Assembly: GCA_028534125.1 (NCBI GenBank)
Contig: CM052816.1
Coordinates: 69,194,001-69,258,000 of the forward strand
Length of the DNA stretch: 64,000 bases
Direction of reading: 5' to 3'
From: Lama glama
Taxonomy: Eukaryota
Each line of letters opens with the position of its first letter. The first letter of the stretch is position 1. Below, in pieces: positions 1-64,000 of the stretch. The translations under genes and the position numbers were made by a program. Under the pieces are notes generated by a model that was given only the letters and a program-made list of their open reading frames with translations, did no database searches and was not told the origin of the DNA.

Positions 1-127
1 AGGCTTGGGTTCTGAACAGCTAGGGTTCAAAACTCAGCTCTAACACGTATTAGCTGCACAAACTTAATGTGGAGTTTAATATCTCTGTGCCTCAGTTTCA
101 TCATTTGTGGAATGGACACAATGCTAG
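1..127 (+). mobile_element. MIR SINE fragment
   Basis: MIR core-like text gggttcaaaactcagctct...ctctgtgcctcagtttcatcatttgtggaatgg. Confidence 0.7.
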
Positions 128-370
128 TGTGGTAGACAGAATAATGGCCCCTAAAGACATCCATGCCCTAATCCCCAGAACCTGTGAATATGCTACCTTA
201 CCTGGAAAATAGAGTTCGTGTAATTAAGGTTATAGACCTCTTGGTGAGAGATTACCTAGATTATCTGTGTGAGCTCTATCAAATCACCAGCATCCCTAAA
301 ATCAAAGAACATTTCATACGGATGGTCAAAGAGAAAAATGCTATGACAGAACAAGGACTTGCTGGATAAT
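128..370 (+). mobile_element. MaLR LTR 5' part (MLT1D/E-like)
   Basis: Starts TGTGGTAGACAGAATAATGGCCCCTAAAGACATCCATGCCCTAATCCCCAGAACCTGTGAATATG, matching the recalled MLT1D 5' end; 3' boundary approximate. Confidence 0.7.
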
Positions 371-514
371 TGTAGAGGAAGACTTAAATATATCTGAAAA
401 TTGACTTCCTCTGATTAGAAGAGGTATGTGTCACCGAAAGTGCTAGATATCACCAAAAAGTGCTAAAGAAGTTCATGAACTTAAGAATTTTCTATTTGCC
501 TCTTTCTTTTAGAG

Positions 515-746
515 TAAAATAAAAAATATAAACATAATTTTAATAATATATTTTATTTAACCCAATGTAGTCAAAATATAATTTTAGCACATCAGTATAA
601 AAATTATTAATGAGATATATTACACTTCTTTTTACTAAGTCTTTGAAATTGATGAGTATTTTACACTTACAGGTCACCTCAACTTGGACTACCCACATTT
701 TACATGCTCAGTAATAGCCTAGTGGCTACTGTATGGAACAGTGCAG
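515..746. mobile_element. hAT-Charlie non-autonomous DNA transposon (MER33/MER3-like)
   Basis: taataatatattttatttaacccaa...ttttacacttacag...tagtggctactgtatggaacagtgcag resembles the MER33/MER3 body and terminal inverted repeat. Confidence 0.65.
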
Positions 747-899
747 CTTACAGAGCATAAAACAAAGGGCCTCTGGACTGAGGGACACTAGGCATAGTTG
801 AAAGCAAAGAAATTATACCAAAAAATGAGGCTTAGCTAGAAGCTTAAATCCTATATGTTGAAACTTGCTTTCCTATTGGACTGTCCCCACAGCCTTCTT

Positions 900-2940
900 T
901 CTTCCACTGGGCTTTCAAAACTCAGACAGCTAAGCTTACACCATTAAGGCAGTCCTTAAATATAAGCATTTAGCCAAGGATCAACAGACACTTGAGGAAA
1001 CTGTTCAATATGAAAAACAGAGAACAAACAATGTTGGGAGATAATTTTCTATGAGTCTTTCACATTTTTGCATGTTTTTGAAGCAGAGGCACTGTGCTTT
1101 TGCTCCAGGCTATCTTTTCAAAGATATTTATATGGCAAATAGTCTTGAAAGATACAGTGTCTCCCTCTGAGGCAAAGAGCAGGTTTGTTTGCTGCCCAAT
1201 ATAGTATCTTATACTGGAGCAAAAATCAGAAAGATTTACTGTGCTTTATAAAAGATTAGCATTCCCCAAGCTTGAGGTTCCTCTACTAAACACAACCTAC
1301 TATATGCAGGCATCACCCAGGCTTCTTTGTATTGCTCTGTGAGTAATTATGCTCAGGAAACTGATGTAAATGCTGACACCTTGGCTGTGGTATTTCTATG
1401 AGTAATAAAGTCCTTTGTGTCTGATCCAGGAGTGTCATGAATTCTGACAGCACCCATGCTACTGTGGCAGGCTGACTTGCTAGCTTGCAAGTGGGGTAAA
1501 ATCTTCGAATCTTCACAGTTCTTGACAAAGAACAAATAGGAAAATACAAAGGCAACTTGGAAAAAAATGGAAACTATAAAAAGTCAAGAAGATTTCTAAC
1601 TTTAATATCCTCTGAGTAAAAAGAAAAGTTATTATAGCCATAAAACAAGAAGAGGATGCTATAGAAATGGGATACTCATAGAATAAGAAATAGTTTGGGG
1701 GAGTTAAAACTGTGATGGTAGAAATGTGAAATTCATTATAAGAGGAAAACAGGAAAGAAAGATAAGAAAACTAAGGAATCCATCCAGAAGCTCCAACATC
1801 TCAATATTAAGAGTTATGAAAGAGAATGGAAAAAATTGAGGAAAAAATTAAGAACAAATAATAATTACAGTAAATTTGGACATGAGTTTATAAATTGAAA
1901 GGTCCACTGAATACAAAGTTCAGTGACCAAAAGCAGATCCACATACCAAAGCACATCATTCTTAAATTTCAGAACACTGGGGGGAGAAACAACAACAAAA
2001 AAGCTCATCAGTTTCCGGAAGAACAAAACCGTTCTCACATAAAGCATCAACTATTATAATTGCTTTATATCTCTAAATATCCTCAGTGGAAGTTAAAAGA
2101 CAATAGAAATTCCCTTTAAAATTGTGAGAGATCTCTTGTTCAACCAAACTGTCAATTTAGTGTAAAGGCAGAATAAAAATATTTTCAAATTTGTAAAGTC
2201 TCAAAAGAGAGCAGAAGGAATTTCTGGGCTTATGGTGAAGAGAGATTCTCAAGGTAACAATTACGTACTAGGGGTAAGAGAGCAACCAGGCCAGCACAGA
2301 ACGTGCCAGAATGTTCTATCTAGGAAATATGTCTTCAAGAAGTTGAAATTGATAAGATATCTAATATATTTGAAAATACTGAGAACATTTAAACTATTGG
2401 GGGAATATCTGAAGCTAAATTAATGATTATATATAAAGCTAAGCAAATGATAACACAAAACGATCACTAACTTCTAGGAAAACAAAAAAATAAATGTGCA
2501 AGACAGGAAAAATAAGAGTCTACAATCTGGTTCAGTGAGGAACAACAGTATTCACATAGTTGTAATTGTGTAGACACTAATTATTGATATATTCAACATT
2601 AGATATAACTATTTTAAGAGAATAAGGGGCTAGGAAGTGAGCTTCTGGGAGGTGTGGTGGTGCTGTGAAAAAAAAAGTTAAATCTTGATTTCTTTTTTTT
2701 TTTTTTCAGTTTAGTCCTTACAGAAAATGGAGAAGTAAAAATATAAGCATGTACAGAGATACAAAGGTAAATATGAAAAGAAAGTGTTAAAATTGTTGCA
2801 TGTGGTTGCTACTGGGGAGCTAGAATGGGCTAGGCATGGAAAAGGACTCTTGGTTTTGGTAATAAATCCTTTAGACTATTTAATATTACATGCATGTACA
2901 ACTTCCATAAAATAAATACTAAACAACAACAAAAACAAAA
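900..2940 (+). mobile_element. HAL1 (half-L1) ancient element, split by an LTR40 insertion
   Basis: A-rich decayed L1-ORF1-like text (aaatttcagaacactgggg, caaactgtcaatttagtgtaaaggcagaataaa) followed by HAL1-type ggtgaagagagattctcaagg...gagagcaaccagg; boundaries approximate. Confidence 0.65.
1032..1527 (+). mobile_element. ERVL solo LTR (LTR40a-like)
   Basis: Full TGTTGGGAGA...CAGTTCTTGACA element with AATAAA; flanks AACAA/AAGAA are a 5-bp TSD with one mismatch. Confidence 0.85.
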
Positions 2941-3348
2941 AGTAGATGCAATGTGATCTTGCATTGTGTTCTGGCCCCTCTCTGCCGATATGGCTGGTAG
3001 GCAGGTGGCATCAAAGGGGTGGTCACCCACAGGGGGTCTGGGGGATCCTACGGAAGCTTCCCCAACAAATTCTGGGCAGCAGCAGCAACCCACCATGAGC
3101 CCTTTGTTTCTCCGAGAAGCCTCCTCAAAGAGGCGCCGTGGCCATGAATAAAGCATTCAGGACATTCACCTTCCAGGAGGGTCCCACAAGGAAGGGGGCA
3201 GGGGGAAGAACACAAAGGACTTTGAGTAGAGGGAACAGCTCACTGGCAGAAACTGCCCTATGATTGACTCCCTATTACCCCAGATCCCAAGATCCTGAGA
3301 AAGAAAATGCCAATCTATTTTTCTTTTCCTTAACTGTTTATAGTCGGG

Positions 3349-3719
3349 TGCTATGGTCTGAATGTTTGTATCCCCCCAAATTTAACCCCCAAAGTGATGG
3401 TATTAGGAGGTGAAGCCACTGGGAGGTAATTAGGTCATGAGGACAGACCCCTCATAAATAGGATTAGTGCCCTTATAAAAGAAGCCTGAGAGCTCCCTTG
3501 CCCCTTCTGCCATGTGAGGTTACAGCAAAAACAAAACCAAAACCAAAACCAACCAACCAGCCAGCCATCTAGGAAGCCAGCTCTCACCAGACACCAAATC
3601 TGCCAGCACATTGATCTTGGATTTCTCAGCTTCCAGAACTGTGAGTAATGAATGTTTGTGGTTTATAAACCACCTAGTTTATGGTATTTTTGTTACAGCA
3701 GTCCAAATGGACTGACACA
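3349..3719 (+). mobile_element. MaLR solo LTR (MLT1A0-like)
   Basis: TGCTATGGTCTGAATGTTTGT...ccagaactgtgag...tgttacagcagtccaaatggactgacaCA; GGGTG on both sides. Confidence 0.88.
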
Positions 3720-4227
3720 GGGTGTTTACAATCAGGAATGAAAACAAAGTTATATTGGTATCATAATCTGTGTCATGGGATCTAGGGTTTGTTTCCCAGC
3801 ATGTAATCTGGTCATCATGGCTCCACCAACCAGAGGGCTAAGGGAAGTCCTACCAGATGCCTTGTCCTAGATCCAGATGTGGCTTCTGCTCACTGTCAGT
3901 TTACAATGAGTAAGGGAGGAAAGATGTGGACAAAGCATTACAAAGCAGGTTAGCTAAGTGCTCCTAGTAACACACACTACAGGAATTAAGGAGCAAAAGA
4001 CCTCATTTTTTCTTACATATTCAGAGAACCTAGTGGCTGAGGTGTACTTAGAGGTAAATGCAAGGTTTCCACAGGCAAAGATGGTGGGGAAAGAACATTC
4101 CTGCCAGAGCAAATAGCTGGAATAAAGATACTAGTATTTGGAAAGACAAAATTCAACTTGAGGGCCAACTGTGTGCCATTGTCAACATCAGCCTCCTAAA
4201 GACCAGTCTCCCCCTTCTGTAAATATA

Positions 4228-4323
4228 TCCAAGGTCACAGGTCAGTCTACAGCAGAGCCAAGATTCAAACCCAGGTCTGTCTGCTGCAAAATCTGTGCTT
4301 TCCCCACCATTCTGTGCTACCTC
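4228..4323 (-). mobile_element. MIR fragment
   Basis: ccaaggtcacag...gcagagccaagattcaaacccaggtctgtctg. Confidence 0.65.
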
Positions 4324-4359
4324 TTATGCAGACATAAGCAAGTGCAAGGCTATTCAGGA

Positions 4360-4822
4360 AATGAGTTCCCTCCAAGCCAGATAAAACTCAATTTCAGGTA
4401 GTTTATTTTGAGGTTAATCCCAGGAAACTTTGGTAAGGGAATGGGGAAATAAGACAGGGAAGGAAAAAGAACAAATGAAGAGTTTATTATTAAACAAGTT
4501 GCCACTGTAGGTAACTAGAGCTGAATCCTGTTGGGGAATTCTGGGATCCAGTGTATAACCTGCACCTTGGAGTTCTCTCCCCACAGGGTTAAGGAAGCTG
4601 GAGTAATTAGGTTTTCCAGCCATTAATTGAAGAATGCTGGGGGATGGTGAGGGGGCATTAATTCCCCAACACTTCCAACTTGCCATATAGGTGACAAAGT
4701 AAGCTCTGTAGACCACAGAAAACCCTCAGGCAAAGAAATGCAGGTGCTAGAAATTGGACAGATGTGTGCTTCACTGGTCAGGGTGAGGGGGCGTGGGGAA
4801 GGGACAGACGGTGGCTGCTACA
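4360..4822 (-). mobile_element. ERVL solo LTR (LTR16C-like)
   Basis: Reverse complement begins TGTAGCAGCCACCGTCTG and contains gcacctgcatttctttgcctgagggttttct and ctccagttacctacagtggcaacttg-like LTR16 motifs. Confidence 0.8.
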
Positions 4823-4837
4823 GAAGCACAGATGACA

Positions 4838-4930
4838 GGAAAGCTCCATGAAGGCAGGGAAGATGTCTGTTCTATCTACCACTGTTTATCCACTGCCTGG
4901 CACATAAAAGATGTTCAATAAATGTGTGTG
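4838..4930 (+). mobile_element. L2 3' terminus
   Basis: aagctccatgaaggcaggga...tgcctggcacataaaagatgttcaataaatg. Confidence 0.7.
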
Positions 4931-5439
4931 GGAGAAAGGAAGAGAGAGAGAAAGGGAAAATAGAGGAGAAATAGAAGTAGGCTATAACACTGCACATCTT
5001 AGTTGAACTCTTCCCCATAACTCCTTCAGAGAGAACAATTCTACCTGTGGGCATGCATGTAGGGGTCAGAGGTTATCGGACATAGAATACTCACCAGCAA
5101 TTGGAGAATGGTACACTTTCTCAATCCTGTGACTAGGGATGCCCACGCCTCTAGAGGTTCAGGTTGGCTCCAAAGGGGAGAGTATGCTGCTGTCAGCCAG
5201 GTAACTCTCACCACCTGGTCTGGGCGCCAGCTCTAATTTTCCAAGCATTAGACCCTGATGGACTTTCCACAGAAAGCACTTCTATTTGTTAGAAATGCAC
5301 TTCTCTTTCCAGAAAAGCACAAAATGGATACAGAAACTCCTTTATTAAATGAATTCTTAACCAGTATTTTTTCCCATCCCAAACCAACCCAAACAAATGA
5401 AAAGGTATTGAACTAGGGGTAATGTTAGCAACATGATTA

Positions 5440-5670
5440 ATGTGGTAAACTAATGATATTTGGGAATTGGATGCCCTGAGATTAGATTCCAGATCTGCTC
5501 CTTTCTAACTGTGTGACCGTAAACAAGTCACTTTATCTCTCCAAGCCTTAATTTTCACATTTGCAAAATACATAATAATATTTACCTCACAGGTTTGGTG
5601 TGAGGATTAAAAGCAAAAACATTGTAAAGCTCCTAAAAGTATCTTAGCACACAAATGCTTACATAACATT
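5440..5670 (+). mobile_element. MIR
   Basis: ctaactgtgtgaccgtaaacaagtcactttatctctccaagccttaatttt...gtgaggattaaa. Confidence 0.7.
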
Positions 5671-5708
5671 AGCCTTTAGTGTTAAAAGAATTATTAAAAA
5701 TCATAAGA

Positions 5709-5789
5709 TATTTCTTTGGGACACTAGTCTACCGTCTTCTTGGTCTGTTGGCTTTCTGAATAAAGTCACCATTCCTTTCTCTTCCCCTA
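5709..5789 (+). mobile_element. About 80-bp LTR-like 3' fragment inserted with a 13-bp TSD
   Basis: AAAAATCATAAGA is repeated at 5696-5708 and 5790-5802; the insert contains AATAAA at 5759-5764 in LTR R-like text. Confidence 0.7.
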
Positions 5790-5809
5790 AAAAATCATAA
5801 GAAAACTAT

Positions 5810-6690
5810 GAATACTCTGATAGGAAAAAAAATGAGCAAAGGAGAATGTAAGCAATTTGGGAAAGGATAGACCTTAGCCAAAATATCTGTGAAAGAAAGC
5901 TCAGCCTCACTAGTATTCAAAGATAAACAAATGAAACAACTTGCCCATTTTTCCCCTACTTGATTAGCTTAGATTAGAAGTATCTTGCTATAGTAAAATC
6001 CCATTGTAATGCCATAAGTGGGCCCCAAAAAACTAATCGTGTAAAATGCAAAGGTCACATCATGAGGGTAATGAAATGACTCCCGGGAACCTGCTGTAGA
6101 GAACCAACCCCAAATTGTCATGATTGCAGGATTTCAGTGACCCTGCTTTTGGGGAAGAGGCAGCTTCACATCTGCTGATGACACAAACAGACACATCTTT
6201 TCTGAGGGGAAACTGGCATTAAGGTTTCTTAACTCAGGACCAGTGATTCTACGTCTAGCAATTTAGTATTAAGAAGATCAAAGGTCACACCAAGATTCAT
6301 GATTAAGAATTTTGACCCCAGCACTATTTAATAGTTGAAAATTCAAATTAACCTAAGTGTCTAAAAGCAGGACTTCTTTTAAATGAATAACAACATATTT
6401 GTTAAATTGAATTCTGGGGAATTGTTTAAAACATATGTTTTTCATGAGTATTTAGTTGTACATGTAAATGTCATTAAATAAAATTAGGATACCATATATA
6501 CATATATATGCATATATTAATATAAAAGTATAGTCCCAATCTGTGTTTATGTGTCTAAATTTGTGTGTGGAAATGCTTAGCTTTAAGAGTGGGATTATTA
6601 AGATTTTTATATTCCTCCTTACACTTTTTTCTTATTTTCCAAGTTTTTTTTTTAATAAATTATATCACTTTGATAATCTGAAATAATTAA
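5810..6690 (+). mobile_element. Ancient L1M(E) 3' fragments
   Basis: Decayed ORF2-end and 3'UTR text (gctcagcctcactagtattcaaag, aacctaagtgtctaa, gagtgggattattaagattttt); boundaries approximate. Confidence 0.5.
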
Positions 6691-7199
6691 AATTGCTATG
6701 AAACAATCTCAAGAACAACAACAGAAGAGAAATACTTGGTCAGAACAGATGCGGGAATAAAGATGGTGTCCCTTCACTAGTAAGAAACCAGACACCCCAT
6801 TTCTCGAGAAGAGCTCATTTCTTTCTTCCAATAAATATCGATAGTGTTCTTCTAGCAGAGTGTCTCTTTCCCACTCCAGAGGGTCAGGAACTGTGTCTGT
6901 GACTACTATGTCCTCTACACTTAGCCCCATCATGTCCCACCTAGGGGACTCTGGGGAAGTTACTGAACTTCTGAGCCACGTTTCCTATCTGTGACCTGGT
7001 GGTTATGAGGCTCACCCAAGAAAATACAGAACTTACTTGGGCAGACTGTCTGGCCTACAGTAGACGTTTAACACATGGCCATTTCTTCTCTAATTGTACT
7101 CTTCACAGTGGCCCCTTGAAAGACTAAAAACATATAATAACAATCTGTGGTTGCACAGAACATTTTTGAAACTTATGTCTCAAACTTCCTGCAGTTTGT

Positions 7200-7660
7200 T
7201 TACTGGCAGTGGTGACTGGAAGAGTTAGCACCCAACAGCTGTTCCACCTCCTTCTGGAGAAGAGTTTTTCAGAGTTTGTTGATTATGTGGCATGACAAGA
7301 AATACGCTTGTCCTTGTGATCCAGTTCGTATCTATACCTACCTAACTAAAACAAAAGTTTTATGAAATAACACTTTACCTTTACTACATGTGATACATTC
7401 AGATAGCTTCTATTTTATTATACTCTATTTCTTTTTTAAAAAATGCTAATCAGCCCAGTAAACTGATTTCACCATCCATTAGTGGATGATGAGCCACACT
7501 TTGAAACTTTGGTGACAAATGTAAAAACAGAGAGGTGTACTTACAATGCAGATTCCTGGGCCTTAACCTCAGAGAGCTGGCATGGGGACAGGGAATCTGC
7601 ACTTTAACAAATTCTCCAAGAGATTCTGATACAGGCTGTTGGAGGCCCACACTCTGAGGA
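7200..7660. mobile_element. hAT-Charlie remnants (MER119/Charlie-like, then MER5A-like)
   Basis: aaactgatttcaccatccattagtgg...ctttgaaac terminus, then aatgcagattcctgggcc...gggaatctgcactttaacaa. Confidence 0.55.
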
Positions 7661-8095
7661 GCTCTGTTCTAGAACCTTGGTGTACTGTAGGCTCTGTAAA
7701 TCTAGCGTTTTCCCATTCCAGTTTAGGTTCAGCCTGAGGTACACACACAAAAGATAAAGATGGCAGGAGTCTGGTGGAGTCCTCACTTCTGGCCTTCCTG
7801 TTGGCAAGCTGGGTCATAAAGGCATTTGGTTTTTCTGCCTCTGCAAAAGGCAAAGATGGAATTTTGGTGCCAAAGGCATGGAGCACCCAAGTTGCTGGTA
7901 CTGATAATAGCAGGTGTGGCAGAATCCTGGCACCTGCCACTGTAGGGGCAGCTTCCTGATCAGGAAGGCTCCTCCAGGATATCACTGGCAGCAGTGGTGG
8001 TGTGGTTTGGGAGCCAGCATTTTCCCATTCTTAATGGTAGACAGATGCTCCTTTGGAAGCCTTGTTCTGGGGTATGGCATTGGGAGTCATTCTTT

Positions 8096-8839
8096 TTTTT
8101 TCTTTTTAAATTGAAGTACAGTTTATTTACAATGTTTTATTAGTTTCTGGTGTACAGCATAGTGATTCAGTTATACATATATGTATATATTCTTTGTCAT
8201 ATTCTTTTTTATTATAGGTTTTTATTATAGGCTGTGTATAGCACAGTAGGACCTTGTTGTTTATCTATTTTATGTATAGTAGTTTGTATCTGCTAATCCC
8301 AAATTCCTAATTTATCTTCCCCCCTCCTTTCCCCTTTGGTAACCATAGATTTGTTTTCTATGTCTAAGAGTCTATTTCTGTTTTGTAAATAAATTCATTT
8401 GTATTATTTTTTTTTAGATTTCACATATAAGTGATATCCTATGATATCTGACTTTCCCTGTCTGACTTAACTTCATTTAGTATGATAATCTCTAAGTCCA
8501 CCCATGTTGTTGCAAATGGCAAATTTTCATTCTTTTTTATTGCTGAGTAGTATTTCATTGTGTGTGTGTGTGTGTATATATATATATACACTACATCTTC
8601 TTTATCCAATCATCTGTCAGTGGATATTTAGGTTGCTTCCACATCTTGGCTATTGTAAATAGTGCTGCTGTGAATATTGGGGTGCGTGTATCTTTTTGAG
8701 TTAGAGTTTTCTCCAGAGATATGCCTAGGAGTGGGATTGCATATGGTAACTCTATTTTTTGTTTATTAAGGAATCTCCACACTGTTTTCCACAGTAGCTG
8801 TACCAATTTACATTCCCACCGACTGTGTAGGAGGGTTTG
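8096..8839 (-). mobile_element. 5'-truncated young L1 (ORF2 C-terminus and 3'UTR) with 14-bp TSD
   Basis: TSD GGGAGTCATTCTTT at 8082-8095 and 8840-8853; poly-T tail on the + strand; ORF 8591..8848 reads [22 protein letters not shown], typical of the L1 ORF2p C-terminus. Confidence 0.93.
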
Positions 8840-9999
8840 GGGAGTCATTCTTTAAAGGCACAACCTGAAGTTTGTTCTCTAACTTCCATTTTACACCTTG
8901 TGCTGAATTACTTCTTGCTTGAATTAGCTAGATTCTGTCCTCTGCAGCCAAGCCTGAAATGATATCTCAGCCACAAAGCAAATCAATCTAACTGTGTTAT
9001 AAACCTAACTCTTTTTTGACTCAAACTGGTCTCAGCTGCATGACTCTTTCGCAAGACTTGGTAACCATCAAAGAAAATAATAAAATAAACCTAAAAATCT
9101 ATCCTCAAAAGACAAATATTTCCTGCCATCAAGACTGCCCAGTAAAGGTTGCCACAAAGATCTTTTAGCAATGACAACATTGTTGGAACTGTTACATTGC
9201 CTCCAAAGGTGACCCTGTTAAAAGAAAAACACTCATTGGGATATTTGGCCAGTTTGTTAGGAAGTCAGAATACATTTATTAGGTAGCCATAGGAGGAAAC
9301 AGAGGTAAAATAGAGAAGTAATACAGAATATCTGTTTCCAAGGAACTCCCAGTCAGACAGCCAATCAAGCATCACACCAACCATGATAAGTGCTCTAATG
9401 GATTATGAACAAAGAGCAATTACTTAGCCTTGCTCTCCACACAGTGTCCAGGTGTTTCATTGCTCAAATGGCCTGAACTCACAGCCCCACTCCTAAAATG
9501 ACATTTAATGGGAACACTTAGTATCCATGTGTCCTCAATAGTAATAATATGATAATCCCAAGGGCAAAGGGCTTTTAGGGAGTTGGCAAGTCGAGATTAG
9601 AAGCTTTATACCAGGGACATGTGTTTAAGGGGGAGCCTGAGTACATGAAAACAATATTAAATCAACCTTATCTCTAAAAATAAGAGAAAAATCAAGTAAG
9701 TGAGGCCTTACAATTAAAATACCGATGTCGATTAACATAGTTCTTAGTGTGTGGATTTATGAGGTTGACGGTGGCAAACATGCCTACTCTATTTTTGCCT
9801 TGGGAATTGAATTATGGAAAAGGGGAAGATTAGTCCAAAGGCAAGTTGGTACCCTGGTACTGTAATAACACTGAAAAGGAGAAAAATGCCTTGCTGTCAA
9901 AAGGTTTGGTAAGAGAGCCCAGCAGAGACCAAGAGACTTGGCTATTACAACTCACTAGTTTTCTGAGCTCAGTAGAGAATAACACTGCTAGATATCCTT

Positions 10000-10550
10000 C
10001 ATTTCCCCCTCTAGATGCACTCTCCATCCTTCTCCATGCTGATCCATGTGCTTTACGGACTGCTCATAAACCGAGAGCCCGGGAGGAACACACGGCGGGA
10101 GGGGTGTCCAGATACACTATCCACCCTGCTCTGTTACTGGACGTTTATGGACCATATCAATAAGCTCCTTTAGTTCTCTGGCTTCTAGTTAGAGAGCCAA
10201 TGTGATGCCCTGGCAGAGAGACTGGAGGAAGAGAGTAAAGTAGGGTTGAGGCATTATTCCTCTGACTCCTCTGGGAGGGAGACCCTGTGCTCCTCCAGCT
10301 GAGGCCAAGCTCCTGTGGGGCAGACAGCCCTACTTCATAGCTACAGTGCTGTCTTCCAGGTCCAGTAACTGTACCTGCCCCTGACCTAGGGTGGTAAGTG
10401 CTCTCTGCTATTGCTAACTGTGGGGGTGCTTCACCATTCCTTGCTGTTTTCTTTTAAACCAGTACATCTTTTGTAAGTCATCCCTTCAGTAAACTCTCCT
10501 CAATTTTCCCCCTTTGACATGTCCCTTGTTTCCCATGGAGACCCTACCTG
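10000..10550 (+). mobile_element. ERVL LTR33-family remnant
   Basis: tccaccctgctctg...ctctggcttctagtt...cctagggtggtaag...cccttcagtaaactctcctcaatt. Confidence 0.65.
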
Positions 10551-13289
10551 GAAGGTTGTTCAGAGAAAAGAAAGTTTTCTCAGTGTTTAAACAGGGCCAA
10601 TGGGAAGTTAATTCATCTGCTCTTCAAACACCTCAGGTAGCTCAGCTTCATTCTGGAAAGGATCCTAGCAGAGATGGTCACCTCCCCAGTGTGCTTACTA
10701 AGGGTTGGAACCAGTTAGTGTGACATCAGTTTTAGATAAGAAAGTGGAGTAGACATTGCCCAATCTGCCAATTTGCTTAAGGATCAAAGGGGTAACACGG
10801 TCTTCTACTAACCTCTGAGAGCCTGGGGCTTCATGAATTAGACTGCTACCAGACTTCACATCTGCTACCCAGTGCAAAGTATGACAAAGGCTTTTCTTCT
10901 TTAGATTCTGCCTTTCCGCTAAAGTCACATCCCTATCCAGTTACTTAGAGCAATGCTACTCCAAGGAGTGTGGAACCACTGCTGGTATGCAAACTGATAA
11001 GGAACTTGCACTGAAATAAATCAGCTATGCTTAGCTGACTGACATTTTTTTTTTCCTGGTAGCAAGACCTTCCTGATGAAGGAAGCATGTGTTGATTTAT
11101 ATTCTCTCATAAGCTCTTTTTTTCATCACAGATAGGGAACAAACACTTCTCAGACTGATATTTGGGTACTTGGACTAGCACTGACTTACAGTACTGTGAG
11201 ACTGGGTCTGGGCAATCAACTAGGTCAGTGCTTCCCAAGTCGTACTCCATGGAATCCTAATCCTGTAAGACACCCTGTCCATTAAGATTGGGAAATTCTC
11301 AGGAATTCACAAAGTGCATGACCATGTTAACGACTCTGATAAGTCCTGGAATAAAATAATCGCTTTTGTTTATCATAGAATTTCCCATACTTGTTTGAAA
11401 TGACATGGTCATGTCATGGCTTAGTACCATTTGTGAAAATAGTTCTGTGTGAAACACCCTTCAGAAAATGCCTAACCATATGATCTCTAGAGTCTCTCGG
11501 GAAGATATTTATCTTCCTTAACTATCAATTAATCTCTAATACCTGAATAGTACTAAGTATTTTCATATGCATTTCCTCAATGAGTCTCATGGTTACACTG
11601 TGAGATGTTGGTCAGGAATTATAAGTCCCAATCTACACAGGAGTAATTGGGCAGGGGTAGGGATATCAGCAGATTACATGATTTGCTTAAGTTCAATGCA
11701 ACTTGTGAAAAGTGAAGCTAGAATCTGACACCCAGATCACCAAACTCCAAAATCTATATTCCTTATAAAAATGCAATGACTCCGAACTAGAAAGAATCTT
11801 AGAGAATAATATGTCTAACTAGGAAAATAATACTCTTATAAAGGAGCAATTCAGTGCTAATGCAGTCAGACCACTTGACATTTATAGTCTCTATCCCTGA
11901 GGCAAGGAAAGGGGGTATGGGGCTTAATGATACTTGGTTAAAGTGGTTAAATCATAGTCTGTGTATCCTTTCATGGTCAATTAAAAGAAGAAAGTGTGAT
12001 TACTTTTGCATTTTTAAAAAGGAGGCTTGAAAAATAATCTGATTATGATGTTCTCCATTCTCTGTGCTTGTTTCTAACCAGATTTTCATCTAATGATTTA
12101 TCCCTTCATTCAGTAAACTTTTCTTGAGTACCTATTTTGGGCCAGACAATGTGCTAGGAGCTTAGGAAATGTAATAACTATGACACATTTCTCATCCAAG
12201 CCAAATAAGAATCATCATTACCATCAGCAAATATGTACTGAGCATCTTGTGTAGAAGGCACTGGGACTGGGAGTTTCAGGGACCTATAACAAGGAATCAT
12301 GTAGCAGGGTCCCTGTCCTTCAAGGGTTCAGTCTCCTTGAGGAGACAGCCATGCACATAAAAGGCTAAGCAACATTAAGCAATGCTAAGTGCCAGCTGAG
12401 TGGTATGAAGGGTTAGTGCAACCAGCATTCCAGAGACAAGGAGATCACTCTTGGTCTGGGCAGGTGGGGAGGCTGTCACAGTGGCATAATTGTGGTCAAA
12501 GCTAATAATAACTGTACTATAAACCACAGCATTGCAAGGGAGACAGAGTAATTTCTTTGAGAGAATGAAATCTTTTTGGTTTAAATCGACCTCATGGAAA
12601 TAAATCTAGCACTTTAAGAGTTTCAGATTTCATTTATGTCATAAAGGTTCTTTTGAGGGGAACTAGCTCCCGAAATAAGGAACTCATGTCTCCAGACTGA
12701 AGTCATCTTGAATGGGAGAAATGAAAGTTCACAGTTCTTTTGAAAATTATTCAACATTAATTGTGTTTGGCACTTTTTAAATACGGAAAATTATCCTAAA
12801 CTGGATGGTTTAGATTCCATTGTTATCTGTGAGAGGCTTTTCTCATGTAATTACTATGTACTAGCTCTCTAATTATAGGGGAGACCTGAATTTTCTTCAT
12901 ATCACTGAAAATAACTGCCTCTCCTGTGTTGAAAAAAAAATGCTTGACTTCGTCTGTCTTTTCTCATCCCCAAATAACCTCTCAAAAGCTCATCCCACTT
13001 CAAGTAAATTGTGAAGAACTTAAAAATGAAAATGACATTGATGATGCAGGTATTTCTATAGCTTTATTTTTTAAAAGTCTGGGTATCACATCCTGTTAGT
13101 TCTAGAAAAATTATGATAATTTAATATGAAATCTTATATTTACATAGTTATGTTCTAGATGGAAAATCAGATCCATGCATAATGAGAGTTTATGATTTTA
13201 TTTAAGTTTTTTAGAACCATGAAACACTAATATATGACTCTGTTTGACGCAACTTCAACCGACAAAATAAGCTTGTTAGTTTGAGACAC

Positions 13290-14145
13290 TGAGTAAGATG
13301 TCTCTTGATCTCCCTTGAATTCTCATAGACAATGCCACAGGGTTTGGCCACAGATAAAAGCACTAAAAGTTTCCTCCCTTCCAATAAGAACTTAAAAAAA
13401 AAAAAAACTAGGTGAAATTAATTTTTTACTTTTTTTTCTTATGAAATCAAAAAGCTAAAAAAATAAGGGACTTAATTTGCAAAAATCTAGACGGCAAATC
13501 CTAGGTAGGTAAACTGAGCACATGAAGCCAATTGTCAAACCTGAAGACAAATGCAAAGCTGAGATGCTATTTTGGTGGCTTCACAAAGCAAAAAAGGAAG
13601 ACGTTAAAGCCTGGGGCACACGAAAGGTGGGGAAGTTCCACTTTCTGCTAGTATATATTAAACTTGGATCCAAAGGCCTGTACTTTCAAGCAAATGAAAG
13701 GCAAACCAGCCCTTGTGTGAATTTGCAACCCAGGTCTGGCTCACCTAGATGGTCCAAAGAACCACAGGCCTTGAACATGGACTAAGCAGGGCCCTTACTG
13801 GTAAAGCCCCAGTAACAGATAAAAATATTCTCCAGAGGAAAAGTCCCATCATCTATGACATCAATCACTGCTAAATTATTTTTTAATTACAGTCACCAGC
13901 ACATGGTCAAATATGATCAGTTGTATATGCATAAACCAGACAACATAAGCAAAAACAAGCAGAATAACAGAAAACAGAACCAGATCACAAAGACTTTAAA
14001 ATTAGAATTATAAAATACACACTATAAAATATCTGTGGTTTCTTATGTTTAGAAAAAATAAGCATAGATCTCCAAAGAATAAAAAGCTATAAAAAGGCCA
14101 AAAGCAACTACCAAATTTTTGTAAAAACAAAGAAACAAACAAAAT
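13290..14145 (+). mobile_element. Ancient L1M 5'UTR/ORF1-start remnant
   Basis: A-rich decayed text resembling the L1M 5' region and ORF1 start (cagatcacaaagactttaaaattagaattataaaatacacactataaaata). Confidence 0.45.
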
Positions 14146-15588
14146 GCATTCAAACACCTCCAAACATATTCCAGCAGAGCTGTACCAGCACAGATTGAGA
14201 AATTTACATGAATTTCTCCACTTATGAGCCTGGATAAAGTAAAAGTGGCTGGACACTACCTTTGAAAGATGAGTGCCTCCTCACCTCACTTTGGGTCCTA
14301 AGGCTGTCCTTTAGGAATAGGTTATCGATCCCACCCACCCTCCTTTTTCAAGAATGCAGATTTGGATAAAACTATACTTTTTTGATTACAGGTCACATAA
14401 ACCAAGAATATCCACTAGCAGTGCTGAATAGGCAATAGAGTGTTCCTTGTGAAGAAATACCTTGCCTAGTGTGAGAGAGGAAAGCTTATCCAACTCTTGA
14501 GTGCATTCTTCCTTTTGTATTTCCCTCAAAGGTGAGAAAAGCACAATTCTTCTACTGCAACTCCTTCATTTCCACATCATTCAATATGGTAGATGGTGCA
14601 ACGCTCTTATAGGAATGAAAGACTTATTCCTATAGGAAGGTCAGACAAACTGTCTTTGGCTGTCCTCCCCAAAGGGATGGCCTCAGGCAAAGAGAGACTT
14701 ACAAATATACACAAACACACAGCCTTACCTCCTTCCTGTTCCTGGGTAGTCCATCTCCAATGACTAATCAAGAGGTAAAAAGTATTTTCCCTCCTCTCCC
14801 CAACATGGGGACCTCTGAATATGATTCCATCTTCAGAACTCCCTATAGGATTGACTGTGTCTTCCACTGAGATATCCAGCATTGAAGTTCAACTTCTCCT
14901 GGTGCCCAATCCTGATTTCTTCTCTTTTCTTCTGCTGGTGACAATCCCAAGAGTACACATTCAGAGACAGCCTACACAGTGGTCTGTGTTCAAGTTTGCT
15001 ACAGGGGACCAGTTTATGACTCAAGCCTTCACTTATTTGATTGTCTGGACCTTATTGGGGGACAAAAGTTTCTTTTTCAGAGGTGCTCTAATTGCAAGAA
15101 CTTTTATTTAAGTAATAGGAAATCTCTGTTGTTCTTTCTGCTAATTTGGACAACTTTTCAGAAAATTTCTTGGAAATCACTCTGCAAGGACCATCAAGAT
15201 TTTAGCACATATCCTTCCAAATTCACCCCCCAGTTCTTCTCATATTCAACAAACAACTTCAGGGGAATAGCAGAGTCCTGATTCTTAGAGATGAAAACTA
15301 GTACCTGTTCCTAATCATAGCTGAGGACGCTCAATAGAGTCAAAGTCTTGGATTTTTAGTTTTCTTAAGAATCCAAGTTTTTTCTCTTCCTGAGAATGGG
15401 CCACTCCAATGCCAGTAGTATCTGTAACTGGGTGGGAACTGCAGGGCTACTTCTAAGATAAGCTATATGTCATCTTGTGAAGAGAGGTGGCTCTGAAGAT
15501 CCCTGAGAAAACCACTGTTTGATCGGGTTGCTTTAATTAAAATCAGTAAGTGACTAAGGTCTTACAATGGAGGTTGGTAGAGGCAAAG

Positions 15589-16087
15589 TGTCACCAGAAA
15601 AAGCCCACAAAAGACTAATATAGGTCTAACCTCTTCTTTTGTGCTTAGTCTATTTTCACTTGCCTGTAGGCGGCCGTGTGCAGAGGCCTTGCACCTATCA
15701 GTTTGGTGCAGAACAGCTTTGCCGGACACCTCAGCTTGCTCGTGTGGAGAAGTACTGTGAACGGCCCCTCAGCACAAGATGGCGAGGAGCGCCGAGTGCA
15801 CGGACGCTGGGGCGCTTCAGTCTGCAGTGCTGTGAGAAACCCGCGCCTGCGCACCACACGCGCAAGCGCCGCCCCCTTGCCGCTGAGGAGAACCCTGCGG
15901 GGCAGCCGCCAACAGCCGGTTTGCCGGGAGACGGCGTACTCTAGAGCCGGAGCGTGCGCCTCTGCATTCTTCCGTCAAAGAATAAAACCTTCCTTTGCTT
16001 CTGAACCGATCTCGGTTTGTTCTATGGACTGGAAGGACACTGGGCAGAGGACCCTTGTGGGAGACTGACTGGAAAAGGTCAGTAACA
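15589..16087 (+). mobile_element. ERVL LTR (MER76-like), unusually CpG-rich
   Basis: TGTCACCAGAAAAAGCCCAC...CAAGATGGCG...AATAAAACCTTCCTTTGCTTCTGAACCG...GGTCAGTAACA matches recalled MER76 termini; TSD is degenerate. Confidence 0.78.
15760..16083 (+). promoter_or_regulatory. Candidate LTR-derived CpG-island promoter and first exon
   Basis: YY1 CAAGATGGCG 15775-15784; NRF1-like GCGCCTGCGCA 15843-15853 and GCGCAAGCGC 15860-15869; GC box 15869-15876; donor AAG/GTCAGT at 16077/16078. Confidence 0.55.
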
Positions 16088-16184
16088 GAAGTTTCATTCC
16101 TTCACCCACTCTATCCTTCAAATCACTGAAATTAGAATCTGATTAAATTATTATCTGAGGAAAATACACATCCATAGCCCCTTT

Positions 16185-16442
16185 CCCCCAGCGTTATTGA
16201 GGTATATTTGAGGATACTTACGCGTACGTGATAATTTGATACACATTTACGTTGTGGAAGGATTCCCTCTCCTTGAACTAACACAATGGTCACCTCACAC
16301 GTTTAACTTTTTTTTCTCTTTTGGTAAGAATATTTAAGTTCTATTCTTTTAGCAAATGTTAATTGTACAATACAGTTTTATCAACTCTGGTCACCGTGCT
16401 GTAGGTCGCATCCTCAGAATTTATCATCTTACAATGGAAAGG
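16185..16442 (-). mobile_element. Old L1 (L1MA-like) 3' end
   Basis: ttattgaggtat...ttttagcaaatgttaattgtacaatacagttttatcaact...catcctcagaatttatcatcttac. Confidence 0.7.
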
Positions 16443-16626
16443 CTTTCATCAGGACCATAGCATTCGGAGGTTAGTATCATCAAGCCGTGGCAGCCAGTTT
16501 AATACTGACGCCTTTTGCGCTTGTCCCCTCCAGATCCATGGAGATGCAGCCTCGCAGCCTTAGATCCTTTGTTAGTTTTACAAATGAGTTTTATTTTCAT
16601 AATGCATACTAGGTTTAGGAACATCT

Positions 16627-16776
16627 TTTTGGGGATATTTATCTGTGTATTTATTTTTATTGAAGTATAGTTGATTTACAGTGTTGTGTTAGTTTCTGGT
16701 GTACAGCATAGTGATTCAGTTATACATATATACATATTCTTTATCATTATAGGTTATTACAAGATAGCGAATATAC
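16627..16776 (-). mobile_element. Short young L1 3' end
   Basis: tattgaagtatagttgatttacagtgttgtgttagtttctggtgtacagcatagtgattcag; probable TSD GAACATCT at 16619-16626 and 16777-16784. Confidence 0.85.
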
Positions 16777-17149
16777 GAACATCTAAAACATCTATTTTTA
16801 ACAAGTAAAATCATATTAAAAACCAGCAGAGCTGGGATGTTTTTCCGTTTAAGGGTGGCAGTAGCAGAGCACTGGGGAAATTTAACTGTTGTTTTACTGG
16901 TTTCAATAAAATGAAGATGTTGAGGATTATGAGCTCTCTTGACAGATTTATTTACCTTCAGATGCATGTATTGGTCTGGGGAGGGATGGGGTTAAAAGAG
17001 AAAAGGGACCTAGGAGACTAAAGGCTTGTGGTGAGGACAACCCACAGGGAACTGCGGGCATCCTGCGATAACATTCCACGGGATTCCACAAGTTACGCTG
17101 CATATTGATTCCCTGGAACCCAGAGTTCTGGAGAGACTTGCCCCAAGCT

Positions 17150-17470
17150 GCCAAAGGAAGAAGTAACCACCCGGGAAGGCAGATTAGTAATAGTGACACC
17201 GCCCCCTCAAGTTCAGGCGGAGAGGCCGTGGTCGGTGGGGCCTGTAGTGCGGGGTCTTGGCCGTCCTGTCCCCATGCTGCCCGCTCTCTGGGGCCTGGTC
17301 CTCACTGCCACCCCCAGGGCCGGGAGGCTGCCCTCTGCGCTCGGCCCGCTCATATCGGCGGGTCTGGTCTCGGCCAGCAGCGGCAGGAGGCAGGGTGGCT
17401 GAAGCCGGAGAGCGAGCCCAGCCGCAGAACTGGTGAGGTGCGCCCCTGGCCCCTGGGCCTAGGTCACCTG
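17150..17470. promoter_or_regulatory. Non-repetitive GC- and CpG-rich block (small CpG island)
   Basis: About 20 CpGs counted by eye in about 300 bp; GC boxes; donor-like CTG/GTGAGG near 17432. Confidence 0.5.
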
Positions 17471-18665
17471 GTGGTTGGGTTTGTCCTCCATGAGAGGAAA
17501 AGACAATAAGAGAAGGAGAAGATGAGAAGTGAAAAGGAACTTCTCCAGCCCTGGGAGCGTGTGTCTGAGGGCACATTCTGATCTGAATGTTCAAAAGTCA
17601 GCAAGGCTTTCCGGAAATGCACCTTGAGAACCTGGCTGAGGAGCTGAACATTAGTTCTATTTTGACTTTGCCTCAAAGTATCAAAACATTCACTTTCTCA
17701 TTATGTAGGATAAGGTTGAGAAGACTTTCAGTCAAACAGTATTTATAAACTGCTTGAGATCCTTATGCGATGAAAGAAATTTTTATCTTGATACCTGCTG
17801 TTTGGAAATGTTTTCAGGAGCCTGAGGGTCTGGGTGTTTCTTGGCCATAGAACTTCAAAGAATAAAGTAAAACTGGCCTGCATTGGACCAAAGAGAAATT
17901 TGCTTTTTGCTTTGGAGATGAAGGGGGAAGACAAGGGGAGAAATGCAAGGAGGAAGAGGCAAGAGCACAGAGCACAGTGGAGAGAGATGAGGGCCAGGTC
18001 CAACAGCCCAGTTGCCCAGCCTCATAGGCCATTGAAGAGATGCTGGGGGCTGCCCTTCATATGAAGTTCTGTGCCTTGCTGTGTCGTGAGACTCCATTTC
18101 TGCTCCAGAACCATCCATAAAGACTTGTCTGTTCATATTTCTTTTTGGTAGAACTCAGAGAAGGGGTGGTTGTTTTATAGGCAGAGAAGGAAGACCTCAT
18201 GGGAAACTGGGCTCCCAGGAATTCATGAAATTCCTAGGCTTCTGACAGCTAAGGATTAGGGAGAGTGGGGTCAAATTAATTTGGTTTCCAACTCCAAAAG
18301 ACAGGGATCCACTAAGTAACTTCTGGGTCACATAGGTAAAAGAAAATTAAATACCATTTAATTTGTATTCTGGAATACAAAAGAATACTTTTCCTATTCC
18401 AATACAGTTAGTTTTGTAATACCATTAGTGCTGAGCTCTGTGTGGCACAAAATTGGAAAAAAACTGGCCCTCCTTTCAGATGGGGTGAGCACGTAAATTA
18501 ATGAATACCATACAAGAGGGTAATTAACAGAGCTAAGAGGAAAGGTAATGTTAATGGGTAGGAAGGAGGAACTTTGAGGAGTACAGGTCATGCCTCTATC
18601 AATAAGATGTAAAGAAATCACTGCAGTGTCGTCTGCCTAGAGCCTCCTCCTTGAGGAGTCAATTC

Positions 18666-18755
18666 TTAGCACAGATTTTGTTAAGTCTGGAATGTTTGAA
18701 AGTCTTTTTCTTTAGCACAGATTTTGTTAAGTCTGGAATGTTTGAAAGTCTTTTT
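18666..18755. repeat. Perfect 44-bp tandem duplication
   Basis: TTAGCACAGATTTTGTTAAGTCTGGAATGTTTGAAAGTCTTTTT at 18666-18709 and 18712-18755. Confidence 0.95.
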
Positions 18756-21239
18756 AGGGTACTGCGGTTTTCTGAGTATTTCCTTCAAGGACTTTGTGCC
18801 TCATAAAAAATCTTCTGTATTTCTGTGGGAGTGATTTCTTAAGAAAAACAACAATAATAATAAAGATATTTTGTAACTCTTGGGTTACCACCTCAAGGAG
18901 AAAATAAAGAAAGCATTGTATAGAAAGTAATTGCAAAGGCAGTGGTGCCTTCATCAAATGGTCCCTTTGCTCCAGATGCGGGCCTTCTAGGGGAATCAGA
19001 AGAAGATTTCTTCCTGGTCAGATAGGTCTGCAGTGCTGCTCAGGCCATGTAACCCAGAGTATCTCACTATTAAGGGAAATTCTGAATCAGGGAACACAGG
19101 CATTTACAGATTTTTTTCTTTCTACTCTTCTAACATCTATACCTTGTACTTTTGCTTTAAAGATGTTTGACGTATTTTTTTCTAATGGCTTATTGTGTGT
19201 TATGATGCCCTAATGGATTTAGAATGAAAAGTTTCAGATTCAAATTCTGACCTTTTTACAAGCTGGTTGTGTGAACACAAGCAAACCACTATGTGAAGCC
19301 TCAATTTCTTCATCTATAAAGTGGACTGCTGATAACATCTGACATTTCGAAAAGCCTTTCTTGGGCTCAACCCAAAGTGCTGTCCAACTGGCAATCCTTA
19401 AATCAAGCCTTTGAGAACAGTGGGAGAGTATGTAGTCTGTTAGCTTATTATTTGTGTAATTCTCTTTGACTCTACCTTTTCTAACCCTTTCTATATTCCA
19501 TGCACTGTATCCAATGCTTGAGTCTGTTGTCTAATTTATTTTCACCACCACCCTATGAATTCAGCACTACCATCACCCCGTTTTATAACCAGAGACACCA
19601 AGGCTTCATTCAGGTTAAGCAGTTGCCTGTGATCACCCAGCTGGGAACCGAGACAACCTAACGCAGAGCCCATACCTTGGAGCCTCCTCCAGAAAGTGGC
19701 CACACTGTTCTGTCCCGAGTCTCCATCTAAAGCTCTCTTCACCCCTCATCTTGCACAGACATGTGTGCCCTCCTGCCTGGAAAGACTGATGGAAGTTGCT
19801 CAGTACCATCCTCCCACTTATATTGGCTATGTCACCAGCATCTCTACTTGCAGAAATCTCTGAGTGGTGTCATCTCAGGCCCTTGGGTGAAAAGATTTGC
19901 TGCAGAAACTGTGAGCTTCTTCCAGTGTTTGGAAAGTTTTGCGAGATGAATGGTGTCATTGGTCTTTCTGGGCTTGGTACTGGAGCCCCTCGTGTTTATG
20001 AGACAAGGGATGATGAGCTGCCTGGCTCCTCCCCAGTTGGCAGGCAGCAGCAACCATTTCTCACACCTAATTGGAGACTGCAACAACACAGTGCCAGCTC
20101 TCCAAGACCAGGCTTTGCCATTCACTGCCAAGTGATGGAAAACCCTCTGACCTGCCTCCTGATTGTTTTTAAATTAAAAGGTACTTTAGGGACAATTGAA
20201 ATTCCCCCAAGTGCTTGTCTGAATGATTTTGGCAGCTTCTCCCAAAGTGCTCTGGCTCCCAGCGCAACCACCCAGCCTCAGACTTTCCACCCTGTGCAGG
20301 CCCACGCCCTGCCTGTTTTATGAGCGCATGCTCTAGGCACTGAGCCAGCTCCTTGCCTGCTAAGGCTCTCTCCTGCCCAGCAGAGCTGGCATCTTTGCCC
20401 CAGGTCGACCAGTGGAAAGAGAAGCTGGTGAAGGGCCCTAGAGTCTGCTCTGGGTTTTGAGAAGAGCACCTCCCAGAGACTCTGGTTGGACAGCACACCT
20501 GTGAGCACTCGAATGAGATGCTTCAGGGGTCTTTGCTAGACCTGTCTGCCAGGGAGCACCCTTGCTGACTGAGGGTTGCTGCTTTCACAGAACCCTTGGG
20601 GGTTTTCCTTCTTGCCCTCGAGGATCAGAGCCATAGGCAGTCAAAGCTGAAAGCAGCACTAGGGAGAACCCACTCCAATCCCAAAGTAGGCCTATGGACA
20701 TGGGCAAGTGGCCTCTTGTTTAGCAATGAGTTCAGTGCAGAACTGGGACTGTGATCTGGGCCTCGTGTGGCCCAAGCTGTGCTCTGTCGCCACCCTTGTC
20801 TTCCGTGCCTCACTCTGCCACTGGATGGCTATTCTCCTCACCTCTTTCTTTCTGCTGGAAAGATAGGTTTATGGGCTATAATTTGAAGATGGAGAAAGTT
20901 ATGGGAGGCTCTGGAATCTAAATGGTCCATGTAAAGATGCAACTGAAGGAAGATACTATAAGAATCCATTTCTGTTTTAAAATGACTGTAATTATCTGAT
21001 GTAATCCAGATCTTATTCCCCTCAAAGCTGTTTTAGGGTCAGGATGTACTGAGTTGACTTTTTCTGTTCTTTCCCGACCATCCATGTTATTATCATTTCA
21101 TCATTGTCCCAATGTTCTTTTCTTCCTTTCCTTTCAGTGGGCCCTTTCAGGGCATTTTGTCATGTCCCAAAGCTGTAACTAGTTTTTCCTCCTTGCCTTC
21201 TCCTTTCCCATTTATACTCTCCCATTGGTGTTACTGGTT

Positions 21240-22410
21240 TGGCATTTTACACTCTTGACCATCTTCTCCCTGAAAGTCTCTGTTCCCTCAGCTTTAATGA
21301 GACCACACTCTGTGTTCCTCCTACCACTCTGGCTGCTTGTTCTTAATTTGTGGGCATTTCTTCTTCTGGGAGTTCTTCCCTGAATGTTAGAACTTTAGTT
21401 GGGTCCATCCTTGGCTTGGTCCATCTCTTCTCCTCACTACATCCTCTTCTAGAGTAAGCACTTCCGTGGTTTTCCTACTGCACCTGCACGCATGATTGTA
21501 GTGGACTGTTGAGTTGGGTTTTGTAGTAGATTTTCAAGGCCCAACAAGCTTCCTAATTTCCTGCCTCTAGTAACAAACCCTCTTTCCCTGGCCTGTGACC
21601 CATAATCTGGGCTGAGCTAGTCATTGCACAGCATCCTCTTATTGGGTTATGTTCTCACTCTTGGACCAAACATGGCTATCCTGGCTATTTTCCATTGGTA
21701 TCTTCTCACATCCACCAAGGATCGATTCTCCATCCTTTTCTGTCTTGCTCTGATCCCTAGGAGGCTGATTCTTACAGGCTGCAGCAACCAAGCTCCCTTG
21801 CCCTCTGGCTACTGGTGGATTTGGCAGTGGGAGATAGCAAGAATCAGGGGATGGAGAGAGAAAGAGCAGTCAAAGTATGTGACACCAGAATGGAGAGTCA
21901 AACCAGTAATGCCAAAGAGGACGAAGCTGATATGACCATTAAACCATAAGAGTAGGAAGAGTCATGTGTATGCGTGGGTTCATGAGTGTCTGGGCACAAA
22001 TAAGATATGAGGCTGAGACCCAACTGACACCCTTTCTGGGGCTAAGCCTTCATTTCTACCAGATTGCTGTGCCTGAATGACACATGGACTCCTCAAACCC
22101 AACCTGCCAATTCTGCCAACCCGAGCTTATCCTTCTCCTGTATTCCCAACAGTATCAGCCACCTCACCTTTCAGATTGTAAATCTCTTAGATTGTCTTTG
22201 ATTCTTCCTTTTCTCTAATTTCTCACATGTCCCAAGCTCTGTCAGTTCCCCCTGAAATGTCTTCCTCTCCATCCCCACTCCTTTGCTATAGTGTGAGCCC
22301 TTCATAACACTTACTTATCTTGTTGCCACTGCTTCTTAACCAGGTTAATTGGTCTCCTTATCCCAAGACTTACTCCAAAATAATCTACACATTGTCACTG
22401 GAGATGTTTC
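21240..22410 (+). mobile_element. L2 LINE RT-region remnant, interrupted by LTR fragments (LTR33-like near 21700-21880)
   Basis: Pyrimidine-rich text resembling the L2 RT region (actcttgaccatcttctccctgaaag, gggtccatccttggc); insert contains ccctaggaggctgattc...cccttgccctctggctac. Confidence 0.6.
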
Positions 22411-22414
22411 TTTC

Positions 22415-23730
22415 TCCTTTATTACTATGAAATATTTCAAAGTAGAGGGAAGTACATTACACTTATGTACCCACCATACAGATTGCTTTTTTAAAAAGAG
22501 GTTTAATAAAATATGGCAAAACATTTAGAAAAAAAACATTTCAGATATAGTTGAAGCTTCCTGTGTATCTCTCCCAATCACATTTCCCTCCTTTTCTCCT
22601 CGTAGGAGCCAACACCATCTTCAATTTTCTATTTATTTTTTAATAAAAAAATTTTTTTAATGTTTTTAATGGAGGCACTGGGGATTGAACCGAGGATCTT
22701 GCACATACTAAGCACACACTTTACTACTGAGCTATACCCCAACCCCTCCTATTTATTTTTCACAAGAAATGTTTTTTACCACATATATATGCATCCATTA
22801 ACAATATTTAGTAAAAATATATATATATTTAGTATGGTTTTGCTTATGTAAAATCTTTATAGAAATGATATAAGCTGTATGCTATCCATCTGCAAGTTAC
22901 TTTTCTCATCAGTGTGTTTTTAAGAGATTTATACCTGTAGATACTTGTAGTTTTATTTTATTAATTTTAGCTACTATAGAATCTTCCATTGTGTGAATAT
23001 ACTACAACTTACTTATATGCTCTTCTGTTGATGGGTATTTTTGTTATTTCCAGTTTTTCACAATGATAAACATGCCACAAATGAACTTTCTTATCTGTAT
23101 ATCTTTGTATATGTGTAAAAGTCTCTGAGAGGTAGACACATGGAATAAAACTGATGAGTCTAACAGCAGACACATCTTTATCTTGATATGTTATCAAATT
23201 ATTCTCCAGATTCTCTTAGTAATAAGAATTACCATTTCATACTCATCAGACTGACAAAAAAAAAAAAAAAGTCTAACACCCCCAAGTATTAGAGATATTC
23301 TGGAGAACTAAGATCTCACAGTTCTTTTAATTTGCATTTTCTTACTTACTAGTAAGATGGTGCATTGCTCATATTTATTTACTATTCTGGGTTCCTCTTA
23401 TGTGTGTTGCTGGTTTATATCCTTAGCACATTTTTCTATTGAATATTTATTGGCTTCTTTTTCTATTGATGTAGGAATTCTTCTTATGTGCTGGATATTT
23501 TTCCTTTGGTCATTATGAGGGTCAGTTTTCTTCTCCCAGTCAGTGGCTGGTATTTTCACTCTGATAAATTTGACTGCATTAAAAATTTTTTAATTTCTAT
23601 TTTTAAAAAAACCCACTATAAATAATATTTTCCTTTGCAGTTGATTCTTTCATGCCTTATTGAAGAAATCCTTTTCTACCTTGAGATCATAGAAATATTC
23701 TTATGTGTTTTTTCTTACACAATTGTAATC
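22415..23730 (-). mobile_element. Ancient L1ME 3' region with a nested SINE and an internal micro-inversion
   Basis: ttccattgtgtgaatatactacaac...ttttaatttgcattttc...ttgaagaaatccttttctacc. Confidence 0.7.
22641..22748 (-). mobile_element. Camelid tRNA-Ala-derived SINE (Vic-1-like)
   Basis: Reverse complement ggggtatagctcagtagtaaag...cggttcaatccccagtgcctccatt plus A-rich tail; TSD CTATTTATTTTT at 22629-22640 and 22749-22760. Confidence 0.88.
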
Positions 23731-24899
23731 TGATCAAGGCTGGAAAACTGTAACAGTTCAAATAACAGGAGCTAGTCAACAGGTCATTAGAAAACAAACA
23801 ACAAACAAATTCAAATGAGTGCCTCAGGAAACCCCACCATTTTCTTTTGAGCTGTGCGACCCTGAGAGGGTCACTGAGCTTCTCCTGTGTTTGTCCCTGG
23901 CTGATTGGGAGGCCCTGAACAGATGCCAAGGAGGGCTGCTCTTCACATGACTGCCCTCGACTGCTCTCCCAGTCCTTCCTCTGGCATTTTCTGGATTTGT
24001 GAAGTCTCCGCTGCAGTTAAAATGCCATCTTCCACATCCTGGACTAGGAGAACCTTGTGCTGACCTGGACAACTCAGCTGGAACATGGCAAAAAACACTC
24101 AGAACTTCGAATCTGAGCTGGCTTCATTTTTTCAAGTAAGTGGGGTTACGGAGCCCCTGCCAGGAAGACAGAATGAGGAGTGGGTTATTATAATGGATCC
24201 AAAATGAAGCCCTAGATTCCTTCAGGGGAGAGATGGGGAGAAATGGGATATTGATTCCACCTCCCTCAACCACATTCTTGGTGTTTAGAGATTCTGGATG
24301 ATCAGTCAGGACTTGGTCTAGGAAACTTGGAAACAGAAAAGAGATGAAGTTTGTTTTGAACTGAACTTCAGCTCTTGCCATTCTGCAACTCTAACTCCTT
24401 TTTTGGTGCTCCTTCTTTTTCTCCTACGTCATGTCCTTAGCACCCCTCACCCTCACCACACATCACCCTTTCTTATTCTGCCTACCAAAACCTGCACTCC
24501 AAACAGCACCTGGCACACAGCAGGCCTCAGTAAATGTGGCCATTATCAGCAAGGAATAAAGGACTAGCATCCTTTGTTGTGTACTTTACATGTACTTCCT
24601 ATTATCATCATGCCCATTTTACAGTTGAGGAAACTGAAGCAAAAGAAGTTAAGTAATCAACTTATGTTCATGAAAATATTGACAAAAGGAGCCTAGACTC
24701 ACACAAAAATGGAGCTCATTCTCTGAACAACTCTGGCTTCCCAAGCTATATTCCAGACTGAGGCAGCAGAGGGGAGGTTGAGCATCCAAAGTCACACAGA
24801 CACCTACTCCCTACCCAGGCAGTGGCTGAATTATCCTTACCACAGAGCCCCGTCAGTGCATATGTGAGTGCTGTGCCCGAGGAATGGGGATCAAGGGAA

Positions 24900-26372
24900 A
24901 TCAGTGGGCAGTTGAGACATAGGATTTCAGAATGTGGGCTCTGAAAAACAAAGAGGGAAAAAGACTGAAACAAAAACAAAAACAAAACCCAACAGAACAG
25001 AATATCCAAGAACCATGGAACAACCATAAAAGGTGTAACATAGGCATAATGCAAATAGCAGAAAGACAGGGAAGGAAGGAAAGAAGGAAGGAAGGAAGGA
25101 ATAAAGGAAGGGAAAAAGGAAAAGAAATATTTGAAGCAATAATAACTGAGAAATTACCCCCAAATTAATGTTATATACCAGCACACAGACCCAGGAAGCT
25201 CAGAGAACACAGCTCAGGATAAAAACTAAGTAAATACTAAATACTAAGTAAATACTAAAAATACTATATACTAAACAAACAAACAAACAAACATGCAGCC
25301 CATTTAAAATATGTATGTTTGTTTGCTTGCTTTTTAATTGAAGTACAGTTGATCTAAAATGTTGTATTAGTTTCTGGTGTACAGCATGGGTGGACTTAGA
25401 GGACATTATTCTAAATGAAACGTTAGAGAAAGACAAATACTGTAAGATATCACTTACATGTGGAATCAAAAAATACAACAAACTAGTGAATATAACAAAA
25501 GAAACAGACTCACAGATGTAGAGAAGGAACTAGTGGTTACCAGTGGGGAGAGGGAAGGGGGAGGGGCAAGATGGAGTTAGAGGATTAAGAGGTACAAACT
25601 ATCAGGTATAAAATAAGCTACAAGGTTGTATTGTACAACATGGGGAATATAGCCAATATTTTGTAATAACTATAAATGGAGTATAACCTTTAAAAATTGT
25701 GAATCACTATATTGCATACCTGTAACATATAATATTGTACATCAACTATACTTCAATTAATAAATATGATATTGTAAAATAAATACATAAATAATGTTAA
25801 AAAATACTAAGTACTAAAAGATAAATACTGAAAAACCTATGCCCAGGCACATCATAGTCAAACATCAGAAAATCAAAGACAAAGAAAAAAATCTCGAAAG
25901 AATCCAGAGGCAAATAACACCTTGCCTATAGAAGAGCAAAAATAAGAATTACATCTGACTTTTCAGAAATCATATATGCAAGAGAATGGAGTGAAATATT
26001 TAAAATGTTGCAAGAAGAACACCACCATTGTAGATTTCTGTTCCTTGCAAAATTATCCTTCTCAAAAGTGAAGGAGAAATAAAGACTTTCTCAAATAAAA
26101 ATTGAGGGAATTTTTTGCCAGTAGAGCTTACTTGCAAGAAATGTTAGAAGAAGTTCTTCAGAGAGAGGAAAATAATAGGTCAGAAACTCAGATCTACATA
26201 AAGAAAGGAAGAGCATCATAGACGGAATAAACAAATGCACTACTGTGGTGTGGGATGTGAATGGTGGGGGAGGCTGTGCATGGGGATAGGGGTACATGGG
26301 AACTCTGTGCTTTCTGCTCAATTTGCTGTGCACTTAAAACTGCTCTAAAAAATACAGTGTATTAATTTTTTA
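24900..26372 (+). mobile_element. Old L1 (L1MC/MD-like): ORF1 remnant fused directly to the 3' terminus
   Basis: ORF1-like gaaatatttgaagcaataataactgag...ggagaaataaagactttctca, then 3'-end text caaatgcactactgtggtg...aaaactgctctaaaaaatac. Confidence 0.75.
25325..25800. mobile_element. Nested L1 3' pieces in opposite orientations
   Basis: Minus-strand terminal 60 bp (ttttaattgaagtacagttgat...gtacagcat) abuts a plus-strand 3'UTR (ggtggacttagagg...caactatacttcaattaataaa). Confidence 0.8.
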
Positions 26373-27610
26373 ATGAGACTTTAATTTGCTTTATAAAACT
26401 CAAACTGTGGGTGATTGGCATGTGAGTTTTTATTTATAATCGTTCTCATTGGGTGAAAGGAATGCTGACTCGTTAAATAATTTGTCCTTAGGAAGAGGGA
26501 ATGACAGACAAGTTCTGTGAGAATAGGACTTAGCTAGTTCCTTCTTTTCCCTCTTTTCCCCTCCAGAAGTTGCTAAGAGCCAGCAAACACATCAATTCCA
26601 GAGCCCATTCGTAGATGGGACCTTCCATAAAGATTTGGCTTAGACTCTGTCCAGAAGACAGCTCTTTCTCTTTGCCTGATTGAGCTTCCATCCTGTCTAT
26701 CTTCAAAATAAACTAGGGCTTAAATTCATTCCAAGCTCTGATGCTTCCTGATTATAGAACAGTTTAAAGGAATTCCTTGATTGTTCAAAATTTGAAAGAA
26801 ACTATTCCATAATAGAGATTGCCTGTTTTAAATTAAAAAAAAAAAAACGAAAGATAAATGAACAAACCAAAAACACCCTTCAGTTGTACTCTACCTAGTT
26901 TCAGAAAAGATTTAAACAAATAAAAAAATAGAGTGAGAGGGAAATCAGTGTGTGCTTGGGTCTGTTTAGGTCCAATTTGGGACAACATAATCAAAGCCAA
27001 ATTATTACATTCTTCAAAAATCCGAAGAATCAACATTGTGAGCCACTTAAGAGAAATAAAATGTAAAAACAAAAGGGTAAAAGTCAGTTGATCCAAAATA
27101 AAAAGTAATGAATTGGAAAGTAAGAAATTAAAATGGTTCAGATTAATGTCCTCCCAAACCATTCTCAACTAAATACAGATGATACTAAGAAACGAGGAGT
27201 TAAAAAGAAAATTAAAACCATTTGGCAGGAAGTAGTTCCCTAAGCAACAAATATATGAGGCGTTCCCAAAGTAAAAATGCTAGAGCTGTTCAAGGATGAG
27301 CAGCTTTCGGGGGAAGAGAGATCAGGAGTCAGATCACTCTTTCAAAAGGAGTATTTTCTCACTCTGACTTGTCTAATGGCCACAAACCATTGCTCACTGG
27401 GGCTGTGTTCCTACCATCTCTGCAACTATCCTTGTCAGGCAGATTTCAGACAGGCCAGTTTTTGTCAAGATGATCAAATTCATGTTGATTCCAATACTGT
27501 TTTTGTCCTTGAAATCCAGGAACCCCTAGATACCAAGTTCAGTTCTCTCCAATTGCACTTGATCAGGCAACTCGTTTTTGAAACTAAAAACAAAATTTGA
27601 ACAAAGGCTG

Positions 27611-27855
27611 ATATAGTAGACACTGGTGCTTTTCATCAGTATTTCCAATTGTCTTTCTCTGGCATGAGTAGGATTACTGTTCCCTACCCTTCTGATGTTA
27701 GACATAGCCATATATGTAATCCTATTCATGGACATAAATGGAAGTGATAGGTATGTCTTTCAGGTGGAAGTCTTTAAGAGTTTACCAGTGATTATTCCCC
27801 ACCCATGTCATTGTCATCGGCAATGTTCCAGTTAGTGGAGGGCCCAACAGCCTAA
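27611..27855 (+). mobile_element. MaLR LTR (MLT1I-like) fragment
   Basis: tagtagacactggtgc...gtaggattactgttccctaccc...ggaagtctttaagag...gcaatgttccag. Confidence 0.6.
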
Positions 27856-28959
27856 CTGATAATTAAGGCAGCAATAAGTAAAGCCCTGAAATATCTCATA
27901 CTTCCTTATTTTTAGAGAAACTTCTTTTCAGAAGAAATGGACAATTTCCAATTTACTGAGGACCCTGAAAAGTCAACCATCCTTGAAATGTGACTCACTT
28001 ACTGAAAATGTCAGAGTAAATGTTCATAACACCAGTTAGACATGTGAGATATCATATACATGATTAAATACCACATGCCTACTTTATCCTGAATCTTATC
28101 TGCGATTTTAGGTCATTTTATTTTTGAAGTGTTTTTCTGATCTTTTGTCATTGGTATTATAGCTGCCTTAATAAAAGAGTGACTACTTCAATTTGTAAAT
28201 GTGAAAACTATTAAAATGGCTGTATATTTTTACTTAAAATGGTTCAACCTAAAATCAACTAAATCTCTTTAGAAATACAATTATTATAGACAGTTGTGTT
28301 TAAAGAGATTAAAAGATGAATGGAATTGTGGGTCTACACATAGATTAAGGGCACCCACATTAAATTCTGGGTTTGTTTACTTAGGTTCAATTTAGAATTA
28401 TATTTCACATTTCTTAAAAATTGCTTTCAACATTCTGTCAAGGATAAGTTCAAATATTGGATTTGTTATGGTATTTGAGTGACCTTAATATTAGACAAAT
28501 ATTTGGCAAGCAAGAGTCCGAGCCTGTGAACTGTTATATTGATTTTTATGTTTTTAAGCAATGAATTCAGAGACAATCTGTGTTTTAAACATGCATTTGA
28601 GAATAATGCTAACTTTTACAAGCTCTGATTCAATGCCATCCTTCTGGGAGATACTCCAACATGCACTTTTAAGTTTAATTTAAATTTCAGGTAGCAAATG
28701 CTGCCTTGAAATCTATAGCATGCCTCTGTTGGGAACCAGTGTAAATATAGCATGAAATAAATAATCCTCAAAGATATGGAATTCAAATAAAATATCTTTT
28801 TCTCCCCAGAGATTTTTGTTAAGAGAAAGATGATTTAAATAGGCATCTATGATTTTATTTTGGGCCAGTCCCGACTATCTCTGCATTTATGAGAGCTTTC
28901 CAGAAAGCAGCAGAGCCAGATGACAAAATCAGCTCCTGTGGGGCTGGGCTGACTCAGGA

Positions 28960-29280
28960 CATCTCCATATGGATGTCCCAAGGCAATTTATATTCAACAT
29001 GTCCCTAGATGAACCTGTCATCTTCCTTTTAAAACCATGGTCTTAGAGTTGCCTTCAACTCTTTTCTTACCTCTCATATCCAGCCGTTCACTGATTCCAG
29101 TATGTAGTCCTTTTCTCTCATCCTACCCTTTCCCTGTCCTGGCCCTCACCTCCCTAACAGTCTTCCTGCCACCAGGAATATCTCCAGTCTCCAGTCCCTG
29201 TTTCCACTGCCACCAAATTAATCTCTGTAAAGCACAAGTCAGATTTATGCTACTGTCACCTCAAAAATGGTTAGTGATTC
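28960..29280 (+). mobile_element. L2 fragment
   Basis: catctccatatggatgtcccaaaggcaatttatattcaacatgtcc...agcacaagtcagat. Confidence 0.6.
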
Positions 29281-29689
29281 TTGTGCTGCTGTCTTTTGTT
29301 TGCTTCTGCATAGCCACCTTCTACTTTCTCCCCCAGTTTTGTGTCAGTCTATAGGGAAAGCATCAGTGAACTCCCCTGCCCTTTGGCTAATGATTCTGTT
29401 TGGACAGTGTGGAGCCCTGCAGGAGGAGAGTGAGGCCCGGGGCCAGGGGTCAGGGTATATTTCCCGGCTCCCTCTTGTGTCATTGACGTAAGTTGGTCTC
29501 ACCCTCAACTGAAGGCACGGCTCCTGTCTGGAAGCTTTCCCCATATACCCTAGTTTAAGTGTGCCATATACTCTTTACTTCTTTGCATTCCTGCTTATGT
29601 TTTTTCTTTTCTTCCCTGTCAGTCTGAAATTCTCCTCATTATTTCTACTGAAATCTTTTTTATCTAATCCTACATTATCCTTTGTATGG

Positions 29690-29885
29690 GCATAACAGTA
29701 AGAAAAATTATGGAACTACAAGAAAGAAGAAACCAAGAGCCTTGAATTACTGCTTGGAGATAAGACCACCTGCTAATCAGGAATGCCCCTTGCAGACTTC
29801 ACATGAGTGAGGAATATATGCTGCTGGGTTAAACCACTGAGATGTGGGGATTTATCTGCTTCAATTTCTAGCATTACTTTAGTTA
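29690..29885 (+). mobile_element. MaLR LTR (MLT1J-like) 3' part
   Basis: gacttcacatgagtgagg...gggttaaaccactgagatgtggggatttatctg. Confidence 0.55.
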
Positions 29886-30169
29886 TCTAAGTAAGATTCT
29901 TTTAGAAAATAAAAAATTCTGTTCCTTAGTGAGATTCCCAAGTGGGTCATTAAGGTGAGTTATAAACAAGTAAGTGAAAGAGCTGTGGTCACTAGGAGCC
30001 TGCAGGAGTTCACAGAGAACACATTTTCTACTGTGACAGTTTCCTGGATGGATGGAGAAAGAAAACACAGCAGCCTTGGAGATTCTTGTCCAAGTCACTT
30101 GACAAAATTTTCATGATATTACTTGGTTCAAGAGGGAAAATTATTCACAAGATAAAATGAAATTTGGTG

Positions 30170-30780
30170 AATTATTTACAGGTTGGATGAACTTAAATAA
30201 TGCTGGTTATTAATAGATTAGAACCAACCTAAAAGAAGCTTTCTAATGATAGCAGGGCTTGGTTCTCTACCATAACCATGCAAACATTTTTATTACTTAT
30301 TTAGATAAAGCTATAAAGGGTTAGGCAATACAGAAGTATTTCTGTTCTAGGCAGCCAGCATATTTTTAAGAGCAGGAAAGGGAAGACTCTTAGTGAGAGA
30401 AGGACCAGGATAATTTTGGATCTGAAAAATCTATCATACAGAAAGGTTGAAAGACCTTGGAGATGGGCTCTGGAGAAGAGAAGATTCAGAGAACTTGGTC
30501 TCTGTCTTCCAATATTCAAAGAATTGCCAACCAGGAGAAGAGTTAGAATAATTCTGCCTCCCAGTCCCCTACCCATGCTGGACTTCTTGGAGCAATAGAG
30601 AGAAGCTATGGGGTGATTAATTTCAGCTCAATATCAGGAAGAGCTTTCTAGCAGAGTTGTCCAAAGACAGAGAGGCTAGACCCCTCCAAACACACATGAA
30701 CAGCACTTGGAGGGATCTTCTTGGGCAGGTGATTTTGGGTCATCTTTAAAGTCCCTTCCAGGTCTGAGAGCCTTTGATTC
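30170..30780 (+). mobile_element. L3/CR1 LINE remnant
   Basis: RT-like aacatttttattacttatttagataaagctataaaggg (NIFI-DLD-GIEG-like); CR1 3' text tttcagctcaatatcaggaagagctttcta and aagtcccttccaggtctgag. Confidence 0.65.
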
Positions 30781-31839
30781 TTGCTCATTGTACAGAACTT
30801 AGGTAGCTCAGTAAATATGAAAGCCAGTTGATAGACACCAGACATCATTTGTATGGTGGCTTTGTTGGCATTGCCAAGAGACAGCTCAAGAAGCAAATAA
30901 AATACTCCTCCTAGAGATCATAATTTGTGTTGTAGAATGATTGGAAGAATCTATGAACCCAGCATTTATGGAACAATTTCTCTGAGTCAGGCACTGTGCC
31001 TGAACATCCTCTGCCTCCCTCCTGTCTGTCCCCTTCCTCCCACAGAGTGCAAAACTTCTGATATTTCCTTTGACAGCTGATCATTCTAGACAAGGAAAAG
31101 TACTGTTTTTGTTTTCTGTTTCTCTTCAAGAGGTTTGACTGAACTAAAAACTCATCAGTCACTTTTCAAGCTTTATTATGATTACTGTTGATAACAATAA
31201 TAATTTTTTCCACTCTCCAGGGAACAGCTTCAAGAAAGTTACAATGGGGAGGGAAACTAAGGAAGGGTTTTCTTTATTGAAGTGGGTCTAGAATTAGGTA
31301 GGGAGGACAGAACAACAAAAAAACAGAATATCAGAAAGAGTGATCACGTCTCTAGTGGGAGCTTGGATGGGATGCTGCTAAGAAACTTCCACAAGAGAAA
31401 GGTGGTCTGGACACACACACATATCCAAAAGTAATAAGTACCAAAAGCACTGGCTTTGGACAAAACATATACACTGTGAAAAAGCAGACTAGTGGTATTA
31501 AAGCCTCCATTTGTCCAAAATAGAGCAACACAGACCCATTCTGGTTTAATGGAGTCTCTAAAGCACATCTGGGAAACCCTAGGGATCTTTGGACACAGGA
31601 TGATAAATAAGTCCAGGTGAATATAGAGCAGATTCCACCTAATAGACAGTGATTCCTAAGCTCATTTATTGTTTAGCAGAGTTTGTTTTCAGCTCTCCTG
31701 GTGCAGCATAGGCTCATCTGAGAGACAGTCTGGCTTCCAGTTCTTTATTCTCTGTTTTCATGGACAGCAGTCTGGTCCTTGTCTTCATTATTGCCAATTT
31801 CCTCTTATTCCTCTCCCTGCATCTGGTTTCTGTCACCTC

Positions 31840-32355
31840 TGATGCACGCTGAATGTAGGAAACAGACTAATTGTTTTCCTAAAGCATTATTATCATGCCA
31901 CTCTCTTGCTCAAGAATCTACAGAGGTGCCTTGTTAGTACCACAGGATTCAAGCTTCTCCCCATTCACACCCCCATCCTCAGGCAATCTCTCTTGCAATC
32001 CACTGTGCCCTCTCCCACCTTTAGGCCTTCATACAGGCTGATCCTCCCTGAAACACTCCCTCCCCCATCCCCTCTTCCTCTGCTAACTCCTGCTGCTCAT
32101 CCTTGTATATCATTTCCTTTGGAAAGTCTAGTACCATAGCACTCTGTGGCTTCTCTATCAAAAGCAATTTAATTCTAGTGTTTTTAGGGCTACTTATTAA
32201 TCTGTATCTCCCACAAAACTAAAAAACAAGAAAGGAATATCCACACCTTATTTACTCTTGAACCCCCGAATCTTGACAGTGTGATGTATGTTAAGTGAGT
32301 GAATGAATTCAACATAAATATTTGTTGAGCAAGAGAATGAGTGAATGAATAAATG
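31840..32355 (+). mobile_element. L2 3' region
   Basis: atcatgccactctcttgctcaagaatctacag...aaatatttgttgag...gaatgagtgaatgaataaatg tail. Confidence 0.6.
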
Positions 32356-32461
32356 GTTGTTGATAGAATGCTAAATGGATGGTCCTCTTTTACAGGTTTG
32401 TAGTTATTTGTGACACCCCTTCAGGTAATCTTTCAGTTGTGATTCTCACAATTTGGACATC

Positions 32462-32811
32462 TGCCTTGTCTATTTGGGCTGCTATAACAAAATACCAAAA
32501 ACTGGGGAGTTTATAAACAACGGAAGTGTATTTCTTACAGTCCTTGAGACTGGTGGTCTGGGATCAGGACACCAGCATGGTCGGGTGAGGGCTCTCTTCT
32601 GGGTTGCAGATTTCTCGTATCTTCACATAGTGGAAGGGGTTACGGCTCTCTCTGGAGCCTCTTTTATAAGGCACTAACCCCACTCATAAAATCTCCGTCT
32701 TCATGACCTAAGCGCTTCTCAAAGACCCCCACCTCCTAGTACCATCATCTTTGGAAGTTAGGATTTCAACATATGAATTTGGGGTGGGGTGCAAACATTC
32801 AGACCATAGCA
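32462..32811 (-). mobile_element. MaLR solo LTR (MLT1A-like)
   Basis: tttgggctgctataacaaaatacc...ttcaacatatgaatttgggg...acattcagaccatagca. Confidence 0.85.
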
Positions 32812-35244
32812 CATACCAAGTGAATAATTCCTTTTGTCTATTCCTAAATGAGACAGGCGTGGCAGGAGGCACGAGCCATTTGTAAATGGGAATCTGGGTG
32901 AGGAGGAGGCGGCTGTTGGATATCTGTGGGGATGAGAGAAGGGATTCAGGAGACAAATGCCCTGGCAGCTATTGGTGTCCGTGGGACAAACCCTGGATGA
33001 ACTGGAAAAATGACTTTCGTCCTTTTCCTTGTAGCCAATGGGGTGTATCCAGCTGGTAGCAGACACTGCCTTATTATCCAGAACCTCCCTGTGCTGCTAT
33101 TGAGGAAATCAAGGTCCATAGATGCATAAGGACTTGCCAAGAGTCTCAAAAATGGTGCAGAGCCAGGCCTAGAATCTGAATCTGATTCTTGAGCAATACT
33201 TCTGTCACCCATTATTTCCTCCTCACTGCTGTCTGAAAGCCCTTAGTTCTGATTTGCTAACTCAGAGTTATGCACGCAATGCTTCTTCCTCAGTACTTGT
33301 TGCCCCTGACCTTTGATGCTGTGAAACCAAGAGGCCAAAACCAGAGCATTTCCTCCTAACCAACATTTCCCACTGAGAAAAGCTGTTCCTCTATGTGTGT
33401 GGGGGTGGGTGGTGGGGGTTGGGAGGGGGTGTGAAAGTGGAGAGGAATGTGTGAAGAGGGAGGACGCAAAAGCCCGGGGCAAGCAAAATCAGGGGAACCA
33501 GCAAGAAATCAATTCCTGCACATGTTTCCCCCCCCCCCCGGGGTTTCAGTGACAACTTCATTTTTTTTTGTTTTGAGATGCAACAGAAACTGTTGCCTTG
33601 ACTGGGTGTGTGAGGTGGTGTGTATATAAATGCACATAAAAGTATCAGCGATTCATTTGAGCCACCAAATAAAGAATGAAAGGCCCACGTCTACTTAAGC
33701 ACCTTCACCACCTCAATCCTGTGATTTTATTTGTGGAGCAGGAAGTTGTCGAGGCCTCCAAATCCCAATCCCTCTGAGCTGGGAGTCAACTGGCAGCATC
33801 CCTGCAGAGGGCTCCTGCAGGCATCCATTTCCCAAGTGCTTTGTTGCCAAGACCCTGAGTCAAAAATGAATGAGTCAAAGCTCCTGTTTATTGTGTGATG
33901 AGAGATACAGGTTCATCCTGAAGATTCTCTTTGGGTTATTCCTTACTTTGCAAAGATTTAATAATTTCTGATGCAGTTGGGCTGCTTACCACCAAGGTGA
34001 TCCCTGTTTCTGACCATGGATATCAGTACTGATGATTTTTTAGGAATTGGTAAATGTCCACACATCAGGAAGAGAAAGAAATAGCTAGTGAAATGGCAGT
34101 GGCCTTAAACAAGCTCTCATTTGAGTAAATGGTCTCTCTCTTCTCATTTCTTTTGCCTGCTCATTCATTCAACCACTCTTCGCTTAGGATCCAAGAAGCT
34201 CACAATCTAGAGAGACATTAAAAAAACTTGACTCATCAGTGCACAATGTATATTTAAGATGCTTGTATCACAAGCAATGGAAAATCTGGCTCATTCAGGC
34301 CCAAACAAAGAAGGAAATCTCTTTGGCTCACATGATTGAAACCTCCAGGGGAGGATTTGCTTCAGACAAACTCCTTCTCAGCAGCTCGGTCATTGGGTTT
34401 CTTTTCCATTTCTCTGCTGTCTTCTGGGCTATTGGCTATACTCTAAGGCTGGGTCCCCTCACAGTCCCAAGATGGCCATAAGCAAATCCCAGTGCTACAT
34501 ACTTCCTTGTTCAAATCCAGCCAAAAAAGAAGAGCTAGTTTATTTGCCTCAGCACTCGTGTAGAGTCCTGGGACTCAATCTAGTTCAAGGGCAGCACTCC
34601 TGGCCTGAGTTAATCAGTCATGTGATCGGGAGATGGTCACATACTCCACCCCAGAGGCAGGTGTGAGCTGCACAGGAATTCTTAAATGGAACTGGGAGTG
34701 GAGAAAGGGGAGAGAGAGGTACCAAGAAATGTGAATTTCAGGGAAATGACTTTGGCAGGAGTGCTAACTGGACACGTGGGAGCATTGTAGAGGGGTCCTC
34801 CTCAGCCTGAATAGGCCCAGGGTTCTCTATAAGGATGAACTGTGCAAAAGGAAGGAATTTGAATTGATCAACCCTAGAATACACTTATAGTATATTAGAC
34901 CTGGAAGCTGCCTTCACTTAGAAAATGATGAAGGCATGAAATTGATGTCCAAAGGCAAGAAGGCCAGGAATAGACTTCAAGCCGGAACTCAAGAGGCTGA
35001 GTGTTTGGGACTGCTTATCTTTCTTTTAAATTCTCAGAGAAGAAGATGAAATTACTTATGTCTTAAGGGAGCTGTTCATAAGAAGGTTCTGGTTCCAAGA
35101 TCTAAACCCTATGATATAGAACTATTTTCATTGAGACAAGACTAGGCTTGATTCCCACAAATCAGGGCTTGAGACATAGCTCTACAACTTACTAACTGTG
35201 GCCGTGGGCAAGTCACTTAACCTCATTACTTAACCTCTTCATCT

Positions 35245-35801
35245 TTATTTATTTATTTTTTATTTTGGTGTGCAAAATCTTTTATTTCTTTATTTTTCTT
35301 ACAGTTTTATTGAGATATAATTGACATACAGTACTCTATGAGGTTAAGGTATACAACATAATGACTTGACTTACATACCTCATGAAATGATTACCACAGT
35401 AAGTTTAGTGAATATCCAGCATCTCATCCAAATACAAAATTAAGGAAATAGAAAAAATATTTGTCCTTGCAATGACAGCTCAGGATTTACTTTCTTAACA
35501 ACTTTCATGTATAATATATAGCAGTTAATTATTTTTATCATGTTATACATTATGCCCCTAATACCTACTTATCTTATAACTGGAAGTTTGTACCTTTTGA
35601 CTGCCTTCATCCAATTCCTCCTTTCCCAACCCCATACCTCTTGTAACCACAAATCTGATCTCTTTTTCTATGAGTTTTATTTGTTTGTTTGGTTTTAAAG
35701 TGTAATTGACCTACAATACTACATCAGTTCCTGTTACACAACATAGTGATTTTTTATTTCTGTAAATTTCAGAATGATAAATCTAGTTACCATCTGTCGC
35801 C
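35245..35801 (-). mobile_element. L1 (L1MA9-like) 3' end running into the assembly gap
   Basis: cagttttattgagatataattgacatac...ttataactggaagtttgtaccttttgac...gataaatctagttaccatctgtc. Confidence 0.8.
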
Positions 35802-36301
35802 NNNNNNNNNNNNNNNNNNNNNNNNNNNNNNNNNNNNNNNNNNNNNNNNNNNNNNNNNNNNNNNNNNNNNNNNNNNNNNNNNNNNNNNNNNNNNNNNNNN
35901 NNNNNNNNNNNNNNNNNNNNNNNNNNNNNNNNNNNNNNNNNNNNNNNNNNNNNNNNNNNNNNNNNNNNNNNNNNNNNNNNNNNNNNNNNNNNNNNNNNNN
36001 NNNNNNNNNNNNNNNNNNNNNNNNNNNNNNNNNNNNNNNNNNNNNNNNNNNNNNNNNNNNNNNNNNNNNNNNNNNNNNNNNNNNNNNNNNNNNNNNNNNN
36101 NNNNNNNNNNNNNNNNNNNNNNNNNNNNNNNNNNNNNNNNNNNNNNNNNNNNNNNNNNNNNNNNNNNNNNNNNNNNNNNNNNNNNNNNNNNNNNNNNNNN
36201 NNNNNNNNNNNNNNNNNNNNNNNNNNNNNNNNNNNNNNNNNNNNNNNNNNNNNNNNNNNNNNNNNNNNNNNNNNNNNNNNNNNNNNNNNNNNNNNNNNNN
36301 N
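35802..36301. other. Assembly gap (500 N)
   Basis: Run of exactly 500 n. Confidence 0.99.
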
Positions 36302-36879
36302 TCTTTCCTTTAAGCCACCTAAAATAATTGGAAATACGTGAATTTACTTAGTAAATGTATTAATTGCTGAGAGAGTAAGTAAAAATTTAATCTTTTTCAG
36401 GACAGAGAACTCTTTCTTTTAAACCTCATATCATTTTTCTCTGAGGTACTCAGAGTTGAGAATAATGCTGCCCTTTTCTCAACATATTTTCATTTGAGGC
36501 AACTCTTTGTTCTGTCAAGTAGATTTATTTTCTTTATCAGATAGAGATGTGGGCAAAAGAAAATGATCTCATTGCATATGATTCCTAACACAATACCCAA
36601 GGCTCCAGACTCCAGTGAAATTTGGTATTACAAATGACTTGGGAAACCTTTCTGGTTATGAGCACTTTTTCAAAGAAACCCTGTTTGAAATAATTCACTT
36701 CCATTAATTCCGCAATGGCAATACAGACATGCTCTTGTCCTAATCTTTATGTTAGTGTTGAATAGCAAAGGGCTGCTGTTTGGTTTCCTGACCTGGCTTT
36801 TATTTAAAAGAAGAAAAAAAAAGCCATATTAAATGATAACACTTACTTGGTGTCAGTAAGTCTCTGTTTAAAGAAACAA

Positions 36880-37910
36880 ACAAAATTATTGTCCAGCTCA
36901 AAGAGCTTTCATAGGTGAACACACCCACAGAAGCAAGACCAAAATCAGGAAACAAAAATTTACCAGCCTCCATCAGTTGCCCTCATGCCCCACCCAGTTC
37001 CTATATCCCTCCAAAAGGTAAGCATAACCCTGCTTTCTGACACCACTGATTGCTGCTTTGCCCGTTTTAAGTGTCTGCCTAAATGTAATCATTCAGTGTA
37101 TACTTTTCTGTGTACTTTTCATGAGATTCAGCCTTGTTGTCCTATGTCATAATTTTTCACTTTTATTGCTCTGTACTAGTATTTCACTATATAAATATAC
37201 CACAAGTCATGTATCCATTCTACTGTTGATTTCCAGTTGGGTTGTTTTAAGTTGTTGGCTCTTAAAGATAATGCTGCTATGAATATTCCTGAATATATAT
37301 GTCTTAAATGAACATAGGCATGCATTTCTTTTGTGGATATGCTTAGTTATCCTGGGTCATAGGTTTTGTGTATGATCAACTTTAGTAGATACTAGAAAAC
37401 AGTTTTACGAAGTGGCTGTACCAATTTCCATACTCACTAGTGGTATGGAAGAGTTCCAGTTGCCCCACATCCTTACTAACACTTGTTATTGTCAGCATGT
37501 AATGAGAACTGTGAAATTGTCATTGCATAACTTTGTTGTGTTAGTCATTCTGGTAATAACTGTTGAAGCTGAACCCTTCTCTTATGTTTATGGACTATTT
37601 GTATATGCTTCTTTTGGAAAGTGCTTTTCAAATCTTTTATCCATACTTTTGTTCTACAGCAACATCATGAAGATACTCTCCTCTGTTTTCTTTAGAAGTT
37701 TTTTTTTTGGTTGTTTTATTTTACATTTAGGTCAACAGTCCATTTGGAATTATGTACAAAGTACAGGTTAAAATTTACTTTTTTCATAAAGGTATACAAC
37801 TGATCCAGCATTATTCATTACAAAGACTATCCTTTTGCCCCTGATCTGCTATGCTACTTTTGTCATAAAATCAATTGTTTATATGTGTTTGGATCTGTTT
37901 CTGGACTTTT
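36880..37910 (-). mobile_element. Ancient L1ME 3' region
   Basis: gtggctgtaccaatttccatactcac...gagttccagttgccccacatcctt...ggatctgtttctggact. Confidence 0.7.
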
Positions 37911-38139
37911 AAATTTGACATATTAGTTACCAGCTAATATGGTTTGGAATTGGAACGCTGGTCTGTACTATCTGATACTCTGAAGTGCCTGACTGCATTT
38001 GGCCTGTAGCCTTAGCATGAAGTTCTGAGAAAGTAAAACCAATTAATGCAGAAAATCTACTCTGAATATAACAACCAGAAAGAATAGTAGAGATTTTTTT
38101 CAATCATATTCCCTTATTTTTAAAATGAGAAAACAGGTC

Positions 38140-38720
38140 TACCCAAGTGTGCTGAATATCCTGTTTACCCAGCCACATCCTCCCTCCACCCTTCTCCACC
38201 TTCTGTGCCCTTGGAGGTCCCCACAACAGTGGGTTCCCTTGCCTTAAAATTTCTAGTTCATTCAGTTTATCGGGAACATTGACTTGAGGATGGAGGAAAG
38301 TGAGGTCAGATATTTATTCCCTTAGCTATCTCCCAGCAGGTTGACTGATTCTCTCCTAATATGGCTCCTGGTGAATGACCCTCAACCCTCTTCTTCCAGA
38401 TGCCAATGATCACTTATTTCTTTTGTCCCAGGCCAGGGATATTAACAGTATCCTACCATTACTAGCCCCAGGAGAACACACTGAGTTTCTGATACTGCAT
38501 GTACTAGACAAGAGAATGGGAGGTGGGACCCAAAGAAGAGTCAAAGGGCATATGTAATTCTCTTGATGAAGGTTCCTAGAAGCTGCTACATGACACTTCT
38601 GCTCACATTTCATTGACCAGAACTTAGTCATTTGGCCACAGCTATCTGTAAAGCTGAGAAATGTTTTAGATAGGTAAGTGCCAAACTAAAAATCTTACAT
38701 GCTGAGAATAACAGTTTCTA
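38140..38720. mobile_element. LTR33-like fragment (+) followed by MLT1J/K-like fragment (-)
   Basis: cccttctccaccttctgtgccc...gggttcccttgcc; then tgacacttctgctcacatttcattgaccagaacttagtca. Confidence 0.55.
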
Positions 38721-39913
38721 CCACCCCTTCCATTTAACTCAAGTTATTTAGCGTACTCTGGGCTACTCACTTTTCTGAGATACAGGGATGAATGATGAAT
38801 GGCCCTGGTCCAGTCTAATACAGCATAGTGATTCGTCCCTCCAGCAAATGACTATGTCAGTCCCTGTGCTAAGCATTAGAGGTTCCAGAGTACACAAGAC
38901 AGTGTTCCTGCTCAAGACAGTCAGTAATGAATATATACTGCTCTTATAAGTGTTACCCAGGGGAGAAGTGGCGGGGAATAGAAGAGATCTGTCTCTGAAG
39001 GGAGACCACAAGTTTGCCGTGTGAATGAGGAGACAGACCTTCCAGACTCAGACACAACATGAAGAAATCACAGAGCATGAAAGTACAGTATTTCCAGGGA
39101 GCAGCAAGGATTCTAGGGGGCTTAAGAGCATAACCTGCATGGAGGAGAGTGGGTAAAGATGGCTGGACAAGTCCATAGTGGCCAAGGAAGGCAGGACACC
39201 GTGGGCCAGTGCAGGCATCTAACAATGCCTCACTCACCCCACCCGCCAACCTCTTGGGCCGTTCATGCCCACGGAGGGCTTGCAATCAGTCACAAATAAA
39301 TAATAATATCATATCAGGAAGTACATCAAGCTCAGGCCCAAGTTATATCCTTTGGAAAATTTACCAGAGATCTGAATCTTGAAATTTCAGCCTCTTTCTT
39401 GGCTTGAACAATCTGATGGAATTCTGGAATAACTTGCTTGGCCTGACTCACTCCCAATGTTGGGAAGAAAAGCAGGAGAGAAGGGGGGATCAGGAGGCCT
39501 CTCACTCCCATTTAGCGTTCAGAAACGGCTCCAAGTGGTTTGTTTTGCCATCAACACAAATGTCTAAAATGAAAAGTTTTTTTTGGTCTTCCCACAGGTA
39601 CATTCTACAAAAGAAGAGGAGGACAAAGAATGACGAAAATGAAGGAGCATTATGCATTTTCATAAGTACCTATGATGGACCAGATGTTCATCCAGCTTTT
39701 GGGGCTAAACGGTGAGCAAGTGCTGTCCCTAAAGAATTCATATGCTAATAGGAGGGAAAATATATTTTTAATGTGCTTATTATCTAAAATATTTTCATGT
39801 ACCTATAAATACAATGAAGAGGCTTAAAGAGGATAGATAATATGGTGAAGAGTGACTAATTAGTTAGGGCTTGAGGAAGTTCCCTCCTAGAGGTGACATT
39901 TGAGTTAAGACCT

Positions 39914-40382
39914 TGTATTAGTTTCCTATTGCTCTGTAACAAATTATCAGAAACTTAGTGACTTAAAACAACATAAATTTATTATCTCATGATTCTGGAG
40001 GTCAGAAGTCCCACACAGGTCTAACTGGGCTAAAACCAAGTTGTCAGCAGGGCTGCATTCCCTCTGAAGCCCCTAGTTTCCTTGCTTTCCCAGCTTTTAG
40101 AAGCTGCCTGGATTTCTTAACTGTGGCTCTTGTCCTCTAACTTCAGAGCCAGCAGAATAGCATCTTCAGATCTCTCATTCTGACACTCACTCTCCTGTAT
40201 CCTTCTTACACTTATAAGAACCCTTGTGATTCCTTGGACCCACTGAAATAATCCAGAATAATCTTCTTATCCCAAAATCCTTAATCACATCTGCAAACCT
40301 GATACTATGTAAATTAATATATTCACAAGTTCTGAGGATTAGGATGTGGGCTTCACTGGGGTCCATTATTCAGCATATTACA
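39914..40382 (-). mobile_element. MaLR solo LTR (MLT1D-like) nested in a minus-strand L2
   Basis: TGTATTAGTTTCCTATTGC...CATTATTCAGCATATTACA with perfect 5-bp TSD GACCT at 39909-39913 and 40383-40387; L2 text on both sides. Confidence 0.9.
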
Positions 40383-43300
40383 GACCTAAATGGTGAAGCA
40401 TGGTGAGACGTGCTGCCAACATGCACGTCTTAGGAAGGAGCATTCCCAGCAGAGCAAGCACAAGGGCCCTGGGGTGAGAATAAACATAGCATTTTTAAGA
40501 GACAAAAATATAGAAATGAGGCCACATCTCCAGAGTCCAGTTTTCGCTGGTACTTTGGAAAGGAGGTTTGTCTTGGGGACCTGTCACATCTGAAAAATCA
40601 GACAGAGCAGAGCAAAGCATCCTAACAAGGAGATACAATCGACAGATATTTACTTGCTTGTAGATATATCCACTTTGCAGCCTAACCCTGACACTTTGCC
40701 AAATTTTTCAAAATTTTATATTCTATTTTTAAAAACATAAAATCAAGTGTTATTAATACGTTTGAAACCTTTTACTGGAAATACTCATCTTTTGATTTGA
40801 TGTTGGAAGCCTTCAGCATTGATTTTTTTCAATATACTATCATTTATTATTCTCTCCCAGCAGATAAAATCTATAGCTGGAGGGAAGTAGAATATCAAGG
40901 ATGAAGGGACATCTAAGAGAAAGTTTAGAATGTCTAGAAAATAGGTGTCTCTCTTCTCACATGAATATGCAGTTTTTTAAAAAAATAAAAACATACAGTT
41001 TAAACAGTGAAGTAAAATAAATGAAACCGCATTCTACAAGTCTCCCAGAATACATGTTTTCAGTATTCCAGATCAGCAGGATGGTGGGTTCAGGAGGAGG
41101 TCAAAACGTAACTTATCCAACTTTTGTTGTTGGTTATCACAACACTGAAGACTGAAATGTTCTTTCTTTCAAATCAAAAATCTGTTTTCTGTGAATTTTT
41201 TGCAGTTTTAGTGAACTTAAATATCTACTAGAATGCTGTGAGTCACATTCTAATAATAGCCATCACCATCATCCTCTTACTCTTTTATATGTGCTGTTAT
41301 TAGTACTTCAGAAAGATCAACAGATACGGACGGAGGGGATACAATGTGCTGTCATCTCCTGGTGGCTCAGTGTATGATACCTCAACAGGGGTCAGCCAGC
41401 ACATGATGACTTTCAGACCCAGAGCAGTTAACAAACTGCTGGTGGGTCAGCAAGTAAGTGGTGGGCCGCTAGGGTCCACTTCCAAGGGACAAACCCAGCA
41501 CCATGGCCTCCAATTCTTTATGAAGTGGAAACTCACTATTTTTGTTTTATTTTTATTTTCTTTACTTATTAATTTTAATATTCCTAATATCTTTAGCACT
41601 AAATCTTCTTAACCATTATATGTAAAAGACACCATCCTTCCCAATTATTCTTCCCAAAGGCATCAACTATTAGCTGTTTCTTTGGGGTCTTTTCAGAATT
41701 GTCTTTCTATGTTTATAACAAAGTATAGTATTGTATCCAATCATAATATACCATATCTTATCTGTTTTCCCTTGTGAATGGTCTACACTGTACACATTGT
41801 TGGACAACTTGAACTTTTCACTTTGCTCAGTACCTTGGGCGACCTTCCATGGCAGCAAATCAGCATTTTGAAAGTGCCCCCTGCAGAATCACAGACCTTA
41901 TGGTTTCTCTGTGGTTCACTGCTTGTGTCTGAAGAATAAAGTTACTGAAATGTGTCCAGATCGTGGTTTTCAAGAGAAAGAAATCCATTGTATATATAAC
42001 TGACTTCATCCCAATGCATGACTTTGCTTTGGCTGTTAGTATATTATTTTCCTTATCACATCATCTGAGATAATTAAAGGACTTTGAAATGTCGCCTTCA
42101 TTCCTCTTATGGCTTGTGAACAAAACTCTCACAGGCTTTCAAATTTGTCATTTCAACAAATATCCATTTTGACAGCCCAGGTCAAGTAATTTCTCTAAGA
42201 GAATATGTATAAAATGAGATCCAACTTGAATTAATTACCATAAATTATGAAACAAATGGGTCACCATGCTTGTGAATTTACAAAAGACTTAGAAAAAAAT
42301 ATGAATATTTCTTTCATAAATCTTGTAAGATGATAATTTATTTTGCTTTTAGTGGCATATGAAAACAGAATGAATTCCTTGTATATTCGATGTCTCCCTC
42401 TTCAAAGAGGTACTGGTGGCTTCAAATAAGGGATTAAATTAAGATTTCATCAAAATCACATAAAACATGATTTTGAAAAGTGATGGATCTAAATAATGTC
42501 CAAAAAGATGGTGAGCTTTACCCCTTTCCCCCATAAACAAAGCAGGCTTTGATCTGGTCTTTGTGCTCTGAGGAGACAATGTGACTCTTCATGGAAGACA
42601 TGTCACTAGAATACAGGAAGGAAGAACTTACATCCACTTTATTTTGTCAGGCCCTGGCCTTGAAAGTTTTTATAACCAAATTAATAAATCTCTGTCTTGG
42701 GAATATGTTATACCCTCCTAAACAAGAAAAATGCAAACTAGAACAGCACATTTTTCTTGCTATCATCAACAGCCCCACCTAAGCAAGATATTTCCTATGA
42801 AATATGGTATGAAGGCTTTATTATTGAGCAGAATTGTTTCATTTTATTTTGTAACAGCTTTAGTGAGATAATAATTCACATACCATACAGTTCACCCACA
42901 CTTGGTTTTCAGTTCAAATTTCTCAACTTCACTAAACCTTAGTCTTTTTATCTGTAATATGGGAATAAATAATAGTAAGACCCACTGATTTGCTGTGCAA
43001 ATTAACGTGTCTATGGCCCATAGTAAGTGCTGAATAATGAAAACATAATAAGATTTAATTTTTACATACAACATTTGTTGTTGAACTTCGTAATCAATCA
43101 TGTCTCTAATTCGGATTTCCTGCTTTGACAGTGGAAACTTTAATCCTGTTGATTTATGGTAATTTCCATTACTGGATTTAGCTCAGTTTAGCTGAAGCTA
43201 AATCTGCCTCTTCTGATTAAAAATGTAGTCAATGAAAAACTCTGTCCCTCTTCTGCTAGGTTCAGTCCCAAGCTCTATGGGGCCCTTATGACATTGTGGC

Positions 43301-44029
43301 TGGTCTGCACCCACTCGTGCTCTGATGTGGAGACTTCTCTCTCCTCTTGGGATGGGCAGTGCAAGGAGATGGGTGGCTACAGGGCATCTTGATGCCTCCT
43401 CTGCCATTCTGAGCCCCAGAGGATGCTTGCTGTTACCTCTGCTGCCCTCCAAGTGTTCAATGGACAGGGGCATCTGCAGGGCTTCAGCTCTTGGGAGACC
43501 CAGGCAGGAAATGGGGCAAACGTTCACTGCCACCCTTCAAGTCCAGACTGCGGGCCCCTTGCTGCACCCGCATGGAGGCAGGAGGGGAAAGGGAGGCACT
43601 GCACCTGACTTTCTTCCTCTTTCCAAACTCTGTTGTCCAATCCTGTTCAGGTTCACAGCACAGCAGAAAAAGCTGGGCTCTTGGTTCTGCTTGTTTCCAT
43701 TGACACCCCATAGTACCCCCGACCCTTGGCAACTGAAAGTCTGAAGGGAGGGTGAGCCTGAGAAAGAAAATGGGACTGTGCATGCAAGTCAATGAGTTAC
43801 TATAGCCATGAGGTATTCCATATTAATCTATATCCCTAACTTTACCTCATCACCACAAAAACATTCTCCACTGTCTTCTCTGAGTGCAGATTTGTTCCTT
43901 ACTTTTCTCTCTTGGAAGATGAAATCTGAAGGGTTTCATAATTCTAGATTTACTTCTCTGTGTCCTCACTTCTTGCTTCCATTCTTTGGTCTCTGGTACC
44001 CTGTACATGATGTGCTGCCCTATATGGAG

Positions 44030-44484
44030 TGTTATGGGTTAAATAATGCTCCCTCCCCCACCAAAAAATTACATGTTGAAGTCCTAGCCCCCAATACCTC
44101 AGAATGTGACCTTGTTTGGGGAAAGGGTCATTGCAGATGGAATTAGTTAAGATGAGATCATACCATTAGGGTGGCCCCTAATCCAGTATGATTGGTGTCC
44201 TTATTAAAAGGAGAAATTTGGACACAGAATACACACAGGGAGATAAAGACAAGATTAGAGTGATGATTCTACAAGCCAAAGAATGCCAAAGATTGTCAGC
44301 AAAATATCGGAAGTTGGAAAGAGACCTGGAACAGATTCCCTCTCAGAGCCCTCAGAAGGAATCAACTCTGCCAACACCATGATCTCAGACTTCTAGCCTC
44401 CAGAACTGTGAGACAATAAATTTCTGGTATTGAAGCCACCTAGTTTGTGGTGCTTTGTTACAGCAGCTCCAGGAACCTGAAACA
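44030..44484 (+). mobile_element. MaLR solo LTR (MLT1C-like)
   Basis: TGTTATGGGTT...gccaaagaatgccaaagattg...ccagaactgtgagacaataaa...GAAACA; flanks TGGAG/TGGGA. Confidence 0.88.
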
Positions 44485-44599
44485 TGGGACACACTGTGTT
44501 GTCTTTCCAGCTCACTGTTGTTCTGGGAAACCTCCCTCCCTCCCCATTTACTGTGAGAGCAGCCATGTTGAACAACGTGACCCCAGTTTTGACTGGAGT

Positions 44600-44945
44600 T
44601 CACCAAGAACTTGCATTTCAGACCAGGGAGCAAGTCTCCAGTGACGGAAGCTGAAAAATACAAAACTTGGTAACTGCCAACAACTGTGTTTTTCACAACA
44701 AAGAGAGAGCCAGTCTGCCACAAGACAAAGCTGGCACCCAGAGAAGCAGAGACGAGGCTGGGAGGGAGCGCTGGCGGCTTTCCAGCGCTGGCTCCATCGG
44801 TGCCGCAGGCTCCAGCTCTGTGGGGACCTGGCTGTGGCCCGAATTCCAGAAGACTGCCGTGACTGTCTGGTATATTCCTCTTTTTATCTAGGCTGACTTA
44901 TACAAGGTTTGTGGCACTTGCAACTCAGGCTTCTAGTTGATATAT
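44600..44945 (+). mobile_element. MaLR LTR (MLT1K-like) remnant
   Basis: aagctggcacccagagaagcagagac...ttcctctttttatctaggctgac...ggcacttgcaactc. Confidence 0.5.
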
Positions 44946-45640
44946 TCTCCAAAACTCATGTACTCCTACTTTTAATAATAAGTGGAAGATTGCTGCTCTA
45001 AGTAAGAAATTATGTTCTTATCAGAAATGGGTACAGTATCCAGAAAAGAGCCTTATTTAAAATTAAACTTGGTGAAAAAAATATAAAGTAAATTTTGTTG
45101 GAAGATTCTTTGTTCAATGAAACTTTTAGCCATCATAAACAGGAAGAAATTAGATTAATTTCTTTACCTTTTAGATGAAACCAAAAATAATTCAGTAACA
45201 GGCAACTTTGATTTTTCATGAACATATTATAGTGTTTATTAACCTATAGAAACAGTGTAGTTCTTTATAAACTAAAAGTCATTTTGCAGATCTGTGAAAG
45301 TGTTGTTTTAACTATTCATTAGCTTTATTTTCAAAGATTGTATTAGCCCATGATAAGTTTCAAATGCCTGGCATTTTGCCTGAGAAAATATTTGCTATTT
45401 AATATATTAACAATAAGGTCTTTTCCTGTCTACCCATTACTACATTTTGTAAAATCTTGGAAAATAACTACTTAGTTATTCTGATATACACACTTCTTAA
45501 TCTTTTCTAATATGTCCTAGAGATATAATCTCACAGGCTACTATCTTTATGTCAGAAAAGAATAAGCAAGTGAAATTAGAGTTGGAAATTAAGAAATAAA
45601 TTCAGTAATTCTTATGCTATTTTGCATACTGAATGGGGAA

Positions 45641-46173
45641 TAGATTAGTTTTCTGTTGCTGCGTAACAGTTTACTCCAGAACTTAGTGGCTTCAAATGGC
45701 ATTAAATACTTACTGTCTCACACAGTTTCTGTGAGTGAGGCATTTGAGAGTGGCTTAGAAGGGTAGTTCTGGCTCAAAGTTTTGCATGAGGTTGCAGTGA
45801 AGATATCAGCCAGAGTTACTTTCTGAAGGCTTGACTGGGGCTGGGACATTCACCTTCAAGGGAGCTACTCACTTGGCTGGCAGATTGAAGCTGGCTATAG
45901 TCAGGAGGCCTCCTAACCACCTGAACCTTCTTACAGTGCTTCTTAAATGTCCTCATGATATGACAGTTGGCTTCACCCAGAGTAAATCATCTCAGAGAAA
46001 GCAAAGGTAGAACCTGCAATTTTTTTATGACCTAACCCTGGGTCCCACACTATTATGTTCACAATATCCCAATATCCCGGTCAGCACTATTCAATATGGA
46101 AGGATAAGAATACTGGGAGGTGGAAATCACTTGAGGCCACCGATCATCTTGGAGGACTTGTTAATCTACTACA
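45641..46173 (-). mobile_element. MaLR LTR (MLT1F-like)
   Basis: gttgctgcgtaacag...ctgaaggcttgactggggctgg...ctcacttggctggcag...tctactaca. Confidence 0.75.
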
Positions 46174-46469
46174 AGTATTAATGGGGGAAGGAAATCTATG
46201 TTTAAAAAAGCACAGAAAATACATTTCAAAGTGTATATATTTAAGAAAACTTTTTTTAAAAATTAATAACAGAGTCACAGAATTCTAGAATCAGAAAAAA
46301 ACCTGGATATCAACCAGTCTAACTTGGTCATAGAGACTGAAACCCAGAAAGGTGATGATACTTTTCTGACTTCACATAGCAAATAAATGACTGAATCAGG
46401 GTTACAGCTAGGGCACTTTACTGTTAAGGCTTGTGATGAATAACCTCGCCTGGAAATCAACATCCGTTC

Positions 46470-47095
46470 CAACCTCCTTCCAATATGCCTTCCTACTGCA
46501 GAGGCTGGAACACCTAAACGCTAACCCAACTCCCTTGCAGCTAGAGTTCCAGAAGTGATTTGAGCCAGGCAACCAGATTGCTGACTTGAGATCTGGAAAC
46601 TGGAAGTGATAGAGGGAATGGGCTGTTTGCAACTTGTGCTGTTTCTGTTGGCAAAGATTACTGCAGGAGAGTTACATTGTCCTGTGGCTGAGGTAGCTGA
46701 GGTTCCCGTGCTCTGGTCACCAGCATGGTAAGAGCCAAAAGGCAGGGCTCAGATAAATTAGAATGTACCTATCAGATGGGTCATGGCTTCAAGGCTAAGT
46801 GTTGCAGCAGTGGCTTCCTGATCTCCAAAGAGTACATAAGCTAACATATTCTTGGAGTGAACAACTTCAGTGACGATGGCCACAATCAAGAAAGTAGGAA
46901 ATTAAGTGGTTAACAACTCCCCAGGAGGACCAGTTCAATGGGGTGGTTTCTGGAGTTGTTCCTGGATTCCAACCCAGAGCTATTATTTCAATCATATTTC
47001 AGCAATTTTGTAAGCACCTAATTCTCTGTATCAAATCTCATTCTCATAAAATAGAGCGGTGCCTGTTAACTGCACCTAAATTCTGTTACAGACTA
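46470..47095 (+). mobile_element. ERVL LTR (LTR41-like)
   Basis: cccttgcagctagagttcc...aattttgtaagcacctaattctctgtatcaaatc. Confidence 0.6.
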
Positions 47096-47666
47096 TGTTA
47101 ATATATAAGAATGAGAAAAGCAGCTTGACATAAGGAAACTGGCTTGACACTTACAGCTACATTTCACGGTTGTTAGGAAGCACCCCGGCGTTTACAGATA
47201 GGCCATGTGTTCTCCAACTGAATGTAAACAATTTCTCAGAACGTCAGCTTCAGACAAGACCCCTCTGTTGACTGTAATGGATCAAGACATAAAGACTGCT
47301 CTGTATCATGTTTGAACTCAGACAAACTATGAACATTTTCCAAATCACAAAACTGACCAAACATTCCCCTATTCTTGCTCATCTGAGTAACTGCTGCTTC
47401 TTTACCAATTATAACTTTAGCCTTCCCTCTTCCTAGATTGGATTTATTAAGATACCCAGTCAAAGCTTTGCTCCTCTTCCTGACAGCATTCAGTCTAGGC
47501 ATGATCCCTGCCTGTTTCCTTTCCCCATCCCCATGTCACCTAACATTAGCCCATAGCCTGCAAGTCCTTTCTAATCCCCTCTTACTGTGCACAGTTTGCT
47601 TCCCTGCAACGAGTAATAAACCCAACAGATGTGTTCCTGCTGATCTTTAGCTGAAAGGCATTGACA
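47096..47666 (+). mobile_element. ERVL solo LTR (MER77-like)
   Basis: TG...gcaacgagtAATAAAcccaac...gtgttcctgctgatctttagctgaaaggcattgaCA. Confidence 0.75.
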
Positions 47667-48485
47667 TACATAATTTGGTTTGAAAACCTCATGCTGTTCT
47701 AGTTGTATGAACTATTTATACTGGTTACTTGCTATGAATAAATTCTATGAATAAATAAATGATTTGACATAGAATTAGTATTTCTTTTCTGCCTTTTTCT
47801 CACCTGTGCTTCTTTATGAAAGCCAAAAAATGCCATAGTAGCAGTTTTGTGTCACCACAAGCCCAACAATTGTATGCATCAAATGATTTTTAAAAATCAA
47901 AAAAGAAAGGATAGACAGTAAGCCTACAAGGCAGTTAAAAATTAGAGGTAAGCAATTATATAGTGAATTGAGTGATAATTGAATGCCCACAATATACCAG
48001 ACACTTGTGACTGTCATTTACATATCATTGACATCACAACTATATTGCAAGGTAGGAATTTTAATTCCCATTCTATAGAGGAAAAAACCGAGGCTCTGGA
48101 GCTTAATGACCTACTTGGCAGCATCCTCCCACCTACCAAGTAATAGTGCTTGTATCTAAACTCAAGTTCCTAAAGATCATGTGTTTCCACAACAAAAAAT
48201 AGAGATAAATGGACATTTCCAAATGAAAGCAGAAGATCCAATTTTTTTCTAAGTATTAGGTTTTTGGGTTTGGTGTCACTTGTCAGAATAGAAAACATCT
48301 GTTAAAGTATTTGAGTATGTTTTTAAAAATCCTTGATTCAGTGCCCATTTCCTGTTTAGGACTCAAAACTTCATCATACAGTTAATGATTTTTTTTTTCC
48401 CCTCAGTCTTGGGAAAAAACAAAAGTTAAGAAATGAGAAAATAAACAAGTTCACAAAAATTTGTGTGCATCTTTCCTAAAAGATA

Positions 48486-49623
48486 TGCAGTATTTTCTTA
48501 GATTAGTCTCTGAGGGCAAAAGAAATAAAAGCAAAAATAAACCAATGGGACCAAATCAAACTTAAAAGCTTCTGCAAAGTGAACTATCAACAAAATGAAA
48601 AGACAGCTACAGAATGGGAGAAAATACTTGCAAATGATGAGATTAACAAGGGTTGATTTCCAAAATATGCAAACAGCTTATACAACTCAATATCAAAAAA
48701 CAAACAATTCCAAATCAAAAAATGGGCAGAAAGTCTAAACAGACTTATCTCCAAAGAAGATGTACAGATGGCCAACAGGTACATGAAAAGATGCTCAATG
48801 TCACTAATTATTAGAGAAATGCAAATCAAATCTGCAATGAGGTTATCACTTCACACCGGTTAAAAAATCTACAAATAAATACTGGAAAGGGTATGGAAAA
48901 AAGGCAACCTTTCTACATTGTTGGTGGGAATGTAAATTGGTGCAGCCACTATGGAGAACAGTATGGAGGATCCTTGAAAAAAGTAAAAATAAACTTACCA
49001 TATAATCCAGCAACCCCACTCCTGGGCATATATCCAGAAAAGATGAAAACTATAATTTGAAAAGATACATGCACCCCAATGTTCAAAGCAGCATTATTTA
49101 CAATAGCGAAGACATGGAAGAAAACTAAGTGTTCATTAACAGATGAATGGATAAAGAAGATGTCATATATATATATATATATGCAATGCAATACTATTCA
49201 GCCATAAAAAAGAATGAAATATTGAAGTAACGTGGTTGGACCTAGAGTTTATCATCATACTGAGTGAAGTAAATCAAAGACAAATATTATATAATATCAC
49301 ATATGTGGGCTCTAAAAATTAATACAAATAAATTTGTTTACTAAACAGAAACAGGCTCACAGACAGAAAACAAACTTATGGTTACCAAAAGGGAAAATGG
49401 TGGAAGGGGTAAATTAGGAGTTTGGATTAACAGATACAAACCTCTATATGTAAGATAGATGAACAACAAGGATTTACTGTATAACACAGGGAACTATATT
49501 TAATATCTTGTAATAACCTATAATGGAAAAGAATCTGAAATAGATATATGTATAACTGTACCATTTTACTATAGAACTGAAACTAATACAATATTATAAA
49601 TCAACTATTCTTAAATTTAAAAA
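48486..49623 (+). mobile_element. 5'-truncated L1 (ORF2 end, 3'UTR and A tail)
   Basis: aatgggaccaaatcaaacttaaaagcttctgc...ggtgcagccactatggagaacagtatgg...caactattcttaaatttaaaaaa; probable TSD AAAAGATA at 48478-48485 and 49624-49631. Confidence 0.92.
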
Positions 49624-50674
49624 AAAAGATAAATTCCACATGAACTGGAACAGATAATGCACTTGCTTGCTATTTAATGGTAATACTAAAGAAATGAGAG
49701 TGATTTACTAGATGGAAGAAATTTCATTAATACATATCATGATTGAATGTTTTTACTACCACTCATTTATGCCTTAGAAGAGGTTATAAAAGAGGTTAGA
49801 TACTTCTGACTCTTTGACACAGTCCCCTGGTTGTGAATAAAAGCCACTGTAACCAACCCCTCAAATCTGAAGGAGAAAGGAGGTATCCGAGTAGCTCAGA
49901 TATCTGGGGGAAAAAAGATAGATTTTTACAGGCAAAGCAAGGAAACTAGCATAGTTAATATTTGAACTTCGCTTATTTTTTATATTGAGAAACATGATTA
50001 TCTTTTTACTGACTCTTGTTATCCTGAGACAAGGGGACTTGTTCAAGAAGGCTACCAGAAATTCAGTGTGAATGGAGGGAAAGGAGAATATGGGGAATTC
50101 TAATCTATTACTTTGGTTGTGAGTGACAGATATCCACTTGCTCTGGCTTGGGCAAAAACGGGGTTTAATTGGTGATGAAATCAATAAAAGGGTAGCAAAA
50201 ACTAAGTTGCTAGAAAGCAGGGATGCTAATGAACTTCAGGAATGACTGGACCAGCACCTGGAACATAGTAACATTCTATAAATATTTATTGAATAATAGA
50301 ATAAACTAGAAATTGGAATAATGCTCTTTCTGCCTGGCGTCTCCTTCCTGGGAGAAAATACGGCCCCTGACAGCTAACAAGGCTTCCGTCTTATAGCTCC
50401 TGCCACCAGAGAGCACTAATGTCAAGATCTCTCAGTTCCAGGTGGAAAAATTCCAGGAAAGGGCTCTGACTGGTCTAGCTGGGGTCAGGTGCCTGCCTCT
50501 AGACTGTGGCCAGGTTGGCAAGGTTACGTAAGAACATCAAAGTTCTCACAATAGTCATGTGAATTCAGGTGCGAGGTGGGAAAGGAGCAGTCTGTGTACC
50601 TTAGGGTGACGTAATCAGCCTGCACGGAGGGATGCCGTTAGAGATACCCCTTAGGAAACACCTCACTGTGGCTC

Positions 50675-51022
50675 TGTATTAGTTTGCCAGGACTGCCGTG
50701 GTCAAGTGCTACAGACTGGGCAGCTTAAACAAGAAAAATTTATTTCCTCATGGTTCTGGAGGCCAGAAGTCCAACACCAAGGTGTCAGGAGGGTTGGTTC
50801 CTTCTGAAGCCTCTCTCTTTTTGTCTTCACATGTTTTTCCCTCTGATTTTCTCTTCTTATAAGGACACCAGTTATACTGAGTTAGGGCCCACCCTAATGA
50901 TCTCTTTTTAACATAATTTCCTCTTGAAAGACCCCACCTCCAAATACAACCACATTTTGAGGCACTTGGGCGTTGGGACTTCAACATATGAACTTGAGGG
51001 GCCTACAGCTCAGCCCATAATA
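50675..51022 (-). mobile_element. MaLR solo LTR (MLT1B/C-like)
   Basis: TGTATTAGTTTGCCAGG...gacttcaacatatgaac...cagcccataata; flanks GGCTC/GTCTC. Confidence 0.85.
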
Positions 51023-52410
51023 GTCTCTAATATGTATTATTGAAGACAGTTATTACAAAGTGTTTTCTTTCTGATACGGATATCAGAAAAAGTTGTGTGT
51101 CTTCTTTTTAGATTATCGTCACTATGGTTTACCCAAATGGTCATGTTTTCTCTTTCTTCATTTTTTTCTGAGGCTTATCAACTAATACGTGACCCATTAG
51201 GAGGACTTTACGCTATGAATTTATTTAGTCCTACTTTCTGGCTATGTTTCAAGTTATTCACTTGTGTTTCCTTTTTTCTTTCTCACCTATTTATAATTTG
51301 TGTTATCTTGTTATATGATGTCTCTGTACACTCTGAATGTATCCATAATGCTAATCCATATGTTTGATAAATAAATAAGCTCTTACTTCATTAACTATAT
51401 TTACATAAGAACATCATCAAGGAAAAGCAGAGGAAGCTTATAAGCTAATAATAAATGTCCTTTGTAATAAAGTATCTCAAATACTCGAATCTCTTTTTGG
51501 AAAGAAGCAGAGCCTGTAAAAGAATATATAAGTTGGGTAAAAACAAGATGTGTCACAGAACATTTTTTAAAAATCCAACAGTAACTAGGCAAATCAATGC
51601 TTAAAATAGCACAAACTGGTGAAAATAAGCATCCCTAAATTGATTTTTCCATATATTTGCCTGGAGGCAGACACAGTGTAGGAGGAGTTGGGTTGTTGCC
51701 AGACCTAAAGCATTTTTCTGAGCTCCATCAACTTCTATTAATGGGCAGTGACGCCATTCTGGCCCCCAGCCAGCCCCGAGGCACTTAGATTTGTTCGACA
51801 GGCTGGCTGGGAGCAGGCATTGCATCAGAAATGTGGCACCACACACACACCACTGATTCAAGCCAAGCACCTCCAAAGACAACTGATTTCCTGTGATGCC
51901 AGCAGAGAGCAAATGGCTTGTCCAGGTGGCCCTGAGGTCAGGAAGGGTGAACAACTAGCAGCCCCTCCCCAGGCTTCCGCGGGGCCTCCGACTCCCAGAA
52001 CCTCCCACACTGTGAACAGCCAATGTGGACATTGACCCAAACAGCTCGGGAGCCTTTAGTTCCATTTCATTTAGTTCATGTGGTGAATTTACAAATGTAT
52101 TTTTAAAGGTACATTGTGTTTTCCTGAATTCTCTGCTTCCCCATTGTCCTAAACTCTGTTCAGTGGTTTGTCCCAGCATCCTCAGTGGTGTGTGCCCAAA
52201 GTGCTCCTAGGATAGCGAAGGTATCAGTGCTCCTAAGCTGTTGTGGGCCTGTGTGCTTGACATCCATTTCCCATTAGGGAGTGAGAGAGAGGGAGAAGGG
52301 ACAGAGAAAGGGATGAATTACACACTTGATGTGACGCAGTCTTCTTAGACCTGAAAAACTTACACATAATGGATGAAATGGAGCATTACATCCCTAAGTC
52401 CACAAAGGAC

Positions 52411-52515
52411 TTTTTTTTTTCAATTTTTCTTTTTTAATGGAGATATTGGGAATTGAACCCAGGACCTTGTGCATGCTAAGCATGTGCTCTACCACTGAGC
52501 TATACTCTCCCACCT
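52411..52515 (-). mobile_element. Camelid tRNA-Ala-derived SINE (Vic-1-like)
   Basis: Reverse complement gagtatagctcagtggtagagcacatgcttagcatgcacaaggtcctgggttcaattccc plus A tail. Confidence 0.88.
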
Positions 52516-52534
52516 GCCTCTGCCACAATGATTT

Positions 52535-53052
52535 TTAAATGCAGAGTAAAATATACCTCCAATAGGCTCATGGAACAGAAAAGGAGCATTAGGGGAAAAC
52601 TGAGGAAATCTGACTAAAGCATGGACATTATAGTTAATAATGTATCAGTGTTGGTTCATTAACTGTCACAAATGTAACTTACTAGTGTGAAATGCTAGTA
52701 AAAGGGCAAATTCGGTATTTATATTTTAAAGAAATCTAAATTCTTTAGATTTAAAACTTCCAAAATAAAAAGTCTATATAAAAATGTATTTATATATATT
52801 TTATATTATATACTATGTAATATTTTATGCACTAGATATATATTATACCTATATATCTTCAGTAGATTTGCTTTCAAATAGCCTATAATCCAAGGGACAA
52901 GGAGGAATATTGGCAGGGTATAGAGGAAACAAGATTGGTTATAACTCAGTAACTGTTGAAACTGGGTGGTGGACACATGGATGGATATATTATATTATCC
53001 CTTCTACTTTCATACATGTTTGGAATCCTCCATAAGAAAAAAGTTCAAAAAT
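52535..53052 (+). mobile_element. Old L1 (L1MC-like) 3' fragments
   Basis: ggaacagaaaaggagcattaggggaaaactgaggaaatctg...aactgttgaaactgggtggtggacacatgg. Confidence 0.65.
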
Positions 53053-53599
53053 GTATACCCCCATTAAATTGAGAACTTAGAAGAAGAAATATAAAGTATA
53101 TGAACTCCAGCCCTGGCCACTTTTTTACTACATGAGTGTATGCACACCTTGCAGCTGAAGAGTAGCATATTTTATTAGAGCTAAGGAATGTGGTCTTCCC
53201 ATTTTGTAGGGCAAGTCAATGGTATTGACGTGTCGAATCACGTGCTTCAGGGGCTTTCCTTTCAGGGGGATGCATTATATTAGGCTGACCTAATGGCCTA
53301 CCCCATGGCCCCTTTGAACAATGGCAAACACTGGCATCTTCGACAGGGTCAGAGCCAATGGAGCCATAGTTTTGGAAGAATATTTTTCCCTATGTGATGT
53401 TAGGGTAGGCAGCTTAAGTTCTGGATTTGATCTAGTTAAAAGCTCCTTAGTCATCTATGACATGAAGTGGGGACTGATAAGCTTCTCTGCACTTTGCCTG
53501 CCATGCCCATCATTGTTGCTAGAACAGTGCCATAAGCAGACAGTAGCCATTAGTAAGACAGCACCCAGTGATCTTCCTCTAAGAGCACTCCATTAAGCT

Positions 53600-54215
53600 T
53601 CTCCTCCTCCTGCATCCTTCTTAACTGAACAGTACCAGCAACCATCCAGGCTCCCAAGTAAGATACCTGGGAGCCATTCATCTTTGACACCCAAATCTCC
53701 TTAATCTTCTAGAATCCAACCAGACCTCAAGTTCTGCAGGTTCTACCACCTTCTCTTCTCTCAAATCTATTCTCACCTCTCCATCCTTGTTGCCCATTCA
53801 AAGTTCAAACTCACTCAAATAATCACCTGGATTATTTCTTGGTCTTCTATCCCTGTTTTCAACCTCTGATACCCACTTCAATGCTGCCATGAAGATGAGT
53901 GATATGATCATCTCACTCATTTCTGGGAACTTCCTCAATGTTGTCCCATAATCTTCCGAATGAAGAGTTTGCTTCTTTGGAACACAGGGTTGATTATAAC
54001 CAGGCCTCTGCCCACCTCTCCTTCCTTTTATGCCCCTTTCCTCCAAGTTCAACTGCTTGTAGTTTCCAGAATGTGCCAGGTGGTGTCATATATCTTTGCT
54101 CCATGGTCCCCTCCTTCTAGCATGCTCTGTTTATACCTGTCCTCTCAGTGGACACCTCTATATCTTTGAAGACTGAGTTCAAGCACCATGCCTTAAAGAA
54201 AGCTGTCCTGATCAG
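53600..54215 (+). mobile_element. L2 fragment
   Basis: cagtaccagcaaccatccaggctcccaag...gaagactgagttcaagcacc. Confidence 0.55.
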
Positions 54216-54551
54216 GACCTGCCACAGAGGTGAGTGTGGGATAAATCCAGCCCACATTCTACTCACCAAATCCCATGTTCTAGTGTGGGAACCAAATGAG
54301 CCCAGAGGATGAGGCTCCAATTTACAAAAAGGTATCTTACATGCTGGCTGCCAACTCTCCTGCCTAAGTTCAATCTACCACTCCTTCTTTTGCATCCCCA
54401 CTATAATCTATTCATACAGCCACTTAATGGAGATGAGACAGATTTGAATCCATAGCCCACACAGGGCAATGCTATCTCTTTTCTGCCTTGTAACTGCTGC
54501 ACCTAGCACAGAACCTGACACGTATTAGGCACTTAATAAACAATTATTGAG

Positions 54552-54719
54552 GGAGGAAGGGTATAGCTCAAGTGGTAGAGCACATGCTTAGCATGCTCAA
54601 GGTCCTGGATTCAATCCCCAGTACCTCCTCTGAGAATAAAGAAATAAATATACCTAATTATCTCCCCTTCCAAAAAAAATGCTGAACAAATAAATCACTG
54701 TCCAAGAAATATTTTTAAA
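54552..54719 (+). mobile_element. Camelid tRNA-Ala-derived SINE (Vic-1-like, long form)
   Basis: gggtatagctcaagtggtagagcacatgcttagcatgctcaaggtcctggattcaatcccc (A and B boxes); TSD AATTATTGAG at 54542-54551 and 54720-54729; inserted in an L2 tail. Confidence 0.92.
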
Positions 54720-56827
54720 AATTATTGAGTAAATGAAGCCATAAATAAAGCACTAGTCCAGAGCACTATATTGTTATATATTATTTAAGCACAATTTGCA
54801 AACAAACCATGTGTTAGAATATCAGAATTTCACATCTGACAAAGCATGGCCTGGTTCAGTAAGCCATACTGGTAAATCTTCAGATCATGACTAATGATCT
54901 CAAGATCCTCATTAGAGGCATCCTCAAGAAGAGGCAGAGGCCACTGCTTCAAACCACCAGTCCCCAAATCACTTCAGAAAGGCAGTACAGCCGGGAGGGC
55001 TCACAACAGGAGGCCTGTTGAAAACAAGCTGTGGTTTCACCCTGTGTTTGGATTTCTGTGCAGGGAAGGGCACTTCCTCTTGCATTTGTTAGAGCCAAAT
55101 AACACATTCTGGGTGGAGAGGACTGCGGTTGTAAACCAAGTGTTGGACACAGGAAAAGGTGGCAGCGTCCTAGAACTGGCTGAATACAGAGCTTGAAGCA
55201 AGTACTTGTGTGGCAGGCAACCAAGGGTTGGGGATTGCTTTTGCTGCATCATTTTCTGCTGGGATTGCAATATGAGGGAGGCCTTGTTCATTTGTGTATA
55301 GTCTGTTATGCTTGGCAACACCCTCTAGTTAGCACTGGTTGAATACTTGCGAACTTGTGAGTTCTTCGGAAGAGAGGAGAATACAAAAAGATTTCAAGGC
55401 TTTCTTTGTCTTCCCCTTGTTGTAGTTAACTTAGGGGAGTGGGAAGCAGTCAGCTGTGGACCCAGGCACTGTCTATAGAGAAGTAGACACACCACGAGCA
55501 TGAGGCAAGCTGAGTCCTTGTCTGTTTCACTTCCACGATAGTATTCACCACCAAGGCTATTTTGGTCTATTTTAAGGAAGAAGAAGATCAGACTCTAGAA
55601 AGCCATTTCAGAAAAGCAGTAGGAAAGAAGAAGAAGACAAAGAAGGAGAAGAAGAAGAAATAATTAAAGCCATATTAATTATAGAGAGAAATAAAAATTT
55701 GGATTTTGTTAGAAACAATGTTCCCATTCTCAATACTGTCAAATTCATAAAAATTGGGAGAAGAAAATCATTCTGGGTTTTTGCATGCACAGGGCATTTA
55801 TTCTCCCTCCCATTTCTTAATTTGGCATTTTCTTTTTTCAAGTACCAAATCCAGTAAATGTTCTTTAAATGGAAAGAAAAAAAGCATTAATGAATGCCAG
55901 AAAACAGTTTCCCAGCTAGCCAGCCAAACCACAAATATCCAAAAATGTGATTTCATTTTTAATAATCTAATGAACTGAAGAATATCAAATAGAAATATAA
56001 AGAGAAGAGGAAGATACATTCTAAATATCTATCAAAAGGATTTCCAACTTTAGATTGTTCAGAGAAGACAGATAAATAGAAATAGCTAATCAACGATGGA
56101 ATTTGAAACCCAATGTCGACAAAATTGAGAAGATATTAGAGTTCAATGAATGCTAAATCCTCATATAGACTTAATTGGTCACCTACACCAAGTCTCTTGA
56201 AATACACTCACTATTCAGCATCTACATTGTCCTCATCTGTAAAATGGAGCCAAGAAGCCTACATTATAAACTGAGAAACTAAAGATGGCATAAGGTGATG
56301 ACATTAGTGCTGGAATCTGTGTTTTCTAAGCATCAACTCTTCCTCTGGGAGGCTGTTAGGCTGACTAAGCCCACAACGGATGGCCTCTGCATCTCTGAAG
56401 CTAGAAGAAGAAGCAAGATAATCCATAATTACTTGGGTGACATCTCTTGCAAGAAGTTTTCTTAAACCTGCTCCATAGCCCAGGAGGGAAGGCTTAGATT
56501 CCTCATCTGTTTTCCCCAAACATCTGAGCATCTCTCTCTTGTTGCATGTAAACAGTTACTGTAATGCAATGCTTACATGTCTCCCTTGTTATATTATGAA
56601 CTTGAGAGCCAGGATATCCCTGGTGCCAAGTGTGGTGGTTGGAACATTAATTAACTAATTTACATGGAAGCTTCCTTTCTTTGTATACAAAGAACTCAGG
56701 TCCCTGTAGTTGTTCTACCCTACAATTGTGTGATTCTTATTATGTTTTAGTACTGGCAAGTGGGATGCATTATTCTTATATCTCTTATAAACAGAGAGAC
56801 TGGGCTACGTATACCAACTACATCTAG

Positions 56828-56990
56828 ATCAGCATTTCTCCAACCTCAGTGTGCAAGTATGCATGCAAAGCATGTGGGGATCTTGTTAAATGCACGTTCC
56901 AATTGAGTTGGGCCAGGGAAGGGCCTGAGATTCTACCTCTCTAACCAGCTTCTAGGTAATATCAATGTTCTTAGTCCACAAGATAACAGT
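56828..56990. mobile_element. MER5A-like hAT element
   Basis: ggggatcttgttaaatgc...gggcctgagattctacctctctaaccagcttctaggt. Confidence 0.65.
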
Positions 56991-57294
56991 GAGTTGAGCC
57001 AGATGGAATTTACTGTTCTCTCCTGAAAGTTAAGTCCGGTGATGAGTAGTTTGGGCTGCTGTAGAGGTTCTGCCATGAAATTAAGGGCCCAAGTTTGTTC
57101 TATGTGCTTTACTAGCCTACGTAAGTTTTACAACCTCAGTACTCCTCTTGTCCCAGAATGGCAGCTGCCGCTCTGGCCACTGTGTTAATACTATAGCCAA
57201 GAGAGAAGAGGAAGCACCAAGGACAAATGAGTGCATGGCCAGGTCAGCTCCTCTACCAGAGTTTTCAGGAATAGTCCTGCTTAATAACCTTCAC

Positions 57295-57550
57295 TGTGTA
57301 GGAGAAACTCACTTCTCCTTCCTTGTGTTTCTCCTTTACTCTTACACTACTACCATAGTCACAACAATTCTGACACCAGATGTGTAAGGGTTTTATTCCC
57401 ACCAGCTGCAGCACCAGCTGGGTGTCCTACAATTTAACTCAGTTCTGATACTATCTACCTGGAGATATCATCTGATTTCATAGGCTAAGGGCTCAGTCCT
57501 ACAAGACTGCTCACCCTCCCTCCCATGCCACTACTTCAGACTGTTAACTG
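57295..57550 (-). mobile_element. MER21-family LTR fragment
   Basis: cagctgggtgtcctacaattt...ctatctacctggagat...aagggctcagtcctacaagactgc. Confidence 0.65.
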
Positions 57551-58262
57551 TGACATCAGCTGAGATGCTGGCTCAAGGATGCTGGCAGATCCTTCAGCTT
57601 GTTGTCCCTGAAGTTATGGCTTATAAATAAAGGAGTGAATCCAAAGGGGATGTACTATTTTCCCTGCTCAGAGACAATTCAGTTCATTCCTGGAGTAGAC
57701 TGGAGTCACCCAAGGTGAAGAAATCCCAGCCCATTGATTTTCGTCTGAGCAATCACATTCTTTTCCTGGCTCTTAGCCCAGGACTTGTAGGGACCAGGCA
57801 GGGGCCAAGAAGCAATATACATTCCTGAAAGGGAGGCTTCTTGAATGAATAAAATAATGGTACCTGTTGGTGGCTCACAGACAATGATAGAGATGGGGTG
57901 CTCTCCAAGATGTCTGCCCTGTGTCCTGAATCATGATGTGGAAGACAGGGAAGTGCTAAAGTCTGAAACAGGCAAGAGAAAGACTCATTTGTTTTCCTTC
58001 CCTTCTCCTATCTCAAGGAATTTACCCCTTCAAAATTTTAGTCTCAGGATGGTGAGTAGCTATAGTGTGTTCATCTATTACTACTAGTACTACTAGGACT
58101 TCATTCCTTAAAAATAATTTATGTAAATTAACCAAAAGTAGTTTTTCTTTACAAATATAATATGATCTATCTATATTAGTTCCACCATAGGATTTGGGAC
58201 CGGGGGGGAAGGAAGAGAGTAGTCCATGAATCTACATGTGTGTCAAGCATTGTTATAAATCA

Positions 58263-58345
58263 GTGTTTATATATATATATATATATAAACACATATATAT
58301 ATATATATATGTTTATATATATATATATATATGTTTATATATATA
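58263..58345. repeat. Interrupted (TA)n microsatellite
   Basis: (AT)n runs separated by aaacac and gttt. Confidence 0.95.
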
Positions 58346-61059
58346 AAACTATTTTTCAAGTTCTATAGATGTGGTTTTGATTAATAAAATGCAAATTTAT
58401 TTTTAAATGTGACTGAATTTTTAATTGAGGAAACATATTATGGAAAAAAGCGATCACTGGATACTAAAAATACAACCATTAGATGACAGTGTGCAAAAAC
58501 TTTGAATATCAAATAGACATCCTTATACTTGGACATGTTGGGACCCTCTATTCTATACTATCAGGGAATTAACATTTCTACAAATTTCTATTTGGTTTTT
58601 TTTCTATTGGGTTGGATCTAGAAGTTGGTTTTTCTATCCCATTCATCTCAAAAAATGTGGAGTAATTGGGTGGACCCTAGTAAAGGAATGAATCCACAGA
58701 TGAGAAAAAAATTTTTCAAGTTTGAGAAGTCAAAGAAGTTGATACCTGGTTCCTTTTGGCCTCATGTGCCTGAATTTCACAACGGACTTGCAGAGAAGCA
58801 TGCTTCATACACTCATAAATTAGTTACTGAATGTATACCACTTACAAGACATTGTTCTAGATGCCTAGAATACAACAGCAAATAAGAGCAGAAAATGCCT
58901 GGTTCTTGAAGCATGAAATCCTTTTTATGACTTGGTAGGTGAGAAAAAATGCTTTTGATGTTTTCCAGATAAATATGATGTTTCCCAGCTAAATCACCAC
59001 TCCACCTTTGGCAGTAAGATGAAGACTTTAGGACCAGAAAATGTTTACATGTAACTAAAGGATTCTGCAAACCCATTGCTAAATCTTGGCATGCTATCAC
59101 TTGCAGTCATCTAATTCAATTCTCCTTCAGAAAATAGTGAAACCAACTCTGAACATCTAGAATCACTGGAAATCTCATCACCCTCTTCCAGGATGATGTT
59201 AGATATCATCAAATGAAACATTCATTTCTGAAGTCAACACTAATTTTAAAAAAGCCCACATTTATTTCTCAGAAACTTCCTAAAGGCATTTTACTTTTAA
59301 AATGTCTCATAGGGTCTTGTGAGGAAGTTCATCAGAGCCATTCAGAGGGTGCAGTGAATTGGGTGCAGTGAATACAAAACCTTACATTCTGCCGTACAGG
59401 GACTCCTAGAAGGAGTTCCAAGAGGCATTTGGGATGATGGAGGATCCAAATAGCTGGTTCTTTAAAAAAAAAAAAAAGACTTGAGACTCAGATGTAAATA
59501 CATGCACACATGACTAGCCTATTAATAAACATTAGTATCAGTCATTAGCAACAGAAGGAAGAATAACAAACGGTTCATAGAAACACAGGTTTTATTGCCT
59601 GCCCAATGGCTTCTCCAAAACTTAAAGCCATTCTTCATCCCCACCCTGAAGTCTTGGCCCAGTTATCAGAGAATGCAGATGTGACTGCCCCTGTTCCTTT
59701 CTTCTTCCTCACTTCATTCAACAAATGCTGAACAGGTCAGGCCCTGGACTAAGTCTAGGGATACAAGGCAGGACCCCAAAACAAAGGATGGATCATCCCT
59801 CAGAGAACTTTAATTCCCTGGTGTCTCTTCAGGGATGACCCCTCTGGGATGGCCCCAATTCCAGCCCCACCCATCACCCCACCAACTACCCTCCATTCCA
59901 CCTAGCCAGGAAACTAGAGAGCTCCCCTTCACTTTCTGTGCTGAGGTTCCAGGCATGATTTCATTCAGGAAAAAAAAAAGTTCTGCTTTTTATAATACTA
60001 TTGAAAGCTTCTGGTCTCTTTCATAGCCATTGGATTCGAGTAGTGTATGTTTATATATATGTATATACATATATATATATAAAATGCTTTGATATACAAT
60101 ATATTGTAATACATAATATTAATATATTATTATTTATAATAATATGTTAAGATATAACAGGAATTCTGAGCCAAACTGGACAGTGTGCAGCCACTCCTGT
60201 GGAAGGACCCACCTGCACTGCTCTGGCCTGACACTGGTGAGGAGCAAGGTGGTACTGTATCCTTGGATGAAGTCTCATGACAAGAAACAGAGAGGTGAGT
60301 GCACACTGAGCTTGGGAACTGCTTTTTATTTTCACCTGATTTTTTTTTTAATCAACCTGATTTTAATGGACAGATTTTGAGGTTTTATTATGCAACCCAA
60401 CCCCACACCATCCTGGAGGGCTTTAGGAGAACCTTCTCTTGGGTTGCCACCACAGTTCCTTTCTGTCATTATGACAGGGAGAAGCTGGGAGACTTTATGG
60501 ATCTTTTTTAAAGTCCATCCAATGATCCCCTGCTGGGAGTTACTTTTTGCCTTGTCAGGACTGTTCTGGGCAATCCAGGACCTCCTAGAGGGCCAGTACC
60601 TAAGGTAGGAGACCCTATATCCACTGACAGTGGTGATCCTTCTTCTCCCAAGGCGTGGGCCTTATAATTTAAAAAAGTGTTTGAGGTTGGGCTTCTCTGA
60701 CCCTTGCTCATTTTACCAGGGTACATGTTGGACAACATATTGAATTTAGGTACTGAAACCTGAGGCCCATAGTTACTGTATTTCATTCACTTTTAAAAAC
60801 GTATTTCCAATTAGATTCCCTGCAGAACTCTGCTGAAGGAGCAGCACCTCCTCAGCCGCAGCCTGGCCCATAGCCCATCCTCACTCATTACCCAACATCA
60901 TTTTGTCCTCACATAACCTTGGTCAGCCTCATCACTAAACTCTAAGAGGCCCCTCCAGAAAGCCTGCAGAACACTTCTCTTCTGGGAGTGACTAAGCAGA
61001 GCTTAATCAGGCCCAGATGAGATTTGTTTCTTGGAGAGTGCACATCCTTGTGGATTCCA

Positions 61060-61290
61060 GGATAGACCTGGACCCATAGGGTGCAAGTTTGAATCTTGGG
61101 TATACAACTTTACTTTGAATAAGTTACTAAATATCCCTGGTCCCTGTATTCTTATCTGCAAAATAAAAGTTTAAAATAGTCCTTACTTCCTAGTGTTGCT
61201 TAAGGATTTAAATGAGAGAAGGTGTGCTATATGTTTAAGCTATACCTGACACATAATAAGTCATCAATAGACATTAGATACTGTTATTTT
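61060..61290 (+). mobile_element. MIR
   Basis: gtttgaatcttggg...tcttatctgcaaaat...aaggatttaaatgag...cctgacacataataagtcatcaata. Confidence 0.65.
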
Positions 61291-61760
61291 GGCAAGTGCT
61301 GGTATTGACATTGGCTTTGCCACATTCATCCATCTGCTCATTTAAAAGGTATTTATTGAACGCCTATGATATATCAGCTATTATGATCAGCCACAAGATA
61401 AGGATTGCCATTTTACACAAATTATAAATACATATACAGATTTTAATGTGTTAGCTCTTCTGAATTTTTTTAACATGATAAACCTGCATTTAAAATGCTC
61501 ATCTCCCCAGATTCCTGATTTAAAAGTTTTATTTCCCCAGTTAAGAAAGCCTCCAGTGGCCAATCCACCAAGACTTCTGAGAGCAAAGTTTCACTGTCAG
61601 CTTCAAGAGGACCAAGTTAGGAAATTCATGGCAGGACTTTTAAATTTTCATTTCCAATTAGGTTTTACAAAATGTAGACATTATTTTTCTCTACATTTAT
61701 ATTCCCCTCTATCGAGATAAATACTGTCTAAATGAACCATATTAAAATAAATAAAAGGTA

Positions 61761-62834
61761 TTGAACCAGCTCCTAGAATAATGAAAATAAAAGCAAAAAT
61801 AAACAAATGGGACCTAATTAAACTTAAAAGCTTTTGCGCAGCTAAGGATACCATTAACTAAATGAAAAGACAACATACAGAATGGGAGAAAATATTTGCA
61901 AGTGATGTGACCGACAAGAGACTAATTTCCAAAATATATAAACAGCTCATACAGCTTAATATCAAAAAACAAACAACTGAATCAAAAAATGAGCAGAAGA
62001 CCTAGATAGACATCTCTCCAAAGAAGACATCCAGACAGCCAACAAGCACGTGAAAAGATGCTCAACATCACTAATTGTTAGAAAAATGCAAATCAAAACT
62101 ACAATGAAATATCACCTCACACCAGTCAGTATGGCCATTATTAAAAAGCCTACAAATGATAAATGTTGGAGAAGGTGTGAAGAAAAAGAAACCTTCCTAC
62201 ACTGTTGATGGGAATGAAAATTGGTGCAGCCACTATGAAGGACAGTATGGAAGTTCCTTAAAAAACTAAAAATAAACTTACTATATGATCTAGCAATCCC
62301 AATCCTAGGCATATATCCAGAGAAAAATATAATTTGAAGGCACATGCATCCCAATATTCATGGTAGCACTATTTACAATAGCCATGAAAGACATGGAAAC
62401 AACCTAAATGTCCATTGACAGATAAATGGATAAAGAAGATGTGGTATATTTAAACAATGGAATACTACTCAGCCATAAAAAGGATAAAATAATGCCATTT
62501 GCAGCAACATGGATGGACCTAGAGATTGTCATTCTAAGAGAGGTAAGCCAGAAAGAGAAAGAAAAATACCATATGATATGACTTATATGTGGGATCTTAA
62601 AAAAAAAGGACAGAAATGAACTTATCTACAAAACAGAAGCAGACTCACATAGAGAATAAACTTATGGTAAGGGGGTAAAAGGGGTGGGAAAGGATAAACT
62701 GGGAATTCAAAAATTGCACCTCTTGGGGAGTCGTGGTTTCATAGGTGTATATATCTATCAAAATACATCAAAATGTATATCTGAAATATGTGTAGTTTAT
62801 TGTATAGAAATTATACCACAATAAAGGTGTTAAA
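61761..62834 (+). mobile_element. Chimeric L1: young ORF2 end and 3'UTR joined to an ancient L1M 3' terminus
   Basis: Young L1 text to about 62718, then gtggtttcataggtgtatatatctatcaaaatac...ttataccacaataaag; AAAAGGTA at 61753-61760 and 62835-62842. Confidence 0.85.
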
Positions 62835-62954
62835 AAAAGGTAAAAATATATTTAAAAGACAGACATTATGTCTTGACAGATTTACTGCTCTGGTAGCTGG
62901 TCCTGGGGAGGGGAGGGTCCCTACTTCCAGCCTTCAAGGGATTCATGGTTACAA

Positions 62955-63200
62955 AGTCAGGTCCTAGAGGAATGTGGCCAGGTTTCAAATCCCAGCTTCT
63001 AACATTCTTCCTGGGTGACCTTAGGCAAGTTGCTGACTCTCTCTGTGCTCTGTTTTCCTGATCTATAAAGGCAGGCAATAAAAATACCTACTCTGCAAGA
63101 ATGTTAGGGGACTGAAATCAACTAATACATCTAAAACATCAGTTAGTAACAAAATATAATAAAACAAAACATCAGTAAGTGCATAATAAATATTAGCTAT
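62955..63200 (+). mobile_element. MIR
   Basis: ttcaaatcccagcttct...gggtgaccttaggcaagttgctgactctctctgtgctctgttttcctgatctataaa. Confidence 0.75.
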
Positions 63201-64000
63201 CAGTGCCAGTCACTGATCAACAATTTTTCCCCAAGAGTCAGTCTTGTAGATACAGATTTCCTCCTAAAAGGAGAATTCTTCACCAAACTTTTAAAATTCC
63301 ACAAAATCCTATTCAGCTGTCCCATGTTTCATTAAATATGAGGAGTAATATCCATTTTTAGACATGACAGCTGAGGCTCCAGGAGTTGTTCTCTAAGTTT
63401 ATAAAACTTACAGGTATGTCAGAAAAATAGCACAAATTCACATCATCTGACTCCAATTCCAAGGCTTTTTTTTTTTTTTTGACCTTTGTATACCAATGGG
63501 CCAGGGAAAAAAATGACCAAGTTCTTACAAAAAAACCATAAACTTTTCAGAAAGTACCTCTGGCAGGATACTTTTAAGTCATTAAAGTCAACATGCAGCC
63601 ATTCTTCAAGAAAGCTCCATGTAGAATTAGAAAACAAATAGGTATAGAATTCCAAAATAGGCAATCACAGTAGGTGTAAGAATCATAAAGCCAGTTTTGT
63701 CAGAGATTGTGCAATAGAGGGAAACATACTCTGCCTCTCCAATCCATCAGTTTGAAAACTGGGTGAAGTCTTAACAGAAATTGGAGAGCAGTCCAGGGTT
63801 TCCTGCTGGATGAAGATAAAGCAGCAGACCAGTGAGAACAGCCCGCTAGCCTCTGACTTGGGCTGGCTCAGCAGGGATCTGTAGAAGAGAAGCCATTCAA
63901 AAGTTATACAGAACATGGAGACCCTCCAGAGGGCCAGGGACCATGGTAGGCACTTTACACATTACCCTAGTAATTCTGTATGTTAGAGGGCCAGAGCCAA

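Follow-up and report, generated by a model that had tools for sequence, protein, structure and literature searches.

A solo LTR in a CpG-retaining two-island domain of the llama genome as a candidate promoter

Introduction

Why does a solo LTR that appears to be old still carry a dense cluster of CpG dinucleotides, and does this richness reflect a promoter that is in use? The question is raised by positions 15589-16087 of a 64-kb stretch of the llama genome, the whole of which was analysed and is called the window in the following. The original prediction held that this LTR has stayed unmethylated in the germ line and acts as a promoter. Repeat-derived CpG islands and LTR promoters as such are known already, and about 60% of human CpG islands are repeat-associated (PMC4509998); the locus is thus a new example and not a new mechanism. 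A description of it was not found in a literature search of partial coverage.

Anatomy and family identity of the LTR

The element itself comprises the following features.

15589-16087, + strand: solo LTR with near-inverted terminal hexamers and a poly(A) signal
15981-15986, + strand: poly(A) signal AATAAA, some 100 bp short of the LTR 3' end
16075-16083 (junction 16078), + strand: predicted splice-donor-like site AAG/GTCAGT at the LTR 3' end

The solo LTR is recognized by its TG...CA ends with a short inverted repeat (TGTCAC at the start against TGTTAC, the reverse complement of the end, matching in five of six positions) and by the poly(A) signal near the 3' end. An intact target-site duplication was not found at these ends, which are flanked by the 5-mers CAAAG and GAAGT, and such a loss is the expected erosion in an old insertion. 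Alternative ends that would be accompanied by a duplication (10 candidates from many trials) were judged to be chance. No TATA-like word is present in 15780-16000, and the donor-like site at 16078 ranks at the 99th percentile among the GT sites of the window.

From a likeness in its 3' part we take the element to be an ERVL-type, MER76-like LTR, and two further LTRs of the window, which serve for comparison below, are presumably LTR40 (1032-1527) and LTR16 (4360-4822). The likeness to MER76 in the 3' part is accompanied by the TG...CA ends and by the position of the poly(A) signal, some 100 bp before the end, and the name is to be read as a lead only. MER76 and MER76-int are found among the unclassified ERV3/ERVL-type entries of a Repbase table (PMC5753468). 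No second copy of the LTR was detected within the 64-kb window (best E 0.24 by blastn with the remainder of the window), and a pattern scan for other copies of the family gave no match in viral contigs. The 51 pattern matches in metagenome contigs were dismissed as chance, none of them aligning beyond 37 bp.

CpG richness of the LTR

The LTR (499 bp, GC 0.57) contains 31 CpG by count, with an observed/expected ratio (o/e) of 0.77. All 31 lie inside an island core, where the original prediction had counted about this number by eye, and 24 of them are packed in 15775-15975 (o/e 1.02).

15668-16020, no strand: CpG-island core of the LTR, GC 0.62, 31 CpG, o/e 0.91

The outer parts of the element are free of CpG (none in the first 79 bp, none in the last 67 bp), and these ends as well as 15668-15774 (o/e 0.55, TpG+CpA o/e 1.56) carry signs of decay, which counts against the reading of the LTR as a promoter. 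The two comparison LTRs, which belong to other families, contain a single CpG (1032-1527, o/e 0.05) and two CpG (4360-4822, o/e 0.09), in agreement with the one or two each that had been stated, and the whole window has a CpG o/e of 0.147. GC content alone is insufficient to account for the richness of the LTR, because the GC-matched stretches 20201-20650 and 43251-43750 reach o/e values of only 0.17 and 0.13. The segment 15459-16205 is the sole island in the window by Takai-Jones criteria (at least 500 bp, GC at least 0.55, o/e at least 0.65). A tandem array was considered as a source of the CpGs, and none accounts for them. The GC skew is about zero across the LTR and positive solely in 16601-17000.

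CpG retention beyond the LTR

The original prediction saw a single isolated island in the LTR, a point in which it has to be revised, since CpG retention continues past the LTR and a second island about 1 kb downstream had been overlooked. In a maximal-segment scan, a single block at 15671-17442 stands out (1772 bp, 71 CpG, o/e 0.68) with a score of 69, as compared to 9.6 for the runner-up segment of the window. Its three parts are the core of the LTR, an AT-rich spacer of 962 bp and the second island, so that the CpG-rich zone reaches about 1.35-1.4 kb past the LTR.

16088-17049, no strand: AT-rich spacer, GC 0.37, 16 CpG
16533, + strand: predicted acceptor-like site in the spacer
16955, - strand: predicted donor-like site immediately left of the second island
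17050-17450, no strand: second, weaker CpG island, GC 0.64, 24 CpG, o/e 0.58
17433, + strand: predicted donor-like site CTG/GTGAGG, coinciding with the right edge of the second island

Most informative in this respect is the spacer, which includes the 3' part of an L1 (about 16590-16775, alignable with other copies in the window) and, at 16170-16430, what is probably an older L1 relic. It holds 16 CpG where 4.0 are expected at the background rate (P 5e-6), and its o/e of 0.49 exceeds that of all 62 background tiles (maximum 0.28; sliding maximum 0.32). The spacer CpGs are unevenly split, with 13 in 16088-16600 (o/e 0.69) and three in 16601-17049 (o/e 0.24). The shore is accordingly one-sided, with an o/e of 0.10 in the 500 bp to the left of the LTR core and 0.60 in the 500 bp to the right, and the right-hand shore declines to 0.24 ahead of the second island. 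The outer edges of the block are sharp, the flanking kilobases having o/e values of 0.07 and 0.09. The second island is non-coding and present as a single copy within the window; its possible origins include a host promoter, the 5' end of a retrocopy or another repeat.

As the spacer lies outside the LTR, the CpG richness is a property of the place, and a richness that belongs to the locus would therefore indicate low methylation in the germ line. We consider it likely, judging from the sequence, that the LTR locus is hypomethylated there; the corresponding claim of the original prediction is thus supported by the CpG retention in an unrelated AT-rich spacer and by an insertion shared with a relative (see below), with low methylation itself being deduced from the retained CpGs. 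In human sperm, the DNA between two low-methylated islands that are 500-1000 bp apart is less than 15% methylated, while a methylated neighbouring island goes along with a steeper shore (PMC4509998), and the pattern at 15671-17442 would fit such a pair in which both islands are low in methylation.

Some further features of the window are recorded here in their own right. The next-best CpG segment, 44540-44900, has a mild excess (10 CpG, o/e 0.40) that is far under that of the LTR locus. A perfect 44-nt direct duplication with a 46-nt spacing at 18666-18755 is either a recent duplication or an assembly artefact, and 35802-36301 is an assembly gap of 500 N. At 25307-25760, an L1 3' piece is nested in an older L1; its first 80 bp match copies in one orientation and the remainder in the other, which looks like a 5' inversion.

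A copy of the locus in a relative

Three translations from Logan contigs, P0001, P0002 and P0003, were retrieved by protein searches with open frames. P0002 and P0003 span the right flank into the LTR, and P0001 covers the second island. As the former two begin in the right flank and cross the LTR, the LTR insertion is present at the same site in the relative. Each of the translations shifts frame twice with respect to the window, and because of these switches the matches are read as orthologous non-coding DNA and not as genes.

In the LTR, nine of 150 codons differ between the window and the relative, which corresponds to about 3% at the DNA level according to a simulation. These changes are balanced, with a CpG in the relative alone at three and in the window alone at three, so that a one-way collapse of CpG is not indicated in the LTR. 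The second island differs in 13 of 143 codons, and at four of these 13 a CpG in the relative stands against TpG or CpA in the window, whereas the reverse is found once, by a transversion. Across both islands, CpG-type transitions make up seven of 22 codon differences, which are small and unpolarised numbers. This share is best fitted by a 2-5-fold CpG transition rate; under an assumed rate of 15-fold its P is 0.006, under 10-fold 0.053 and under 1-fold 0.07. The CpG-type differences thus lean towards low or partial germ-line methylation.

Age of the insertion

The age of the LTR is bounded, on the sequence at hand, solely by the relative that is about 3% diverged. An older age of 65-100 My rests on the presumed family name. 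A half-life of 35 My for CpG has been quoted for the primate germ line (PMC7431005). With this value, a methylated copy of 65-100 My that started with at most 60 CpGs would have 8-17 left, and the probability of finding 31 is at most 7e-5. ERVL LTRs are CpG-poorer than young classes and mostly inert in cell lines (PMC6071641), so that an old copy with an o/e of 0.9 would indeed be an outlier, provided that its age is correct. A methylated copy of only 20 My with 45-60 starting CpGs could retain 31 at the same half-life. The result for the spacer CpGs holds regardless of the age of the LTR.

Regulatory motifs in the LTR core

The original prediction named a YY1 site, two NRF1-type sites and a GC box in the core, and all of them are found at the stated places.

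15775-15784, + strand: YY1-type motif CAAGATGGCG
15842-15853, + strand: NRF1-type site 1, with GCGCnnGCGC at 15843; 11 of 12 consensus positions by eye
15859-15876, + strand: NRF1-type site 2 with overlapping GC box, with GCGCnnGCGC at 15860; 10 of 12 positions by eye
15869, + strand: GC box CCGCCC

Against 3000 dinucleotide shuffles of the core, the YY1 9-mer (P 0.001, relaxed 0.009) and the two NRF1-type 10-mers (P 0.004) exceed chance, and both together occurred in none of the 3000, P values that are optimistic because the motif definitions were chosen after the sequence had been seen. The GC box, in contrast, is within chance in such shuffles (P 0.10-0.33), and the strict 12-base NRF1 consensus is matched by neither of the two sites. 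YY1 and NRF1-type motifs are absent from the second island. The block with the NRF1-type sites and the GC box has no change in 47 codons against nine in 103 elsewhere (Fisher P 0.058, one relative), and an excess conservation of this block was not seen when the unchanged run of 47 codons was judged as a longest run (P 0.30, again with one relative).

Coding, RNA and expression searches

None of the 349 open frames of at least 55 aa in the window reached the Pfam cut-off. The best match, RhoGAP-FF1 at 1722-1895 (E 1.6e-4, below the cut-off), lies in A-rich sequence, where each of the three frames is interrupted by stops, and was put down to chance; we take this segment to be an old L1 ORF1 remnant. 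Protein searches gave one of 37 candidates with the + frame of the second island, none of 36 with the + frame of the LTR, one match with the - frame of the LTR and none of 111 with the - frame of the second island, and an Atlas search gave no usable match. Rfam found nothing at the LTR locus. Its two matches in the window are tRNA-like and distant; they lie at 22670-22741 and 52438-52509 and are copies of one dispersed repeat, presumably a camelid tRNA-derived SINE, of which a third, inverted copy is found near 54571.

As to expression, 24 sequencing runs were listed that share words with 15300-17700. Five of these, from two studies, are recorded as RNA and carry reproductive-system labels, with 0.15-0.20 of the words, which is a lead only; nine runs guessed to be RNA have 0.12-0.26, and this share of words is likewise a lead only.

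The LTR as a possible promoter and alternative explanations

Whether the old solo LTR is the stronger island of a two-island domain, with its TATA-less promoter in use on the + strand, is in our view evenly balanced from the sequence. An active promoter is plausible from the anatomy, and we would give it an even bet. In this scheme, the 1.8-kb two-island domain would long have been poorly methylated in the germ line, as its CpG retention suggests, and NRF1 and YY1 would bind the unmethylated LTR core. Transcription could start without a TATA box at about 15900-15950 on the + strand, between the NRF1 sites and AATAAA, as in the usual U3/R layout. In retroviral 5' LTRs, a nearby donor helps the read-through of the own poly(A) signal, and the predicted donor at 16078 may in the same way let transcripts bypass the poly(A) signal of the LTR, with splicing onward to the acceptor-like site at 16533 in the spacer or to the second island. 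No coding exon was found among the frames of at least 55 aa, and the most likely product would thus be either a non-coding RNA or, for some distant gene, an alternative first exon that is not translated. Factor binding and transcription might then exclude methylation and thereby preserve the CpGs. Such a self-keeping loop is suggested by the properties of NRF1, which requires unmethylated DNA for binding and was reported to bind unmethylated retrotransposon promoters and activate retroelements in mouse germ cells (PMC12420836), and the NRF1 motif is enriched in hypomethylated promoters of cattle sperm (PMC5928411).

The LTR is also the denser of the two islands (o/e 0.91 vs 0.58), and the shore that retains CpG on its right is as expected downstream of a + strand start. 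Against the LTR promoter, a - strand promoter in the second island explains the one-sided shore equally well, and the seven of 22 CpG-type differences agree only moderately with the rate for fully unmethylated DNA (P 0.07), so that partial methylation is possible. It also counts against the LTR promoter that ERVL LTRs stayed mostly silent in cell lines even after loss of repressive marks (PMC6071641), and that annotated start sites strongly exclude transposable elements (PMC7431005).

The second island could instead be the host promoter, with the LTR a bystander that is sheltered in the hypomethylated domain and keeps its CpGs, or has regained them by GC-biased gene conversion, without starting a stable transcript. 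We regard this as somewhat unlikely. A first exon might in that case end, for example, at the donor at 16955 on the - strand or at 17433 on the + strand, and the second island, a GC-rich single-copy segment, does have a donor-like site on either strand. The LTRs that are hypomethylated in cattle sperm are old, with an enrichment close to CpG islands and at up to 2 kb from a start site (PMC5928411), and adjacent islands reduce the methylation of each other (PMC4509998). In placentals, hypomethylated sites are commonly places of recombination with GC-biased conversion, although the main text of that source names no camelid (PMC11161765). At the locus itself, a test for GC gain gave an alignment score of 79 against a shuffle maximum of 91 for the older L1 relic, and unpolarised A/T-to-G/C counts of 11:8, 13:4 and 4:4 for the younger L1 piece against three copies. 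What speaks against a mere bystander is that the second island is the weaker one and lacks the YY1 and NRF1-type motifs, that the spacer CpGs are concentrated on the LTR side (13 vs 3), and that at four of the 13 differing codons of the second island the relative has a CpG in place of TpG or CpA in the window, with a single case of the reverse. An unlikelier explanation still is that in this LTR family a CpG-dense core resists germ-line methylation at whatever site it occupies and casts a passive shore, the present copy being one of many and having no selected function; the CpG-poor comparison LTRs of the window, which belong to other families, do not bear on this. CpG- and GC-richness alone was found to shield DNA from methylation when no targeting machinery recognizes it (PMC5001583), an island that had been inserted remained unmethylated in male germ cells at any place, LTRs are involved in 8% of the repeat-associated human islands (both PMC4509998), and the constraint on the motif block is not significant, as described above for one relative. 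Such a general habit is at odds with the lower CpG content of ERVL LTRs as a class in comparison to young classes (PMC6071641) and with the second island and the donor-like sites that adjoin this copy.

The least probable reading, and in our opinion a very unlikely one, is a young methylated insertion whose CpGs have yet to decay. The calculation for a 20-My-old copy would permit it (PMC7431005), and it is opposed by the presence of the LTR at the same site in a relative that is about 3% diverged, by the target-site duplication that is not intact, by the lack of a further copy in 64 kb, and by CpG-type differences below the prediction for a 15-fold rate. In addition, the non-LTR spacer keeps its CpGs, whereas methylation that spreads out of a silenced repeat would have the opposite effect. 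A bolder form of the LTR promoter would be that the LTR founded the whole domain, its NRF1/YY1 promoter having escaped germ-line silencing for tens of My, opened the downstream DNA and created or preserved the second island. It might now drive a lineage-restricted transcript in the germ line or early embryo (a lncRNA or piRNA precursor), or form a region that is unmethylated in sperm and methylated in oocytes and imprints a neighbour. We regard this as improbable and offer it as speculation; if true, it would document, with a date, how a retroviral LTR yielded a host-like CpG-island promoter.

Significance and comparison with known systems

If the LTR is a promoter, the locus would be a fossil record, readable from sequence only, of how a retroviral promoter evaded methylation in the germ line over a long time, and it lies in a livestock lineage, the camelids, with little epigenomic annotation. 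The pair of LTR and island offers a simple way to ask which came first, by comparing species that carry the insertion with species that lack it. CpG retention that spills into flanking relics flags an escape at the level of the locus and can serve as a screening rule, and we see the value of this work in a good candidate locus and in this rule.

Closest in layout are the repeat-derived pairs of low-methylated islands described by Grandi et al. 2015 (PMC4509998), which likewise have an island in a repeat and a neighbouring one at a distance of about 1 kb, with DNA in between that retains its CpGs. Methylation was measured there, whereas here it is deduced, and such islands are mostly SINE-derived, in contrast to the old LTR considered here. 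The hypomethylated LTRs of cattle sperm (PMC5928411) are also old and CpG-dense, lie beside a CpG island and come from an artiodactyl; they are located near start sites, whereas the llama locus has no known annotated start site. With the NRF1-driven retrotransposon promoters of the mouse male germ line (PMC12420836), the LTR shares NRF1-type sites, a CpG-rich retroelement promoter and a use that would depend on the lack of methylation, but those elements are young L1 and IAP copies that are normally silenced, while the old solo LTR seems to have escaped for long. The MER21C first exon at GPR1-AS/Liz (PMC12129452) resembles it in being an old solo LTR that carries factor motifs as well as a donor and, as proposed here, in giving rise to a lineage-limited non-coding transcript. 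It belongs to another family, and transcripts, reporter data and an imprinting function are available for it, where the present case is argued from the sequence.
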